64,000 nucleotides of DNA from a bacterium (GCA_965219955.1 OZ244799.1:1248001-1312000); one strand, 5' to 3'; shown: positions 1 to 64,000, counted from the stretch's first letter. The notes: generated from the sequence alone by a model not told the origin. Program-made: numbers and translations.

Positions 1-2160
1 GATGCCTATGGCGAGTTCTTCGCTTTTTTTGACCCAATGCAGACGGGTGAATTTTTCTTCCGCCGAGATTTGCGCGTCGGTTATTTTTTTTAGTTCCCCG
101 GCAAGCGCCTCCTTGGAGCGCGGTTCGGAGAGGGTTTCCCTCTGAAAGAGCGTTTCGAGTAGGCCTGGTTGTTCGATCAGAACCTCGGCCAGGTAATTGC
201 TCGAGGCGAAGAGCTTGAGAATGATTTCCAGCGATTCTTCCTGCTGGGCCATGAAGCCCAGGATGGATTCGCGGCCGCCTCCTCGCTCCACGAATTTATT
301 GAGGTGCGCGATGGCTCTGTCCGGTTCCGGGAGGTCGAGCGTTTGATACAGCAGGCGCGGGAGGAGTTCGTCGAAAATCCGTTTCGCCTTGGCGCTGACG
401 TGCTCGAGTGATGCGCCGTTTCTCAGGAGCTTGAGGTGCGTACTGACGCCTTCGGGGTCCACGAAGCTGTATGTAGCCAGATCCTCGGCGGATAATGAAT
501 CCCCCAGGGTAGGCGCCGGGGTCGGCCGCCCGCCCGCCGCTTCCACTTCCTCCTCCCCGTCTTCGCTTTGGAACATATTTTCAAAAATCCTCGATACGTT
601 GTTCTGGTGATACGCCAGCCGGGTTTTCAGTTCGTTGCTCTCGGCGCAGTCCATCTTGCGCGCCAGCACGTTCAAACTCTTCTCGTCAGCAGGAACCTCA
701 TGCGTCTGAAGCCCGTGCGTGACCTGCACGCGGTGTTCCACGTCTCTCAGGAACACGTAGGCGTTCGAGAGTTGGTCGCACTCATGCGGGGGCAGGAGGC
801 CGAGCGCCTCGATGATGGAGAGACCCTCGAGCGTGCTCGGGTTCTGTAGGAGCGTTTCGCGGCCGCCATAGATGAGTTGCAGGGCCTGGGTGATGAATTC
901 AATCTCCCGGATGCCGCCTTCGCCGAGCTTCACGTTTCGCGTCGCGGCGTCTTCGCCTTTCAGATTTTCGTTGATGCGGTTCTTGATGCGGCCGATCTCC
1001 TCGAGCACGCTGATGTCCATCGTCCGCCGATACACGAATGGGCGAATCATTTTCATGAAATCATCGCTCAAGGCGGCGGAACCCGCGCAATGGCGGGATT
1101 TGATGAGGGCCTGCCGCTCCCACGTCTCGCCCCAGGATTCGTAATAGACTTCGCAGCTTCTGAGCGAATAGGCCAGTGCGCCCTGCGAACCCTCGGGCCT
1201 GAGACGCGTGTCGATGCGGAACACATGACCCTCTTCGGTATTTTTCGCCATCAGGGATATGAGGCGCCGGGAGAGATGGGCAAAGAATTCGTGGTTGGAG
1301 ATGCTCCTTTTCGTCCTGCCCGTGATCGCGTCCGTCACGCCGGTCGTCTGTCCTTCGTCGGATGAATACACGAAGATCAGATCGATGTCCGAGCTGAAGT
1401 TGAGTTCCAGCCCGCCGAGCTTGCCCATCCCGATCACGCTGAATTCGGTGTTTCGCCACCTCCCGTCCGGGTTCTTGTGACGTGGTTTCCCGTATTTCTC
1501 TTCGAGTTCGGCTCTCGCGATCCGGACAGCCGCCTCCAGGCAGGCGTCCGCCAGATGGGAGAGGTTCGTGGTGATCTCCATGAGAGACGCCCGCCGCATC
1601 AGGTCCAACACGGCGATTCTCAGGTATTCGCGCTGGCGAAAGCGGCGCATGGCATTTTCCGGCCCGTTGGGCGCATCCTGACTCTCACGCACCCACTGCC
1701 ACAGTTCGGCGACCATTTTTTCTTTCGTGCGGGCAGCCCGCAACGTGCCGGGCCGCAGGAGCCAGTCGAGGAAGTTGGGATGCCTGAGAATCGTTTCGAT
1801 CAGGAACTGGCTCCCGCCGGCCAGCGCGAAGAATTCCGCTCTGCGCTCATCGGATCGGGTGAGGGCTTTCAGGAGCAAATCCGGTTTCTCCCGGGTTCCC
1901 AGAATGCGCTCGAAGTTGCTCAGGGCGCGCTCCGGGTCGAACGTATCGCGCAGAGATGAGAGCAGTTGGAGCAGGAACTCTGAATTGTTGCGCGGGAACG
2001 CAGGGTGCAAGGCCAGGGACTGGAGATTTCTGGTTACACCCAGAGGGTCGCTGACTCCGATCAGTCCGAGCAGGTCTTTCGCCGCCGGGGTGGGGGCGCC
2101 CCCCGGCAAGAGTTTTTCGATATGAGAAAACCCCGGGTGCACATCAATCCGATCGCTCAT
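1..2160 (-). CDS. glnE: Glutamine synthetase adenylyltransferase/adenylyl-removing enzyme (runs off the left edge of the window)
   Basis: Absent from the ORF track. Manual minus-strand translation of the N-terminal part from ATG at 2160 gives MSDRIDVHPG...AMRRFRQREYLRIAVLDL...GMGKLGGLELNFSSDIDLIFVY, the GlnE nucleotidyltransferase signature. Confidence 0.93.
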   Translation of the reverse strand, partial: MSDRIDVHPGFSHIEKLLPGGAPTPAAKDLLGLIGVSDPLGVTRNLQSLALHPAFPRNNSEFLLQLLSSLRDTFDPERALSNFERILGTREKPDLLLKALTRSDERRAEFFALAGGSQFLIETILRHPNFLDWLLRPGTLRAARTKEKMVAELWQWVRESQDAPNGPENAMRRFRQREYLRIAVLDLMRRASLMEITTNLSHLADACLEAAVRIARAELEEKYGKPRHKNPDGRWRNTEFSVIGMGKLGGLELNFSSDIDLIFVYSSDEGQTTGVTDAITGRTKRSISNHEFFAHLSRRLISLMAKNTEEGHVFRIDTRLRPEGSQGALAYSLRSCEVYYESWGETWERQALIKSRHCAGSAALSDDFMKMIRPFVYRRTMDISVLEEIGRIKNRINENLKGEDAATRNVKLGEGGIREIEFITQALQLIYGGRETLLQNPSTLEGLSIIEALGLLPPHECDQLSNAYVFLRDVEHRVQVTHGLQTHEVPADEKSLNVLARKMDCAESNELKTRLAYHQNNVSRIFENMFQSEDGEEEVEAAGGRPTPAPTLGDSLSAEDLATYSFVDPEGVSTHLKLLRNGASLEHVSAKAKRIFDELLPRLLYQTLDLPEPDRAIAHLNKFVERGGGRESILGFMAQQEESLEIILKLFASSNYLAEVLIEQPGLLETLFQRETLSEPRSKEALAGELKKITDAQISAEEKFTRLHWVKKSEELAIGI

Positions 2161-2190
2161 ATCAAATCCCCCCAGACGAATCATGAAGGA

Positions 2191-3405
2191 CTAGCGCGCA
2201 GAATCTCCCGGATTCGCCGCTGCCTGGTGAAGGGGCGAATTTTCTTCCGTTCTGGGCAACCATGAGAAGGCGATCAGACTTCCCAGACACGCTATGCCGA
2301 TTGCTCCGAAAACGAACTCCAAGCCGTATGCATCCGCCAGTATACCCAGAAAAAACAATCCAAGGCCAACAAAAATCTGGTTCGCCGTGAAAATAACGCC
2401 GACGACGCTGCCGGCCAGCCTGGGCGGACTGACCTCGAAGCCGTATGCGAAAATCACCGAGCGCATGGAGATGAGAAAAACGCCGACCGACGCGACGCAG
2501 ACGTACAGGGAAATGCCCGTGCCCGCGTGGGGGATCAGGAACATCGCGATTCCGCCGCCGGCGGTCCCGATGAAGAGGATCACTTTTCGGGAAACTCTGT
2601 CGGAGAGATAGCCGACGATCGTTTCGGGAAATATGGAGGCCGCCGAGTACACGCCGAGCGCAAGGCCCAGGGTGCTCGGACCCACGCCGTATTTTCTCAC
2701 CAGCAGGATGGCCAGAAATATCGAGACGACGTTGTGCGCCAGCGTCCGCACGCCCGAGAGCACGCAAGCCCCCATCATCCCGGGATTCTTGATAAGCGCA
2801 TCAACGAAATTGCGGGGCGTGATCGAGGAGCCGGTTTTTTGCTTTCCGCTGATCTGGAACGGCTCCAGAAAAATCCACAGGAGCATCGCCGTGGCGAAAA
2901 GCGGTATCGTGTTCACCATCAAAACGCCCCGCCAGCTCATGACGAGGAGCAGGTAGCCCGCGATGATGGGCGCCAGGGTCTGCCCCAGGTTGGCGCCCGT
3001 GCCGTGCACGCCCAGGGCGAAACCCTTGCGGTTGTCGAAGCGCATCCCCAGCAGCCCCATGGAGGGAGGGTGCCAGGTGTGCGTCGCCAAACCGCTCAGC
3101 CAGATGATGGGGGCAAGCGTCAGGAACCCCGTGGCGAAGCCCGCCCCGCCGTAGAACAGGGCGGCAGAAGCCATGCAGCCGACCAGCAGCCATTTCCCGC
3201 CGCCGTAGACGTCGATGACGTAGCCCGTGCCCACGCTACTGAAGGCGCTCATCACCGCTCTGCCGGTGAAGAGAAGCCCCACCTGGGTGAGGGTCAGCCC
3301 CAAGTCCGCCGCGAGAAAGGGAATGACGGGTCCCAGTACGCCCTGGAACCAGTGTTCACAGGCGTGGCCGGTGGTGAGCAGGGCGAGGATTTGCCATTTC
3401 TTCAA
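2191..3405 (-). CDS. MFS transporter (FSR-like)
   Basis: About 12 hydrophobic segments, GYLSDRVSRK motif A, and WHPPSMG/GFALGVHGTGANLG. Start uncertain (TTG 3405 or 3441). Confidence 0.88.
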   Translation of the reverse strand: MKKWQILALLTTGHACEHWFQGVLGPVIPFLAADLGLTLTQVGLLFTGRAVMSAFSSVGTGYVIDVYGGGKWLLVGCMASAALFYGGAGFATGFLTLAPIIWLSGLATHTWHPPSMGLLGMRFDNRKGFALGVHGTGANLGQTLAPIIAGYLLLVMSWRGVLMVNTIPLFATAMLLWIFLEPFQISGKQKTGSSITPRNFVDALIKNPGMMGACVLSGVRTLAHNVVSIFLAILLVRKYGVGPSTLGLALGVYSAASIFPETIVGYLSDRVSRKVILFIGTAGGGIAMFLIPHAGTGISLYVCVASVGVFLISMRSVIFAYGFEVSPPRLAGSVVGVIFTANQIFVGLGLFFLGILADAYGLEFVFGAIGIACLGSLIAFSWLPRTEENSPLHQAAANPGDSAR

Positions 3406-3635
3406 GGTATTCCATCTTTCATAGAGAAGATGATGAGGCAAAATTGAAGACGGGAAATCCTAGCATCACGGCGTCCGGGCGAAAAGGCGAGGGGAGTTTT
3501 CCCCGTTTCCATGCGGGAGCCCCTTCGCCTTCTCGCCTCGTTTCGGCGCCGGAGCGGACGGAGGGGGAGGGAACCCCGGAATCCGGGTCGGACGGGGGCG
3601 GGCGAAGGGAACGAACCCGGCGGCGCCCGGCGCGC

Positions 3636-4116
3636 CAATGCGGGCTGTTGTTGGGAAATGCGGGGGAGCCGAATAATTTTTTCCGCCGCCAAATCTGAAT
3701 CCATGACGCTAAGTATTGAACATAACTAACTGAATCATAATAATTTATCAGGAAATATAGGTTCAGTAATTTATCGAAAAACCCCGTGAATTTATCCAAT
3801 TTTACGGAAAATATCATTATTTTCATTATCCTCTCCGCGTTCGGCTCCACCGGCATTTCTTCTCGCCCCGCGCCGCATGCCGAAGATGGCGTGGTTGGGG
3901 GTGAAACGCGAGTGAGGAGCGAGCGTCTGCGGCCTGCGCGGAAGAATTCGCCGACATCATTCCCGCCCCCTCGCCCGGTTCCATGAGATGGCCTCCTCTC
4001 CTTTTCGTTCCGTTCCAGGTGAAGCGGGAAAACCGTCTTTCCGCTTCGCGCGCACGATACCGAATCCCTGAAGCTTCGCGGCATCGCAAATGCGGGCGAA
4101 TGCGCGGAAATGCGTG
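3636..4116. repeat. AT-rich non-coding element with phased AAATGCGGG repeats, copy 1
   Basis: AAATGCGGG-like 10-mers at 3656, 4088, 4098 and 4108. The 28-bp block 3769-3796 is identical to 56902-56929. Confidence 0.6.
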
Positions 4117-4190
4117 AGCGACCCCCGACCGGGGAGGTCAATCGCGACTCGTTTTTGCTCGTCATTCCGACATTATTCCCGACTGAGAAA

Positions 4191-4547
4191 GGGGTTGTTG
4201 AAAAAGTCCTGATTCCGTGATTTGGAGTATGGAGCCAACCGGGGAAAGAGGAGGCTTCACTCCCCCCTTGAGGGGGATGTTGAATAACCCCCTCGATGTG
4301 GGAAAACCACCGTCATTCCGGTATCAGTCCCCGACTGATAATGGAGGGATTGATGCCGGAATGACGAACCAGAACCGCACCGCCTCACCCTGAGTAGCGG
4401 CGAAGCCGCGTATCGAAGGGCGAGGCCCCGCACCTGCCGGGGGACGTTCGTCCCTCCTCCTTCGATACGGCGCTGACGCGCCTACTCAGGATGAGGAGGT
4501 TGGGGCGCCTGCGCGCCCGTCCCGAAATCGGCTTTTTCAACAGCCCC
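4191..4547. mobile_element. MITE-like unit bounded by GTTGTTGAAAAA/TTTTTCAACAGCC, carrying palindromic modules
   Basis: Inverted ends at about 4192-4205 and 4533-4547. Internal modules: GTCATTCCGG..CCGGAATGAC and CCTCA(T/C)CCTGAGTAG..CGTATCGAAGG. Confidence 0.65.
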
Positions 4548-4594
4548 GAGAAAGGAGGGATTGCGGAATCCAGGGTTTCGCCTTTTTGTTTTTT

Positions 4595-4665
4595 GTAGGG
4601 GCCGCGTATACGCGGCCCGTCGCCGGAGGGCGAAAAAACAGGGTCGCATGGTATGCGACCCCTAC
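4595..4665. repeat. GTAG-type REP doublet
   Basis: GTAGGGGCCGCGTATACGCGGCCC...GGGTCGCATGGTATGCGACCCCTAC. Related copies at 60157-60225 and 63068-63135. Confidence 0.75.
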
Positions 4666-4756
4666 ACGCGGATGCTTGCCCTTCGCAGATCACCGAACGC
4701 CGCGAAGGCGATCAAATGCCGCACCCGCCCGACTGGCTGCAATCCCTCATTCTTCG

Positions 4757-5115
4757 GGCCTGTTGAAAAACCCTGTTTCGGGATCGGCGGCATGGAGGTT
4801 CATACGGGGCAGGCGCGATGGTTTTGTAGTGACAACCCCTCCTCAAGGTTGTCCCACAGGTCGCGACCTGGCCCTGCGGAACCACCGCGCCAGTCAGTAA
4901 TCACTCCCCCCTTGAGGGGGAGTCGAAGAGGCCGAGCGTTTTTTGCGAAGGCCGATTCGGTGGGGGGTAAAATGCGTTTTACCGCCACCCGAATTATCCC
5001 CCCCCACCGAGTCAGCCTTCACCTGTCGGTTCGGCTTCCTCGTCTGGCTTTCCCCTCGGGAAGCCAGACCCTCAAGGGGGGAGTGATTCCTCTCTCCTCT
5101 GACTTTTTCAACCGT
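4757..5115. mobile_element. MITE-like unit containing the 186-bp TCACTCCCCCCTTGAGGG-ended palindromic element (4901-5086)
   Basis: CTGTTGAAAAA at 4760 and TTTTTCAAC at 5104. The inner element is an inverted copy of 18633-18818. Confidence 0.7.
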
Positions 5116-5279
5116 CTCTGCAAGGCATTGCGCCTTCGTTGCTCCCCGGGGACAGCGAAATGCGCGGAATCGGGGCGGGCTGGCGCATGCGTATCCATGA
5201 AAAAGTGAGAAAAAACCCGCAAAATTCCGCCGATTTCCGCATGTTTGCCCCCAAATCCCGTATTCGCCCGCATTTACGG

Positions 5280-5323
5280 TTGACACCTCCCGGAAACGGA
5301 CGTAAATTTACTGGTAGGACAAT
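5280..5323 (+). promoter_or_regulatory. Sigma70 promoter with adjacent FadR/PdhR-type operator
   Basis: TTGACA (5280-5285), 17-bp spacer, TAAATT (5303-5308), then TGGTaggACaA, which resembles the TGGT-N3-ACCA box of FadR-subfamily regulators. Lies upstream of the FadR-type gene. Confidence 0.7.
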
Positions 5324-5374
5324 CCCATAAGGTGATGAGCCTCTCTGTGAGGCGCGTATTCGGGAGTTTGAAGC

Positions 5375-6082
5375 GTGGCCATCAGCGACAGACTGCAGAC
5401 GGTGAAGAAGACGCGCGTCTACGAGGCCATCGTCGCGCAGCTCACCTCCTTGATCCTGGAGGGAGAGATAAGGCCGGGCGAGAAACTGCCGTCGGAACGG
5501 GAGTTGTGCGAGCAATTCGGCGTCGGGAGAAACTCCGTTCGCGAGGCGACGCGCTCGCTCGAATCCGCAAGATTAGTGGAGACGAGGCAGGGGGAGGGCA
5601 CGTTCGTCACGGCGCATCCTGAATCCATGGTTCATGTGATTTCCGAAAAAGTCTCCTCCGATGCGGAGAGCGGCATCCATCACCTCTTCGAGGCGCGTAT
5701 GGTTCTGGAGCCTCAAATCGCCGCCCTGGCCGCCGAGCGTGTGACGGGCGCGGAACTCGAATATCTGGAAGACACGCTTCGCCGGCAGCATGGCGCAGTA
5801 GAAGACGGCGGTTTGGGCCTCGAAGAAGATACCCGGTTTCACTTGGGGCTCGCCGAGGCCGCCAGGAATCAATTCCTGCATCATCTGCTCAGCAGCCTGC
5901 TCAATTCGCTGAGCGAGATGCGCGAACGCTCGCTTCGTCGTGACGAAAGCGTGCGCCTGCGCTCGTGGGAGGCGCACCGGAAGATTCTGAAGGCCGTTTC
6001 GGACAAGGACAGGAACAGGGCGACGGCAGGGATGATCAGCCACCTTGTCGATATCAAAGGCAGCGAAGTCGAATCCGGTTGA
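5375..6082 (+). CDS. FadR/GntR family transcriptional regulator
   Basis: KLPSERELCEQFGVGRNSVREA wHTH plus an FCD domain (DTRFH, EAHRKIL). Confidence 0.95.
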   Translation: MAISDRLQTVKKTRVYEAIVAQLTSLILEGEIRPGEKLPSERELCEQFGVGRNSVREATRSLESARLVETRQGEGTFVTAHPESMVHVISEKVSSDAESGIHHLFEARMVLEPQIAALAAERVTGAELEYLEDTLRRQHGAVEDGGLGLEEDTRFHLGLAEAARNQFLHHLLSSLLNSLSEMRERSLRRDESVRLRSWEAHRKILKAVSDKDRNRATAGMISHLVDIKGSEVESG

Positions 6083-6190
6083 AACCGGGATATCGAAGAA
6101 AAATGAAATTCTTGTGAACCGAATTTGAGGAAATTCCGTCTTTCAGTTAAAAAGTCAGCTTCTTCAACTCCAAAGTGGGGGGTACCGAAT

Positions 6191-7381
6191 GTGAGTGTCA
6201 TATCGTTTGAAGTGATTTACAGAGGAATTTTTCAGAAAAGCCTTGCGGTGAAAATTTCGCGGACGTTGATTCTCGCGGCCGTGAAAGAAGGAAAGCCGGG
6301 CATCTCCTTCGGGCGCTACAGCGATTCGCCCGAGCGCAACGGGATTCCGGCCAAGCAGTTCGGCTACATCGCGGACAACGAGGAAGAGCTCGAGACCGTG
6401 GCGGCGCAGTACGAGCCGAAACAGGTGGACATCTCCATCTGCGTGGACGACACGCTGTGCAAGGGCGTGGAATCGTGGGCATGGTACGGGCTTCAGCCCA
6501 TCAACGCCGTCACCAAGCCCGGCGGCACGCTCATCGTCACGTCGAACCAGAAAGAAGACGAACTCGTCCAGCACATCCACCGCAGAGAAACGCCCTACAA
6601 ACTCGCGATCATCCCGGGCGAGGCGAGCTTCGCGGGTCTTTGGGTCTACAAGGACGACGGCACCGACGCGCGCTGTCTGGCGGCGGCCCTCAAGGCCGAG
6701 CCCACCATGTGCTCCATCGCGTCTCTGGAGTCGGCCATCCGCGAGAACATCGGCTCCGAAACGCACATCGAAGCCGCGCGGGAGGTGTATGAAGACCTGC
6801 GTCCCGTCGAGATCGAACCGGGCCAGGGCAACGACGAGGTTCCCTTCACGTTCGAACTCCTCAAGTGGCACGAAATGCGCCAGGGCGTCGTCATCGACGG
6901 CGTGGGCGGCCACGAGGGCTTCCGGGGCGGCGAAGGCGGCTACGAGCCGGGGAGAAACCCCTACTTCAAGAAGTGGTCGACCCGCACCATGCGTCCGGTC
7001 GTGTCTTTTGACAAATGCACGAAATGCACCCTTTGCTGGGTTGCATGCCCGGACACCTGTTTCGACGTCACGCCGGACGGCTTCTTCGACGCCAACATGG
7101 AGGCCTGCTGCGGCTGCGGCGTGTGCGAGGCCATCTGCCCCGTCAAGGACTGCATCACGATGGTGAACGAGGTCGTCTTTGAAGAGCGCGACAGCCAGTG
7201 GCAGATGTGGCAGGAGAACAAGGAAGATTACGACAAGTACATGGACGAGAAGATCAGCGTCGGCAAAATAGAGGGTCGTCACCCCATCACCGGTCTCGGG
7301 CAGGCGTTCTCCGGCATCGGCATCGAGATGGGTCACAACCCCGAAACGGCCCAGGTCAAATCTCTTCAAGACCTCAAATAG
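6191..7381 (+). CDS. 2-oxoacid:ferredoxin oxidoreductase gamma-delta fusion subunit (oxalate oxidoreductase delta-like)
   Basis: Gamma-type domain (RYSDSPERNGIP) plus two [4Fe-4S] motifs, CTKCTLCWVACP and CCGCGVCEAICP. GTG start at 6191. Confidence 0.88.
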   Translation: MSVISFEVIYRGIFQKSLAVKISRTLILAAVKEGKPGISFGRYSDSPERNGIPAKQFGYIADNEEELETVAAQYEPKQVDISICVDDTLCKGVESWAWYGLQPINAVTKPGGTLIVTSNQKEDELVQHIHRRETPYKLAIIPGEASFAGLWVYKDDGTDARCLAAALKAEPTMCSIASLESAIRENIGSETHIEAAREVYEDLRPVEIEPGQGNDEVPFTFELLKWHEMRQGVVIDGVGGHEGFRGGEGGYEPGRNPYFKKWSTRTMRPVVSFDKCTKCTLCWVACPDTCFDVTPDGFFDANMEACCGCGVCEAICPVKDCITMVNEVVFEERDSQWQMWQENKEDYDKYMDEKISVGKIEGRHPITGLGQAFSGIGIEMGHNPETAQVKSLQDLK

Positions 7382-7399
7382 GATAATAGGAGCGAACTG

Positions 7400-8617
7400 A
7401 TGGCGACAGCAACCGAACAACAACAAGGTGCGGGAGTTCATCTCCTCACCGGAAGCGAGGTCATGGCCCACGTTTGCCGCCTCGCCGACGTGGATGTCAT
7501 CACGGCGTATCCGATCCGGCCGTATGACACCGTGATGCAGTACGTTTCAAAATTCATCGCCGAGGGCGATTTCGACGCCGACTACATTCCGGCGGAGAGC
7601 GAGCACGGCCAGTTCGAGATCGTCAAACACGCCTCGGCCTGCGGCGCGCGGGTGTTCACCGGTTCGAGCGGCGTGGGCTGGCTCTATGCGATGGAGCCCC
7701 TGGCCGTTACGGCGGGCCTCAGGCTGCCCATGGTGGCCCTGGTCGGCTGCCGCGCGTTGGACGACCCCGGCGCTTTCGGCACCGAGCACAACGACGCCAT
7801 GCTCGTCCGCGACCTGGGCTGGATGATCAACTTCCCCGACACGGCGCAGGAAGTCGTCGAGCTCGGGCTTCTGTCCTACCGCGTCGCCGAGGACCCGAGA
7901 GTCTACCTGCCGTGCGCCATCGCGATGGACGGCGCGTTCCTGACGCACAGCCAGGCGACGGTGCGACTGCCCGGCCAGGAGGAAGTCGATGCGTTCCTCC
8001 CGCCCTACGACAGGGGCGACCTGCTTCTTCACCCCGACAACCCCATCACCATCGCGCCCCAGGCGAACGAGGACTGGCTGATGGAGGTGAGGCGGCAGAG
8101 CAGCGAGGCGGCGAAAAACGCCTACACCGTGCTCAAGGAAGCCCACGCCGATTTCAGCAAGACTTTCGGCGTGGATACGGACCCCTTCCTCGATGAGTAC
8201 ATGACCGAGGATGCCGACGTCGTGCTGTGCGGCATGGGGACGCTGAGCCTGCCGGTGAAGGTCGCCATCCGCGAAATGCGCAAGGAAGGCAAGAAGGTCG
8301 GCATGGTTCGCCTCAAGTGGTTCCGCCCCTTCCCGACGGAAGAGTTGCGCGCGTCGCTCTCGCGATTCAAGGCGGTGGGCGTCATCGACCGCGACTACTC
8401 GTTTGGTTCTCCCTATCATGGTGGTATAGTGTTCAACGAAGTGAAAGCCGCCATGTACGGGGCGGACAAGGTGCCTCACATGAAAGGATTCGTCTGCGGC
8501 CTCGGTGGCCGTGAGGTGCTGCTCGAAGACGTCAAACAGATGGCCGACAAGGTCATTTCCATGGGTCAGAACGATGCGGCCGACAACGAAGTCGACTGGA
8601 TCGGAGTGAGGGACTAA
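7400..8617 (+). CDS. 2-oxoacid:ferredoxin oxidoreductase alpha subunit, oxalate oxidoreductase (OorA)-like
   Basis: RLADVDVITAYPIRPY, ESEH, GARVFTGSSGVG, FRPFPTE and GLGG motifs. Confidence 0.92.
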   Translation: MATATEQQQGAGVHLLTGSEVMAHVCRLADVDVITAYPIRPYDTVMQYVSKFIAEGDFDADYIPAESEHGQFEIVKHASACGARVFTGSSGVGWLYAMEPLAVTAGLRLPMVALVGCRALDDPGAFGTEHNDAMLVRDLGWMINFPDTAQEVVELGLLSYRVAEDPRVYLPCAIAMDGAFLTHSQATVRLPGQEEVDAFLPPYDRGDLLLHPDNPITIAPQANEDWLMEVRRQSSEAAKNAYTVLKEAHADFSKTFGVDTDPFLDEYMTEDADVVLCGMGTLSLPVKVAIREMRKEGKKVGMVRLKWFRPFPTEELRASLSRFKAVGVIDRDYSFGSPYHGGIVFNEVKAAMYGADKVPHMKGFVCGLGGREVLLEDVKQMADKVISMGQNDAADNEVDWIGVRD

Positions 8618-8620
8618 ATC

Positions 8621-9649
8621 ATGGCTGAAACCTCTGAATACAACATCGGAACACAGGAACTTCCCTTGATGGGGAAGGTGAACGCCATTCCCGAGAAAGC
8701 GGTGGAGGAGTATTTCACCAGCGGACACAGGACGTGCCAGGGTTGTGAGAGCGCCCTCATCATGCGCCTCATGGCCAAGGCGGCGGGCCCCCGCTCCATC
8801 ATCCTGGGCAGCACGGGCTGCATGTACGTGGCGAACACCACCTACTACAGCACCCCCTGGGTGGTGCCGTGGATGCACACGCAGCTGGGCTCTTCGGGCT
8901 CGGCGGCCACGGGAACGGCGGCGGCGCTCCGCGCGCTCATGCGCAAGGGCAAGATGAAGGAAGAGCCCATCAACGTCATCGCCTTCTGCGGCGACGGCGG
9001 CGGCATCGACATGGGCGTCTCGTCCATCTCGGCGGCGCTCATGCACGCGAAGTACAATCTGGCGATCATCTGCTACGACAACGAGTCGTACGCCAACACC
9101 GACATCCAGATTTCAGGCGCGTCTCCCTGGGGCGCCAACACGACGTTCACGCCTCCGGGCAAGAAATTCCGGATCATGCACGACTGCTGGAAGAAGAACA
9201 TCGCCGCCATGTACGCCGTGGGCCACACGCGCTGCAACTACGTGGCGACGGCGGATGCTTCCTACCCGGCGGATCTGATCGACAAGGTCCGCAAGGCGCT
9301 GGCCGTGAAGGGGCCCGCGTTCGTGCACACGCTCGACCCGTGCCCGAAGGGATGGGACTACGACCCGTTCTACTCCCACAAGCTCGGCGAACTGGCCGTG
9401 GAAACCGGCCTGTTCCCGCTCTGGGAGATGACGGACGGGGCGCTCACCTACACGGGCATTTCCGCCCGGCAGGTGTACGGCAAGCGTGGCCGCAAGCCGG
9501 TGCGCGAATACCTGGAGACGCAGGGCCGCTTCCACCATTTCGTGGAGGAAGACTACGAATACTTCCAGAGCGAAGTGGACAAGATGTGGGACGACTGGAT
9601 GGTTCCCGGCGTCATCCCCTTCAAGGTGAACGACCCGAGCAAGAAGTAG
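8621..9649 (+). CDS. 2-oxoacid:ferredoxin oxidoreductase beta (TPP-binding) subunit, OorB-like
   Basis: GHRTCQGC, TGCMYVANT, GDGG...YDNESYANT TPP motif and CPKGW. Confidence 0.93.
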   Translation: MAETSEYNIGTQELPLMGKVNAIPEKAVEEYFTSGHRTCQGCESALIMRLMAKAAGPRSIILGSTGCMYVANTTYYSTPWVVPWMHTQLGSSGSAATGTAAALRALMRKGKMKEEPINVIAFCGDGGGIDMGVSSISAALMHAKYNLAIICYDNESYANTDIQISGASPWGANTTFTPPGKKFRIMHDCWKKNIAAMYAVGHTRCNYVATADASYPADLIDKVRKALAVKGPAFVHTLDPCPKGWDYDPFYSHKLGELAVETGLFPLWEMTDGALTYTGISARQVYGKRGRKPVREYLETQGRFHHFVEEDYEYFQSEVDKMWDDWMVPGVIPFKVNDPSKK

Positions 9650-9678
9650 GGATACGGGAACGAAGAGCCGGCAAGTCC

Positions 9679-9710
9679 AGGGCGGGGCCCTTCGGGGTCC
9701 CGCTCTTTTT
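9679..9710 (+). terminator. Rho-independent terminator
   Basis: AGGGCGGGGCCC-TTCG-GGGTCCCGCTCT followed by a T-run, after the OFOR operon. Confidence 0.85.
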
Positions 9711-9746
9711 CGCTCACCCCTGATCCACGGACCCGAAGAGACGAAG

Positions 9747-10643
9747 ATGAACGAAATGAAGGAAATGAAAAAAGGGAAAGACGAGGCCTCGATGGTGTAC
9801 GTGCCCGCCGGTTCTTTCCGGATGGGGTCTGAGGTCGGGAATGCGGACGAACGACCCCAGCGCGAGGTCACTCTCGACGCTTTCTGGATGGATAAATATT
9901 GCGTGACGAACGCACAGTACCGCGCCTTCCTGGAAGAAACCGAGGCATTCTCGCCGCCGCCCTCATTCTCGAGGGATGATTTCGTGGGGCCGGAGCAGCC
10001 CATCGTCAGCATCAGCTGGGAGGAGGCGAACGCATACGCCCGGTGGGTGGGCAAGCGCCTGCCGACCGAGGCGGAGTGGGAGAAGGCGGCGCGCGGAACG
10101 GACGGGCGCAAGTATCCATGGGGCGAGGATGAACCCTCTCCCGGGCGGGCCGTCTACGCGAGTACGGAAACCGATATTCACTGTCCCGCCAACGTGGGCG
10201 AGTTCGAAGAGAGCGCCTCTCCCTACAATTGCGTGCAGATGGCCGGAAACGTCTTCGAGTGGGTCTCGGACTGGTTTGACGGGTTTTATTACCAGACGGG
10301 CCCGGCGGAGAATCCGCAAGGGCTCGAGAAGCCGACCTTCGAGGTGGCGATGGCGAAGGTGCCCGTATTCGCCGTTCCGGGCGGGGGAAATCTGAGCCTG
10401 GGCGAAGTCAAGCGCGGCGAGCGCTACGAAATCCTGCACCGCGACGAGGACAGCTACAGGATCCGCTTCGGGAACACCGAGGGCTGGCTCCCGCGCAGGG
10501 CGGGCTACGCCTGGACGGCCAAGGTCGCCCGCGGCTGCGGCTGGGACTACATCGAAGACAGCCTCAGGTGCTCGGCCAGAGAGGGCTTCGAGCCCTGGTA
10601 CAAGAATTTCAACATCGGCTTCCGGTGCGCGATGGACGCCTGA
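9747..10643 (+). CDS. FGE-sulfatase (SUMF1/EgtB/PvdO) family protein with an SH3-like insertion
   Basis: VTNAQY, RLPTEAEWEKAARG, MAGNVFEW and NIGFRCA. About 55-aa insert before RGCGW. Confidence 0.88.
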   Translation: MNEMKEMKKGKDEASMVYVPAGSFRMGSEVGNADERPQREVTLDAFWMDKYCVTNAQYRAFLEETEAFSPPPSFSRDDFVGPEQPIVSISWEEANAYARWVGKRLPTEAEWEKAARGTDGRKYPWGEDEPSPGRAVYASTETDIHCPANVGEFEESASPYNCVQMAGNVFEWVSDWFDGFYYQTGPAENPQGLEKPTFEVAMAKVPVFAVPGGGNLSLGEVKRGERYEILHRDEDSYRIRFGNTEGWLPRRAGYAWTAKVARGCGWDYIEDSLRCSAREGFEPWYKNFNIGFRCAMDA

Positions 10644-11155
10644 AGTTCATTTCTCGAAATCTGCAGGGCTCAACTACCTTCGACTGAAGAATGCTTCGGG
10701 TGTGAGAACCACGCGCCGAAGGGCGTCGTCCACCCGCTTCCTGGCCAACCAGGCGACCGCGCACTGCAAACTATTGCAGGACGGCTCCGCCCAAGATGCA
10801 AGGAGGGCCTGACTGCTCCACAGAGTTCCTCTCTGCCGGATCCGGTGACGCCCGCCGCGACCTGATGGAACGCTTGCTCGGAGGTCGCCAGTTATCGCCG
10901 CCGTTCCGGCTTCCCCAGTGGACACACGGGAGCGCGGAGTGGAAAACATCTGATCCCTGCATGAAGACATCTGGAGAATGAAAAAGGAAATCCATCGCTA
11001 TATAATGATTCATTGAGAAAACCGAGCAAACAAGACAACGGCGGCGACGGTCCATCTCATTCCCGAAACATTGCCGGCGATCAGCTCTGCCGCAAGTCAC
11101 AATCGGGATATCCGGGCCTCGAACTTGCCGCCAAAGGCGGGGCTGGTATTCTGCC

Positions 11156-11767
11156 GTGGTTGCGCACCCGTTTTGGAGGGGCGAGTTGAGAATTCATCTG
11201 AAGAGGTTCCTGAAGGTTCTTCACACGATTGCCGCTTGTGGCCTCATCGGCGGTCTGTTGACCATCGTCAGCGCAAAGGCCTGTGCCGCTGCCGAACAGC
11301 ATCTGCGCCTCATCGACCGCCTCGACCGGCCGCGGGACGGCTATTGCATCGACATTCCGGGCACCCCCGGCAATCTGCGCACGGATATCCCGCTGTTCGC
11401 CCACAATTGTAAGGTCGGGCTGCCGCCGGACGCGGCCGTCGTGTTTACACCGGAAGGCTATATCCGGTTTCCGGCGCCCAACAAGTGCGTGACCATTGCC
11501 GGCGTGAATCGGGGCGCCCTGCCGGGCGCCGCCGCGATGCTCGCCGATTGCGGCGCCTCGTCCATCTTCTTCAGCGCCGCCAATTTTCAGCGTTTCGAGC
11601 TGAAAGCCGACGGCAAGCTGGTCCTCAAGAATTCCAACCTGTGCCTCGCGGTCGGCGCCGTCTCCGCCGCCACCTACTCAAGCGCCGACCGCTGGCGAAC
11701 CCTGTTTGTGGACGATTGCGATAGGGCGGATCCCAAGCTTTCCCGCTGGGAGTTCATTACGCCGTAA
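11156..11767 (+). CDS. Secreted ricin-B/beta-trefoil lectin-like protein
   Basis: Hydrophobic leader followed by three Cys-paired repeats (GYCIDI..HNC, KCVTI..ADC, LCLAV..DDC). Start uncertain. Confidence 0.7.
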   Translation: MVAHPFWRGELRIHLKRFLKVLHTIAACGLIGGLLTIVSAKACAAAEQHLRLIDRLDRPRDGYCIDIPGTPGNLRTDIPLFAHNCKVGLPPDAAVVFTPEGYIRFPAPNKCVTIAGVNRGALPGAAAMLADCGASSIFFSAANFQRFELKADGKLVLKNSNLCLAVGAVSAATYSSADRWRTLFVDDCDRADPKLSRWEFITP

Positions 11768-11841
11768 GGTGGCTTGCCGCCCGAAAGCGGGCGCCAGCCG
11801 GAAGTGCATCAGCGATGCGTCCGGTGTGAAACCTCACCCGA

Positions 11842-13368
11842 TCAGGCCGAAGTGCCCGCCCGGGAAACCCTGAATCGGAAGATCATCGGCACGATCGGAA
11901 GGACGAACAGGACGACGGAAACCATCATCAGCACCGCCGCGATGGGGTGGCCTGCGAAGTCGAAGAAGATCCCGGGGTCTCCGTGGCTCATGATCATGCT
12001 CTGGCGGAAGGTGCGCTCCGTGAGTCCCCCCAATACCAGCGCCAGCACCATCGGGGCGAGGGGATAGTCGAGCTTGCGGAATATGTAGCCGACCGCGCCG
12101 AATATGAACATGAGATACACGTCGAACATGTCCTGCGTCGGCGAGAACCCGCCCACCGCGCAGACGACCAGGATGATCGGCGCCAGGATCGTCATGGGCA
12201 TCCTGAGCATCCAGATGAAGATGGGGACGGCGAAGATGGCGACGATGACCGCCATCGTGTTTGCGATGTAGAGGCTCCCCGTAAGCCCCCAGACGAACTC
12301 CGCGTTTTCGACGAACAGCCGGGGTCCCGGCACGAGCCCCCAAACGAACAGGGCGCCGAGCATGACCGCCGTGGTCGGGGAGCCCGGGATTCCCAGCGTC
12401 AGCATGGGGAGCATGGAGCCCGTGCTCGCCGCGTTGTTGGCGCACTCGGGCGCGGCCACCCCTTCGAGGGCGCCCTTGCCGAATTCCTCCGGATTTTTCG
12501 CAAACCGCTTCGCGATGCTGTAGCTCATGAAACTCGCGGGCGTGGCGCCCGCGGCGGGCAGCATGCCCACGAAAAACCCGAGCAGGGAGCCTCTCACGAT
12601 CGTGGGGGCGCATTTCGTGAGGTTCCTGAGCGTCGAGATGATCTCGCTGACGCCGAGTTTCGCCTGGTATCTCTCTTTCGTCTTGAACCCTTCTTCCAGG
12701 GTGTAGAAAATTTCCCCGACGCCGTAGATGCCGATGGCCAGCACCAGGAAATTGATGCCGTGGTAAAAACCCGTGATGCCCCCGAATATCAGGCGCGGCG
12801 AGCCGCTCACGATGTCGGTGCCCACGGTGGACATGAGCAGGCCCAGCATGGTGGCGATGATGGTCTTGAGCGGGCTTTCCCCGCCCAGCCCCGCAAAGGT
12901 GGCGTACGCCAGAAGCACGACGGCGAACTCCTCGGGCGGGCCGAAGCGCAGGGCGAACTCGGCCAGGGGCGGGGCGAAGAAGGTGAAGAGGACGATGGAC
13001 AGGGTGCCGCCGATGAAACTGGCCACCGCGGCCGTCACAAGGGCATCGGCGGCTTTTCCCCTCCTCGCCAGCGGGTAGCCGTCGAACGTCGTCGCGACGG
13101 CCGTGGACGCGCCCGGAATGTTCAGCGTGATCGAACTGATGGCGCCGCCGTACATGGCCCCGTAGTAGATGGCCGCCAGGAAGATGATGGCGCTCGTGGG
13201 CGGGACGGCGAACGTGATGGGCAAAAGGATGGCGACGCCGTTCACCGAACCCAGGCCCGGCATCGCGCCGATGGCGACGCCCAGCACGACGCCGAACAGC
13301 GCCATCAAGAGGTTTTGCGGCGAGAGCGCAATACCAAGACCGTAGAATAGGTTTCCAAGAATCTCCAA
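11842..13368 (-). CDS. tctA: Tripartite tricarboxylate transporter, large permease
   Basis: GAMPGLG, YYGAMYGGAI, PECANNA and LTLGIPGS motifs. Confidence 0.95.
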   Translation of the reverse strand: MEILGNLFYGLGIALSPQNLLMALFGVVLGVAIGAMPGLGSVNGVAILLPITFAVPPTSAIIFLAAIYYGAMYGGAISSITLNIPGASTAVATTFDGYPLARRGKAADALVTAAVASFIGGTLSIVLFTFFAPPLAEFALRFGPPEEFAVVLLAYATFAGLGGESPLKTIIATMLGLLMSTVGTDIVSGSPRLIFGGITGFYHGINFLVLAIGIYGVGEIFYTLEEGFKTKERYQAKLGVSEIISTLRNLTKCAPTIVRGSLLGFFVGMLPAAGATPASFMSYSIAKRFAKNPEEFGKGALEGVAAPECANNAASTGSMLPMLTLGIPGSPTTAVMLGALFVWGLVPGPRLFVENAEFVWGLTGSLYIANTMAVIVAIFAVPIFIWMLRMPMTILAPIILVVCAVGGFSPTQDMFDVYLMFIFGAVGYIFRKLDYPLAPMVLALVLGGLTERTFRQSMIMSHGDPGIFFDFAGHPIAAVLMMVSVVLFVLPIVPMIFRFRVSRAGTSA

Positions 13369-13449
13369 TTTACTCGGCCCTTAGGACAAGCCTTGCCCCA
13401 CGATTACCGGGATTTCCCTGACGGATGGGCAAAGGAAACGGTGAAATCA

Positions 13450-13941
13450 TCAGTTCCAGTAAAACAAAAACTCCGCATACCCCTTCGGCAGGGGGATGAT
13501 CAGGAATTTTTCGAAAATGTAATACACCACGACGGGCACGCCAATCGACACGCCGAGGCTCGTCTTGAGGTTGTGCCCCCCGACCAGAAACAAGCAATAG
13601 AAGATGAAAAGGGCCGCCGAGAAATAGACCGAGATAACGCCGATCAGGAGAATCATGATCATGCCGGGCAGGCCGACGCGCATCAGGTCGCGCAAGCCTT
13701 CCCGGCTCATGAATACTCCCGCGCCGGCCGTGGCGGATTTGTCGCGCCGTGAGGAAGCCAGCGACTGGATCAGCACCATCAACGCCACGGCGGCGATTCC
13801 CAGAGAGAGCCAGAAGGGGAGGAAGCCCCCTCCCGGCCCTTCTTTGGGAAGAATGCCGACGGGTAGTTCCGTAGCTTTCCAGGCGACGCTAAGGGACACG
13901 AAAATCAGTCCGATGGCGACTATCCTATCCGCCCGTTGCAT
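13450..13941 (-). CDS. tctB: Tripartite tricarboxylate transporter, small permease
   Basis: Four TM segments, GPGGGFLP, C-terminal FEKFLIIPLPKG, and position between tctC and tctA. Confidence 0.9.
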   Translation of the reverse strand: MQRADRIVAIGLIFVSLSVAWKATELPVGILPKEGPGGGFLPFWLSLGIAAVALMVLIQSLASSRRDKSATAGAGVFMSREGLRDLMRVGLPGMIMILLIGVISVYFSAALFIFYCLFLVGGHNLKTSLGVSIGVPVVVYYIFEKFLIIPLPKGYAEFLFYWN

Positions 13942-13960
13942 CTAAAGTCTTCTCCACAAA

Positions 13961-14965
13961 CTAATTCTTCAGCAATCCCATGCCCATGAGCAGCTTCTTG
14001 TGCTTCACGTCCTCATCGGCGAAGAATTTGCCCAGCGGAGCGCCGCTCAGGCAGGCGCGGTTCAGCGCCTTCTTGGACGTATAGTCTTTCCACTCCTTGG
14101 AATTGCACAGCATGTTGAACAGGTTCGTATACCATGCCAGGGCGTCCTTGGGGATGCCGCCGGGCGCGTTGATGCTGCGCTGCATGAAGTACACGAGTTG
14201 CGGCTGGCCCAGTTCCTTGAACGTGGGCACTTCCTTGAACGCCGGGATGCGCTCGGGCGTCAGCGCGGCGATCGGCTTCATCTTGCCGGGATAGTGCGGC
14301 AGACCCTCGGAGGGGTTGTTCACCGTCGAATCGACGTGGCCGCCGGCGAGGTTTTTCGCCACGGTGCCGCCGCCCCGGAAGGGCACGTAGGTAATCATGC
14401 CCTTGAGGCCATAGGCCTGCATGAGCATGTTGGTGACGAGCTGGTCCTCCTGCATCTTGCCCGTGCCGCCCATCGTCCATTTCCCTTTCTTGGCCTTCAC
14501 GGCCTTCACGAAATCATCCATGTTCTTGATTCCGGATTTCGTGTTGACCCAGAGCAGGAACGTGTCCATGGCCAGGCGGTAGACCGGCGTGAGCTTCGTG
14601 TAGTTCACCGGCAGCTTCCGCAGGGCAGGGGTCGTGAAGAAGCTGTTCAGCGTCACGAGGATGACGTGCGGGTTCCCTTTTTTCGATAGCAGATAGAGCA
14701 TCGCCTCGGCGCCCGAGCCGCCTTTCTTGTTGATCGGAACCAGGGGCTGCGGCGACCACTTGTTCTGGGTGACGATCTTCTGCATGAGGCGGGCGATGCG
14801 GTCCGCGCCGCCGCCCTTGCCCGCCATGATGACGAATTCAATCGGGCGCGTGGGCTTCCATGCAGCGAGGGCCTGTGTGGTCCCCAGCGCAACGACGATG
14901 AGCAAACTCAGCGCAAGGGTGAGGAACGGAATAGCGCGTTTCGATGGTTTCAGCGATTTCATCAT
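13961..14965 (-). CDS. tctC: Tripartite tricarboxylate transporter substrate-binding protein (Bug/TctC)
   Basis: Signal peptide, PTRPIEFVIMAGKGGGAD, YVPFRGGG and VPTFKELG. Confidence 0.93.
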   Translation of the reverse strand: MMKSLKPSKRAIPFLTLALSLLIVVALGTTQALAAWKPTRPIEFVIMAGKGGGADRIARLMQKIVTQNKWSPQPLVPINKKGGSGAEAMLYLLSKKGNPHVILVTLNSFFTTPALRKLPVNYTKLTPVYRLAMDTFLLWVNTKSGIKNMDDFVKAVKAKKGKWTMGGTGKMQEDQLVTNMLMQAYGLKGMITYVPFRGGGTVAKNLAGGHVDSTVNNPSEGLPHYPGKMKPIAALTPERIPAFKEVPTFKELGQPQLVYFMQRSINAPGGIPKDALAWYTNLFNMLCNSKEWKDYTSKKALNRACLSGAPLGKFFADEDVKHKKLLMGMGLLKN

Positions 14966-15228
14966 ATTCCCTCCTGTTTATGCTGCGGAATGCTGTGCCT
15001 GCTACAGCGAAAATGATCCCACGACTGGTTTATGATTTGAAGATGACGAATGCCCCCCACTCTCGTCAAAGCTGGAATTTTTCGAAAAGCATAACTTTCA
15101 CAGCGGTTGCGAATTCCCGGATTTTACCATGAAGCAGCGCGCTTCTCAACGATGCGATTTTCGCCGGTGGGCGGGAATTGGCCGCATTTGCATTGCCCGG
15201 GGCGTATGAAGCGTCAAATCGCCTGCGT

Positions 15229-15672
15229 TTAGGTTTCCTCGATATCCTCTCTCGATTCGAACTCCCTGACGGCGCGGCGGATGTAGGGAGGCACGCGGAC
15301 GGGCTTTTGCGACTCCCTGTCGATGATCACATAGGCCGTCTGCGACCTGGCGACGAAGCGCTCCGACTCCGCCTCGTAGATCTCATAGTCCATCCTGATA
15401 CTCGTGTTCCCGATGTCATGGATGCGCGCGTAGACGTGGAGCACCTCGTCGAAATGGGCGGGTGCGAGAAACTGGACCGAGGCGTCGACGATGACGATGT
15501 CGTACCCGCGCTCGAGCATGTCGAAGTAGGGGACGCCGATGGTGCGCAGGTAATCCATCTGCGCGGTATCGACGTAGAGGAGGTAGTTGGCGTTGAACAC
15601 CACGCCTTGCAAGTCGGTCTCGCCGAAGCGGACGCGCATTTCACTCTTGTAGCTGTACTGGTCTTTGGGCAT
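15229..15672 (-). CDS. Acyl-CoA thioesterase (YbgC/4HBT family)
   Basis: RVRFGETDLQGVVFNANYL hot-dog fold motif. Confidence 0.9.
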   Translation of the reverse strand: MPKDQYSYKSEMRVRFGETDLQGVVFNANYLLYVDTAQMDYLRTIGVPYFDMLERGYDIVIVDASVQFLAPAHFDEVLHVYARIHDIGNTSIRMDYEIYEAESERFVARSQTAYVIIDRESQKPVRVPPYIRRAVREFESREDIEET

Positions 15673-15725
15673 AGGGCCTTTCTAATGAAAACGCCCGGAA
15701 TTCGCAAACGCGCGCGCGGCGTCAA

Positions 15726-16050
15726 GAGGCTGTTGAAAAATGTATCCTCGAGGGAATACGGCCTGTTGCGCATACGCCGTCCTTGCCCGCAATACCCTCC
15801 TCATCCCGAGTAGGCGCGCTTGCGCGCCGTATCGAGGGAGCGCCTCTTCGACAGGCCCAGGCAAGACCCTTCGATACAAACGCTCCTTTCTCAGTCGCGT
15901 TTACCTTCGGCGGCTACTCAGGGTGAGGCAGATATGTTGGCATGCAAGACGAGAGTTTGACGCGAACGATGGGGCCAGTTCCGACCAAGAAAAAAAGAAC
16001 TGCTTTGATTGCGCCCGCCCGGAGATGCTGTTTTTTTTTTCAATAACCCC
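15726..16050. mobile_element. MITE-like unit with an inverted pair of CTCATCC(T/C)GAG..CGTATCGA modules
   Basis: GGCTGTTGAAAAA at 15728 and TTTTTCAATAACC at about 16036-16048. Confidence 0.65.
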
Positions 16051-16147
16051 TTCAAATGTGGCCTTCGGCTTGTTCCCTCACAGGCGTCGGTTATAATAGC
16101 GGCGGCCGGGATGGGGCCGGTCGGTTATCAATCACTCGGAGTCGTTC

Positions 16148-17416
16148 ATGATCAGCGTGGAAGAGGCTCGTAACTCGATACTGGAGATGATACGCCCGAT
16201 GGGGCGCGAGCGGGTGGGCCTGCTCGATTGTCCAGGCAGGGTGCTGGCTGAGGATGTCCAATCCTCACGGCCCGTTCCGCCGTGGAACAACTCCGCGATG
16301 GACGGCTACGCCCTGCGGGCGGAAGACGTGACGGGCGCGAGCCGCGAGACGCCCAGGACGCTGAAAGTGGTCGAGGAGATCCAGGCGGGCGTCGTGTCGA
16401 CCCGCACGCTCGGCCCGGGCGAGGCCATCAAGATCATGACGGGCGCGCCCATCCCGGACGGGGCGGACGCCGTCGTGTTGGTGGAGGAGACGGAGCGAAC
16501 CTCCGAGGAGGAGGTGGAGATATTCCTCGCTGTGCGCGAGGGAGAAGCGATCCGGCTTGCCGGTGAGGACGTCCAGCCCGGCGAGACGGTTCTCTCGCAA
16601 GGAACCCGCCTTGGCGCGGCATCCGCCGGCATGCTGGCGAACATCGGCCGGGCGCGGGTGTACGTGTACCAGAAACCGAAGGTGGCCATCCTCGCGACGG
16701 GAGAGGAACTCGTCGATCTGGGAGACGCCCCAGATGTGGGGCAGATATTCAACTCCAACTCCTACGCCCTGGCCGCCCAGGTGCTCGAAGCGGGCGGCGA
16801 GCCGGTTCTCCTGGGCATCGCCCGCGACAACGCAGAAGACCTGACCCGCCACATCAATGACGGCTTGGCCGCCGACTTGCTCATCACGAGCGGCGGCGTG
16901 TCGGTGGGTGATTTCGATCTCGTGAAATCCACGCTGGGCGGGCTGGGGAACGATATGCGCTTCTGGCGCGTGCGCATGAAGCCGGGCAAGCCGATGGCCT
17001 TCGGCGTCCTGAACGGCAAGCCCGTGTTCGGCCTGCCGGGGAACCCCGTCTCCACGATGGTCAGCTTCGAGCTTTTCGTGCGGCCGTCGCTGCTCAAGAT
17101 GCAGGGCTTTGAGAACCTCTTCCGCCCGAGCGTGGAGGCGCGCCTCCTGCACCCGCTCACGAAATCCCCCGAGCGGCGCCACTACGTGCGCTCGGTCGCA
17201 TACCGCGACGGGGACGAATGGGCGGTACAGGCCATCGAGGCGCAGGGCTCCAACATCCTGCACTCCATGGTGCGGGCGAACGCCCTGGTCGTATTCCCCG
17301 AATACGAGACCGAACTCGCCGCCGGGAGCCGCGTACAGGTGATTTTGCTGGGGGAGACGCCCTCTCAAAAACCCGAGCACCTCGAGATGTCTACCCCGGA
17401 GCGGGTGCACTCCTGA
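16148..17416 (+). CDS. moeA: Molybdopterin molybdenumtransferase
   Basis: NSAMDGYA, IMTGAPIP, TSGGVSVGDFD, MKPGKP and GLPGNPVS. Confidence 0.97.
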   Translation: MISVEEARNSILEMIRPMGRERVGLLDCPGRVLAEDVQSSRPVPPWNNSAMDGYALRAEDVTGASRETPRTLKVVEEIQAGVVSTRTLGPGEAIKIMTGAPIPDGADAVVLVEETERTSEEEVEIFLAVREGEAIRLAGEDVQPGETVLSQGTRLGAASAGMLANIGRARVYVYQKPKVAILATGEELVDLGDAPDVGQIFNSNSYALAAQVLEAGGEPVLLGIARDNAEDLTRHINDGLAADLLITSGGVSVGDFDLVKSTLGGLGNDMRFWRVRMKPGKPMAFGVLNGKPVFGLPGNPVSTMVSFELFVRPSLLKMQGFENLFRPSVEARLLHPLTKSPERRHYVRSVAYRDGDEWAVQAIEAQGSNILHSMVRANALVVFPEYETELAAGSRVQVILLGETPSQKPEHLEMSTPERVHS

Positions 17417-17459
17417 AGAAATTGTTTTTCGACAACCGACTCTTCCTCGAGTGTTCTGC

Positions 17460-18083
17460 ATGAGTCCCGAAACAGCGCCCGAACTTCCCTATTCCGCCGC
17501 CATTTTGGCGGGCGGCCGGAGCCGCCGCATGGGGCGGGACAAATCCATGCTGGAGATAGGCGGCGTTCCCGTCATCAGGCGCATCGCGGACACTTTGGGC
17601 GGGATGTTCAGGGATGTGTTCGTCGTGGCGAACGAGAAAGCAGAATACGAGCGCATGGGTCTCGATGTGGTGGGGGACATTCATCCGGGCAACGATTCGT
17701 TGGGCGGCCTCCATACCGCCGTGGCGACGGCGAAAGGCTCGCACGTCTTCGTGGCGGGATGCGACATGCCGCTCTTGCAACCCGCGCTCATCCGCGGCCT
17801 CGCCTCGATGGTGGAGGACTGGGACGTAATCATCCCGATCAAGGACGATTACCCCGAGCCGCTTTGCGCGTTCTACGGAAAGAATTGTGCGCCCCACATC
17901 GAGGAGTCGATTTCGAGAGGGCGTCTTAAGATGATAGGGTTTCACGAACGTGTGTGCGTAAAGCTGGTGGAAGAGGCGCTCTGGAGAGAGTGGGACGCTG
18001 AAGGCGCCTCTTTCCTGAACGCGAACACGCCCGAGGAATTCGAAAAAATCAAAGCCGTTTCCATGGGGGGAGAGCCGAAATGA
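17460..18083 (+). CDS. mobA: Molybdenum cofactor guanylyltransferase
   Basis: ILAGGRSRRMGRDK, GCDMP, EPLCAFY and NANTPEE. Confidence 0.95.
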   Translation: MSPETAPELPYSAAILAGGRSRRMGRDKSMLEIGGVPVIRRIADTLGGMFRDVFVVANEKAEYERMGLDVVGDIHPGNDSLGGLHTAVATAKGSHVFVAGCDMPLLQPALIRGLASMVEDWDVIIPIKDDYPEPLCAFYGKNCAPHIEESISRGRLKMIGFHERVCVKLVEEALWREWDAEGASFLNANTPEEFEKIKAVSMGGEPK

Positions 18084-18538
18084 GCATTGCCGAGCGAATG
18101 AGTGAACTGGGAATCGAACTGCCGGATGCGCCCGCGCCCGTCGGGGCGTATGTGCCGTACGTCATCTCCGGGTCCTTGATGTTCATCTCGGGGCAGATCC
18201 CCATCAGGGACGGCAAAATGATCCATGAGGGAAAAGTGCCGCTCGACGTCACGGTCGAGCAGGGCCAGGAGTGCGCGGCGCTCTGTTTCCTGAACGCCAT
18301 CGCGCAGGCGAAAGCGGCCCTGGGCGATCTGGAGCGCGTGGAGAGGATCGTGCGGATGAGCGGGTACGTGGCCGTTGCGCCGGATTTCACCGCCCAGCCC
18401 CTCGTCGTGAACGGCGCGTCCAATCTGGCCGCCGAGATTTTCGGGGACAAGGGTTTGCACGCGAGAGTGGCGGTCGGCGTGACGGAACTGCCCCTGGGAG
18501 CGCCCGTGGAACTTGAAGTGATACTTGAGGTCAGGTGA
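18080..18538 (+). CDS. RidA/YjgF family protein
   Basis: APVGAYVP, ISGQIP, NGAS and HARVAVGVTELPLGAPVELE. Confidence 0.93.
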   Translation: MSIAERMSELGIELPDAPAPVGAYVPYVISGSLMFISGQIPIRDGKMIHEGKVPLDVTVEQGQECAALCFLNAIAQAKAALGDLERVERIVRMSGYVAVAPDFTAQPLVVNGASNLAAEIFGDKGLHARVAVGVTELPLGAPVELEVILEVR

Positions 18539-18584
18539 GTTATGTGGGCCTGTATTAAGGGAGTACAGCCGTCGTGTGGAGAGT

Positions 18585-18927
18585 TGATAAAGACCCGTGG
18601 AGCGATTTTGCTTGAGCGTACGTTTTTGAAGTTCACTCCCCCCTTGAGGGTCTGGCTTCCCGAGGGGAAAGCCAGACGAAGAGCTAAGGGCGCAAGCCCG
18701 AAAGCGATTCGGTGGGGGGTATAACTCGGACTGGCGATAAAACGCATTTTACCCCCCACCGAGTCAGCCTTCGCACAAACCGCTCGGCTTCCTCGACTCC
18801 CCCTCAAGGGGGGAGTGGTTGGTTGACGCTCTGCAAGGGAGGAATAAAGTTTCATCCCTCCATGGTCGGCTCCATACGTGGAATCACGAAATCAAGGCTT
18901 TCCAACAGCCCTCTCAAAGGGGAGTGA
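18585..18927. mobile_element. MITE-like unit with the filled palindromic element (18633-18818)
   Basis: Inverted copy of 4901-5086. Left flank shared with 21633-21668. Right end TTTTCCAACAGCC. Confidence 0.7.
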
Positions 18928-19037
18928 ATTTCTTCTTTACTCGGTCGGGTTTGACCCCGACGCTTACAATGCCCGGGCATCCCTGTATAATCCTGCAGGA
19001 TAACAAGTCGCCGGTGAAACAAAATGGTGGGGGTTCA

Positions 19038-20459
19038 ATGAATTATCGCTTCATCCCGTCGATGCTTCTGATTTTGTCCATGAGTTTCGCCGCGCCTGCG
19101 CAGGCGAACCCGGACATCGATTTCATGAAAAAAATCGAGAGGGCGTTCACGCAGATAGCGCAAGGCGTCAAGCCGACGGTGGTGAGCATACGGGTCGAGA
19201 GAAAAAAGGGGACCGCGCAGCAAAATCCCCAGTCGCCCCATCCGAACATGCCGCAGTTCTCCTCGGGCTCGGGCGTCATCATCGATCCGGCGGGATATAT
19301 TCTCACGAACAATCACGTGATCAGCAATGCGCGAAGACTGCGCGTGCGCCTCTCGGACGAGTCCGCCTACTGGGGGAAAGTCGTCGGCACGGATCGTTAT
19401 ACCGATCTCGCGCTCATCAAAATCGAGCCGCACCGCAAGCTGCCCGTGGCGACGCTCGGAGATTCCGACAAGGTGAAGGTGGGCCAGTGGTCGATAGCCG
19501 TGGGCGATCCGTTCGGCATTACGAGGACGTTCACGGTGGGCGTCGTGAGCGGCATCGGGCGCAGCGGCGTCGGCATCGCGCGCTATGAGCACTTCATCCA
19601 GACGGACGCCGCCATCAACCGGGGCAACAGCGGCGGGCCTCTCGTGAACATCGACGGGGAGGTCATCGGCATCAACACGGCGATTCCGGCCCCCGGCAGC
19701 GGCATCGGGTTCGCCATTCCCGTCAACATGGCGAAAGGCGTCGTCAAATACCTGAGAAGAAGCGGAAATTTCCCGCGCGGTTACCTGGGCGTGACCATCC
19801 AGCCGGTCAGCCGGGACATGGCCTATCTGCTGGGACTTTCCCGCGCGAAAGGCGCGCTCGTGGGTTCCCTGCTCAAAGACGGGCCGGCGGAGGGAGCGGG
19901 CATCCGCATGGGGGACGTCATCGTCCGCCTCGGCGGCACGAGCGTCGTGGATACCTCCCATCTGCAGCGGCTCGTGGGCTGGACGCCGCCGGGAGAAGCC
20001 GTGGCCGTGGAGGTGATGCGCGACGCCCGGAGAAAAAAATTCATGGTCAAGCTGGTCCGCCTGCCGGAACCGGAAACGACGGGCAAGGCCGCAGGGAACA
20101 CCGGGGTCGATGAACCCGAGACCAGGAAAAGCTACGGCGTGGCGCTCGAGAACCTGACCGATGAGCTGAAGCAAAAAAGCAACTTGCAGACGGACGGCGG
20201 CGTGTACATCAGCGACGTGGAAGAGGGCAGCAGGGCCTATTACGACGGTTTGCGCGAGGGCATGGTGATACGCGGGCTGACGTATCGGCTGCCCGGAAAC
20301 GGGAAAACGCCGGTCCGCGTCGTGATCGAAAAGCTGGAGGACGTCGAAGGGTTGCTGAAAGAAATTCCCGCCGGTACGAACGTCCTTGGCCAGGTCGTGC
20401 GCGGGACCGACCGCGGGGAGCGGACATTTTTCACGGTGCTTCATGGCTTCAAACGCTAG
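19038..20459 (+). CDS. degP: Do/DegQ (HtrA) family periplasmic serine protease
   Basis: Signal peptide, TNNHV/TDLAL/GNSGG catalytic triad and PDZ domains. True start is likely ATG 19038; the ORF-track extension lies in a repeat. Confidence 0.93.
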   Translation: MNYRFIPSMLLILSMSFAAPAQANPDIDFMKKIERAFTQIAQGVKPTVVSIRVERKKGTAQQNPQSPHPNMPQFSSGSGVIIDPAGYILTNNHVISNARRLRVRLSDESAYWGKVVGTDRYTDLALIKIEPHRKLPVATLGDSDKVKVGQWSIAVGDPFGITRTFTVGVVSGIGRSGVGIARYEHFIQTDAAINRGNSGGPLVNIDGEVIGINTAIPAPGSGIGFAIPVNMAKGVVKYLRRSGNFPRGYLGVTIQPVSRDMAYLLGLSRAKGALVGSLLKDGPAEGAGIRMGDVIVRLGGTSVVDTSHLQRLVGWTPPGEAVAVEVMRDARRKKFMVKLVRLPEPETTGKAAGNTGVDEPETRKSYGVALENLTDELKQKSNLQTDGGVYISDVEEGSRAYYDGLREGMVIRGLTYRLPGNGKTPVRVVIEKLEDVEGLLKEIPAGTNVLGQVVRGTDRGERTFFTVLHGFKR

Positions 20460-20493
20460 CTAACGGCTCAGGCCGCCTGAGGAGAGCATTCTT

Positions 20494-21576
20494 ATGCCGC
20501 AGATGAGAAGCGTCCTTTTCGCCTTGATCATCCTTGCCTTTCCGGCTCTTTCCGGCGCGAGCCCTGAAACCGAGATCCGCACCCTGCTGCCCAAAGACGG
20601 CATTCCCGCCATCGATGCACCCGAATACGCGAGCGTAAAAGATGCCGAGGGGTTCATGCAGCCGGGTGAGATGGTCATCGGCATCAACATCAACGGAGAG
20701 AAGCGGGCCTATTCCGTGCCCCTGCTCAGTTCACACGAGATCGTGAACGACGTCGTGGGAGGAAGCGCCGTCTCCGTGACGTGGTGACCGCTCTGCTATA
20801 CGGCCATCGTGTATGACCGTAACCTGGGCGGCAGGAAACTCTCTTTCGGCGTTTCGGGAAAACTCTGGAAAAACGTACTCATCATGTACGACCGCCAGAC
20901 GGACACGCTCTGGAGCCACCTGACGGGGGAAGGCCTCATCGGACCGCTCAAGGGGGAGCGCCTGGGGACGTTCCCCGCCGCCATGATGCGCTATTCGGAA
21001 TGGACGCAGCTCTATCCCGATACCCTGGTGCTCAAAAAAAAGCTGAAGGGGATGGGCGGCATGTTCCGCAGCTCCTCCCGGGACCCGTATGAGGGCTACT
21101 ACTACAGCGGGCAGACCGGCGTGATCCCCGAGAAATACCGGGACAACCGCTTGCATCCCAAAACCCTTCTGGTCGCCCTTGCGCTCGATTCCCCGGAAAA
21201 GAAAGGCGAGCAAATCGCCAAGGTGTATCCCTTCGCCGATCTGAACCGCGCCGGCGTGGTGAACGACCGCTTCGCAGGGCGTGACGTTCTGGTCACGTAC
21301 TGCGAGGGGGCGGGCACGGGGGTCGTTTTCGACCGCGTCCTGAAGGGCGAGACGCTGGAGTTCGAACTCATCACGAGCAAGGGAGCGAAGGGCGCCGCCG
21401 CCTGCCGGTTCATGAAGGACAGGAAAACGGGTTCGCGCTGGCAGCGCCTGACCGGCCTCGCCGTGGACGGGCCGATGAAAGGCGCCAGATTGAACCAGCT
21501 TTCCACGACGCTCGCGTTCTGGTTCGGCTGGAAGGATTATTTTCCCAAGAGCGTGATCTACCGCCACCCGAAATAG
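20494..21576 (+). CDS. DUF3179 family exported selenoprotein (Sec98, UxxC)
   Basis: Two same-frame ORFs joined by TGA 20785-20787 read HEIVND...VTW-U-PLC, matching the family motif TYCPLC. Also KDGIPAID, FGVSGKL and FWFGW. Has a signal peptide. Confidence 0.88.
20799..20821 (+). promoter_or_regulatory. Putative bacterial SECIS element
   Basis: Hairpin TACGG-C-CAT(cgtgt)ATG-A-CCGTA after an 11-nt spacer from the UGA. Confidence 0.7.
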
Positions 21577-21612
21577 TGGGATGAACCTGAAGCCCATGAG
21601 CCGGACGCCTGC

Positions 21613-21875
21613 GGGATTGTTGAAAAAGCCCTGTGGAGCGATTTTGGCTGATCGCAAGCTTTTGAAGTTCACTCCCCCCTCAAGGGGGGAGTGATTTTTC
21701 TCTCCTTGGGCTTTTTCAATAGCCCCTCAAGGGGAGGGAATCCCGATTATCGAATTGTTTGCCGTAGGGACAGGCCTCCGTGCCTGTCCTGACGAAGGAC
21801 AACCACGGAGGGCAGGACAACCCTTTTAGGTTGTTCTGCTACAAAATCATCACGAAGGTTTTTCAGCAGCCCCCA
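21613..21875. mobile_element. MITE-like unit with the empty palindrome TCACTCCCCCCTCAAGGGGGGAGTGA, plus a GTAG REP module
   Basis: TTGTTGAAAAA at about 21617, TTTTTCAATAGCC at about 21712, and GTAGGGACAGGCCTCCGTGCCTGTCC at 21764. Confidence 0.65.
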
Positions 21876-21939
21876 TGTTGTGCAGCTCATTTGAAACGCT
21901 TGCGCACGACCCACAGCCGCCTGGTAAGGAAACAGAAAT

Positions 21940-22710
21940 TTGAACCCCGTCATATTCGAAATCGGACCGTTCGCGCTTCGCTGGTATGGACTCATGTACG
22001 TCGCCGCCGTGCTGGCCGGCGTCTGGCTGGTGCGGAGGGAAGCCGCGCGCAAGGGGATGCCCATCACGCCGGATGAGGTGATGAACTTCGGCCTCCTCGT
22101 CATGTTCGCCGGCATCCTGGGCGGGAGAGCCTATTACGTCCTCTTCAACTGGGAGTTTTACCAGAGCGCCTTGTGGGAGGTCTTCGCCATCTGGAAAGGG
22201 GGCCTCGCCATACACGGCGGCCTCGTCGGGGGCGTGCTGGCCGGCTATCTTTACTTGAGGAACCACGCCGTATCCACCTGGGAGTTCGCCGACGCGGTGG
22301 CGCCCGCCGTCATGCTCGGCCAGGTGTTCGGGCGCTTCGGCAACTTCATGAACGGCGATGCGCACGGCGTGCCGACGTCGATGCCCTGGGGCGTGGAGTT
22401 TCCGATGACCTCCATCGCGGGCCGGGAATTCCCCGGACAGGCGACGCACCCCGTGATGATATACGAGCTTCTCCTGAACCTCCTGTGGTTCTTCATCCTG
22501 AGACGCTTGCGGCTCACGAACCACAAAGCGGGCTTCATCTTCTGCCTCTACTTCGTTCTCTACTCCCTCGGGCGCGCCGCCGTGAGCGGTTTCCGCGCGG
22601 ACAGCCTCTGGTTCGGCCCGGTGCGCGCCGCCTATCTCGCGAGCGCAGTGCTCGTCGTGGTGTTCGGGGCGATCATCGTGCGGTGGCGGATGTGGGAGCG
22701 GGAGGGATAG
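21940..22710 (+). CDS. lgt: Prolipoprotein diacylglyceryl transferase
   Basis: LRWYGLMY, IWKGGLAIHGG, GRFGNFMNGD and HPVMIYE. Confidence 0.96.
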   Translation: MNPVIFEIGPFALRWYGLMYVAAVLAGVWLVRREAARKGMPITPDEVMNFGLLVMFAGILGGRAYYVLFNWEFYQSALWEVFAIWKGGLAIHGGLVGGVLAGYLYLRNHAVSTWEFADAVAPAVMLGQVFGRFGNFMNGDAHGVPTSMPWGVEFPMTSIAGREFPGQATHPVMIYELLLNLLWFFILRRLRLTNHKAGFIFCLYFVLYSLGRAAVSGFRADSLWFGPVRAAYLASAVLVVVFGAIIVRWRMWEREG

Positions 22711-22819
22711 AATTCGTGAAAATTTTACGCAGTATCGCCTGCGCTATATTGACTGATTGGATAAATATATGGGATACTTCCTTTCCTGATACGTTAGACC
22801 ACGAAAGGAGATGCCGAGG

Positions 22820-23092
22820 ATGCAGGTATTTGTAGCCTTCAACATCTCTGACCCGGCACTGGTAAGAAAGAAACTGGAACAGCGGTATAGCGGCCGGTAT
22901 TATGACGATGACAATACTTTTTTTGTTGCTACGGAGGGGGAAACTACCCGACAGCTGGCTTCAAAAATTGGCCTCGGAGATGAAGAACCTGCAACTTCGG
23001 GAATCGTTATTCCTGTAACAAATTATTGGGGACGCTATAACTCGGAAGTTTGGGAATGGATCAGCGTGAAGTTGAGCGCCAATGGAAGGTAA
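22820..23092 (+). CDS. Small hypothetical protein, possible ferredoxin-like (Cas2/VapD-like) fold
   Basis: AGGAG RBS, lower GC, beta-alpha-beta pattern and C-terminal YWGRYNSEVWEWI. Confidence 0.6.
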   Translation: MQVFVAFNISDPALVRKKLEQRYSGRYYDDDNTFFVATEGETTRQLASKIGLGDEEPATSGIVIPVTNYWGRYNSEVWEWISVKLSANGR

Positions 23093-23336
23093 GGGTAGTG
23101 TCAGCCCGGAAAATATCGGGCCCAGACAGCCGACAACTCCACCTCCGAATGACTCAAATTGGGTTATGCACGCCATCAGTCAGCTTAATGGAAGGATTGA
23201 TAAAATAGACGAACGGCTGCGCGCCGTCGAAAACAAGATCAGCAAAGCCATGGGCTGGGGAACGGCAATGTTTCTCTTGTTGATTGTGATTCAAATTGTA
23301 TTGAAATTCGCCAACATCTCAATTTCTGTCAATTAA
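23082..23336 (+). CDS. Small coiled-coil protein with a C-terminal TM helix
   Basis: LNGRIDKIDERLRAVENKI followed by a hydrophobic helix. Overlaps the upstream stop. Confidence 0.6.
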   Translation: MEGKGSVSPENIGPRQPTTPPPNDSNWVMHAISQLNGRIDKIDERLRAVENKISKAMGWGTAMFLLLIVIQIVLKFANISISVN

Positions 23337-23453
23337 ACCGCAATTCTCGCCGAGCATATTCGAGGCATTCCCTGAGAAAGCCGGATTCGCCGGCAAATGG
23401 ATAAAACTTTCAGGTCCGAGCAAGATTCCTGCGAGATGAAAGATTTGCGAACC

Positions 23454-23682
23454 GTAGGGACAACCCTCCGTGGTTGTCCTTTTTCAGGATGGATGCAATC
23501 AGCGTAGGCACGGGGGCCTTTCCCTACGGGACCCCAATCCCCTCATCCTGAGCAGGCGCGCGAGCGCCGTATCGAAGGATGCTCGTTGCCTCTTTCCTCG
23601 GTGCGCGCCCTTCGATACGCGGCTTCGCCGCTACTCAGGGTGAAGGGTGTCGGGAGGCGGATTTCGGAAGTGCGCCCCTACG
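23454..23682. repeat. Cluster of GTAG REP and CTCATCCTGAG..CGTATCGAAGG palindromes
   Basis: GTAGGGACAACCCTCCGTGGTTGTCC and an inverted module pair at 23540-23646. Confidence 0.7.
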
Positions 23683-23809
23683 GGATCCATTATTCTCTTA
23701 CAAAAAATTTTCACCTTATCCCGGGAGATTTATCGAACATTTTTGGGTAAGATTACGCAAATTTCCCCTTTTCAACCCATCACCCGAGTCAAAACTGGAG
23801 AGCAAAGAC

Positions 23810-24529
23810 ATGGCAATTCGCATCGTGGATTTATCGCAGGAGATTTATGACGGCATGCCCGTCTATCCCGGGCACCAGCGGACGGGGGTGTTCCCCAACA
23901 AGACGCACGCGGAGACGGCCAAGGCCTATGCGAATTCGCCCTCGGGCCATACCTCGACGACGAACTGCCTCGTGATGAGCGACCACGGCCCCACGCACGT
24001 GGACGCCTTCTACCACATCGACAAGGACGGGGAGACCATCGACGAACTGGGCCTCGAGTGGTTCTACAACGAGGCGATTTGCCTGGACTTGTCGAAATTC
24101 TGCAACACCGAGGACTGGATGGAGCCGGCCGATCTGGAAAAGGCGTGCGCGGAGGCGAATCTGGAAGTCCCCGACAAGGGCAGCGTACTCATCTGGACGG
24201 GCCACTACGAGGCGAACTACGGCGGCGATTTTCACACCTGGCTCCACACGTATCCGGGCTTGAGTGAGGCGGCGATGGACTGGCTTGCGGACAGGGGCTG
24301 CATCAACGTGGGCATCGATTCGCCCAGCATCGATTCTTCCCAGGCCTTCCGAGACAAGGGCTACTGGGCGCACAAAGTCTGCCGGGAGCGCAAGGTGCTG
24401 AACGTGGAGAACCTCGGGAACCTGAAAGAGGTGGTGAACACGAAATTCATCTTCTCCTGCCTGCCGCTCAAGATTCGGGGCGGAACTGGTTCGCCCATTC
24501 GCGCCGTGGCGATTTATCACGGCGAGTGA
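23810..24529 (+). CDS. Cyclase family metal-dependent amidohydrolase (kynurenine formamidase-like)
   Basis: DLSQEI..MPVYPG, HGPTHVDAFYH, VGIDSPSID, VENL and GTGSPIRAVA. Confidence 0.93.
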   Translation: MAIRIVDLSQEIYDGMPVYPGHQRTGVFPNKTHAETAKAYANSPSGHTSTTNCLVMSDHGPTHVDAFYHIDKDGETIDELGLEWFYNEAICLDLSKFCNTEDWMEPADLEKACAEANLEVPDKGSVLIWTGHYEANYGGDFHTWLHTYPGLSEAAMDWLADRGCINVGIDSPSIDSSQAFRDKGYWAHKVCRERKVLNVENLGNLKEVVNTKFIFSCLPLKIRGGTGSPIRAVAIYHGE

Positions 24530-24530
24530 T

Positions 24531-25949
24531 ATGACGGCATTCCTGCGCGCGGCGGCGAACGTTCTCGTTCACGCTCCCGATCTGGTTCGCTACGGCTCGA
24601 AGCCCTGGCGCGAAACGTTAAGCAGCAATCAGGCTCCGGGTGACGTATTCGCCGATCTGCGCACTTTTGACGAGGTGGCCGGCTACCCGCCGAACCAGGC
24701 ATTCATCGGCAATCTGCCGCCCGAAAATCTGGGCGAAATACCGGCTCCGTGGTACGAGAATCCCCTCGCAGGCGCTTCGCCCGAGGGCCATTTTGGGGAA
24801 ATCCTCCCGCAGGATGCTTTCTACGCGCTTCTGGAAGCCGCCGATCAGTTCGGGTTGATCATGCTCGATAAGGAGCGCCCCGTTCCGGGCGCCATGGGTT
24901 CTGAGGCGGTCGCTGCGCTTCTCGAAAGGGAAAAACCTCCCAGGGAATACAAGCAAGCAGAGGTTTCAGGGCGCATCGAGGGAGGCGAGGCCCTGCCGCT
25001 TTTTCAGGATGGGGATCTAATAGGGTGCGTTCGGCGCGATCACGATTCGGACGAGTCGCTGGATGCCCGGATTCTCCTGGAAAACCTCTCGGCCAAGGCA
25101 AGCGGCGCGTATGCGCTCAGTCATCTTCTCGTGAAGGAAAAGGTCGCTCCTGATGCGATTGAGTATGTCATCAGTTGCTCGGAGGAGGCGGTCGGGGATC
25201 GCTACAATCGCGGCGGCGGCAATCTCGCCAAAACCATCGCCGAGATGGCGGGCTGCGCCAATGCGGCCGGCGTGGATGTGAAGTCCTTCTGCGCGGCGCC
25301 GGTGTATGCGCTCGTGCACGCGGCGGCCCTCATAGAGTCAGGCGTCGTTGAAAACGCCGTCGTCGTCGGAGGCGGTTCGATGGCGAAGCTCGGCATGAAG
25401 GCGTATTTCCACCTCGAAAAGGGGGTGCCCGTCCTGGAAGACGTACTGGGTGGTGTGGCGTTCTTGCTCACGAAAAACCCGGAAGACGGCCCCCGTGTGA
25501 ATCTCGAAGTCGCAGGACGCCACGCGGCGGGCAGGCCCTCCACGCCGCAAGGGCTGGCGGAGGCGCTCGTGCGCGACCCGCTGGCGCGAGCCGGGCGCAA
25601 GATAAGCAGCGTCGATAAGTACGCCGTCGAACTGCATAATCCCGAAATCATGCTGCCGGCGGGGGCGGGAGACGTGGCGGCTACGAACTACAGGATGCTG
25701 GCCGCCATGGCGGTCATGGGCGGGGAGATCGCCCGCGAGGAGATACCGGATTTCGTCGAAACGCACGGGATGCCCGGTTTCGCGCCCACGCAGGGGCACA
25801 TTCCCGCGGGCGTTCCCTTTCTCGGCCATGCGCTCGAGAGGATGCGGGCAGGAAGCCTACGGAGTACAATGGTCGTCGCCAAAGGGAGTCTGTTTCTGGG
25901 CCGGATGTCCCGGCAGGCCGACGGGGCTTCGGTGCTGATAGAAGCGTGA
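24531..25949 (+). CDS. grdC: Glycine/sarcosine/betaine reductase component C subunit beta
   Basis: [48 protein letters not shown] and KGSLFLGRM. Confidence 0.93.
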
Positions 25950-25984
25950 TTCATTCGTTTTTTGTAAGAAAGTGGAGGAAATCC

Positions 25985-26437
25985 ATGTTCGAAGGAAAGA
26001 AGGTGATCGCGCTGGGCGAGCGCGACGGCGTTCCCGGCCCGCTGATCGCCGAGTGCCTCGAGGCGGCGGGTGCGGAGGTCGTATTCCAGAAGACGGAGTG
26101 TTTCGTCTGAACCTCCGCGGGCGCCATGGACCTGGAGAACCAGGCCGCCATCAAGTCGATCGCGGATGATATCGGGTCGGAGAACCTGATGGTGGTATTG
26201 GGAATGCCCGGTGAAGGCCTTCGGCTCGCCGTCGAAACGCTGACCACCGGAGACCCGAGCTGGGCCGGGCCCCTGGCGGGAGTCTCGTTGGGACTCCCCG
26301 TTTATCATATCCTGGAAGAAAGGGTGCGAACCGGGATTCCCGAAGACGTTTACGCCGATAAGCTGCTCATGATGGAGATGGTGCTCGATTTGCCGCAGAT
26401 AGAAAGCGACCTCGCCGATATGCGCGCGGCCGGGTAG
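25985..26437 (+). CDS. grdA: Glycine/sarcosine/betaine reductase selenoprotein A (Sec42)
   Basis: [18 protein letters not shown]...TECFV-U(TGA 26108-26110)[11 protein letters not shown]...[25 protein letters not shown], with the CxxU motif. GGAGG RBS. Confidence 0.96.
26120..26151 (+). promoter_or_regulatory. Putative SECIS element of grdA
   Basis: CCTGG-AGAA-CCAGG apical stem (26131-26144) with an extendable lower stem, just 3' of the UGA. Confidence 0.65.
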
Positions 26438-26446
26438 AGGGAGAGG

Positions 26447-27730
26447 ATGTCCATGCGACTCGAAATGGGTTTATTTCCCGTTTCCAGAATCATCATCGGG
26501 AAGTGCTTCGATTACAAAGACGAAACGCTCACCGTGGACGCCGATGAACTCCGCGAACTGGCGCTCGAAGAAGGCGACCTCAAGGACGCGCGCTTTCACG
26601 CCGCCATGCCGGGCGATTCCGCCCGCATCACGAACGTCCTGGACGCTGTGGAGCCGCTCTACAAGGTGAGCGGGCGATCGTGCGCATTTCCGGGGTTTCT
26701 CGGCCCGGCGAAGACCGCAGGAGAGGGCCGCACCCACAAGCTGGCCGGCATGTGCGTCATCAGCTCCACCCGTTTTCTCGGCCCCATGACGGGCATCATG
26801 ACTTTCCGGGAAGGGATCATCGACATGTCCGGTCCCGGAGCGACCCACTGCACGAATTCGGAAACCGCGAACCTCGTCGCCTGCTACGAGCCGCTGGAGA
26901 ACGCATCGAACGAAGCGCACGACGACGCCGTCCGCCTGGCGACGCTTAAAATCGCGTCCCGGCTGGCCGAGCGCACGGCGGAGCTCGAACCCGTCAGGCT
27001 TGAAACCTTCGAACTTGGCGACGTTGACCCCGATCTCCCCCGGGTCGTCTTCGTCGATCAGGTCATGCACCAGGCGTCCATGGTGCAGACGTTCATGTAC
27101 GGCAAGAACCTGGGGGATTCGCTGCCCACGCTCATTCACCCCAACGAGATGCTCGACGGCGCGGTGGTGGGGGCGAACTACAAGACGCAGCAGAAGGCGC
27201 CGACCTACCTCCACTGCAACATGCCGCTCATCTACGAACTCTACCGCCGCCACGGGGTGGACCTGAATTTCGCGGGGGTGATCATCACGCGCGGCCACCA
27301 CGACAACCAGGCACTCAAGGAGCGCTCGGGGCAGTACGTGGCCAAGCTCGCCACCTTACTCAAGGCGGACGGCGCGGTCCTCGCCTTCGAGGGCGGCGGG
27401 AACTCCACGGTGGACTATTGGCTCACCGTTCAGGCGCTCGAGCAAATGGGCGTGCGCGCCGTTCCGATCATCTACGAGGTGGGCCGGCCCGGTTCGGGCG
27501 AGTTCCCGCTCGTCTTTCACGTGCCCGAGGCCGACGCCGTCATCTCCAAGGGCATGCAGGGGGAGCGCATCGACGCCCCGGCGATGGAGCGGGTCATCGG
27601 CTCCGAAGTCGTCGAGTTCTATAACGGCAAGAGCGTCAACACCCGCGAGGCCTTCACCCTGGCCGACAGTGACTACTACGCCAGCGAGTGGGCGAAGGAC
27701 ATCAACAACATGGTGGGCAAGGATTATTGA
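26447..27730 (+). CDS. grdE: Glycine/sarcosine/betaine reductase component B proprotein (GrdE/GrdG/GrdI family)
   Basis: MRLEMG, EGRTHKLAG, REGIIDMSGPGA, PTLIHPNEMLDGA and ADGAVLAFEGGGN. Confidence 0.88.
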   Translation: MSMRLEMGLFPVSRIIIGKCFDYKDETLTVDADELRELALEEGDLKDARFHAAMPGDSARITNVLDAVEPLYKVSGRSCAFPGFLGPAKTAGEGRTHKLAGMCVISSTRFLGPMTGIMTFREGIIDMSGPGATHCTNSETANLVACYEPLENASNEAHDDAVRLATLKIASRLAERTAELEPVRLETFELGDVDPDLPRVVFVDQVMHQASMVQTFMYGKNLGDSLPTLIHPNEMLDGAVVGANYKTQQKAPTYLHCNMPLIYELYRRHGVDLNFAGVIITRGHHDNQALKERSGQYVAKLATLLKADGAVLAFEGGGNSTVDYWLTVQALEQMGVRAVPIIYEVGRPGSGEFPLVFHVPEADAVISKGMQGERIDAPAMERVIGSEVVEFYNGKSVNTREAFTLADSDYYASEWAKDINNMVGKDY

Positions 27731-27827
27731 GGCGGGAGCTTTGTCCAGCGAGATATTCGCCCAAACGGGTGTCCGCCATGTTCACTGAGATATTGATTGG
27801 AATGAATTCATATCAGGAGGCCAGGCC

Positions 27828-29144
27828 ATGAGCGCTAAACTTCGGGTCGTTCACTACTTGAACCAGTTCTTCGCAGGCGTCGGGGGCGAGGAGAGGAGCG
27901 ATCATCCCGTATCCGCCCGGCCGGGCCCCGTCGGCCCCGGCGTATTGCTCGATAAAATCCTGGGCGAGGACGCAGAAGTCGTCGGCACCGTCTTCGCGGG
28001 GGACGGCCTTTTCGCCGAAAACGAAAAGTCTTGCGCCGCCGAGGCCATCGCGCGGATTCAGGAGTTTTCTCCCGATCTCCTGCTCGCAGGACCCGCCTTC
28101 AACGCCGGACGATTCGGGCTCGCCTGCGCCGCCGTCTGCCGCGCAGCGGAGGAAGCAGGAATGCCCGTCGTCACCGCCATGCACCCGGAAAATCCGGGTT
28201 TTGCCGCCGCGGGAACCAAAGTCCACACCGTTCCCGCCGCCGATTCCGCCGTCGGCATGGAAGAGGCCCTGGAAGCCGCCGCACGGCTGGGGCTCAAGCT
28301 CGCCCGCGGGGATAAGATCGGAAGCGCCGCTGACGAGGGCTACCTCCCTCGGGGGATCCGCTACAACGAAGTCGCAGAACTCCCGACTTCGCGGCGCGCC
28401 GTCGACATGGTTCTCCGGAAAATCAGGGGCGAGCCCTACCGGACCGAACTCGACGTTCCGACGCTCGAGGAGATAGCGCCGCCTAAGCCCGTCGCCGATC
28501 TCAAGAAAGCCCGCATCGCCATCGTATCCGAAGGCGGCATGGTGCCTCCCGGCAACCCGGACCGCTTCTCCGGGTCGAGGAACGGGAACTGGGCCACGTA
28601 TTCCTTCGAGGGGAAAGACGCGCTTCCGGGCGGCGCGTTCATCTCGATCCACGGGGGCTTCAACACCGTGTTCGTGAACGAGGAGCCCGACCGCATGCTC
28701 GCCGTGGATGCCTTCCGCAGGCTTGCGGACGAGGGCGAGATCGCCGAGCTTTACGATGATTTCTTGAGCACCTGCGGGAACGGCGGCGCCTTCGTCGAGA
28801 TGGACGGCATCGGCCGTGCCTGGGCGGTGGAACTCAAAAAGGGCGGGGTCGAGGGCGTCGTCCTCCCCGCCACGTGAGGCACCGGCACGCGCAGCGGGGC
28901 TGCGCTGGCGAGAGCTTTGGAGCGCGAAGGCATCCCCACCGTCATCGTCACCTGCCTGCCCGACGTGGCGCGCGACATCGGGGTCAACCGCATCGTCAAC
29001 AACCGCGCCGGGCACTTCCACCATCCTTTCGGCGACCCCTCCCGAACGCCCGAGGCCGAGCGCGAATGGCGTCTCGGCGCCGCCCGCGCCGCCGTCAAGA
29101 CGCTCGCCGAAAGAGTGGACGGCCCCACGGTGTTCGAATACTAA
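27828..29144 (+). CDS. grdB: Glycine/betaine/sarcosine/D-proline family reductase selenoprotein B (Sec350)
   Basis: VVHYLNQFFAGVGGEE, GPAFNAGRFG, ENPG, GGMVPPGNPD and HGGF. In-frame TGA 28875-28877 (PAT-U-GTGTRSGA) continues to EREGIP..HPFGDP. Confidence 0.94.
28889..28905 (+). promoter_or_regulatory. Putative SECIS element of grdB
   Basis: Perfect hairpin GCGCAGC-GGG-GCTGCGC after an 11-nt spacer from the UGA. Confidence 0.72.
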
Positions 29145-29289
29145 GGGGGCAGGTGACGCTTCCAGACCCGGCCAGATCGGAATTCAGCAACTTTCGTGCC
29201 AGTTCCGGACATGCGCCAGGATGGTTTTAGCGAGTCCTGAATCTCGAAGATAGATTTGCGTTTCCATGAGGTTTTCATCAATACCTGTT

Positions 29290-29440
29290 GGGTTGTTGAA
29301 AAACCTTGCAATACCGGGATTGTCGTCATTCGCCGGAATGACGAACGAAATCGCACTCGCCCGTAGGGGCGGTTCGCGAACCGCCCCTACAATCACATCG
29401 CGTCAAACCCTCATTAGTCAGGGGTCTTTCAATAATTTCT
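29290..29440. mobile_element. Short MITE-like unit with GTCATTC and GTAG REP modules
   Basis: GTTGTTGAAAAA, GTCATTCGCCGGAATGAC and GTAGGGGCGGTTCGCGAACCGCCCCTAC. Confidence 0.6.
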
Positions 29441-29563
29441 TCGAGGGCGAGTGGTTTCGGAGTGTGTGGAAGTCTGTTCTTCCGTTGTTTTGACATCTCC
29501 TCGCGCACTGGGTGAAACTGGTTTGGCTTGCTATCTCCACGAGAAATGACAGGAGAGAACCGT

Positions 29564-30016
29564 ATGACGGAATTCGAAACTGCAAGCCTCGCCGTCCAGC
29601 AAGCCGCCCTTGCCCTGCAAAAAGACACGCTTGAACTGCAACAGGCCTCCCTGGCCCTTCAACAAGCCTCGCTGGCATTGCATCGCGCCTCCGTATGGGT
29701 CGCAGCGCTCGTCGGCGCCGCGCAATGCAGCCTGATAGGGTATGGACTCTACATCATGCGCCAGGCCGCAAAGCAACGCGACGCCCAGCACCGGGAAAAC
29801 ATGGCCCAGCATCAAGAGACCATGAAGGCGCTGGACAGCCGGCATCAAGAAGCCATGGCGACGCTGAAAGGTCAGCAAGAAGCGCAAAGCGACCAGCACC
29901 GGGAAACGATGGCGGCCATAGAAAGCCGGCACCGGGAAAACATGGAGGCGATCAAGGTCCAGAGCGAGTCGCTGAGGGAACTCATCCGCCGCACGTCCGC
30001 ACCGCAGGACGGTTGA
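29564..30016 (+). CDS. Hypothetical single-TM repeat protein (heptad repeats plus HxExM repeats)
   Basis: AGGAG RBS, ASLALQQ-like heptads, a hydrophobic helix and five H(R/Q)ExM motifs. Confidence 0.7.
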   Translation: MTEFETASLAVQQAALALQKDTLELQQASLALQQASLALHRASVWVAALVGAAQCSLIGYGLYIMRQAAKQRDAQHRENMAQHQETMKALDSRHQEAMATLKGQQEAQSDQHRETMAAIESRHRENMEAIKVQSESLRELIRRTSAPQDG

Positions 30017-30110
30017 TGGTGTCGGGGCGCCGCTTGCGCCCGTCCTGACGAAGGACAACCACAGGGGGTTGTCCCTGCGAATCCTCCATCCCCCGCTCGG
30101 GGTCATTCCT

Positions 30111-30453
30111 CCCGCATTTGCCCGCATTTGCTAGGACCCCTCCCTCCGCGCCTGCGCTATCCTCCAAACGCGCTTTCGTGAAGGCGAGGTGAGAAAATCT
30201 AAGAAATTCCCGTGATTCGCATGGAGGGCTGGAAGCATGGAATTTTCTGGATTCGGAATGAGCGGCACGGATTTCGGATTACTGAACAATTCGAAAAATA
30301 TCGATAAATTCAGGAAAAGGTTTATGGCTCGAACTAACATGACATAGATCATATATTTAATAAGTTACAACATATAATTAAAGTTATACATTAATAAATT
30401 ACCGAAATGTATCGAATTAAATTTTTTTCGCTCCCCCGCATTTCCCCGCATTT
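30111..30453. repeat. AT-rich element with tandem CCCGCATTT 10-mers, copy 2
   Basis: CCCGCATTTG x2 at 30111-30130, CCCGCATTT x2 at 30435-30453, and a GATAAATTC motif at about 30304. Confidence 0.6.
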
Positions 30454-30658
30454 GTATGAACCGCAAACCATCCTCCTGGCGCATCCGTTCTCCGGTTCGG
30501 CGGGCATCCTCTCCTGGTGAACTTGAACCCCCGCTCCCGATTGCGAACAAAGGTGCGAGCGGATACTATCAGGTACGCAGACATCATGGCTGAGCCTGGA
30601 CACAGTACTACGGGAGTTTCTCCGGCTGGTGGCGAAGCTTCATAAACAGAGGACGAAT

Positions 30659-31834
30659 ATGGATTTTACACTCACTTCCGAACAGAAAAAACTGCAAAAA
30701 ACGGCGCATGACTTCGCCGCGCAGGAGATACGCCCCGTCGCGGCGGCGCTGGACAGAGAGCCCGACCCGATGAAGCGCTTCCCCTGGGACGTGCTGGAGA
30801 AGGGGAGCAGGCTGGGCTTGCGAACCCTCGCGCTGCCAGAAGAGTTGGGCGGCGGGGGTTGCGATATCCTCACGCTTTGCCTCGTGGGCGAGGAACTGGC
30901 CTGGGGCGATCTGGGCACGGCGGTCACGTTTGATCAGACCTGGAAGATATCTCACCTGTTCGAAAAACTCACGAATCAGGCTCAGAAAGAGCGTTACCTG
31001 AAGGCTTTTCTGGAAGACCACCACTTCCACCTGGCCGTCGGAATGACGGAGGAAACCGGCGGAACGGACAACATCATCCCCTACGACAGCCCCGACGCCG
31101 GCGTTCGGACGACCGCCGTGCGCGAGGGGGACCACTGGATCGCCAACGGGAAGAAGCGATACATCAGCAACGGCGGAATCGCCAAGCTCTGTATCGTCGC
31201 CATGAGAACGGATACGACGAAGGGCGTGTCCGAGGGGATGACGTACTTCATCATCACGCCGGACATGGAAGGTTTCCGCTACGGGAAGATTCACGACAAG
31301 ATGGGACAGCGGCTCTCCCTGAACGCGGAGCTCATTTTTGAGAACTGCAGAGTCCCGGAAGAAAACCGCGTCTCGGAAGTGAACCGCGCCACGGAAGCGC
31401 GCCGCATGTTCGTTCCGGGCTCGAACATCGAAGCCGCCGCCACCGTTCTCGGCACCGCCAGAGCGGCCTATGAGGACGCCTTGGCGCACGCCAAAACCCG
31501 GATACAGGGGGGCAGGCCGATCGTCGAACATCAGGCGGTAGGCTTCATGCTGGCGGATTGTTTCGCCGAGTATGAAGCGAGCAGGCGACTGCTCCACTAC
31601 GCCGCCTGGACGGCCGGCCAGAAAGGCCTCTACGACCCCAAAATGGGTTTCATGACCAAGTGTTTCGTGTCCGAATCTTCCTACCGGATCGCTACGCACG
31701 CACTGGAAGTATGGGGCGGCACCGGGTACATGACGGATGCGCCGATGGAGAAATACCTGAGAGACGTGACCAGCTTCTTACACTCCGACGGAACGAACCA
31801 GGCCATGCGTATTCGCTCGATGAAATTTTTATAA
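30659..31834 (+). CDS. Acyl-CoA dehydrogenase family protein
   Basis: MTEETGGTD, NGKKRYISNG, KMGQR, WGGTGYM..MEKYLRD and HSDGTNQ. Confidence 0.94.
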   Translation: MDFTLTSEQKKLQKTAHDFAAQEIRPVAAALDREPDPMKRFPWDVLEKGSRLGLRTLALPEELGGGGCDILTLCLVGEELAWGDLGTAVTFDQTWKISHLFEKLTNQAQKERYLKAFLEDHHFHLAVGMTEETGGTDNIIPYDSPDAGVRTTAVREGDHWIANGKKRYISNGGIAKLCIVAMRTDTTKGVSEGMTYFIITPDMEGFRYGKIHDKMGQRLSLNAELIFENCRVPEENRVSEVNRATEARRMFVPGSNIEAAATVLGTARAAYEDALAHAKTRIQGGRPIVEHQAVGFMLADCFAEYEASRRLLHYAAWTAGQKGLYDPKMGFMTKCFVSESSYRIATHALEVWGGTGYMTDAPMEKYLRDVTSFLHSDGTNQAMRIRSMKFL

Positions 31835-31841
31835 GCGAGAG

Positions 31842-32936
31842 ATGATAATGCCAAAATTGAAAATACGCTCACTCGAGGCGCTTCCCCTCAAGGTGCCCCT
31901 CAAAAAAATATTTCAAAGCTCACTCGGCGTGTATAGGCATCTCGACGTCGTCGTGGTGCATCTTCACACCGAAGGCGGCCCGAGTGGTACGGGTTTCACG
32001 ATGGGCCTGGGAGGCGAGGGTGGCGCCGCCATGCTGCCGTACATCGAAAACGAGTTGGCTCCATTGGCGATAGGGCAGGACGCACTGGCCCCCGAGGCGC
32101 TTTGGAACCGCATGTGGGCGCCGAACAAGGCGAGGATGCGAGGCGGCTTGGGTTTATATTCTCTCTCTGCAGTGGACATCGCGTGTTGGGATATCGTAGC
32201 GAAAACAGCCGGCCTGCCGCTCAATCGCCTGCTGGGCGGGTTCCGCCAGAAAATGCCGGTCTACGGCAGCGGCGGCTGGCATACGCTCCCGGATTCGGAA
32301 CTTCTCGAAGAAGCCCAGGAGGCCGCCTCGCTCGGCATGAGCGGCTACAAACTCAAAATCGGCACGCCGCGCGACGCAGAACGCCTCGAATACCTCCGCA
32401 AGAATATGGGAGAGGATTTCATTCTCTTTTGCGATGCGAACCAGAACTACAACGTGCGCGAGGCGGTGGAAGTTTCATCCATGCTGGCGGAATACGCCGT
32501 TGCCTGGTTCGAAGAACCCGTGCTGGCCGATTGCGTCGATGACCTCGCGGAGGTGGCGGAGAAGAGCATGGTGCCTACCGCGGCGGGCGAGAACGCCTAC
32601 ATGCGCTGGGGGTTCCGGGAAATATGCGAGCGCCGCGCGGTGGGCTTTTTGCAGCCCGATGTTTGCCGCTGCGGCGGGGTGACGGAATTCATCAAAATTG
32701 CGCATCTGGCCGATGCCTTCAACATTTCCCTGAGCAGCCATCTGGCCCATGAATTGTCGGTCAGCCTCGTGGGCGCAACACCCAGAGGCTATATGGTCGA
32801 ACACATGGAGTTTTTCTCTCCCGGTGATTTCACGCAGGATTTTTCGGTGCGCGATGGACACATCGATGTCCCCGACGCGCCCGGGCACGGCGTGGAATTC
32901 ACAACGGACGCGCTTGAACGCTACAAGGCTTCCTGA
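31842..32936 (+). CDS. Mandelate racemase/muconate lactonizing (enolase superfamily) protein
   Basis: SAVDIACWD, KLKIG, DAN/EEP/GEN metal ligands, QPD, SSH and PGHG. Confidence 0.93.
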   Translation: MIMPKLKIRSLEALPLKVPLKKIFQSSLGVYRHLDVVVVHLHTEGGPSGTGFTMGLGGEGGAAMLPYIENELAPLAIGQDALAPEALWNRMWAPNKARMRGGLGLYSLSAVDIACWDIVAKTAGLPLNRLLGGFRQKMPVYGSGGWHTLPDSELLEEAQEAASLGMSGYKLKIGTPRDAERLEYLRKNMGEDFILFCDANQNYNVREAVEVSSMLAEYAVAWFEEPVLADCVDDLAEVAEKSMVPTAAGENAYMRWGFREICERRAVGFLQPDVCRCGGVTEFIKIAHLADAFNISLSSHLAHELSVSLVGATPRGYMVEHMEFFSPGDFTQDFSVRDGHIDVPDAPGHGVEFTTDALERYKAS

Positions 32937-32964
32937 ATTTCCAAGAATCATCCATGGCTAGGAG

Positions 32965-33897
32965 ATGCGAATGAAACTATTGTCATACAATTACAGAGGT
33001 CTTGAGAGGGTCGGCGTTTATGTGGGCAGTAGAATCGCTCACTTATCGCGTCTGGCCGGCATTTTGGGCAAGAGAGAACTCGCGTTCGGCAGTATGATTG
33101 AACTCATCAATTCCTGGGAAACGCATGGACCTGCGCTTCATGAGTTGATCGCTCAGGCGGAGGCGAATGAGGAAGATTTGACTCCCATCCTCATGGCGCC
33201 CGAGGATGTTCATCACATATCCCCGATTCCTCATCCACCCAAGCACGTTCTTTGCATGGGCCTCAACTACCAGGACCATGTAAATGAGGGCCTGCAAGCA
33301 AGGGATGTGCAGACGACAAAGGTTGAACTCGACCATCCGATCTTTTTCACTAAAGCCCAGAGCACCCTTATAGGACACAACGAAGGCATACCGGCACACC
33401 GGGTGACGGAAAAACTCGACTATGAAGCTGAAATCGCCGTCATCATCGGCAAAAAAGGAAAAAATATCCCCAAGGATGAAGTTTATGGGCACGTCTTCGG
33501 CTATTGCTGCGCCAACGACATCTCCGCAAGGGATATTCAAAGGCGTCACAAGCAGATTTTCAAGGGCAAAACCCTCGATGGCACATGTCCGCTCGGCCCA
33601 TACATCGTTCCCAAAGAGGACTATGGCGACCCGATGAACCAGACCGTAAAGAGCTGGGTGAACGGCGAAGCGCGCCAGGACTCAAACACGAACATGATGA
33701 TTCACGATATTCCGTCGATGATCTCGGTGCTTTCAGAAGGTTTCACCCTGGAGCCGGGCGATATCTTCTTGACGGGTACGCCTTCGGGTGTGGGATACGC
33801 TCGAGAAACACCCTCGTTTCTAACGCCGGGCGATGTGGTGGAAGTGGAAATCGGTGGACTCGGCCGATTGCGCAACGTGATTATAGAAGCTGACTAG
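32965..33897 (+). CDS. Fumarylacetoacetate hydrolase family protein
   Basis: GLNYQDH, DYEAE, NDISARDIQ and TGTPSGVG. Confidence 0.94.
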   Translation: MRMKLLSYNYRGLERVGVYVGSRIAHLSRLAGILGKRELAFGSMIELINSWETHGPALHELIAQAEANEEDLTPILMAPEDVHHISPIPHPPKHVLCMGLNYQDHVNEGLQARDVQTTKVELDHPIFFTKAQSTLIGHNEGIPAHRVTEKLDYEAEIAVIIGKKGKNIPKDEVYGHVFGYCCANDISARDIQRRHKQIFKGKTLDGTCPLGPYIVPKEDYGDPMNQTVKSWVNGEARQDSNTNMMIHDIPSMISVLSEGFTLEPGDIFLTGTPSGVGYARETPSFLTPGDVVEVEIGGLGRLRNVIIEAD

Positions 33898-33928
33898 TGG
33901 ATTGTGACGTTATACCTGGGGAGAACGA

Positions 33929-34327
33929 TTGATGACCGAAGAATTTTATCCACCGGCGATTCGCCGCGGGGATACGCAATACGGAGAAGGTTACACGGAA
34001 AAACTGTTTGGCAGGCTGAATAAGCTCGACCCTGATTTCTCCATGTTGTTCCAGCGATTCGTTCACGGGGGGCTGTACGATCGCGATGTTCTTCCGCACA
34101 AGACCAGAGAGTTTTGCGCACTCGCCGCCTTGTGCGTTACGGGACGATTCAACCAGATGCGCTCCCATTTCACGGCCGCGCGAAGTTACGGTGCGACGGA
34201 TAAAGAAATCATGGAGGTGATTTTTCAGATGTCGCCATACAGCGGAGTCCCCGCTGTTTTAGAGAGCCTTCAGGTATTCGAGGATTGGCTGGAAGCAGGA
34301 GGGGCCATGACGGGGTATGGAAAATAG
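33929..34327 (+). CDS. Carboxymuconolactone decarboxylase family protein
   Basis: LPHKTREFCALAAL...H...EIMEVIFQMSPYSGVP. Confidence 0.88.
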   Translation: MMTEEFYPPAIRRGDTQYGEGYTEKLFGRLNKLDPDFSMLFQRFVHGGLYDRDVLPHKTREFCALAALCVTGRFNQMRSHFTAARSYGATDKEIMEVIFQMSPYSGVPAVLESLQVFEDWLEAGGAMTGYGK

Positions 34328-34330
34328 GCG

Positions 34331-35161
34331 ATGTCTTCCCCACCGGCAAGAGAACGCGGCCTTAAAGGCAAGGTGGCGCTCATCACCGGCGCCGGAGGTG
34401 GAATAGGTCGCGGCATCGCCCGGTGCCTGGCGGAAGAGGGTGTCCATTTGGCATTGGCCGACATCTCAAAATCCGGCGCCGAGGCGGCCGCGGAAGAAAT
34501 GGGAAAATTCGATATTAACGCCATTCCCTATACGCTCGATGTGACGGACAAGAGTCAATGCGAAGACGTCGTAGACGCGGTCAACAAGAAATTCAGCAGT
34601 TTGGACATTGTGGTCAACAATGCCGGCGTCATTGGCGGAGCGGATTTCAAGCTGGGCATGCCTCTTTCCGACATCAATGAAGATGATTGGGACGACACGT
34701 ATAACGTCAACGTAAAAGGTGTTTTTCTATTGTGCCAAGCCTCGCTTGAGAAGATGAAGGGAAAGGGCTGGGGCCGCATCATCAACATTTCTTCACGCGC
34801 CGGGCGTGATGGCCGCGAAACCATACCGCATTACAGCGCGAGCAAAGCAGCAGTCATTATTTTCACCCAGGCACTTGCACGTGAAGTAGCGCGAGAAGGC
34901 ATTACGGTGAACGCCGTCTGTCCAGGTCTGATTTGGAGCGCAATGTGGCAGCAAATAGCTGAAAAACTCAGAGAAAAATTCCCAAACTTCAAAGGGAAAA
35001 CAACGAGGGAGATTTTCGATTATTTTGTCGAACAAACACCGTTAGGAGTCGAGCAATCGACCGAAGATATCGGGCGAGTGGTCGCCTTTTTAGCGAGCGA
35101 TGATGCAAAAACTATTACAGGTCAAGCCATCCTGGTCGATTCAGGAGCTGTAATGCACTAA
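34331..35161 (+). CDS. SDR family oxidoreductase
   Basis: TGAGGGIG, NNAG, YSASK and NAVCPG. Confidence 0.95.
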   Translation: MSSPPARERGLKGKVALITGAGGGIGRGIARCLAEEGVHLALADISKSGAEAAAEEMGKFDINAIPYTLDVTDKSQCEDVVDAVNKKFSSLDIVVNNAGVIGGADFKLGMPLSDINEDDWDDTYNVNVKGVFLLCQASLEKMKGKGWGRIINISSRAGRDGRETIPHYSASKAAVIIFTQALAREVAREGITVNAVCPGLIWSAMWQQIAEKLREKFPNFKGKTTREIFDYFVEQTPLGVEQSTEDIGRVVAFLASDDAKTITGQAILVDSGAVMH

Positions 35162-35325
35162 TTGGGCTAACGTGAATCAAGTGGCGTTGTCGTTCGTAAT
35201 ATTTCATTTGACTTGTCTCCGCAGCCTTGATAATTTGTTATATCTATTACAGGTGTCTAACTGGGAAAACACTTGCTTCCATTTGTGAAATAAGCATTTC
35301 AGCAAGTTCCTGGGAGGTGTACTCC

Positions 35326-36231
35326 ATGGGGAAGAAGTACACCATCGTGATGATACCGAGCAACTCTAGCGGCACCCGGCGCTTTAGTATCACGCGGGGA
35401 ATGCTAAGCCTGTTGCTTATCGGTTTTTGCTCTATCATCGGAGCGACGCTTTACCTGACACAAGAGAGAATTTCACTAAAGAAGCATTTGGCCAAACTCT
35501 CCCCCCTGAAACAACAAAACCAGACACAAAAAGAACTTATCGAAAAATTTACCGCCAAACTTCAATCCCTGGATAACAACCTGATACAAATCAAACAACT
35601 TGAAGACCAGCTTCGAATCATGGCCTCTTTGAAGCCGGGCAACCGAAATGACGACCTGGGTGTAGGGGGTGTTTCAAAACAAACGTTGCCTGACGACTTG
35701 GAAAAACTCACCCCCTCTGAGCAAAGGTTCATACGGAGACTAAATCGTCAATTCCAGGACATTGAAAGGCGCACCACCGAGCAGGAAAGCGCGTTCAAGG
35801 AACTATTGAGCGCGTTCCGCGACAAAAGCGTATTGCTTGCTCACACACCCTCAATATGGCCTGTCAAGGGCTGGCTCTCCTCCAGCTTTGGTTACAGGCG
35901 CTCCCCGTTTACGAATCGGCGAGAATTTCATGCAGGAATCGATGTTGTCGCAAGGGTAGGAACCCCTATATTCGCCCCGGCGGATGGTGTCGTCATTAAC
36001 AACAAGAGAATAGGAGGATTCGGGAAAACTGTTCGAATCCAGCACATGCAGGGCATTGTTACAACATTTGCTCATAATAGCGTGAATATGGTGAAAGTCG
36101 GTCAGCGTGTAAGGCGAGGTGACATTATTGCCAAAGTCGGTTCCACAGGCAGATCCACCGGCCCCCATCTTCACTATGAAGTCAGGATAAACGGAGTCGC
36201 CGTCAATCCCAGGCTGTATATCGTAGAGTAA
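35326..36231 (+). CDS. M23 family metallopeptidase
   Basis: TM helix, coiled coil, TPSIWPVKG, HAGID and STGPHLHYEV. Confidence 0.93.
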   Translation: MGKKYTIVMIPSNSSGTRRFSITRGMLSLLLIGFCSIIGATLYLTQERISLKKHLAKLSPLKQQNQTQKELIEKFTAKLQSLDNNLIQIKQLEDQLRIMASLKPGNRNDDLGVGGVSKQTLPDDLEKLTPSEQRFIRRLNRQFQDIERRTTEQESAFKELLSAFRDKSVLLAHTPSIWPVKGWLSSSFGYRRSPFTNRREFHAGIDVVARVGTPIFAPADGVVINNKRIGGFGKTVRIQHMQGIVTTFAHNSVNMVKVGQRVRRGDIIAKVGSTGRSTGPHLHYEVRINGVAVNPRLYIVE

Positions 36232-36339
36232 AAAATACCACCGCCCGCCTGGCATATTTGCTTTTTCTCCCCAAAACACCATGATAGGCTATATTTGCGC
36301 AGCAGGTGATTCGTACGCATGAACCGCATGGAGAGTTGA

Positions 36340-39162
36340 ATGATAGGCTCGGTTTTTGAATCAAGCAAATCGATGTTCAAATCAGTGTTCGGCACGGCGA
36401 ATGACCGAATGCTCAAACAGATGGCCCCGATAATCACGGAGATTAATTCTCATGAATCTCGCGTGAAAGGGATGACCGATTTAGAGATGCGTGAGGAAAC
36501 AGAACGCTTCAAAGAGCGTCTCGCCGCCGGTGAAACATTGGGTGACATTTTACCGGAAGTGTTCGCTTTGGTGCGAGAAGCAGGCTGGCGTCATCTCGAA
36601 ATGCGTCACTTTGATGTTCAACTCATCGGAGGCGCGATTCTCCACAGCGGAAAAATCGCCGAGATGAAAACCGGGGAAGGCAAAACCCTCGTCGCTACTC
36701 TCGCAGCCTATCTGAATGCCTTGGAAGGCAATGGTGTGCATATCGTTACCGTGAACGATTATCTGGCGAGCCGTGATTCTGAATGGATGGGGCGACTCTT
36801 TAGAGCACTCGGCCTCACTGTCGGGTGCATCCAGCATGGCATGGATGACGATGCGCGCCGCCGTGCATATGCCTGCGACATTACATATGGCACCAACAAC
36901 GAATTCGGGTTCGACTATTTGAGAGACAACATGAAATTCGAGCCCGGTAGTCGCGTCATGCGCGAATTGAATTACGCGATCGTGGATGAAGTAGACAGCA
37001 TATTGATTGATGAAGCCAGGACTCCTCTCATCATCAGTGGCCCGGCGGATGAGGCCACACGAATGTATGGAGTTATAAACCGCGTAATACGTCCTCTGCT
37101 CAAAGAACAACAAGGTGTTGTCGAGTCAGATATCGAGGAAGAAGACGATGGTTATGTCGAAGGTGGCAAAGATATTATCAGCAAGAAAAAATACGAATAT
37201 CTGATTGTCGATGAAAAAAGCCGAACGGTGAACCTGAAAGAAGCGGGCGGGCATGAGGCCGAAAAACTTCTCCGCCGCTCCGGCATCATGGCGAATGACC
37301 AAAGTTTGTATGATATGAACAGCATCACGGTGCTTCATCATGTGGAGCAGGCCCTAAAAGCGCACGTCTTGTTTACAAAAGACATTGATTATGTCGTGAA
37401 AGACAACGAGGTTGTTATTGTCGATGAGTTCACAGGGCGCATGATGCCTGGCAGGCGTTTCAGTGACGGTCTGCACCAAGCGCTGGAGGCGAAAGAAGGC
37501 GTCAGGATTCAAGAAGAAAATGTGACTTTGGCGACCATCACGTTCCAGAATTATTTCAGGCTCTACAACAAATTGGCCGGCATGACCGGCACGGCGGATA
37601 CCGAAGCAGCGGAATTCAATTCCACCTACAAGATAGATGTAGCTGTAGTGCCGACGAATCGCGAACTGATTCGAACCGAATTTCCCGACGTGGTGTATCG
37701 CTCTGAGCGGGAAAAGATAGATGCCGTTGTGGATGAGATACTTGAATGCCACAAGAACGGGCAACCGGTACTTGTAGGTACAATAAACATAGAAAAAAGC
37801 GAAAGACTCGCCTCGATTCTCAAAAGAAGACGTATTCCACATCACGTGCTCAATGCAAAAAACCACGGCAAAGAAGCAGAGATCATCGCACAGGCAGGAC
37901 GCAAGGGAGCTGTCACCATTTCCACGAATATGGCTGGTCGTGGAACGGATATCCTCCTTGGCGGCAATCCGGAGTTTCTCGCTTCTTCCAAAACGAATAC
38001 GAATGAAGGCCCCGAGTATGAAGAGGCGTTGAAAGATTTTCGGGCATCTTGCCAAGCTGAGCATGACGAAGTGGTCGAGCAGGGGGGTCTTCATGTATTG
38101 GGCACCGAGCGCCATGAAAGCCGTCGCATCGACAACCAGCTCCGCGGTCGCTCAGGCAGGCAGGGAGACCCCGGGAGTTCGAGGTTCTTTCTTTCTTTGG
38201 AAGACGACCTGTTGCGCATTTTCGGCTCCGACAGAATCAAGGGTTTGATGGAAAAACTAGGGATGGAAGAGGGGGTGCCTATCGAAGCCAAAATGGTGAC
38301 ACGCGCCATCGAAAATGCCCAGAAACGTGTTGAGGCGCATCATTTCGAGATGAGAAAACATCTTCTGGAATACGATGACGTGATGAATAAGCAACGCGAG
38401 GTCATCTATTCGATGAGGCAGGAAATTCTGGAAGCTACAGATGGCCTCGACCAAATCAAAGAGATGGCGTCTACGATACTCGATTCCGTCATCGACTTGC
38501 ATTTGCCCGAGTCGGAACACTTTGAGGATTGGGATATAGAAGCATTCGCGGGCGCCGTTGAAAGCCAATATGGCATCCCCGCAACCATAGAGGGGCAAAA
38601 AATAATTTTTTCGGCTTCTGAACCAATGGTGGTGGATATAGAAGAAGAACCAAGAGACGAGCTTGCCCAAAGGGTTCACCATCTCATACAGAGTGTTATT
38701 GATGAAAAGTATCGTAACTTCGAGCCTGAGAGTATTTTAGAACTCGGCAAACTCATTTATATCCAAATCCTGGATACGCAATGGAAGGATCACCTGACAA
38801 ACATAGAACAACTGAAAGAGGGAATCGGGCTCAGGGGCTATGCGCAGGTGAACCCGCTGAATGAATATAAAAAAGAAGCATTCGATATGTTCGGAATGAT
38901 GACGCAAAAAATTGAAGCAGAAACGGTTCTCTATATGTACCGGCTTGATATCTCGGATCAGGATATCGCACTGGAAGAATCGCGCCATGAACAAGAAATG
39001 GTATTTTCCCATGCGGACGCGTCGGGATTTGGAGATGCTCCCGCCGAAGATGCGATACAGACATCCACCCCCGTAAAGCGCGCCACCCCCAAGGTTGGCC
39101 GTAATGAACCATGTCCCTGCGGCAGCGGCAAGAAATACAAGTTTTGCTGCGGAAGATCATAA
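36340..39162 (+). CDS. secA: Preprotein translocase ATPase
   Basis: [42 protein letters not shown] and SEC-C motif [13 protein letters not shown]. Confidence 0.99.
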
Positions 39163-39273
39163 CACCATATTTCTCTGAGATGACGTTCTGAGAATATTCC
39201 GATTCGGGGAATTGTACGTTATCTTGCCTCAGCTCAAAATGAAATGTTCCCCCTTTATCAGGAAGGTATGAAA

Positions 39274-40290
39274 ATGCAATTCGGCATCATGCTTAGAGGT
39301 CAATTCACCCTGGATGATGATATGCAGTCTCGTTTCCGTGAATTGATGGAACAAGCCAGAAGGGCGCAAGACTTAGGGTTCGCATCAATCACCAAAGGAA
39401 ACCACTACAGCGCGTATCCACTTCAGGATTTCCAGCAATTGCCTTTTCTCGCTCGTATCAGCGCCGAAGCACCAAAACTGCGTCTCAACGCCGGCATCGT
39501 CCTGTTGTCGCTTCACAAACCAATGGATATGGCTGAGCAACTGGCTACGATTGACGTAATTTCCGGGGGGAAACTTATATTCGGCGCCGGACTCGGCTAC
39601 CGAGAGGTGGAATTCAGGGGATTCGGCACAACCCAGAAGGAAAGGGTCAAGCGACTCGAGGAGAACCTGGAGGCTATCAAACGACTTTGGTCGGAAGATA
39701 AAGTATCGATGAAAGGCTCCCACTTTGAGTTGATCGAGGCATCGTGTCCACTGAAGCCCATTCAGAGCCCACACCCTCCAATTTGGATCGGAGCAAACAG
39801 TGACCCCGGAATACGCCGCGCAGCCAGACTGGGAGACTGTTATTACGTAAACCCTCACAATCGCCTCGACACGACAAAGCGCCAGATCGAGTTGTATCGC
39901 CGGACACTCGATGAACTCGGCAAACCCTTTCCTGAGGAATTCCCGATGCGCCGGGAGGTGTTTGTCGCAAAAGATCGTTCCGAAGCCATTCGGCTCAGCA
40001 GGCCATTCCTCGAGATAAAATATCGTGAATACCACCGTTGGGGCCAAGACAAAGCCATGCCCAAAGGAGATGACGATCTGGGGCAGCAGTTCGATGATTT
40101 ATTGGAGGACAGGTTCATCCTCGGCTCGCCGGACGAAGTGGCGGCAAGCATATTGGAACTGGCGGATCTCGGCATAAATCACCTCATCATGAGCATTCAA
40201 TGGCCGGGGATGCCTCAATCCCTCGTTTTGGAGACGATGCAGATGATGGCTGAAGAAGTGTTTCCAAAAGTTCTGCAAGGAGTGAAGTGA
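39274..40290 (+). CDS. LLM class flavin-dependent oxidoreductase
   Basis: AEQLATIDVISGGKLIFGAGLGYR, PPIWIGANS and RAARLGD. Confidence 0.92.
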   Translation: MQFGIMLRGQFTLDDDMQSRFRELMEQARRAQDLGFASITKGNHYSAYPLQDFQQLPFLARISAEAPKLRLNAGIVLLSLHKPMDMAEQLATIDVISGGKLIFGAGLGYREVEFRGFGTTQKERVKRLEENLEAIKRLWSEDKVSMKGSHFELIEASCPLKPIQSPHPPIWIGANSDPGIRRAARLGDCYYVNPHNRLDTTKRQIELYRRTLDELGKPFPEEFPMRREVFVAKDRSEAIRLSRPFLEIKYREYHRWGQDKAMPKGDDDLGQQFDDLLEDRFILGSPDEVAASILELADLGINHLIMSIQWPGMPQSLVLETMQMMAEEVFPKVLQGVK

Positions 40291-40291
40291 C

Positions 40292-41728
40292 GTGTCATCG
40301 ACGCCTAATGAAGCAATGTGTCAATTTTCCCGTGATCTGGAATTTGCTGACATCCCTCCCGAGGTGGTTCATCAGGCAAAACTCTTGATACTTGATTTTT
40401 GGGGGATTGCCCTGGCAGCTTGCTCCATGGAAATTGACAAGCCCTTGCGGGTCATGATGAACGCCATCACCGGGAGAATTCCGGGCCTCCAAAAGACCTC
40501 TTATGAATTAGGGCCTTGCAGCGCCATCGCAGAAAAAAATCGAATGCCCGAGCCCAATGCTGCTTTTTTGAACGGTGCGCTGGGTCATTCCCTCGATTTT
40601 GACGACACGCATGCGAAGTCGATCATTCACACTGCGGCGCCTGTCGTGCCAGCGGCTTTCGCAGGAGCGGAAGCGTTCCAGAAAACAGGACCAGATATGA
40701 TTCGAGCCTGCGTGGCCGGGTTCGAATCTGAAATCAGAATCGGGTTGGCCGCTCCTGGCAAATTCCACGCCCGGGGTTTCCACATGACCGCCATAGCCGG
40801 CACTTTCGGTGCCGCCATAGCCTATGCGCTTCAAAGCGGCTTGAGCAGTGAAAGAATGAACTGGGCTCTTGGCATTTGCGGAAGCATGGCTGCCGGGCTC
40901 TTTGAATATCTGGAAAACGGGAGCCCCGTAAAAGCGCTCCATCCCGGTTGGGCGGCTCATGGCGGTATTTGTTCGACAATTCTTGCAGAAAATGATTTCG
41001 CTGGTCCACAAACAGTATTTGAGGGCAGATTCGGCTTGCTCAAGAGCCATCTTGGCGATGATGAATTCGAGGCCGAAGCACTCACGCGGGGCTTGGGTGA
41101 AACTTGGGAAACCTTGGCTATTGGCTTCAAGCCCTATCCTTGCGGCCATGTAATTCATGCGTTTTTAGATGCCGGACTACGCCTCAAGGAACGTGAGCAA
41201 ATACCGCACACCAAAATCAAAGGCATTATTTGCCATGCTGCCAAGGGAGCAATCGACCTGGTGCTCGACCCAATCGAAGTAAAGCGAAAACCCAGGGGTG
41301 AATACGATGCAAAATTCTCTTTGCCGTATTGTCTGGCAAGTATTTTCGTGAAGGGCAAGTGTGGCGTAGATGATTTCGAAAAAAGCGCAATAGAAGACTC
41401 CAGGGTCCTGACCCTGGCGGATAAAGTCTCTTACGTCCAGGATGACACACAGGATTTTCCGAGGTACTTCCCTGGCGTCGTTGAAGTTCGCCTTGATGAT
41501 GGAAGCACTTTTGTCGAGGAGGAAAAACACCAGAGAGGGTGCGCTGAAAATCCATTCACCGATGAAGATGTCTTTGAGAAATTCAAGGATAACGCCCGGC
41601 GCAGTCTGTCGCCTGGAGAGGCAGAAGATTTGATGTCGATGGTGATGACTCTTGAGAGTTTGGAAAACGTGAACGCTATAGGAGAAATCCTACGAAGTGC
41701 AGCTAGTCATCGAGTGGATCTTCAATAA
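40292..41728 (+). CDS. MmgE/PrpD family protein
   Basis: NGALGHSLDFDDTH, GFH, FEGRFG, KPYPCG and AKFSLPY. Confidence 0.93.
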   Translation: MSSTPNEAMCQFSRDLEFADIPPEVVHQAKLLILDFWGIALAACSMEIDKPLRVMMNAITGRIPGLQKTSYELGPCSAIAEKNRMPEPNAAFLNGALGHSLDFDDTHAKSIIHTAAPVVPAAFAGAEAFQKTGPDMIRACVAGFESEIRIGLAAPGKFHARGFHMTAIAGTFGAAIAYALQSGLSSERMNWALGICGSMAAGLFEYLENGSPVKALHPGWAAHGGICSTILAENDFAGPQTVFEGRFGLLKSHLGDDEFEAEALTRGLGETWETLAIGFKPYPCGHVIHAFLDAGLRLKEREQIPHTKIKGIICHAAKGAIDLVLDPIEVKRKPRGEYDAKFSLPYCLASIFVKGKCGVDDFEKSAIEDSRVLTLADKVSYVQDDTQDFPRYFPGVVEVRLDDGSTFVEEEKHQRGCAENPFTDEDVFEKFKDNARRSLSPGEAEDLMSMVMTLESLENVNAIGEILRSAASHRVDLQ

Positions 41729-42776
41729 CCGTCACAAAATCCGGCATAATACGGAATCTGATCTCTTCTCCTTCATCCACTCTCAAATTAGGGTGTACGC
41801 GCATTTTCAACCGATGCCCCTTGCCGATTTCATCGATGATTTCGACTTCCAGCAGGATCGATTGTCCCACATAGCGAATCGTGCAAATCTTTGCCGCAAA
41901 GGGGCCGTTCGGGTCGATTTCAAAACTCTCAGGCCTCACGGAGATAAAAGCGTCCGTGCCGAATTCAAGGTCACGCATGGAGAGGCATGGCACTGGCCCG
42001 ATGCTCGTCATCACCTCATCATAACCAGTCGATAAAACAATCCCTTGTAAAATATTTGTCTGTCCGACAAAACGGGCAGCGAATTCCGTGGCGGGGAACT
42101 GGTAAATTTCACGGGGCGACCCGCCTTGCTCGACTTTTCCGTTTCGCATGATCAAAATATGGTCGGCCATATACATCGCTTCCTGCGGATCGTGCGTAAC
42201 CATCAGCGTGGTAACGCCCATTTGCTTGATCAACCTCAGCGTATCCTCGCGCACTTGAGCTCGCAGGCTGATGTCGAGCCCGGTAAATGGTTCATCCAAA
42301 AGCAGAAGCCGGGGGAGAGGCGCCAATGCCCGGAGCAGGGCAACGCGCTGCTGCTGGCCGCCTGACAAAGTGTGCGGGTAGGCATCTGTCAAATCTACGA
42401 TGTCCATTTGGATCATGGCTCTTTGTATTTCAGCCAGTTTTTCCGGTGAAGGCTCATTGAGTCCGAAAGTGATGTTCTGCAAAACATTCAGGTGAGGGAA
42501 TAGGGCATAATCCTGGAACATGAACCCCACGTTCCTCTTTTCCGGCAGTGCTTCAATTCCACTTGCAGGTTCCGAAAGGACCTTTTCGTCAAGATGGATC
42601 CTCCCGGACTGCAGCGAAGTCAGTCCGGCCACCAAACGCAACAGTGTCGTCTTCCCGCATCCAGAAGGCCCCAACAGACAAGCCACTTGACCCTCTTCGA
42701 CCGTCAAGGACAAATTCTCGATGACTTCTTTGGTTCCATATGCATGCGAGATATTTTCAATATCGAGCTTGGCCAT
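41703..42776 (-). CDS. fbpC: Fe3+ ABC transporter ATP-binding protein
   Basis: GPSGCGKT, FQDYALFPHL, LSGGQQQR, LLLDEPF and a TOBE tail. Confidence 0.9.
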   Translation of the reverse strand: MAKLDIENISHAYGTKEVIENLSLTVEEGQVACLLGPSGCGKTTLLRLVAGLTSLQSGRIHLDEKVLSEPASGIEALPEKRNVGFMFQDYALFPHLNVLQNITFGLNEPSPEKLAEIQRAMIQMDIVDLTDAYPHTLSGGQQQRVALLRALAPLPRLLLLDEPFTGLDISLRAQVREDTLRLIKQMGVTTLMVTHDPQEAMYMADHILIMRNGKVEQGGSPREIYQFPATEFAARFVGQTNILQGIVLSTGYDEVMTSIGPVPCLSMRDLEFGTDAFISVRPESFEIDPNGPFAAKICTIRYVGQSILLEVEIIDEIGKGHRLKMRVHPNLRVDEGEEIRFRIMPDFVTVIEDPLDD

Positions 42777-42790
42777 TTAGAGCGTGGTCC

Positions 42791-44485
42791 TCATTTTTCT
42801 GCTCCGGGGCGTGCCCCCCGGATGGTGCGGCTCAAATAAACGACGGGCAACAATCCTGCCGCAACGATGCTCAAAGAACCAAGCGCACTTTCTTCCAGAA
42901 GTTCATCCGAGGCCAGTTGGTGAACATGTGTGGCCAGAGTTTCAAAATTAAACGGACGCAATATGATTGTCATGGGAAGTTCTTTCATCGTATCCACAAA
43001 CACCAGTATCGCTGCCGCCAGGATGCCGCCACGAATCATAGGCAAATGAATACGCTTGAGGGTTCTGCCAGGCCCCAGCCCCAGTGTTCGAGCAGCCCCA
43101 TCCATGTTCGGCGTAATTCTCAGCAGGCTGGCTTCCATCGTGCCATAGGAAAGCGCCAGGAACCGGGACAGATATCCATAGGTGACAGCCGCGATTGTGC
43201 CGCTGAAGAACAGACTTGTGGAGATGCCAAAAACATTATTGAGAAACCCCTGGATGAAGACATCCATCTTGCCCATGGGAATCAGTACACCGACGGCGAG
43301 AACCGCACCGGGTACGGCGTATCCGATACTGGCAAACCTGGCGGTCGATTTGAGCAATTTGTTTTCTTTCAGGCGTACGCCATACGCCAGAAAAATGCCT
43401 GCCAACACGGATAGGGTGGCGCTAAGGGATGACAAAACCAGACTATTTGAAAGATTGGAATAAAAATTATGTGAAATGCTTTCCTCGTAAAAGCCCCAAG
43501 CGTAGTAACCCAAAATACAAGATGGCAGAATGAATCCGAATCCAATGGGCAACAGACACGAGATCGTTGCGCCCAACAACCTTGCGCCCCGTAATTGATA
43601 ACTCGGAAGGGCTTGATATCTGGTGGAAGTATTAAAATACCTCTGGTTGGTGCGCGATTTTCTCTCCGCCCACAAAAGAAGCAGGACAAAACAAAGAGCG
43701 ACAACGGCAAGCTGGGCAGCGCCTGACAAATTGTTCATATTGAGCCACACGTCAAAGATTCCAGCCGTGAGCGTTTCCACAGCAAAGAAATCAACCGTTC
43801 CAAAATCATTGAGCGCTTCCATCAGAACCAGACTCACACCGATGATGAGCGATGGACGTGCCGAGGGCAGGGCGATGGAAAGAAAACTCTGCCACGCGGT
43901 TTTGCCCAGAGTTCTGCTCACCTCCAGAATGCAAACTGATTGCTGCACAAATGCGACTCGCGCAAGCAGGTAAACATACGGATAAAGAGTAAGCGTCATA
44001 ACGAAAATTGCGCCGCCGAGAGAACGTATCTCCGGAAACCAGTACTCTCGACTTGATTCCCATCCAAAGATATCGCGCAATAACGTCTGCACTGGACCTG
44101 CAAATTCAAAAACGTCGGTATACACATAGGCTACGACATACGTAGGCATCGCCAGGGGTAAGAGCAGCGCCCATTCAAAAATCCGTCGTCCTGGGAATCG
44201 GCATAGAGTTACCAGCCACGCGGTGCATGTACCGATGACTAACGTGCCCACGCCTACTCCCAGCATCAGGCCGATAGTCGTTAGTACATAGCGTGACAAT
44301 ACGGTGGTGATCAGGTGATGCCATATATCACCACTTGGCTGAAGGGCGAAAAAACTGACTGACAGGAGAGGAATCGCTATAAAAAATGCGAGCAGAAGGG
44401 CTCCGCTCGTCCAAAAGTCCACTTGAAGCCATTTAGACGTCAGCCTCGGGGAGGCTTCTATGTGGAATCCGGCACCTGCGCTCAT
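42791..44485 (-). CDS. fbpB: Fe3+ ABC transporter permease
   Basis: Duplicated permease with PLAMPTYV, YPYVYL, YAVPGAV and KELP. Confidence 0.92.
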   Translation of the reverse strand: MSAGAGFHIEASPRLTSKWLQVDFWTSGALLLAFFIAIPLLSVSFFALQPSGDIWHHLITTVLSRYVLTTIGLMLGVGVGTLVIGTCTAWLVTLCRFPGRRIFEWALLLPLAMPTYVVAYVYTDVFEFAGPVQTLLRDIFGWESSREYWFPEIRSLGGAIFVMTLTLYPYVYLLARVAFVQQSVCILEVSRTLGKTAWQSFLSIALPSARPSLIIGVSLVLMEALNDFGTVDFFAVETLTAGIFDVWLNMNNLSGAAQLAVVALCFVLLLLWAERKSRTNQRYFNTSTRYQALPSYQLRGARLLGATISCLLPIGFGFILPSCILGYYAWGFYEESISHNFYSNLSNSLVLSSLSATLSVLAGIFLAYGVRLKENKLLKSTARFASIGYAVPGAVLAVGVLIPMGKMDVFIQGFLNNVFGISTSLFFSGTIAAVTYGYLSRFLALSYGTMEASLLRITPNMDGAARTLGLGPGRTLKRIHLPMIRGGILAAAILVFVDTMKELPMTIILRPFNFETLATHVHQLASDELLEESALGSLSIVAAGLLPVVYLSRTIRGARPGAEK

Positions 44486-44530
44486 GCCATACCAAATGCA
44501 AAAGTTACAATCTTTTTCAAAACACCAAGA

Positions 44531-44575
44531 CCCCAAAAGCCAATATCCAGAATGAGAATATTAAGGCTTTTGGGG
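44531..44575. other. Intercistronic stem-loop between fbpA and fbpB
   Basis: CCCCAAAAGCC...GGCTTTTGGGG. Probably a partial terminator or mRNA stabiliser that favours the binding protein. Confidence 0.6.
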
Positions 44576-44590
44576 TTTTGATACTAGCTT

Positions 44591-45661
44591 CTAATTGCTG
44601 GGGCTGAAGTTATTGTAATCTACTTGGTCTACCAACTTGGAAGCGGTTGCACGCTGATTCGCCACTTCGGCCAGATTGATGGTATCGGCTTTGAATTTTC
44701 CCCAAGACGCGACCAGCGGATGGATTGTCACGCCCGTTTTCAATGGGTATTCATAATTCTGGTCGGCGTACAATTTTTGAGCGTATTCCCCACTCAAGAA
44801 CTCGATGAGGCGGACAGCGTTTTTCCGGTTTTTCGCATGCTTTGTGACGGCGCCGCCGCTGATGTTGACGTGCGTGCCCCTGTCCTTTTGATTCGGGAAA
44901 ACGATGTATACCGCTTTCGCCCATTCTCTTTGAACTTTCTTTTTCTTGTTGGTTGCCATTTTCGCCATGTAATAGGTATTGGCCAAAGCGAGATCGCATT
45001 CTCCTGCGTGAATGGCTTTCGCTTGCGCACGGTCGTTGCCACCGGGCTTACGGGCGAGGTTGGACTTGAGACCCATCAACCATTTCTTGGCTTTCGCTTC
45101 GCCCGAATGCGCCACTATGGAAGCGAACAGAGATACGTTGTAAACGTGTTTTCCCGAACGCGTACAAATTTTGCCCTTCCATTTCGGGTCGGCCAAATCC
45201 TCATAGCGGGTAATTGCACCCGGCTTTACGCGCTTTTTGCTGGCGTATATGACGCGCCCGCGAGTCGTAAGGCCAAACCAGTGCCCCTTGGGATGGCGAT
45301 AGGAGGAGGGGATATTCTGCTCTAATATTTTCGACTGTACCGGCTGCAACAATCCGGCTTCATCCATGTCGTGGAGGCGGCCAATATCCACGGTCAATAC
45401 CGCATCTGCCGCCCCCGGGGTCGCCTTGATTTTCTCCAGCATGCCTTTTTTGGCAAAAACGATATTGGTCTTGATGCCTGTTTTTTCAGTAAAGGCCTTC
45501 AAGATCGGCTTAATGAGAAAAGGCTGTCGGTAAGAATAGAGATTTACAACCTCTTCGGCGCTGGCCGTAGTCTTGTCCATGGCAAACATGGCCAGAATGA
45601 GAAACATGGAAATTCCAAGGAATCGCTTTGTGCATTTTGCTCCATTGAGTGCAGCAAACAT
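44591..45661 (-). CDS. fbpA: Fe3+ ABC transporter substrate-binding protein (FutA/FbpA)
   Basis: NLYSYRQ, FGLTTRGR, GGNDRAQ, NTYY Tyr ligands, HVNISG and NYEYP. Confidence 0.93.
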   Translation of the reverse strand: MFAALNGAKCTKRFLGISMFLILAMFAMDKTTASAEEVVNLYSYRQPFLIKPILKAFTEKTGIKTNIVFAKKGMLEKIKATPGAADAVLTVDIGRLHDMDEAGLLQPVQSKILEQNIPSSYRHPKGHWFGLTTRGRVIYASKKRVKPGAITRYEDLADPKWKGKICTRSGKHVYNVSLFASIVAHSGEAKAKKWLMGLKSNLARKPGGNDRAQAKAIHAGECDLALANTYYMAKMATNKKKKVQREWAKAVYIVFPNQKDRGTHVNISGGAVTKHAKNRKNAVRLIEFLSGEYAQKLYADQNYEYPLKTGVTIHPLVASWGKFKADTINLAEVANQRATASKLVDQVDYNNFSPSN

Positions 45662-45751
45662 AAATTTTATCTCCTGTTCAGAATATCGACCATTTGGCCG
45701 TGTTATTTGAGCTTGGCTTCAGGCAAGCCAGGGACAAAACTTGTAAACAAA

Positions 45752-46306
45752 TCAAACTCGTCGTTTTGATTGTTTTATTTTTTTAGACATATCGTCGAAG
45801 TCGATGACACTGATATCGCAATGATAAGAACATGTCGGGCAAGTATCGACGCTCTCGCATGAGCGACGAAATTGATGGAATTTCTCCAGGATTTCCTGAT
45901 TGCCCGGTTCCTCAAAAAAGCGCAGCAGATCAAGAAACCGATCGATGGAGTTGCCGCTCACGTAATGCTCCATAACGCAGGCGTCGACAAAGGCCTGCTC
46001 TTCTTCTACTCCCAAAACGTCTGTCAGGAAGTGCATCAAAATAGAGAATTTGCCCGACACGCCCTTGGCTCGTTTTGCGCCTTCTTCTGTCAAGAGAATG
46101 CTCTCGTAGACACGATGGGATACGAGTCCGTTAGAACGGAGTGTCTTAACCGCGGCTGAGACTGCCGGTTTCGCCACACCCAGCATAGAGGCGATATCTG
46201 TCACGCGCGCGTAACCTTTACTCTCCTGAAGATCGAATATGGCGCGCAGATAATGTTCCAGGCTGGGCGAAAGGGAACCGCGCGAGTGGTGTGGCTGTGG
46301 AGTCAT
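45752..46306 (-). CDS. DtxR/MntR family metal-dependent regulator with a Cys-rich tail
   Basis: SLEHYLRAI, ARVTDIA..LGVAKPAVS, DACVMEH and C-terminal CESVDTCPTCSYHC. Confidence 0.9.
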   Translation of the reverse strand: MTPQPHHSRGSLSPSLEHYLRAIFDLQESKGYARVTDIASMLGVAKPAVSAAVKTLRSNGLVSHRVYESILLTEEGAKRAKGVSGKFSILMHFLTDVLGVEEEQAFVDACVMEHYVSGNSIDRFLDLLRFFEEPGNQEILEKFHQFRRSCESVDTCPTCSYHCDISVIDFDDMSKKIKQSKRRV

Positions 46307-46340
46307 AGTGTAAACCCCTTTTGAAATGAAATAGACACAA

Positions 46341-46380
46341 CTGTTAAATAAAACCCAATAGTATTAAATTCATTTAACAG
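46341..46380. promoter_or_regulatory. Candidate DtxR-family operator
   Basis: Inverted repeat CTGTTAAAT-N22-ATTTAACAG upstream of the regulator. Minus-strand TTGACA at 46407-46402. Confidence 0.55.
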
Positions 46381-46661
46381 TGTTTCTCATGCCTTTCTAT
46401 TTGTCAAGAGGGGAAACGGGAAATTTTTCGGAACATACTCAGGCAGAACAACCAGAGGGCAAATGAGGACGAAGAATCTACCTTAACATAATGATATAAC
46501 TTTCTGTTTCAATTGTTTCTATTGAACTCATTCAGAAAAATGAAAACCAACCCTCGGCTTTGCGGTTTTTTATCTTGGAAGGAAAAGTTGCTCGTAAGCA
46601 ATTGCCGAATCGTCCAAATGACAATTGGAGAGAAGCTATGTATTCAACAATAGCATCGTGC

Positions 46662-47597
46662 TTATTGCAAAAAAGGTTGAATGGCGCCCCTGACACCCGC
46701 CCATTCTCCCAATTCGCCCCAAATAACTTTTGATGACTTGCTCGCCTGCTTGAAAGAATTCTCCTCCCAGGCCTTTCGGGCAGCAGGCAGGAAATATTCC
46801 TTCGCGTTTACCAGCCCTCCCACAAGAACGATACATTCCGGATTCAGCAAATTCATGATGTTGGCGATTCCAACCCCCAGCGCATAACCGCTGTTTTCCC
46901 ATATGGCTCTTGCTTCGTCGTCTCCAGAAGCAGCGAGTTCTGATAAGGAAATTGGTGATATTTTATCGAGCGCCGCGACAGCGGAATCCGGATGCAGCTC
47001 TGCATGCTGCCTAGCGTCTCTTTCGAGGGCCCAACTCGAAAAATATGCTTCCAGGCACCCGCGAGAACCGCAAGTGCACGACTTGCCGTTTTTTTCAATG
47101 ATCATATGACCGATTTCCCCCGCCATTCCAGATGCGCCTCGCCAAATCACTCCATTTTGAACAAATCCTCCACCGACGCCCGTGCCCAGCGTGAGAATGA
47201 ACATGCTTTCGTATCCTTCGCCCGCGCCGGCGAAATATTCCCCCAGGGCGGCGGCATTCGCATCGTTCATCATTTGAAGCGGAATAGGGGAGAAGGCATC
47301 TTCCAACATCCCGAGAATGGGAACTCCAGAAAGGACGGGCAGGTTGGGTGAGTCAGTTATCTTTCCTGCATCCAGAGCCAGAACGCCTGCAACGGCGACC
47401 CCGATACCCTTGAGACATTTATCCGAAGAGAGGAATCTTGCCGCATCCTTGAACAAATCGAGGTAATCGTTCGACTTCCGGCACCCTTGCACATCCAGGG
47501 AGTGGCGCTCTTGCAATTCTCCATCGAGGCTGAAAGACGATGCTTTGAGAAAAGAGCCCCCTAGATCAAAACCAACGTAGACTTCACTGCCGGGCAA
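46662..47597 (-). CDS. ROK family glucokinase
   Basis: DLGGS, NDANAAALGE, LGTGVGGG, GEIGH and CTCGSRGCLE. Confidence 0.93.
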   Translation of the reverse strand: MPGSEVYVGFDLGGSFLKASSFSLDGELQERHSLDVQGCRKSNDYLDLFKDAARFLSSDKCLKGIGVAVAGVLALDAGKITDSPNLPVLSGVPILGMLEDAFSPIPLQMMNDANAAALGEYFAGAGEGYESMFILTLGTGVGGGFVQNGVIWRGASGMAGEIGHMIIEKNGKSCTCGSRGCLEAYFSSWALERDARQHAELHPDSAVAALDKISPISLSELAASGDDEARAIWENSGYALGVGIANIMNLLNPECIVLVGGLVNAKEYFLPAARKAWEENSFKQASKSSKVIWGELGEWAGVRGAIQPFLQ

Positions 47598-47689
47598 TTG
47601 TCAAAACCTCAGTTCAGTCGAATCGTTCCCTGTGTATTTTCTTTGAAGGGATGCTCTGCAAAATGAATGAAGACCTCATCAGTTCATCA

Positions 47690-48466
47690 TCATTCGTAGA
47701 TCCAGGCAGTGGGGTCGGCTGCTTTGGCGAAACGGTCATATTGCTCAGCAACTGAAACCCTGGAAGCCTGACCTTCGAACTCGACTTTTGCGAAATAGCT
47801 CTCAGCATCAGAAAGCGTATCGTCTGTATCTATCATCAACGCGATGCCACCGACTTTTGGTGCCTCAGTACCAAACACCCTTCGATAATCTTCCAATACA
47901 TTGCGTCTTTCGGTTATCCATTTACCGAGATCATCAACACCACTTCTGATGACAATGTAATGGACCATCGGGTTCTTACGGCTTCTTAAAATCGTACCCT
48001 CAGGCACGCTAGTCTCCCAGATGTAGCCAATAAACCGGCTGTTGATGAAACTGGGGAAGCGGGGAAAGACGACATAAACGCCGGCCGCCTGGTCATCGGA
48101 CTCAAGTTTTCTCGCATCGGCACCTTCTGGAAGTTTCGTCACTTTCCATTTCCATGAAAGCACCGGAAATTTCTCGAGGTCGAGTTTCACTTCCCGGTAA
48201 ATGGAAACGGACGCCTTTTTGCTTCTCAAGCGAAGCACATTCGCATGCCTGTTTTCATCCTGGATGAGTCGAATATCCGCTCTTCCGTGCCACACCTTAA
48301 GCGCCCACCCTTTTGGCAACTGCATGGAACTTTTCTGAGCCGGTCTCAAGGCAAAGTCCGACACAACCACCTTTTCACTCTGGGCGAAAGCAGGGGCAGG
48401 CAAATTGGTGGCCACAAATATCGCCAAGACGGCGAAAATGGCCGGGGGGATATACTTCATGAGCAT
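47690..48466 (-). CDS. DUF3047 family exported protein
   Basis: Signal peptide, LSWKWKV, DDQAAGVYV, YIW, RNVLEDY and MIDTDDT. Confidence 0.82.
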   Translation of the reverse strand: MLMKYIPPAIFAVLAIFVATNLPAPAFAQSEKVVVSDFALRPAQKSSMQLPKGWALKVWHGRADIRLIQDENRHANVLRLRSKKASVSIYREVKLDLEKFPVLSWKWKVTKLPEGADARKLESDDQAAGVYVVFPRFPSFINSRFIGYIWETSVPEGTILRSRKNPMVHYIVIRSGVDDLGKWITERRNVLEDYRRVFGTEAPKVGGIALMIDTDDTLSDAESYFAKVEFEGQASRVSVAEQYDRFAKAADPTAWIYE

Positions 48467-48534
48467 GTCCTATGGAATTCTCAACGATTGGGCGAACCGT
48501 GAGATCACGGATAACCGCTGAGATTTAGGCGCTA

Positions 48535-49899
48535 TCAACAGTTCACCAATAGAATTACCAAGTCCATTACGTTCGTTCCGCTTGGTCCGGTGACTACACA
48601 TGCTCCTCGGCGGCGGAGGTAAACGTGACTATTATTATCGCGCAAATGGACATCTGGGTCAAGCCCTTGATTTTGCGCCGTTTTGGCTGTTCTTCCATCG
48701 ACAATCCCACCTGCGGCTTTTGTGGGGCCGTCTCTCCCGTCGGTGCCTGCGGCCAGAAGGCAGACGTTCTCGTGGCCGCGAATTTCAATGGCGAAAGACA
48801 GAGCGAGTTCCTGGCACCTGCCTCCCACACCATTTCCCAGGACTCTTACTGTTGTTTCGCCGCCATATAGAAGGCATTGAGGCGAGAGTTTGTTGCGAGA
48901 ATTACCTGAAATCCTTTTGGCGTTTTCCGCGATTGATTTGCCTGCCTCCCTGGCTTCTCCGCTCAAGGAATTGGTTTGCACCTTCACACTGTAGCCCATT
49001 GATTTCGCCTTTTCGAATGCGGCCTCAAGGGCGATTTTGTTGTTCGCCACAACATGGTGTCTAACACGCCTGAATATCTTGTCTCCAGGAGCAGGGGTAT
49101 CCGGAATCTCACCCCTGCAACCGGCTTCAATCCTGTTTTTTATCGCTTCAGGCATATCGCGGAACACACCGTAGCGTTGCAAGTACGCTTTTGCCTGAAA
49201 GAAAGTGGTCGAATCACCGGTCGCAGGGCCTGATCCAATCACATCGAGGGGGTCGCCAATCACGTCCGAAACGAGAAGAGCGATCATACGGGCAGGGAAA
49301 ACCTTCCGGGCCAGATTCCCGCCTTTCAGGTCCGACAAGTGCTTTCGCACACAATTGAGAGCTTCAATTGGGGCGCCTGCTCGCAAGAGCGAATTCGTGG
49401 CGGATTGCTTATCCTCGAGAGAAATTCCAGGCGCGGGTGCGGGCATCAGAGCCGAGCCTCCGCCGGAGAGCAGGAATATCACCAAATCCTTTTTTCGGGC
49501 GCTTCGAGCCAATTTTTCTATTTTCCGGGAGGCTTCCAGTCCTGAGATATCGGGAACCGGGTGGGCCGCTTCGAGAATCTCGATATGCTTGCATCTTTCC
49601 GCATAGCCGTATTGGGTGACGACCGCGCCTCCATCAATGCGATTTCCGAGACGTCGCTCAACCGCACGCGCCATCTGAGAACTCGCTTTTCCCGCGCCTA
49701 CAACCAGGATTCTCTCCGTTTCCCTGAGAGGTATTCTTTGTTCGCCACAAACGAGAAACTCCTGACCTTGCTCCTTTTCGATTCTCATATAACGATAAAC
49801 AGCCTCACCTGCATGAACGGCATTCAGCCCGGCCCGGAAGATGGCTCGCGCTTCTCTTTTGAGGGATCTCCGGCGTTTTGATTGCATATCGCGAGTCAT
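48535..49899 (-). CDS. Glycerate kinase type 2 (TtuD/MOFRL)
   Basis: GAGKAS, AAHPVPD, LSGGGSAL, GGETTV, GTDGRDG and TGPSGTNVMD. Confidence 0.94.
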   Translation of the reverse strand: MTRDMQSKRRRSLKREARAIFRAGLNAVHAGEAVYRYMRIEKEQGQEFLVCGEQRIPLRETERILVVGAGKASSQMARAVERRLGNRIDGGAVVTQYGYAERCKHIEILEAAHPVPDISGLEASRKIEKLARSARKKDLVIFLLSGGGSALMPAPAPGISLEDKQSATNSLLRAGAPIEALNCVRKHLSDLKGGNLARKVFPARMIALLVSDVIGDPLDVIGSGPATGDSTTFFQAKAYLQRYGVFRDMPEAIKNRIEAGCRGEIPDTPAPGDKIFRRVRHHVVANNKIALEAAFEKAKSMGYSVKVQTNSLSGEAREAGKSIAENAKRISGNSRNKLSPQCLLYGGETTVRVLGNGVGGRCQELALSFAIEIRGHENVCLLAAGTDGRDGPTKAAGGIVDGRTAKTAQNQGLDPDVHLRDNNSHVYLRRRGACVVTGPSGTNVMDLVILLVNC

Positions 49900-50017
49900 C
49901 TCATCGAGCAGAGAAATGGAACACGGGTGATGCTTCGCCCTTTGCGTTGATTCGATGTAATCTTGATTTTACATGAATCCAGAATTTCTTTCTTGGCATA
50001 AAGGTAAAGGAGAAGAG

Positions 50018-51022
50018 GTGGCTAGTGTCGGAATCATAGCCAACCCGCAATCAGGTAAAGACATCCGAAGGCTGGTGGCGTTGGCAAGTTCATTCAGCAA
50101 CAACGAGAAGGTTTTGATGCTTCGCCGCGTGATGGCGGGTCTTGCTGCAATGGGTCTGGACAATATCCTGATGTTCAATGATCTCGGCTCCCTGGGCGCT
50201 GTCGCAGTGGATGGCTTTCGTCATGAGAATAAAAACTCGAAAGTAAAGCTCTTTGAAGTGGATGCCAGAGGAGAGACGGCCGATTCCACCAAAGCGGCTC
50301 TCAAACTCCATGAGCTGGGCGTCCGGTGTATTATTGTGCTCGGAGGCGATGGCACCTGCCGTGCTGTCGCCAAAGGATGCAGCAAAATACCCCTGGTCCC
50401 CTTATCGACTGGAACGAACAATGCCTTTCCCTTTCCGTGGGAGGGGACTGTGGCAGGTATGGCCGCGGCTTTATATGCCTTTCATCCAAGAATCTATGGA
50501 AGCGAGAAGAAGGTGACGAAACAGCTCCATGTGAACCTTGACGGCGATTCCGAAAGCGCCTTGATTGATATCGCTATCATCAAGGAATCGTTCTACGGGG
50601 CGCGTGCAGTCTGGGATATAGGACGCGTGGATTCGCTGGCGCTGACGAGAAGCGAGCCCGGGCGTTTGGGGCTTTCTTCATTAGGTGCGAGTTTGCGCCC
50701 GATTGATGCAAACGAAGCCGTGGGCCTGTGGTTGAAGTTGGGAACGAACAGGAAAAGCGGACGTCTCATCCTTTCTCCTATCGGACCCGGGCAGATTGCT
50801 TCCGCCCCGGTGATGGAACACGAGGTCGTCAAATCAGGGGAAACGGTAAAATATCGAGCACCGGATACTCGCGTGCTGGCTTTTGACGGGGAGCGGGAAT
50901 GCTTGCTCAACAAAGGAGAAGAAATAGAAATATCGCTGCGACTAGATGGGCCGTATGTACTGAATGTTCCCGAGATTTTGAGGAAAGCGGCTGTCCGCGG
51001 CGATCTGAAGTCGAAGAATTGA
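50018..51022 (+). CDS. acoX: AcoX-like ATP-NAD kinase family protein
   Basis: VGIIANPQSGKDIRRLVA, LGGDGT, STGTNNAFP and AFDGERE. GTG start after AGGAG. Confidence 0.8.
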   Translation: MASVGIIANPQSGKDIRRLVALASSFSNNEKVLMLRRVMAGLAAMGLDNILMFNDLGSLGAVAVDGFRHENKNSKVKLFEVDARGETADSTKAALKLHELGVRCIIVLGGDGTCRAVAKGCSKIPLVPLSTGTNNAFPFPWEGTVAGMAAALYAFHPRIYGSEKKVTKQLHVNLDGDSESALIDIAIIKESFYGARAVWDIGRVDSLALTRSEPGRLGLSSLGASLRPIDANEAVGLWLKLGTNRKSGRLILSPIGPGQIASAPVMEHEVVKSGETVKYRAPDTRVLAFDGERECLLNKGEEIEISLRLDGPYVLNVPEILRKAAVRGDLKSKN

Positions 51023-51304
51023 CGGTCGCGAAGGCCCCGTCATCCCCGGAAGCGGAAGAAAAGTATTTGCATATAGTTGACAAAAAGTGGCCAAGTGATT
51101 ATTTTAGGCTAGCACTCGGGATGGTCGAGTGCCAACATGTTGATAAATAAAGAATTTTGGGGGCAACCTTTTTCATCTCAGACACTTTCGGGATGTTTTT
51201 AATCACAAAAACGAATTGCTCAACTTGATATCCGGGAAGAGAAGAACGGCTTGGACGCAACACTGACGAATGATTTGGCATAGTTTCTATTAGGGAGTTC
51301 TTCG

Positions 51305-52285
51305 TTGATACGAGTTGAAAACCTCACAAAATACTACGGCAAACTCCGGGGTGTGGAGGACATCTCCTTTCACGTCGAAGAAGGAGAGGTACTGGGGTTT
51401 CTCGGGCCCAACGGCGCCGGGAAATCCACGACCATGCGCATACTGACGGGTTACATGCCGCCAAACTCCGGTTCAGCCTGGGTGGCGAATGTCAACGTTT
51501 CAGAGTCACCATTGGAAGCCCAGAAAAATCTCGGGTACCTCCCGGAAAACAATCCGCTGTACGGAGATATGACCGTAAGAGCCTATCTGAATTTCGTAGC
51601 GTCAATGAAAGGCATGAGCGGTGCGGAGAAAGAGGCCGGCATCCAAAGGGTGGTCGGAAGTTGCGGACTCGAAGAAGTTGTCGACCGCTTAATCGGCAAT
51701 CTGTCAAAAGGGTACCGCCAGCGCGTCGGTTTGGCGCAGGCAATGGTGAACGACCCGCCTGTGTTGATACTCGATGAACCTACCTCAGGCCTTGACCCGG
51801 CTCAAATCGTAGAAATCCGGAACTTGATTTCAGAGCTCAAGGGCAACCGCACGCTAATTTTAAGCACGCATATTCTTCCTGAAGTGAACATGGTCTGCGA
51901 TCGGGTTGTCATTATCCACCAAGGCCATATCGCGGCCGAGGGAGCGCTCGATTCGCTGGCGGCGAATATGCAAGCCGACTCAACGATACGCATTTCGGCA
52001 ATCGGGGTCTCCGGCGCGCTATCCGATAAAATGAAAACAGTATCGGGGGTCGAGCGCGTAGAACTGCTCGGCACATCAACGGGGGAGGAAGCGCATTTCG
52101 CGGTGCATGCAAAAGGCGGTGATGACATTCGCTCTGATCTGGTAGCCGCAGTCTTCGCGGCGGAGGGAAAGCTCACCGAAATCCGCCAGGTAAGGCTGAC
52201 GCTGGAAGACCTGTTCGTTCGTATCGTCAGCGGAGAACACAAGCACGACGAGGAAACTGTTGATGAGGAAACCGTAAATGCATAA
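51305..52285 (+). CDS. ABC transporter ATP-binding protein (GldA-like)
   Basis: GPNGAGKST, LSKGYRQR and LDEPTSGLDP. Confidence 0.93.
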   Translation: MIRVENLTKYYGKLRGVEDISFHVEEGEVLGFLGPNGAGKSTTMRILTGYMPPNSGSAWVANVNVSESPLEAQKNLGYLPENNPLYGDMTVRAYLNFVASMKGMSGAEKEAGIQRVVGSCGLEEVVDRLIGNLSKGYRQRVGLAQAMVNDPPVLILDEPTSGLDPAQIVEIRNLISELKGNRTLILSTHILPEVNMVCDRVVIIHQGHIAAEGALDSLAANMQADSTIRISAIGVSGALSDKMKTVSGVERVELLGTSTGEEAHFAVHAKGGDDIRSDLVAAVFAAEGKLTEIRQVRLTLEDLFVRIVSGEHKHDEETVDEETVNA

Positions 52286-53054
52286 CACCTTCTGGATATA
52301 CCGACGCGAGCTCACCTCGTTTTTCTTCTCGCCCATCGCTTACGTGATCCTCGCCGCATGGACGGTATTGATGGGTATCTTCTACTCCGGTGCTTTCCTC
52401 TCCTATGCCGTCGTATCCATGCAGCTGGCCAGAAATCCCCAGGCCGCCGCGCAATACAACATCACGCCGACTTCCGCTGTCCTCGAGCCGGTCTTCTCCA
52501 GCGTCACCGTAATCCTCTTGTTCGTCGCGCCATTGCTTACAATGCGCCTGTTCAGCGAGGAGAAGAAACAGGGCACCATAGAATTGATGCTCACTTTCCC
52601 CCTGCGAAACGGACAAATGTTCGCCGGGAAATATCTCTCCGTTTTATCGATCTATCTGATAATGCTGGCAATTACTTTCGTTTATCCGGTTATACTGAGC
52701 GCTTTCGTCAATGTAGATTGGACTATCGTCTCTTCAGCCTACCTTGGCATGATTCTGACGGGCATGGCGTTCCTTTCCGTCGGTCTAATGGCCAGTTCGT
52801 GGACTTCGAATCAAATCGTCGCAGCCATGGTTGCCTTCATGATACTTCTCGCAACCTTTCTGATGGAAGCTCTCGCAATATCGGCCAGTGAGCCGTTATC
52901 CTCGATTCTCAGGCATCTTTCACTGGGAATGCACTTGCGGAATTTCATTCGGGGCATCATTGATACGCGCGATATAGTTTATCTCGTCAGCATCAATATT
53001 TTGTGTGGCTTCCTGGTGCTCAGATCTCTTGAATACTACAGGTGGAGAGGGTAG
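52278..53054 (+). CDS. ABC-2 permease (GldF-like)
   Basis: RRELTSFFFSPIAY, TMRLFSEEKKQGTIEL and TSNQIVA. Confidence 0.9.
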   Translation: MHNTFWIYRRELTSFFFSPIAYVILAAWTVLMGIFYSGAFLSYAVVSMQLARNPQAAAQYNITPTSAVLEPVFSSVTVILLFVAPLLTMRLFSEEKKQGTIELMLTFPLRNGQMFAGKYLSVLSIYLIMLAITFVYPVILSAFVNVDWTIVSSAYLGMILTGMAFLSVGLMASSWTSNQIVAAMVAFMILLATFLMEALAISASEPLSSILRHLSLGMHLRNFIRGIIDTRDIVYLVSINILCGFLVLRSLEYYRWRG

Positions 53055-53058
53055 GAAC

Positions 53059-54747
53059 TTGGAAAACAGAAACCTTTACTTGTTCATCGCCTCCGCCGTC
53101 TTATTGCTGATTGGCATCTCCGGCTGGGCCGGTCATGACCAGTTTTCCGAACCTCCCAGATGGGCTTACGCCACCATCGCCCTGGGGATAGTATGTTTTA
53201 TTTACACGGTGTGGATTTCGCGAAGTGAACTCCAAGGCGGCATGCGGCTCCGCTCAACCCGGACAGGCATACAGGTTGCGCTCATGGTTATCGTGGTGAC
53301 GGCGATATTGGTCGTCGTTGAACTCGTGAGTGTGAAGCACTTCAAGCGTTGGGACGTCACACCGGGAAATTTCTACAGCTTATCCGCGAAAACCATGAAA
53401 CTCTTGAACAAGCTGGATAGAGAAAAAAGGCGGATCGAAATCATTGCCTTTACCCGCAAGCTCGAAGAACCTGCAATAACGGAGATTCTGGACCAATATA
53501 GCCGGGCTTCGAAACAAGTCACTTTCAAGTTTTTGAACCTTGACGCCTCTCCACGCACCGCCAAGAAATATGAAGTAGACGCCTATGGCACATTGGTCGT
53601 GATTTACCATTTCAGCAAAGAAGAAATCGAGAAGCAGAAAAAATCGGAATCCCAGAACAAAGAGAAGAAAAAGACATTCCGATCGGAAAAGATTTTCAAC
53701 CTTTCGGAAAACGCGATCGCCAATGCAATACTGAAAACCATCCAAACCGAGCAGAAGCGCGTGTATTACCTCACGGGCCATGGAGAACGTCTATTCTCGG
53801 GGCAAGGGCGCGAAGCAATGAAGGCTTTGGCCATTGGCATGAGGGATGACAACTACCAGGTCGATGAACTTCTGCTGCTCAGAAAAAAAGGCGTGCCCGA
53901 GAATGCCAGCATGTTGATTATAGCCGCGCCTCAAAAAGAGTTGGAAGAAGTGGAAGTCGAGTATATCGACAACTACATCAAAACCGGCGGGAGACTTCTC
54001 GTTTTCCTGGAGCCTGACATGAAGCCGGGGCGTCTGACGGCGCTCCTGGAGCGATACGGCTTCAAGCTCCCCACGTCTTTCGTCATCGACCCCGAGTCGG
54101 TACGCTTCGAGTTGGCGGGTGGTAATATAATCACGCCGTTCGCCGTCAACTACGGACTGCATGACATCACGAAGCAACTAAAGGGTTTGGCTACGGTATT
54201 TCCCACTGTGAGACACGTATCTGCTACGGGCATGCCGAAAGCGGGATTGCATTCCGAGGATTTGATCAAAACGGGCCCCGGAAGCTTTACCGTAGAGAAC
54301 GTATCGCTCCAGAACGGCCAACTCGCCTTCGATCCGGAAACCAGGAAAGAAGGTCCCGTCCCGGTAGGCGCCGCCGTCACCGTGACTCTCGATCTTTATA
54401 CACTTGCGCAAGGCCAGGGGCCTCAAAGCGAAACGAAAACTTCCACGTCCGAGAAGAAAACCAGCGAGAAAAACGAAGCGAGAATCGTCGTTTTCGGGGA
54501 TGCTGATTTTGCGAGCGACGCTTTCATCGGCGCCCAGGGCAATGCGAATCTCATTTTTAACACCGTGAACTGGCTCGGTGGCGAGAAAGACCTGATCACC
54601 ATCCGTCCCAAGAGCCGAGCGGGCGAACCTCTCGTATTGGCCGGCGGAGAAGGCCGGTTCGTTCATTTGTTCACCGTCTGGGTCATGCCATTGTTCATCA
54701 TCCTTATCGGAGCCGCCGTCTACGTCAGGAGAAGGCAACTGCGGTGA
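53059..54747 (+). CDS. GldG-like ABC transporter auxiliary protein
   Basis: RWDVT..YSLS, YYLTGHGE, VVFGDADF, NTVNWL and a C-terminal TM helix. Confidence 0.88.
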   Translation: MENRNLYLFIASAVLLLIGISGWAGHDQFSEPPRWAYATIALGIVCFIYTVWISRSELQGGMRLRSTRTGIQVALMVIVVTAILVVVELVSVKHFKRWDVTPGNFYSLSAKTMKLLNKLDREKRRIEIIAFTRKLEEPAITEILDQYSRASKQVTFKFLNLDASPRTAKKYEVDAYGTLVVIYHFSKEEIEKQKKSESQNKEKKKTFRSEKIFNLSENAIANAILKTIQTEQKRVYYLTGHGERLFSGQGREAMKALAIGMRDDNYQVDELLLLRKKGVPENASMLIIAAPQKELEEVEVEYIDNYIKTGGRLLVFLEPDMKPGRLTALLERYGFKLPTSFVIDPESVRFELAGGNIITPFAVNYGLHDITKQLKGLATVFPTVRHVSATGMPKAGLHSEDLIKTGPGSFTVENVSLQNGQLAFDPETRKEGPVPVGAAVTVTLDLYTLAQGQGPQSETKTSTSEKKTSEKNEARIVVFGDADFASDAFIGAQGNANLIFNTVNWLGGEKDLITIRPKSRAGEPLVLAGGEGRFVHLFTVWVMPLFIILIGAAVYVRRRQLR

Positions 54748-56606
54748 ACCCCAAGAAAAATCTCTTATTACTACTCGTTTTAATCGTCATCGGTGGCGCT
54801 TATTACGTCTACGACGTGAAATGGGCCGCCGAGGAACGCGCCGCCGAGGAGCGCAAGGTCAAACTCCTGAAGGGAATTGACGAAAAGGCGCTGATAAGAA
54901 TCGACGTAACAAGAGAAGAGGAACCCTATCAGATTATCCGAACGGAAAAAGGGTGGCGTTTCGTCAAGCCCATCGACGCTGCTGTCGATGCCGATGCGCT
55001 CAAGAAACTCCTCGAAGCCGCGACCAAACTCCGCGAGCGCAGACGCATCGGAAACGTACAAGACAGGTCAGAGTTCGGAATGGACAAGCCCAGGATGAAA
55101 ATCACGTTCGGGCTGAAAGACAAAGACGATATTTCCGTCGAAATCGGGGACAGAACCCCCACGCGCGAGTTCCGATACGCCGCACTGGCGAAGACCCCTG
55201 GAATATTCACCCTCCAGCTTTCAGACATCGGCGAATTCAACAAGACGGTATTCAGCATTCGGGATAGATCGATCGTTCCCGTGATGCCCGAAAGCGCGCA
55301 AAAGGTGATTGTCGAGCCTCAAGACGGCGACGATTTCACCGTCGTCCGCAAGAGCAAAGACGAGTGGGCGCTGGTCAAGCCCATCGAGGACAGGGCCGAT
55401 GCCATAGATTCGGAGGGCATCGTATCTACGCTCAGATGGGACAAGGTGCAAAAATTCGTTGAGGAAAAGCCGAAGAATCTCGCCCCCTATGGCCTGGATA
55501 AGCCAAGACTCACTGTGCGTATTTTCACCGAGGACAAGCAAAAACCCGCAGACGGCGTCATCCTGGGCGACAGAAAAGTAGAGGCGCCCGGGCCGAGGAG
55601 CGGCCAGAAAAAGCCAAAAGCCTATTATTACGCCAGGAGGCTCTCCGGCGGCCCCGTAATGCTCATCAATGAAAAAACGGTCAAGGATCTGCCGAAATCC
55701 GTATTTTCCTTACGGCACAAGACCGTCATCAATTACGATGTCGACCACGTCAAGCGTATCCTGATTGAATCGGACGCTCAAAAACTCGACATCGTCCGAA
55801 AGGCGAAAAAGAAGTGGGATCTCCACGTCACGGCAGGGGACGGGAAGCAGGAAAAACTCACCGGCCGCCACAAGCATGTGGACGACCTCATGTGGGACAT
55901 CAAGTGGATCAACTCGCTGGACTACGTGGATGACCCGGGAGGCGACCTGTCGAAATACGGCCTTGCGCGGGCGGACGGGGAGGGCGCTCCGCTTCGCTAC
56001 ACCATCTGGCTGAAGAAGAAAGAAGATGCGCCCCTGGAAGATAAGTCCTTGATTATCGGGCGCTTCCTCAAGGAGGAGAAAAGGGCGTACGGCCGGATCG
56101 AGGGGGAAAAACGCCTGTTCGCCCTCAAGAAAGAAGATTATGACAAGATTACGAAGACGCCCTATTTCCTGAGCGAGCGGCGCATGCTCCTGTACGCGAA
56201 AGACAATGAAATCACTGAAGTTACGGCGCGCTTCCCGGATCAATCCTTCATGAAGCTCGAGCGCTTCGGCGAAGCCTGGCGCTTCGTCTCCCCCGAGGGG
56301 ATGGAGGCGGAGTCCGGCAACGTGGAAGACCTCATCGGCGCCCTCAGGGATTTCGAGCGGGAAGGGGAGGCGAAACCCGGCGAAGCGCCTGATTTCAAAG
56401 ACTTTATCGTCGAGCTCTCGGGGAAGGACATCCGCCACGGGAAGTGGGGCCCATATCGCTTCGCGGAGAAGGAGGGCTCGGCGTTCTTCTATGTGCGCGA
56501 AGGCGGGAAGGTTTACCGCATTAACAGGAAATGGAATGAGGATAAGCTGCCCAAGTCATTGAAAGACTGGGAGAAAGAGAAACAATCCGAAGAGGGGACC
56601 TCATAG
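54744..56606 (+). CDS. DUF4340 domain protein (about three repeats)
   Basis: N-terminal anchor and repeated W..VKPI..AD / (F/Y)G(L/M)DKP units. Typical partner of GldAFG-like operons. Confidence 0.82.
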   Translation: MNPKKNLLLLLVLIVIGGAYYVYDVKWAAEERAAEERKVKLLKGIDEKALIRIDVTREEEPYQIIRTEKGWRFVKPIDAAVDADALKKLLEAATKLRERRRIGNVQDRSEFGMDKPRMKITFGLKDKDDISVEIGDRTPTREFRYAALAKTPGIFTLQLSDIGEFNKTVFSIRDRSIVPVMPESAQKVIVEPQDGDDFTVVRKSKDEWALVKPIEDRADAIDSEGIVSTLRWDKVQKFVEEKPKNLAPYGLDKPRLTVRIFTEDKQKPADGVILGDRKVEAPGPRSGQKKPKAYYYARRLSGGPVMLINEKTVKDLPKSVFSLRHKTVINYDVDHVKRILIESDAQKLDIVRKAKKKWDLHVTAGDGKQEKLTGRHKHVDDLMWDIKWINSLDYVDDPGGDLSKYGLARADGEGAPLRYTIWLKKKEDAPLEDKSLIIGRFLKEEKRAYGRIEGEKRLFALKKEDYDKITKTPYFLSERRMLLYAKDNEITEVTARFPDQSFMKLERFGEAWRFVSPEGMEAESGNVEDLIGALRDFEREGEAKPGEAPDFKDFIVELSGKDIRHGKWGPYRFAEKEGSAFFYVREGGKVYRINRKWNEDKLPKSLKDWEKEKQSEEGTS

Positions 56607-56644
56607 GATTCACCCTCCCGCCGGCCGCCCCGACTCGAAAATCC

Positions 56645-57045
56645 CCGCCGAACGCATTTCCCACCCGATTCCCACGAAAAAAATCATTGTGTCTCTATGT
56701 ATCAATCAGTTATGAGGCATATCTCGAATCGTGTTTAACTAATGATTCCGGCCGATTTTGCGGGCGCAATTCCCCGCATTTGCCGTCGCGCGCGCACCTG
56801 CCGGGGCGTGATATCCTCACGGTGCTCTTGCGAGAGGGGGATTTTCACCTCCGCATTTCCCTGCAGCGCGCCCCGCATTTCCCATCGAAAATTTGCCGGT
56901 TATTTATCGAAAAACCCCGTGAATTTATCTGATTTTATCGAAATTTACGGAAATTCCCTCGACTCCGGGCGAGCCGATCGGCTCCGCCATCATACCGAAA
57001 TCCCCTCGTGGGCGAGTCCCGCAAATACGGGCAAATGCGTCCGGA
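56645..57045. repeat. AT-rich element with CCGCATTT motifs and an IHF-consensus site, copy 3
   Basis: CCGCATTT at about 56773, 56850 and 56872. TATCAATCAGTTA at 56700-56712. 28-bp identity to 3769-3796. AAATACGGGC-AAATGCGTCC at 57023-57042. Confidence 0.6.
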
Positions 57046-57057
57046 ACCCTCGCTCTC

Positions 57058-57596
57058 GGGTTGTTGAAAAAGCCGGTTGCGGCGGCTCCGCAGAAGCCTT
57101 GGCACCCTCATACCGAGCAGGCGCGACCGCGCCGTATCGAAGGTTTGACCCGACCGAAGAGGGATGGCTAAAAGGCGCGACTTACCCCGCAGGTGCGAAC
57201 TTCACCCTTCGATACGCCGCCCTTCGACAAGCTCAGGACAGGCTCTTCGGCGGCTACTCAGGATGAGGGAAGTGGAGGGCGGAGCCTGTCCCGAGCGAAG
57301 TCGAGAGGTCGCTACCCAGGGTGAGGCGGAGCGCCGGGCCGCGCGGAACGGGGAGGGAAGGTTCACGGTCGAACCAGGCCGCCGCCCGGTGAAAAGTCAA
57401 AATGGATTCCGGCTTTCGCCGGAATGACGGCTTCGTGGCGAAGCGCATCAGCCGTCTCCGTAGGGATAGGCCCCCGTGCCTGTCCGTAGCTCTCGCGCCC
57501 TTCCTGTATTCGGGATGAATGCGCCGACGGGCGGCCACAGAAGGCCGCCTCTACGGTTGCTATTCGGGGGGCGCGCGGGACTTTTTCAACACCCCC
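57058..57596. mobile_element. Large MITE-like unit with multiple palindromic modules
   Basis: GTTGTTGAAAAA...TTTTTCAACACC, with CTTCGATACG/CTACTCAGGATGAGG, GGATTCCGGCTTTCGCCGGAATGAC and GTAGGG modules. Confidence 0.65.
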
Positions 57597-57604
57597 TCAA
57601 GGGT

Positions 57605-57823
57605 CTGTTGAAAAAGCCTTGATGAACGAGGGATGACGAATTATGGCCGCGCTCGCCGCGGATGAAAATTTCAACCGTAGGGGCGTCGAACTTCCCGAAG
57701 AGGGAAGTTCGACTGTGCCCGCCCGTATCGGGAATGTCCATGCCCGTAAGAAACCTCGGACAGGCACGGAGGCCTGTCCCTACGGCGAACAATCTCGAAG
57801 GTCGGGCAGGGGTTTTTCAACAG
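57605..57823 (+). mobile_element. About 215-bp MITE, copy A
   Basis: CTGTTGAAAAA...TTTTTCAACAG. Near-identical direct copy at 60349-60561. Confidence 0.8.
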
Positions 57824-57905
57824 CCCCCTCAAGGAGGGCAGGGGGTTGGTTTTCGAGGCGCAGGCACCCCGCCGTCAACGCATCAGGCGATGCGCCCAGG
57901 ACGAA

Positions 57906-59306
57906 TCAAAACGACTCGAAATCGGGCGACTCCCGCCAGCCGCCGCTTTCCTCCTCCAGGGCGTGGGCGATTCCGTAGAGCGCGGCCTCGCTGAAATTCG
58001 GCCCGACGAGCTGGACCGCCAGCGGCAGTCCGTCTCCCGAAAACCCCCGGGGCAGGGATATCGCGGGCGCGCCCAGGGTGTTGACCCAGCGCGTGAAGCG
58101 CGTGAGCGAGGCGACGAGCCCCTCGGCTTCTGCGCGCGCCTGCGCGTGAGAGGGCGCGGGGGCGGGCGTCGTCGGCCCGGCCAGAACGTCCACGGCGGAG
58201 AACACCTCGCGTGCGTAGTGACGAATCAGTTCCTCGCGCCTCGCGAGCGCAGCGCGGTATTGGGCCCCGCGAATCCCGCGCCCGGCTTCCAGGCGCGCCA
58301 GGATTTCCGGCGTCACCTGATCCTCGTATCTCTCCAGACGCTCGCCGTGTATCATCAGCGCCTCGTACTTGAAGATCGTGTTGGCGAGTTCTTCGAGCTC
58401 TTCGGTATGGGGAGGCGGCATCGGGACGAGGCGCGCGCCCAGGCGCTCAAGCGTCTCGCATGCTTCCCCGTAAGCCGCTCCCATCTCCCCGGAAACGCCG
58501 CTCAACTCCGCGTCTTCCAAAACGCCCACGCGAGCGCCCTGGATGCTCTCGCCGAGCGCTTGGGTGTAATCGGGCACGGGCCGCGTGCTCGCGCTCGCAT
58601 CCAAGGAGTCCGCGCCCGCAATGGCGGAGAGCACCAGCGCGTTGTCCGCCACCGTTCGCGTGAGCGGGCCGAAGGTGTCGAGCGTCCAGGAGAGCGGCAT
58701 CCCCCCGTGCCGGCTCACGCGGCCGTTCGTGGGCTTCAGGCCGACGACGCCGCAAAACGCCGCCGGCAGGCGGATGGAGCCGCCCGTATCCGTGCCGACA
58801 GCGGCCAGCGCCATCCCCCCGGCCACCGCGCATCCCGACCCGCTGCTCGAACCGCCCGTAACGTGACCCTGCTTCCAGGGGTTCTGCGGGTCGCCGAAAT
58901 GCTTGTTGCGCCCCGTCGGCCCCATGGCGAGTTCCGCCATGTTGAGTTTCCCCATGTTGACGGCGCCGGCCTCTTCGAGGCGCTTCCAGATGGTCGACAC
59001 CGCATCGGGGGGCGGGTCGTCCTCGAACATCACGCTGCCGCAAGTGGTGGGGGTTCCCGGAATATGGCAGAGGTCCTTGTAGGCCACCGGAACCCCGTCG
59101 AGCGGGCCGATTTCATCGCCGAAGCGGAACCTCCGCTCTGATTCGCGCGCCGCCCTGCGCATCTCTCTTTCGCTGACGTGCAGATAGGCCCGAAGCTTGA
59201 GATTCCACTTTTTGATGAGGGCGAGGGCGTCGTCGGCAATTTCGACGGGTGAGACTTCACCGGCGCGGTAGGCGTCCCGCAGCGCCGTTATCGTCCAATC
59301 GCTCAT
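57906..59306 (-). CDS. Amidase signature family protein
   Basis: PVAYKDL, GGSSSGS and GTDTGGSIRLPA (Ser-cisSer-Lys triad). Confidence 0.94.
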   Translation of the reverse strand: MSDWTITALRDAYRAGEVSPVEIADDALALIKKWNLKLRAYLHVSEREMRRAARESERRFRFGDEIGPLDGVPVAYKDLCHIPGTPTTCGSVMFEDDPPPDAVSTIWKRLEEAGAVNMGKLNMAELAMGPTGRNKHFGDPQNPWKQGHVTGGSSSGSGCAVAGGMALAAVGTDTGGSIRLPAAFCGVVGLKPTNGRVSRHGGMPLSWTLDTFGPLTRTVADNALVLSAIAGADSLDASASTRPVPDYTQALGESIQGARVGVLEDAELSGVSGEMGAAYGEACETLERLGARLVPMPPPHTEELEELANTIFKYEALMIHGERLERYEDQVTPEILARLEAGRGIRGAQYRAALARREELIRHYAREVFSAVDVLAGPTTPAPAPSHAQARAEAEGLVASLTRFTRWVNTLGAPAISLPRGFSGDGLPLAVQLVGPNFSEAALYGIAHALEEESGGWRESPDFESF

Positions 59307-59340
59307 GGGCGGATTTTGCGGAAGGGAGAGACCGGACCTG

Positions 59341-59895
59341 TCATCCGCTTCCCGGGTAGCCCGGCGCCTGAAGGACGCGCGTCATCTGGTCCTGATGGAG
59401 ATAATCGTGCGTGCCGGAATAGACGATGCGGTCGTAAATGTTGAGGTCGCCGTAGCGGAAATGCTCATGCATATAGCGGCTCATGTCGGTGCTCCGGTAA
59501 GGGAGCATCATTTGATGAACCGCCTCCCTGTTGGGGGTGAGCCTGGCGATCATTTCGCGGAAATCGCCTTCGCCTTTGGGGATGAGAAAATCGGGCGCCG
59601 GCACCCGGCCCTGCTCCCTGCGCCTGAGCGCCTCGCGGCTCATCTTCTCGGGATTCTCGGGCGCCGTATCCCAGGACCCGGATTCCTCCGCCTCCGCGAG
59701 CCTCTTCTCGAGGAAGCGCGCGTAATACGCGTCCGTCAAGAGGATGTGCTCGAGATTCTGGTGCAGGGACCATTCGCCGTCGGGAGGCAGCCAGTGAACG
59801 TGGGAGGTGTCGACCCCCTCCAGAAAGGCGATCAGGTTTTTTCTGTCCTTGAAAGCCGAGGCGAAAGCCTCATCGAACATCTCTTCCGGCGTCAT
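59341..59895 (-). CDS. DinB family protein
   Basis: WSLHQNLEH...H..HDYLHQDQ His triad. ATG start at 59895. Confidence 0.82.
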   Translation of the reverse strand: MTPEEMFDEAFASAFKDRKNLIAFLEGVDTSHVHWLPPDGEWSLHQNLEHILLTDAYYARFLEKRLAEAEESGSWDTAPENPEKMSREALRRREQGRVPAPDFLIPKGEGDFREMIARLTPNREAVHQMMLPYRSTDMSRYMHEHFRYGDLNIYDRIVYSGTHDYLHQDQMTRVLQAPGYPGSG

Positions 59896-60098
59896 TTTAT
59901 CGTCCTTCTCGTTGCGGCGGGCGAGGGATTTGCGTCTCTTCGAACTCTCCCGCTGTGATGTCTGTAAGAAACCAAAATACAATATGTCGTGAGTTTACGC
60001 CATGACTGCGGGGCCGCGGGGTCTCGGGCTGCTTCACCAAATGGATAATTACGAATCTGCGGGGTTGTCGGGAGATCCCGATGAAGGCGGGTTTGATC

Positions 60099-60780
60099 GT
60101 CATTCCGGCTCAAGGCCGGAATAACGGCAATGGGATTCCGCCTTGGCGAAGGGAGTGTAGGGGCCGCATATATGCGGCCCGTCGTTGGAAGGCAAAAAGG
60201 CCGGGTCGCATATATGCGACCCCTACACACAAGAGATCCGCCCGATGAAGGCTTTTTCAACAGTCCCTTGTCAGGGGGGTGCAAAAAGGCGATTCGCCTC
60301 CGCTTGGTTGAGGGGGGGGGTGCTTTTTCTTGCCCCCCTGACAAGGGACTGTTGAAAAAGCCTTGATGAACGAGGGAAATTATGGCCGCGCTCGCCGCAG
60401 ATGAAAAATCCAACTGTAGGGGCGTCGAACTTCCCGAAGAGGGAAGTTCGACTGTGCCCGCCCGTATCGGGAATGTCCATGCCCGTAAGAGGCCTTGGAC
60501 AGGCACGGAGGCCTGTCCCTACGGCGAACAATCTCGAAGGTCGGATAGGGTTTTTCAACAAGCCTGACAAGGGGGGTAGGGGGGGTTGCCTTTCAGGGGG
60601 AGCATCCTTCGATACGCCGCCTTCGGCGGCTACTCAGGATGAGGAAAGTGGGGGGCGGAGCCTGTCCCGAGCGAAGGCGAGGGGCCGCTACTCAGGATGA
60701 GGCGGAGAAAGACTTTTTCAACAAACCTTCAAGGGGGGCAGGGGGGATGCTCCTTTGAGGAGGGCTTTCTCAACAACCCC
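60099..60780. mobile_element. Nested repeat cluster including MITE copy B (60349-60561)
   Basis: Several TGTTGAAAAA/TTTTTCAACA ends abutting CCCTGACAAGGG palindromes, a GTAG REP doublet and CTACTCAGGATGAGG modules. Confidence 0.75.
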
Positions 60781-60792
60781 TTGCGGCGGGTT

Positions 60793-61701
60793 TCAGGAGC
60801 CCCGCCCTGCGCCGGGAGAGCGTACCTCGATGTCCAGCCACTCTTCCCAGAGCTTGATGAGCGAGGCGTATTCTTCGGCCCCGTATCCTCGCTGAATCGC
60901 CATTTCATAGACGTGGTGTGTCGCGCTGGCGATGAAGGTGGGAACGCGGAGTTCGCGGGCCAGTTCGAGGCACAGGTCGGAGTCTTTCGTCGCGAGGTCG
61001 GTCGTCATCCCGGGCGTGAACTCCCCCGGCAGGATGTGCTTTCTGAGCCTGTCCTCCACCTGGCGGCTGCGGCCCGAACTGACGGAGATGACGTCGCAGA
61101 GTAAATCGGGGTCGGCGCCCGCCGCGACGCCCAGCGCCATGGCCTCGGTCAGCGCCGCGAGGTTCACGTGCGAGAGCATGTTGTTCACGACCTTGAACAA
61201 CATGCCCATGCCCGATGCGCCGCAGTGGAAAACGTTTTTTCCGAAATGCGAGAGAAGGGGCCTGAGCCTCTCGAAACCCGCCTCGCCGCCGCCCACCATC
61301 AGCGTGAGGGTGCCCGCCCTGGCCCCCTGCACGCCGCCGCTCACGGCGGCGTCCATCAACTCGGCCCCTTGCGCTTCCACCATGGGGGCCAGTTCCTTGA
61401 TGAGGGAAGGGGAGACGGTGCTCGTCTCCGCCAGGAGCGCGCCGTCTCGCGCGCCCGCCAGAATTCCCTCTTCACCCAGAATCACCTCGCGCGATATGTT
61501 CGGATGCGGCAGGGACGTGAAAACGATCTCCGAGCGGGAAGCGACGTCCGCCGGGCTGCGTCCTGTGCGCGCGCCCTTGTTCCCGGCCTCCAGCGTGGCT
61601 TCCTCCCGGACGTCGTACGCGGTCACCTCATGACCGGCGCGAATGAGATGGGCGCAAATCTCGCTTCCCATCCGGCCCAGGCCGATAAAACCAAGCTCCA
61701 C
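60793..61701 (-). CDS. NAD(P)-dependent beta-hydroxyacid dehydrogenase (3-hydroxyisobutyrate/tartronate semialdehyde reductase family)
   Basis: GFIGLGRMG, DAAVSGG, KVVNN and KD. GTG 61701 after GAGGAGG. Confidence 0.93.
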   Translation of the reverse strand: MELGFIGLGRMGSEICAHLIRAGHEVTAYDVREEATLEAGNKGARTGRSPADVASRSEIVFTSLPHPNISREVILGEEGILAGARDGALLAETSTVSPSLIKELAPMVEAQGAELMDAAVSGGVQGARAGTLTLMVGGGEAGFERLRPLLSHFGKNVFHCGASGMGMLFKVVNNMLSHVNLAALTEAMALGVAAGADPDLLCDVISVSSGRSRQVEDRLRKHILPGEFTPGMTTDLATKDSDLCLELARELRVPTFIASATHHVYEMAIQRGYGAEEYASLIKLWEEWLDIEVRSPGAGRGS

Positions 61702-61752
61702 CGTTCGCCTCCTCGCCGGATGCGCTATCCGCTCATCGATAATGAATAAAAA

Positions 61753-61829
<77 letters not shown>

Positions 61830-61950
61830 ACCGAAAGAAATGTCCCGCGCAAAAGTTCCGGGCGCGACAGGGCAGGTGGGCCGAACCGCGCCGGGTTTTC
61901 GGCGAAAGAAATATCACAGGCTATTTAGTAAGGCTTAAGCGTGGTGCGCG

Positions 61951-62634
61951 TCAAGGGCTTCGCGTTATCGAGGCCGGGGAAATGAATTTGTCCCGGTAAC
62001 GGCGTTTTGAAGGAGCGGGGGAAATTCCGGGAAGGGGGAGGGGGGAGAAGAGGCTGGGAATACGGTCGCCTCTGTATAGCGTGGCGACCCGGTGGCCTCC
62101 CGTTTTCGAAACCGTCGTGCGCGTCATCTCGCGCAGCGCGACGGCCTGGCCGCCGACGAGCAGGCGCATTCGTCCCTTCTTGAGTATCACGGTGGTGAAG
62201 TGCCTGTAGGCTTTCACGGCGAATTCCACTCCCTTGCCGCGCAGCATTCCCGCAGGCGTTGTCACGCTCAGGCTCAGCCCGCAGGAAGCTTCATGGCACC
62301 TCACCGTGCCCCTGATCAGCTTCGCCGAATACGTGCCGCCCCGCTTCATGCCCACCAATTTGAAGGAAGTGTTCGGCTCCAGCACGAGCCGGCAACCCGG
62401 GCGTCGCCGGAAATGAATGAGCGCCCGCGAACTCGCGCTCGTGACGATGTGATCGCCCGGGAGCATCGCACGCCTGCCCCTCAGGTAAACTTTTTTTCCG
62501 CGCGGGAATACGATGTGGGGGAAGCCGGATATCGCTCTCATTTCGACGAGGACTTTGTTTTCCGCGACAGCGGAAGAGATCATGCACAGGGGAAACAGAT
62601 GCACCCCAAGAATCAGGATCTTGAGTCTGGTCAT
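61951..62634 (-). CDS. FecR-domain exported protein
   Basis: Signal peptide, GDHIVTSASSRALI, VTTPAG..RG..F and VILKKGRM. Confidence 0.72.
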   Translation of the reverse strand: MTRLKILILGVHLFPLCMISSAVAENKVLVEMRAISGFPHIVFPRGKKVYLRGRRAMLPGDHIVTSASSRALIHFRRRPGCRLVLEPNTSFKLVGMKRGGTYSAKLIRGTVRCHEASCGLSLSVTTPAGMLRGKGVEFAVKAYRHFTTVILKKGRMRLLVGGQAVALREMTRTTVSKTGGHRVATLYRGDRIPSLFSPLPLPGISPAPSKRRYRDKFISPASITRSP

Positions 62635-62754
62635 GTCATTCCCGTGGAGTAGCGGCTAAGCGTCAGACCTCACAGAATTTTGTAAAGGATTTTTCTGGCT
62701 TTTGCAAGTTGGCTAACTAACGGAAAAGAAACCACATCCCGATGTTCGGGCTAT

Positions 62755-63175
62755 GGGGGTTGTTGAAAAACCCCATCTAGGAGGAAGTGACGCCTGCGTC
62801 TCTGCCCGGTTTCGGGTTTTGGCCGTCATTCCGGCGAAAGCCGGAATCCATTTTTACGCTTTTCGTTTCTTCGTTCGGATGTCTTTAACCGCGAGCGGGG
62901 AGGATCGGAATCGAACACAAAAAAGAAAGGCGAATTCTCTGGATTCCGCATCCGGATGCCGCGCAACAACAAGGTCGACGCCGCCCCGCCTGGAGAAAAG
63001 TCAAAATGGATTCCGGCTTTCGCCGGAATGACGAACGAAAACTTCCCGGCCAACGGGAAATTGCCGTGTAGGGGTCGCATACATGCGACCCACCCCGTGG
63101 ACACAAAACCAGGGCCGCATATATGCGGCCCCTACAAAACTGCGAACCCTCTCCTCGGGATTTTTCAACCACCCC
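62755..63175. mobile_element. MITE-like unit with an inverted GTCATTCCGGCGAAAGCCGGAATCC pair and a GTAG REP doublet
   Basis: GGGGTTGTTGAAAAA...TTTTTCAACCACCCC, with modules at 62825-62849, 63007-63033 and 63068-63135. Confidence 0.72.
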
Positions 63176-63657
63176 TAAATAAGCGGATCCCGGCGCGTCG
63201 TGATGACGCCGGTCCTCATGCCCGCCGTATGCAAACCGCCCCTCAGGCGGCCGTGCTCGATCTTCATGCACCTGTCCATGACGACGAGCAGGCCCGCCGC
63301 CTCCGCGCGGGCGGCCTCGGCCTCGTTCACCACTTCGAATTGCAGCCACAGCGATTTCGCGCCGACCTCAATCGCCTCGTCGACCACTTCCGATATTTCA
63401 TCCGGCCTGCGGAACACGTCCACCACGTCGGGCGGGTCGGGTATCGATGAGACGTCGGGGTAGGATTTCCGGTCCAGTATCCGCTCGTATCTCGGGTTCA
63501 CCGGGATGACCTCGTAACCCATTCTTTGCAGGTAATACCCGACGAAATAGCTGGGTCTCGATTCGTTCGCCGAGAGCCCCACCATCGCCACGCGGCGGTG
63601 ATTCCGCAGGATGCGGCGAATCGTGCGCGGGTTCTGGTATGCGGGATATTTCATCAC
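63175..63657 (-). CDS. CoA-binding protein (YccU-like)
   Basis: AMVGLS...RPS, PVNP, DVVDVFR, LWLQ and VMDRCMKIEH. Confidence 0.92.
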   Translation of the reverse strand: MMKYPAYQNPRTIRRILRNHRRVAMVGLSANESRPSYFVGYYLQRMGYEVIPVNPRYERILDRKSYPDVSSIPDPPDVVDVFRRPDEISEVVDEAIEVGAKSLWLQFEVVNEAEAARAEAAGLLVVMDRCMKIEHGRLRGGLHTAGMRTGVITTRRDPLI

Positions 63658-64000
63658 GCGCCCTTCGTCGCCTCACCGAGGGCCTGGTCGAGGTCCCAGA
63701 GAATGTCGTCGATATGCTCGAGACCCACCGAAATCCGGATGAGGTCGGGCGTGATGTTGCCCGCCTTCAGGTCCTCCTCGCTCAACTGGGCGTGCGTCGT
63801 GGAAGCCGGGTGGATGATGAGGCTTTTGGCGTCGCCGACGTTCGCCAGATGGCTGTGCAGCTGAAGCGCGTTGATGAAGCGAACGGCCGGGTCGAATCCG
63901 CCCCGGACGCCGAAGGAGAATACGGCGCCCTGTCCGTTCGGCAGGTACTTTTGCGCCCTTTCATATTCGGGGCTGTCCGGCAGTCCGGGATAACTCACGA
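63654..64000 (-). CDS. metY: O-acetylhomoserine aminocarboxypropyltransferase, C-terminal part
   Basis: HLANVGDAKSLIIHPASTTHAQL and IRISVGLEHIDDI. Confidence 0.9.
   Translation of the reverse strand, partial: VSYPGLPDSPEYERAQKYLPNGQGAVFSFGVRGGFDPAVRFINALQLHSHLANVGDAKSLIIHPASTTHAQLSEEDLKAGNITPDLIRISVGLEHIDDILWDLDQALGEATKGA

Follow-up and report, generated by a model that had tools for sequence, protein, structure and literature searches.

A selenocysteine-dependent operon of the glycine reductase family without GrdD in a marine, oxygen-respiring bacterium

Homologs of the glycine reductase subunits GrdC, GrdA, GrdE and GrdB are encoded side by side in a marine, oxygen-respiring bacterium in whose genome we found no gene for GrdD. 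Based on the gene content, motifs, absences, conservation and phylogenetic position that we observed, we favor, with moderate confidence, the hypothesis that grdC-grdA-grdE-grdB encodes a functional selenocysteine (Sec)-dependent member of the glycine reductase family, representing a large uncharacterized branch without GrdD. By analogy with characterized enzymes, this member would carry out a thioredoxin-driven, Schiff-base-independent reductive cleavage of X-CH2-COO- compounds, and GrdC would release the acyl group in the form of acyl-CoA or the acid. We found no published description of such a GrdD-less Nitrospinota system in the literature.

The operon and its conserved core

The window, that is, the whole 64,000-nucleotide stretch of DNA that we analyzed, comes from a single-contig genome with a marker-gene completeness of 94%, the relatives of which are labelled Nitrospinota and which encodes a heme-copper oxidase. 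ORF calling and translation bear out what an initial annotation had described, namely five genes on the same strand in the order cyclase-grdC-grdA-grdE-grdB (23810-29144), with intergenic gaps of 1, 35, 9 and 97 bp. Directly upstream of the operon, blastn against the genome identified REP-like interspersed repeats of two units with approximately 87 and 99 genome copies (23540..23650, no strand assigned), and a DNA sequencing run shows a depth spike at these repeats. The cyclase ORF could open at 23579, but because the REP-like repeat is located there we regard 23579-23809 as a spurious extension. Downstream of grdB lies a perfect palindrome of 28 nt that belongs to a REP-like family (29363..29390, no strand assigned; approximately 96 genome copies). 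The operon probably ends here, and an AT-rich non-coding stretch follows at 30180-30430. Contigs from three RNA libraries, two from sponge and one from coral, match all five genes at 90-99% identity, which is weak evidence since such libraries may contain DNA.

The conserved unit is grdC-grdA-grdE-grdB, and the cyclase gene is an occasional neighbor. The core is retained across one family at 68-96% GrdE identity, and the same gene arrangement also appears in distant lineages known from metagenomes. Low-GC inserts with PIN-domain and methylase fragments separate grdE from grdB in relatives, and in a single distant relative (L122) grdC is followed by a thioredoxin gene before grdA. Because the flanking genes vary among relatives, the neighbors provide no consistent pointer to the substrate. 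Those that recur are carboxylate-type TctC and TRAP transporters, and genes for a dimethylglycine/sarcosine-dehydrogenase-like protein and an aminomethyltransferase are found near one related locus (L037).

Subunits, selenocysteine sites and phylogenetic position

The grdC gene (24531..25949, + strand) encodes the thiolase/FabH-like subunit of protein C (NF040746, 577 bits; cut-off 450). Its predicted nucleophile, Cys254, is invariant in all 24 GrdC sequences and aligns with the active-site cysteine stretch of the FabH structure 4ryb, and the best fold matches of a GrdC structure model (pLDDT 84, pTM 0.90) are FabH and thiolases. The grdA gene (25985..26437, + strand) encodes selenoprotein A (NF040748, 201 bits; cut-off 130), and PF04723 scores 200 bits at this locus. 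Its Sec codon is the TGA at 26108-26110, within the motif CFVUTSAG, which holds the CxxU motif of glycine reductase selenoprotein A. The grdB-like gene (27828..29144, + strand; PF07355, 388 bits) has its Sec TGA at 28875-28877. By sequence, its product belongs to the glycine/betaine/sarcosine/D-proline family reductase selenoprotein B subfamily (TIGR01918, 405.9 bits; cut-off 65.45), with Sec at the family position. Homologs of both genes contain exactly one in-frame TGA, aligned in the Sec column (15/15 for grdA and 23/23 for grdB).

The initial annotation had assigned a SECIS-like hairpin to both in-frame TGA codons. The two codons are indeed at the known Sec positions. In grdB, a hairpin of nine pairs with a GGG loop begins 11 nt after the UGA (28886..28907, + strand). 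Across 20 distinct sequences, 98.3% of 180 cells are paired, compared with 12-49% in slid controls, and two of the nine pairs show two-sided changes (G-C to A-U in three sequences and C-G to U-A in one), so that the hairpin covaries even though its folding alone is no better than that of shuffles (z 0.78). The hairpin after the grdA UGA, CCUGG-AGAA-CCAGG (26131..26144, + strand), is present in the MFE fold and kept in close relatives; its folding alone is likewise no better than that of shuffles (z 0.06), and it stands as a candidate.

The altered GrdB and GrdE motifs noted initially are real by alignment. GrdB reads PATUGTGTRSGA where the canonical motif is TSTUGTCTRCGA, and thus lacks both the CxxC and the serine of the STUG motif. 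The grdE-like gene (26447..27730, + strand; PF09338, 355 bits), identified from motif alignments and a tree as well, encodes a subunit of protein B without either processing cysteine. Tyr245 occupies the position of the pyruvoyl-forming cysteine (in the GrdG reference, Cys242 by alignment). The protein carries a clade-specific Cys257. In Clostridioides difficile GrdE the pyruvoyl precursor is residue Cys242 (PMC9908766). The role of the pyruvoyl group is debated, and a view cited in the same source places the substrate-binding carbonyl on GrdB, so that loss of the GrdE cysteines does not by itself exclude an amine substrate.

None of the curated cut-offs for reductases of glycine, sarcosine, betaine, proline and fluoroacetate is approached by the scores of GrdE and GrdB, which supports the initial description of a non-canonical Grd-type selenoprotein system in a non-clostridial host. 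As a glycine-reductase GrdB, the protein reaches 385.5 bits on TIGR01917 (equivalog cut-off 602.2), with UxxCxxC replaced by UGTGTRS. The sarcosine models GrdF and GrdG give 411.6 and 255.5 bits against NCBIfam exception cut-offs of 800 and 780, on which the sarcosine reference (L056) scores 854 and 880 bits. Betaine reductase was rejected at 343.6 bits on the GrdH model (cut-off 775), fluoroacetate reductase at 128.5 bits on the FarE equivalog (cut-off 675) and D-proline reductase at 27.4 bits for PrdA and 80.9 bits for PrdB (equivalog cut-offs 700 and 300). In a GrdE tree that included glycine-type, sarcosine and betaine references, and no FarE sequence, the window GrdE belongs to a clade with support of 100, and a split that is likewise supported at 100 separates it from the references, GrdI among them. 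The tree check suggested initially thus places this GrdE outside the canonical clade.

Missing partners, proposed chemistry and alternatives

The absence of grdD, initially noted for the window, extends to the whole genome, where the best match is a PlsX-like gene at 21 bits (cut-off 350). GrdD was likewise not found in any of 61 relatives at E<=1e-10 or in any of 78 metagenome loci, 26 of which have grdC, and no match exceeded the cut-off in 51 phylum genomes, in 34 of which GrdC did. The positive control recovered GrdD in two of three control records (549 and 581 bits). Acetate kinase (AckA, TIGR00016) and phosphotransacetylase (Pta, TIGR00651) gave no match in the host genome, and these searches were positive in 9 and 10 of 14 control genomes, respectively. 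The window also contains no trxA or trxB, as first reported; however, both are encoded elsewhere in the genome, unlinked to the grd genes (TrxB 363 bits, TrxA 126 bits), and their absence from the window therefore means little. The suggested genome search also recovered the Sec machinery, namely tRNA-Sec, SelA (578 bits), SelB (390 bits) and SelD (333 bits), the last of which itself contains a TGA. With three textbook parts missing, the substrate is probably a different compound and ATP is probably not made in the textbook way.

By analogy with characterized reductases, we infer a scheme that covers every chemical step, the source of electrons, the type of substrate and what becomes of the acyl group. 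A carboxylate of the X-CH2-COO- type would bind to GrdE and GrdB, with GrdE unprocessed, and would do so without a Schiff base, since GrdE lacks its pyruvoyl-forming cysteines and GrdB the serine of the STUG motif. The selenolate of GrdB Sec350 would displace the leaving group X, which may be a quaternary ammonium, sulfonium, halide or similar group, as in betaine and fluoroacetate reductases, and the carboxymethyl group would pass to Sec42 of GrdA (numbering from the start at 25985). The neighboring cysteine of the CxxU motif would then release the group reductively, so that Cys254 of the FabH-like GrdC comes to carry it as an acyl thioester, and GrdA would be re-reduced by the housekeeping thioredoxin system. 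In the canonical enzyme the acetyl thioester has been mapped to GrdD rather than to GrdC, and for this reason an acyl-Cys254 intermediate is unproven. Since the genome encodes no detectable GrdD, acetate kinase or phosphotransacetylase, the acyl group presumably does not leave as acetyl phosphate to drive ATP synthesis and could instead be handed to CoA or water. If this is true, the system would serve to assimilate or degrade a compound from a host or from seawater and not Stickland-type energy conservation. Weighing against our hypothesis, a Sec enzyme without the CxxC, which is said to shield Sec from oxidation, would be unexpected in a cell that respires oxygen.

Other readings of the locus are possible. 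Betaine is widely used as an osmolyte in the sea and in hosts, and the operon might encode a glycine-betaine reductase that yields trimethylamine and an acetyl unit and differs from the clostridial enzyme only by the missing GrdD. The window GrdE lacks the processing cysteine, as does GrdI (PMC10838667), and the genes near the L037 locus are in keeping with such an activity; nevertheless, we consider it unlikely given that GrdB reaches only 344 bits on the GrdH model, that TSTUGTCTRC is kept in the betaine reference and not in the window, and that the tree puts GrdI in the canonical clade, well away from that of the window. Moreover, no BCCT/OpuD-type transporter was found beside the operon or in the scanned flanks, and the transporters that recur in relatives are of the carboxylate type. 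Still less probably, the operon encodes a canonical reductase for glycine or sarcosine, and the GrdD step, formation of acetyl phosphate, is taken over by an unlinked or unrecognized protein such as PlsX. This reading draws on the PlsX-like match to GrdD and on GrdC and GrdA, which exceed the NCBIfam equivalog cut-offs for the glycine/sarcosine/betaine reductase complex, but it conflicts with the failure to find GrdD across the phylum or the metagenome loci by a search that did find it in control records, with the lack of an identifiable acetate kinase or Pta to use acetyl phosphate, with the joint absence of the GrdE cysteine pair, the STUG serine and the CxxC, and with all substrate-specific models scoring below cut-off.

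The role of the cyclase gene bears on a further possibility. This gene (23810..24529, + strand), which ends 1 bp before grdC, encodes a cyclase-family metal-dependent amidohydrolase (PF04199, 110 bits); the arylformamidase model reaches only 68 bits (TIGR03035; cut-off 223). Its product might be an integral first step that hydrolyzes an amide, lactam or formamide to the carboxylate cleaved by the reductase. The 1-bp gap, the repetition of the arrangement in three related loci (L036, L040 and L042) at 90-97% identity and a sponge-metagenome DNA contig of 6187 nt that spans cyclase through grdB would agree with this proposal. We nonetheless find it doubtful, as no more than 3 of 17 related genome loci have a cyclase gene ahead of grdC, whereas 7 have a short-chain dehydrogenase gene there and the other 7 have neither, as the host genome has 13 further cyclase paralogs, and as no cyclase adjoins grd genes in the 78 metagenome loci. 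Thus, the amidohydrolase, initially taken to be coupled to the system, is an accessory neighbor and not a core part. That the operon is a decaying, functionless remnant is highly improbable. The three missing textbook features and the inserts that split grdE from grdB in relatives could be read as decay, but the reading frames are intact, with TGA exactly at the Sec positions in every homolog examined, the core is kept across the family and recurs in distant metagenome lineages, the grdB hairpin has undergone compensatory changes, and RNA-library contigs match the genes.

Comparison with known systems

In FabH (KAS III) and thiolases, an active-site cysteine carries acyl groups that can be swapped with the thiols of CoA or ACP. 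The window GrdC shares their fold and the nucleophilic cysteine in an FCA/VCA elbow, with 11-18% identity among the fold matches listed and TM-scores of 0.44-0.56 by target length, but differs in approximately 150 extra N-terminal residues and a C-terminal DUF5940 domain.

Fluoroacetate reductase of Cloacibacillus porcorum MFA1 resembles the window system in the same two losses: according to PMC10838667, FarB is without the CxxC and FarE without both processing cysteines, and GrdI is likewise unprocessed and requires no Schiff base. The clusters of that strain include grdC and grdD according to a figure legend (PMC10838667). On the FarE model the window GrdE scores 128 bits, below the GrdG reference at 206 bits, and the likeness is thus one of motifs and not of descent. 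No radical-SAM family was detected in the scanned neighbors of the operon, nor was a Far-type transporter found for it.

Betaine reductase (GrdH/GrdI with GrdA, GrdC/GrdD and thioredoxin) has the same two-selenoprotein A/B design, and GrdI, like the window GrdE, has no pyruvoyl-forming cysteine. In both systems, direct displacement of the leaving group, with no Schiff base involved, is presumed. Relative to our reference, the Acetoanaerobium noterae locus L058 (GrdH 812 bits; cut-off 775), the window proteins show 37% identity to GrdI and 38% to GrdH. They differ in that the reference GrdH keeps STUGTCTRC where the window GrdB has ATUGTGTRS, in a GrdE clade apart from GrdI, and in a host without GrdD, AckA or Pta.

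Glycine reductase (GrdABCDE with TrxAB) was represented by the Photobacterium locus L057, with the order grdA-grdA-grdC-grdD-grdE-grdB. Unlike this system, that of the window has no GrdD, no CxxC, no identifiable acetate kinase and a GrdE predicted to be unprocessed. Its GrdA (55% identity) and GrdC (45%) are nevertheless clear homologs of the glycine reductase subunits, above the equivalog cut-offs, and the Sec positions are identical.

Gene content and decoding of the operon

Five co-oriented genes on the plus strand make up the operon, and their reading frames and translations bear out the gaps of 1, 35, 9 and 97 bp that had been reported between them. A cyclase-family gene (23810–24529; PF04199, 110 bits) is followed by grdC (24531–25949; NF040746, 577 bits against a cut-off of 450), grdA (25985–26437; NF040748, 201 bits, cut-off 130), grdE (26447–27730; PF09338, 355 bits) and grdB (27828–29144; PF07355, 388 bits; subfamily TIGR01918, 406 bits). 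An open frame in grdA and in grdB requires readthrough of one TGA each, at 26108–26110 and 28875–28877, respectively. The cyclase start at 23810 is credible because an alternative, longer frame from 23579 traverses REP-like repeats that occur in about 90–100 copies in the genome. Identification of the cyclase as an arylformamidase orthologue was rejected (68 bits, cut-off 223). Interspersed REP-like repeats flank the operon on both sides (23540–23650 and 29363–29390; about 87–99 copies per genome); one of them is a perfect 28-nt palindrome, and the depth of one DNA run peaks at them. No riboswitch or other Rfam family was found between 21500 and 31000 at E ≤ 1, and scans of 22700–30700 gave no excess of promoters (3 sites vs 2.5 in shuffles) or terminators (11 sites vs 9).

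A search for sel genes in the host genome, a single contig of 4.28 Mb, recovered tRNA-Sec, SelB (390 bits), SelA (578 bits) and SelD (333 bits), the last itself with an in-frame TGA. Exactly one in-frame TGA is present in all 23 GrdB and all 15 GrdA homologues extracted from related loci, aligned at the selenocysteine (Sec) position within the conserved motifs CFVU (GrdA) and TUG (GrdB). The proposal that both UGAs carry a SECIS-like hairpin holds in part. A 9-pair hairpin at 28886–28907, 11 bases 3′ of the grdB TGA, is paired in 98.3% of cells over 20 distinct sequences, with compensatory changes from G-C to A-U in three sequences and from C-G to U-A in one, and pairing falls to 12–49% in a control with slid partner columns; but when the post-UGA stretches of grdA and grdB were folded as single sequences, neither did better than shuffles. 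Because the hairpin sequences are mutually related, this covariation lends moderate support to a structure conserved after the grdB UGA. Upstream, a DUF3179 gene (20494–21576, plus strand) also has an in-frame TGA (20785–20787, motif VTW-U-PLC), as do its orthologue in the related locus L040 and a 31%-identical paralogue in L047 (motif SLAY-U-TLC); a passage of a 2026 review already lists DUF3179 as a UxxC/T selenoprotein family (PMC13188914).

Metagenome runs from sponges, corals and marine samples contain the operon stretch, and a 6187-nt DNA contig from sponge spans 23615–29800 at about 96% identity. Contigs of three RNA libraries, two of them sponge runs from a single study and the third a coral run from a different one, cover the cyclase gene, grdC, grdA, grdE and grdB at 90–99% identity, with parts of the operon uncovered in some runs; one 579-nt contig runs from 25900 to 26480, across the grdA UGA. 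Since such libraries can hold DNA, these contigs give only a hint of transcription. A joint from 23643 to 29352 in one DNA run is a repeat artefact, its short side being 32 letters long and lying inside two repeats.

Distribution and genomic setting

The closest related loci belong to MAGs labelled Nitrospinota or Nitrospinaceae, and the host genome encodes a heme-copper oxidase (514 bits). A GrdE relative was found in 33 of the 61 genomes searched (genome G000 included) and in 16 of 22 other genomes of the same genus. Synteny is maintained, with the order grdC-A-E-B kept in related loci at GrdE identities of 68–96%, and the operon is conserved within one family of the phylum. The cyclase, which the initial annotation had regarded as a coupled part of the system, is not part of this core: it directly precedes grdC in just 3 of 17 grdC-bearing genome loci, a short-chain dehydrogenase does so in 7 and neither does in the remaining 7, and the host genome has 13 further cyclase paralogues elsewhere.

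The 3′ neighbours also vary. In the window and in related loci L036 and L042 they are ACAD, an enolase-superfamily gene and FAH, in that order; some other related loci have PrpD-like and dimethylglycine-dehydrogenase-like genes, and further ones an amidohydrolase and a luciferase-like monooxygenase. Flank analysis across relatives revealed no consistent fifth gene. A small plus-strand ORF 3′ of grdB (29528–30016), with HRE(N/T)M repeats and conserved downstream of grdB in four loci (L036–L039), was rejected as a stand-in for GrdD, its product being a coiled coil with one membrane helix and without a Pfam match. The grdE-grdB spacer, 97 bp in the window (27731–27827), looks like an insertion hot spot within the operon, with inserts of 0.5–3.8 kb and low GC (0.41–0.51) in relatives (L038, L040, L043, L044, L049, L052–L054, L086 and L087). 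These were rejected as Grd parts; they are low-GC cargo, some with PIN-domain or DNA-methylase-like fragments. Farther along the window, 34000–56000 has a G+C of 0.48–0.55 vs 0.61 genome-wide and ordinary genes, including SecA, an M23 peptidase, a luciferase-like monooxygenase, a PrpD-like protein, ABC transporters, a DtxR-type repressor, a ROK kinase and a glycerate-kinase-like gene.

Same-genus genomes with the operon measure 3.3–4.6 Mb. Six lack it: four are small and near-complete (2.9–3.1 Mb; G001, G007, G009 and G019), and the other two are of 3.3 Mb at 79% completeness and of 8.0 Mb. The operon thus looks like an accessory trait of larger genomes.

A second Grd-like cluster, ordered grdA-grdC-grdE-grdB, occurs in the same-genus genomes G006 and G022 (loci L070 and L071) and also in G004. 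Its GrdE and GrdB are 41% and 47% identical to those of the window; in L070/L071 it lacks CxxC (UGSGTRS) and the processing Cys, and TctC and TctA lie 3′ of it. Class-level relatives (G041–G045, loci L072–L081) have two or three GrdE-like genes per genome, with GrdB beside each one fetched and GrdD in none of the five genomes; some of these loci keep UGTCTRC and have Cys or Ser one residue past the pyruvoyl column (GFCRP or GFSRP). Metagenomes searched with a profile built from the wider clade of the window yielded 78 loci, most with grdB beside grdE and 26 with grdC (local tblastn), in the orders grdC-A-E-B, grdE-B-C-A or grdE-B-(E-B)-A-C; GrdD was found in none of the 78, while the Photobacterium control locus scored. 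Locus L122 has a thioredoxin gene between grdC and grdA. The flanks of the 20 longer loci contain TctC-type receptors (8 genes in 4 loci), IclR regulators (5 loci), TRAP transporter parts (2 loci), amidohydrolases, amidases and aldolases. The carboxylate transporters in these flanks and after the second Nitrospinota cluster fit an anionic carboxylate substrate. The operon represents one case of a broad environmental branch without GrdD.

Absence of GrdD and a proposed fate of the acyl group

In the textbook view, glycine-type reductases belong to strict anaerobes and conserve energy via acetyl phosphate made by GrdD; in the canonical enzyme the acetyl thioester has been mapped to a Cys of GrdD. 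The lack of grdD first noticed in the window extends to the whole genome and lineage. With the GrdD profile (NF040747, cut-off 350), the best match in the host genome is a PlsX-like stretch at 21 bits, none of the 61 genomes has a match at E ≤ 1e-10, and none of 51 phylum genomes exceeds the cut-off (a single match of 35 bits), 34 of the same 51 having GrdC over its own cut-off. The positive controls scored 549 and 581 bits in Photobacterium and Acetoanaerobium records; the third control record, a megaplasmid with grdG and grdF only, has no GrdD. Profile searches of the host genome also found neither acetate kinase nor phosphotransacetylase, for which 9 and 10 of 14 control genomes gave matches. 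The parallel statement that thioredoxin genes are missing is true of the 64 kb but not of the genome, where thioredoxin (126 bits) and thioredoxin reductase (363 bits) are both encoded far from the window, so their absence from it is unremarkable. What is remarkable is the absence of grdD across the whole lineage.

GrdC may suggest how the reaction would end. Its Cys254 is shared by all 24 sequences compared, from systems with and without GrdD, and aligns with the FabH active-site Cys stretch in 4ryb. The best PDB matches of the GrdC AlphaFold model (pLDDT 84.4, pTM 0.90) are FabH and CoA thiolases (probability 1.0; TM 0.44–0.56 by target length). Because in all of these neighbours that Cys bears the acyl group, which is exchanged with the thiol of CoA or ACP, we infer that in GrdC without GrdD the acyl group would reach Cys254 and then leave to CoA or water. 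A wider reading, which we offer tentatively and consider rather doubtful, is that widespread GrdD-independent selenoprotein reductases of oxygen-respiring and host-associated bacteria (the Nitrospinota-labelled genomes, found as DNA in samples of sponge and coral, and distant metagenome relatives) cleave onium- or halo-acetates, such as sulfonium or quaternary-ammonium osmolytes or haloacetates, and release the two-carbon unit as acyl-CoA via the FabH-like GrdC alone. Were this true, the role of Grd chemistry would extend beyond Stickland fermentation to the scavenging of carbon or nitrogen in the oxic ocean.

A Nitrospin- term was not found together with glycine, sarcosine or betaine reductase or grdB among the literature matches listed, nor was "glycine reductase" among those listed for sponge symbionts. 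Full-text searches found nothing on missing GrdD or GrdD-less Grd systems, and nothing on the present system under Grd homologues of unknown substrate. Passages of the 2026 review describe the enzyme as GrdA, GrdB and GrdC, yielding acetyl phosphate in anaerobes, and give the GrdB motif as UxxCxxC (PMC13188914), and a preprint states that GrdB is functional only in anaerobic settings (10.1101/2022.07.06.499078). A 2026 preprint ties glycine reductase family genes to riboflavin breakdown (10.64898/2026.02.13.705874), a hint that substrates of the family extend past amino acids. It is notable that selenoprotein machinery is conserved without GrdD, acetate kinase or a Schiff-base cofactor site in an oxygen-respiring Nitrospinota lineage. 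If active, the system would extend selenium-dependent reduction of C-X bonds to further substrates and habitats, offer a natural test of the final Grd step, namely what GrdC can do alone, and represent an unrecognised route by which marine holobionts turn over small carboxylates that are charged or halogenated.

Protein B among known reductases

Three references were set with NCBIfam: a sarcosine reductase (L056; GrdG/GrdF, 880 and 854 bits, each above its cut-off), a glycine-type GrdB from Photobacterium (L057; 609.5 bits, cut-off 602.2) and the betaine reductase of Acetoanaerobium noterae (L058), whose GrdH scores 812 bits (cut-off 775), so that its partner is GrdI. The window GrdE and GrdB are 35–40% identical to these references in pairwise comparison and fall far under every cut-off, GrdB scoring 386, 412 and 344 bits with the glycine, sarcosine and betaine models and GrdE 255 and 128 bits with the GrdG and FarE models. 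None of 14 further GrdE/GrdB pairs of the phylum passes a substrate-specific cut-off, and a PDB sequence search returned no solved relative of either protein.

Among 1.84 billion representatives, 1048 relatives of the window GrdE were found at E ≤ 0.001, and an Atlas search started from a homologue of 81% identity matched only PF09338 clusters without a name. Of 161 aligned rows (24 locus sequences and 137 representatives of 380–560 aa), just nine have Cys at the pyruvoyl column, namely two references and seven representatives; of 97 representatives scanned, six reach 412–631 bits with the GrdG model, all among the Cys-bearing ones, and none of the 97 is FarE. A FastTree phylogeny of 156 rows (near-duplicate or odd rows P0142, L041, L071, L078 and L073 dropped) groups the Cys-bearing and GrdI rows in a 13-row clade (support 99). 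Across a 100-supported split, the eight rows of the window clade (support 100) are nested in a 100-row group without a characterised member. The window GrdE is thus separated from the glycine, sarcosine and betaine references, in a midpoint-rooted tree that contains neither FarE nor PrdA and was built by a method that readily joins long branches.

The altered GrdB and GrdE motifs pointed out in the initial annotation are confirmed by alignment with the three references. The glycine-type and sarcosine references have the GrdE motif SGN-C-VxxC, the first Cys being residue 242 of the annotated GrdG, a numbering that agrees with the pyruvoyl precursor Cys242 of Clostridioides difficile GrdE as described in part of PMC9908766. 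GrdI has SGSF at the same site, and the window clade has GAN-Y-KTQQ, without either cysteine. The window GrdB motif is PATUGTGTRSGA vs TSTUGTCTRCGA in all three references. A formylglycine-generating-enzyme-like gene (PF03781; 9747–10643, plus strand) lies 14 kb upstream, and formylglycine in GrdB is a matter of speculation in a passage of PMC10838667; no link to GrdB was seen, the window protein having Ala, not Ser, at the site.

Motifs, model scores, the absence of GrdD and the tree support a non-canonical Grd-type system in a non-clostridial host, and the operon is predicted to encode a Grd-type selenoprotein reductase that is GrdD-less, unprocessed and CxxC-less. Its departures can be compared with those of fluoroacetate reductase (FarB/FarE), as described in passages of PMC10838667. 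FarB has no CxxC, a motif held there to shield Sec from oxidation, and the window protein B likewise lacks it. Neither processing cysteine is present in FarE, which resembles GrdI in forming no proprotein; the window GrdE is also without both. The Ser of STUG is named as a candidate source of the Schiff-base-forming carbonyl, the Schiff base being unnecessary for such substrates, and the window GrdB has Ala in its place. Protein B of the window therefore shows every departure named for fluoroacetate reductase.
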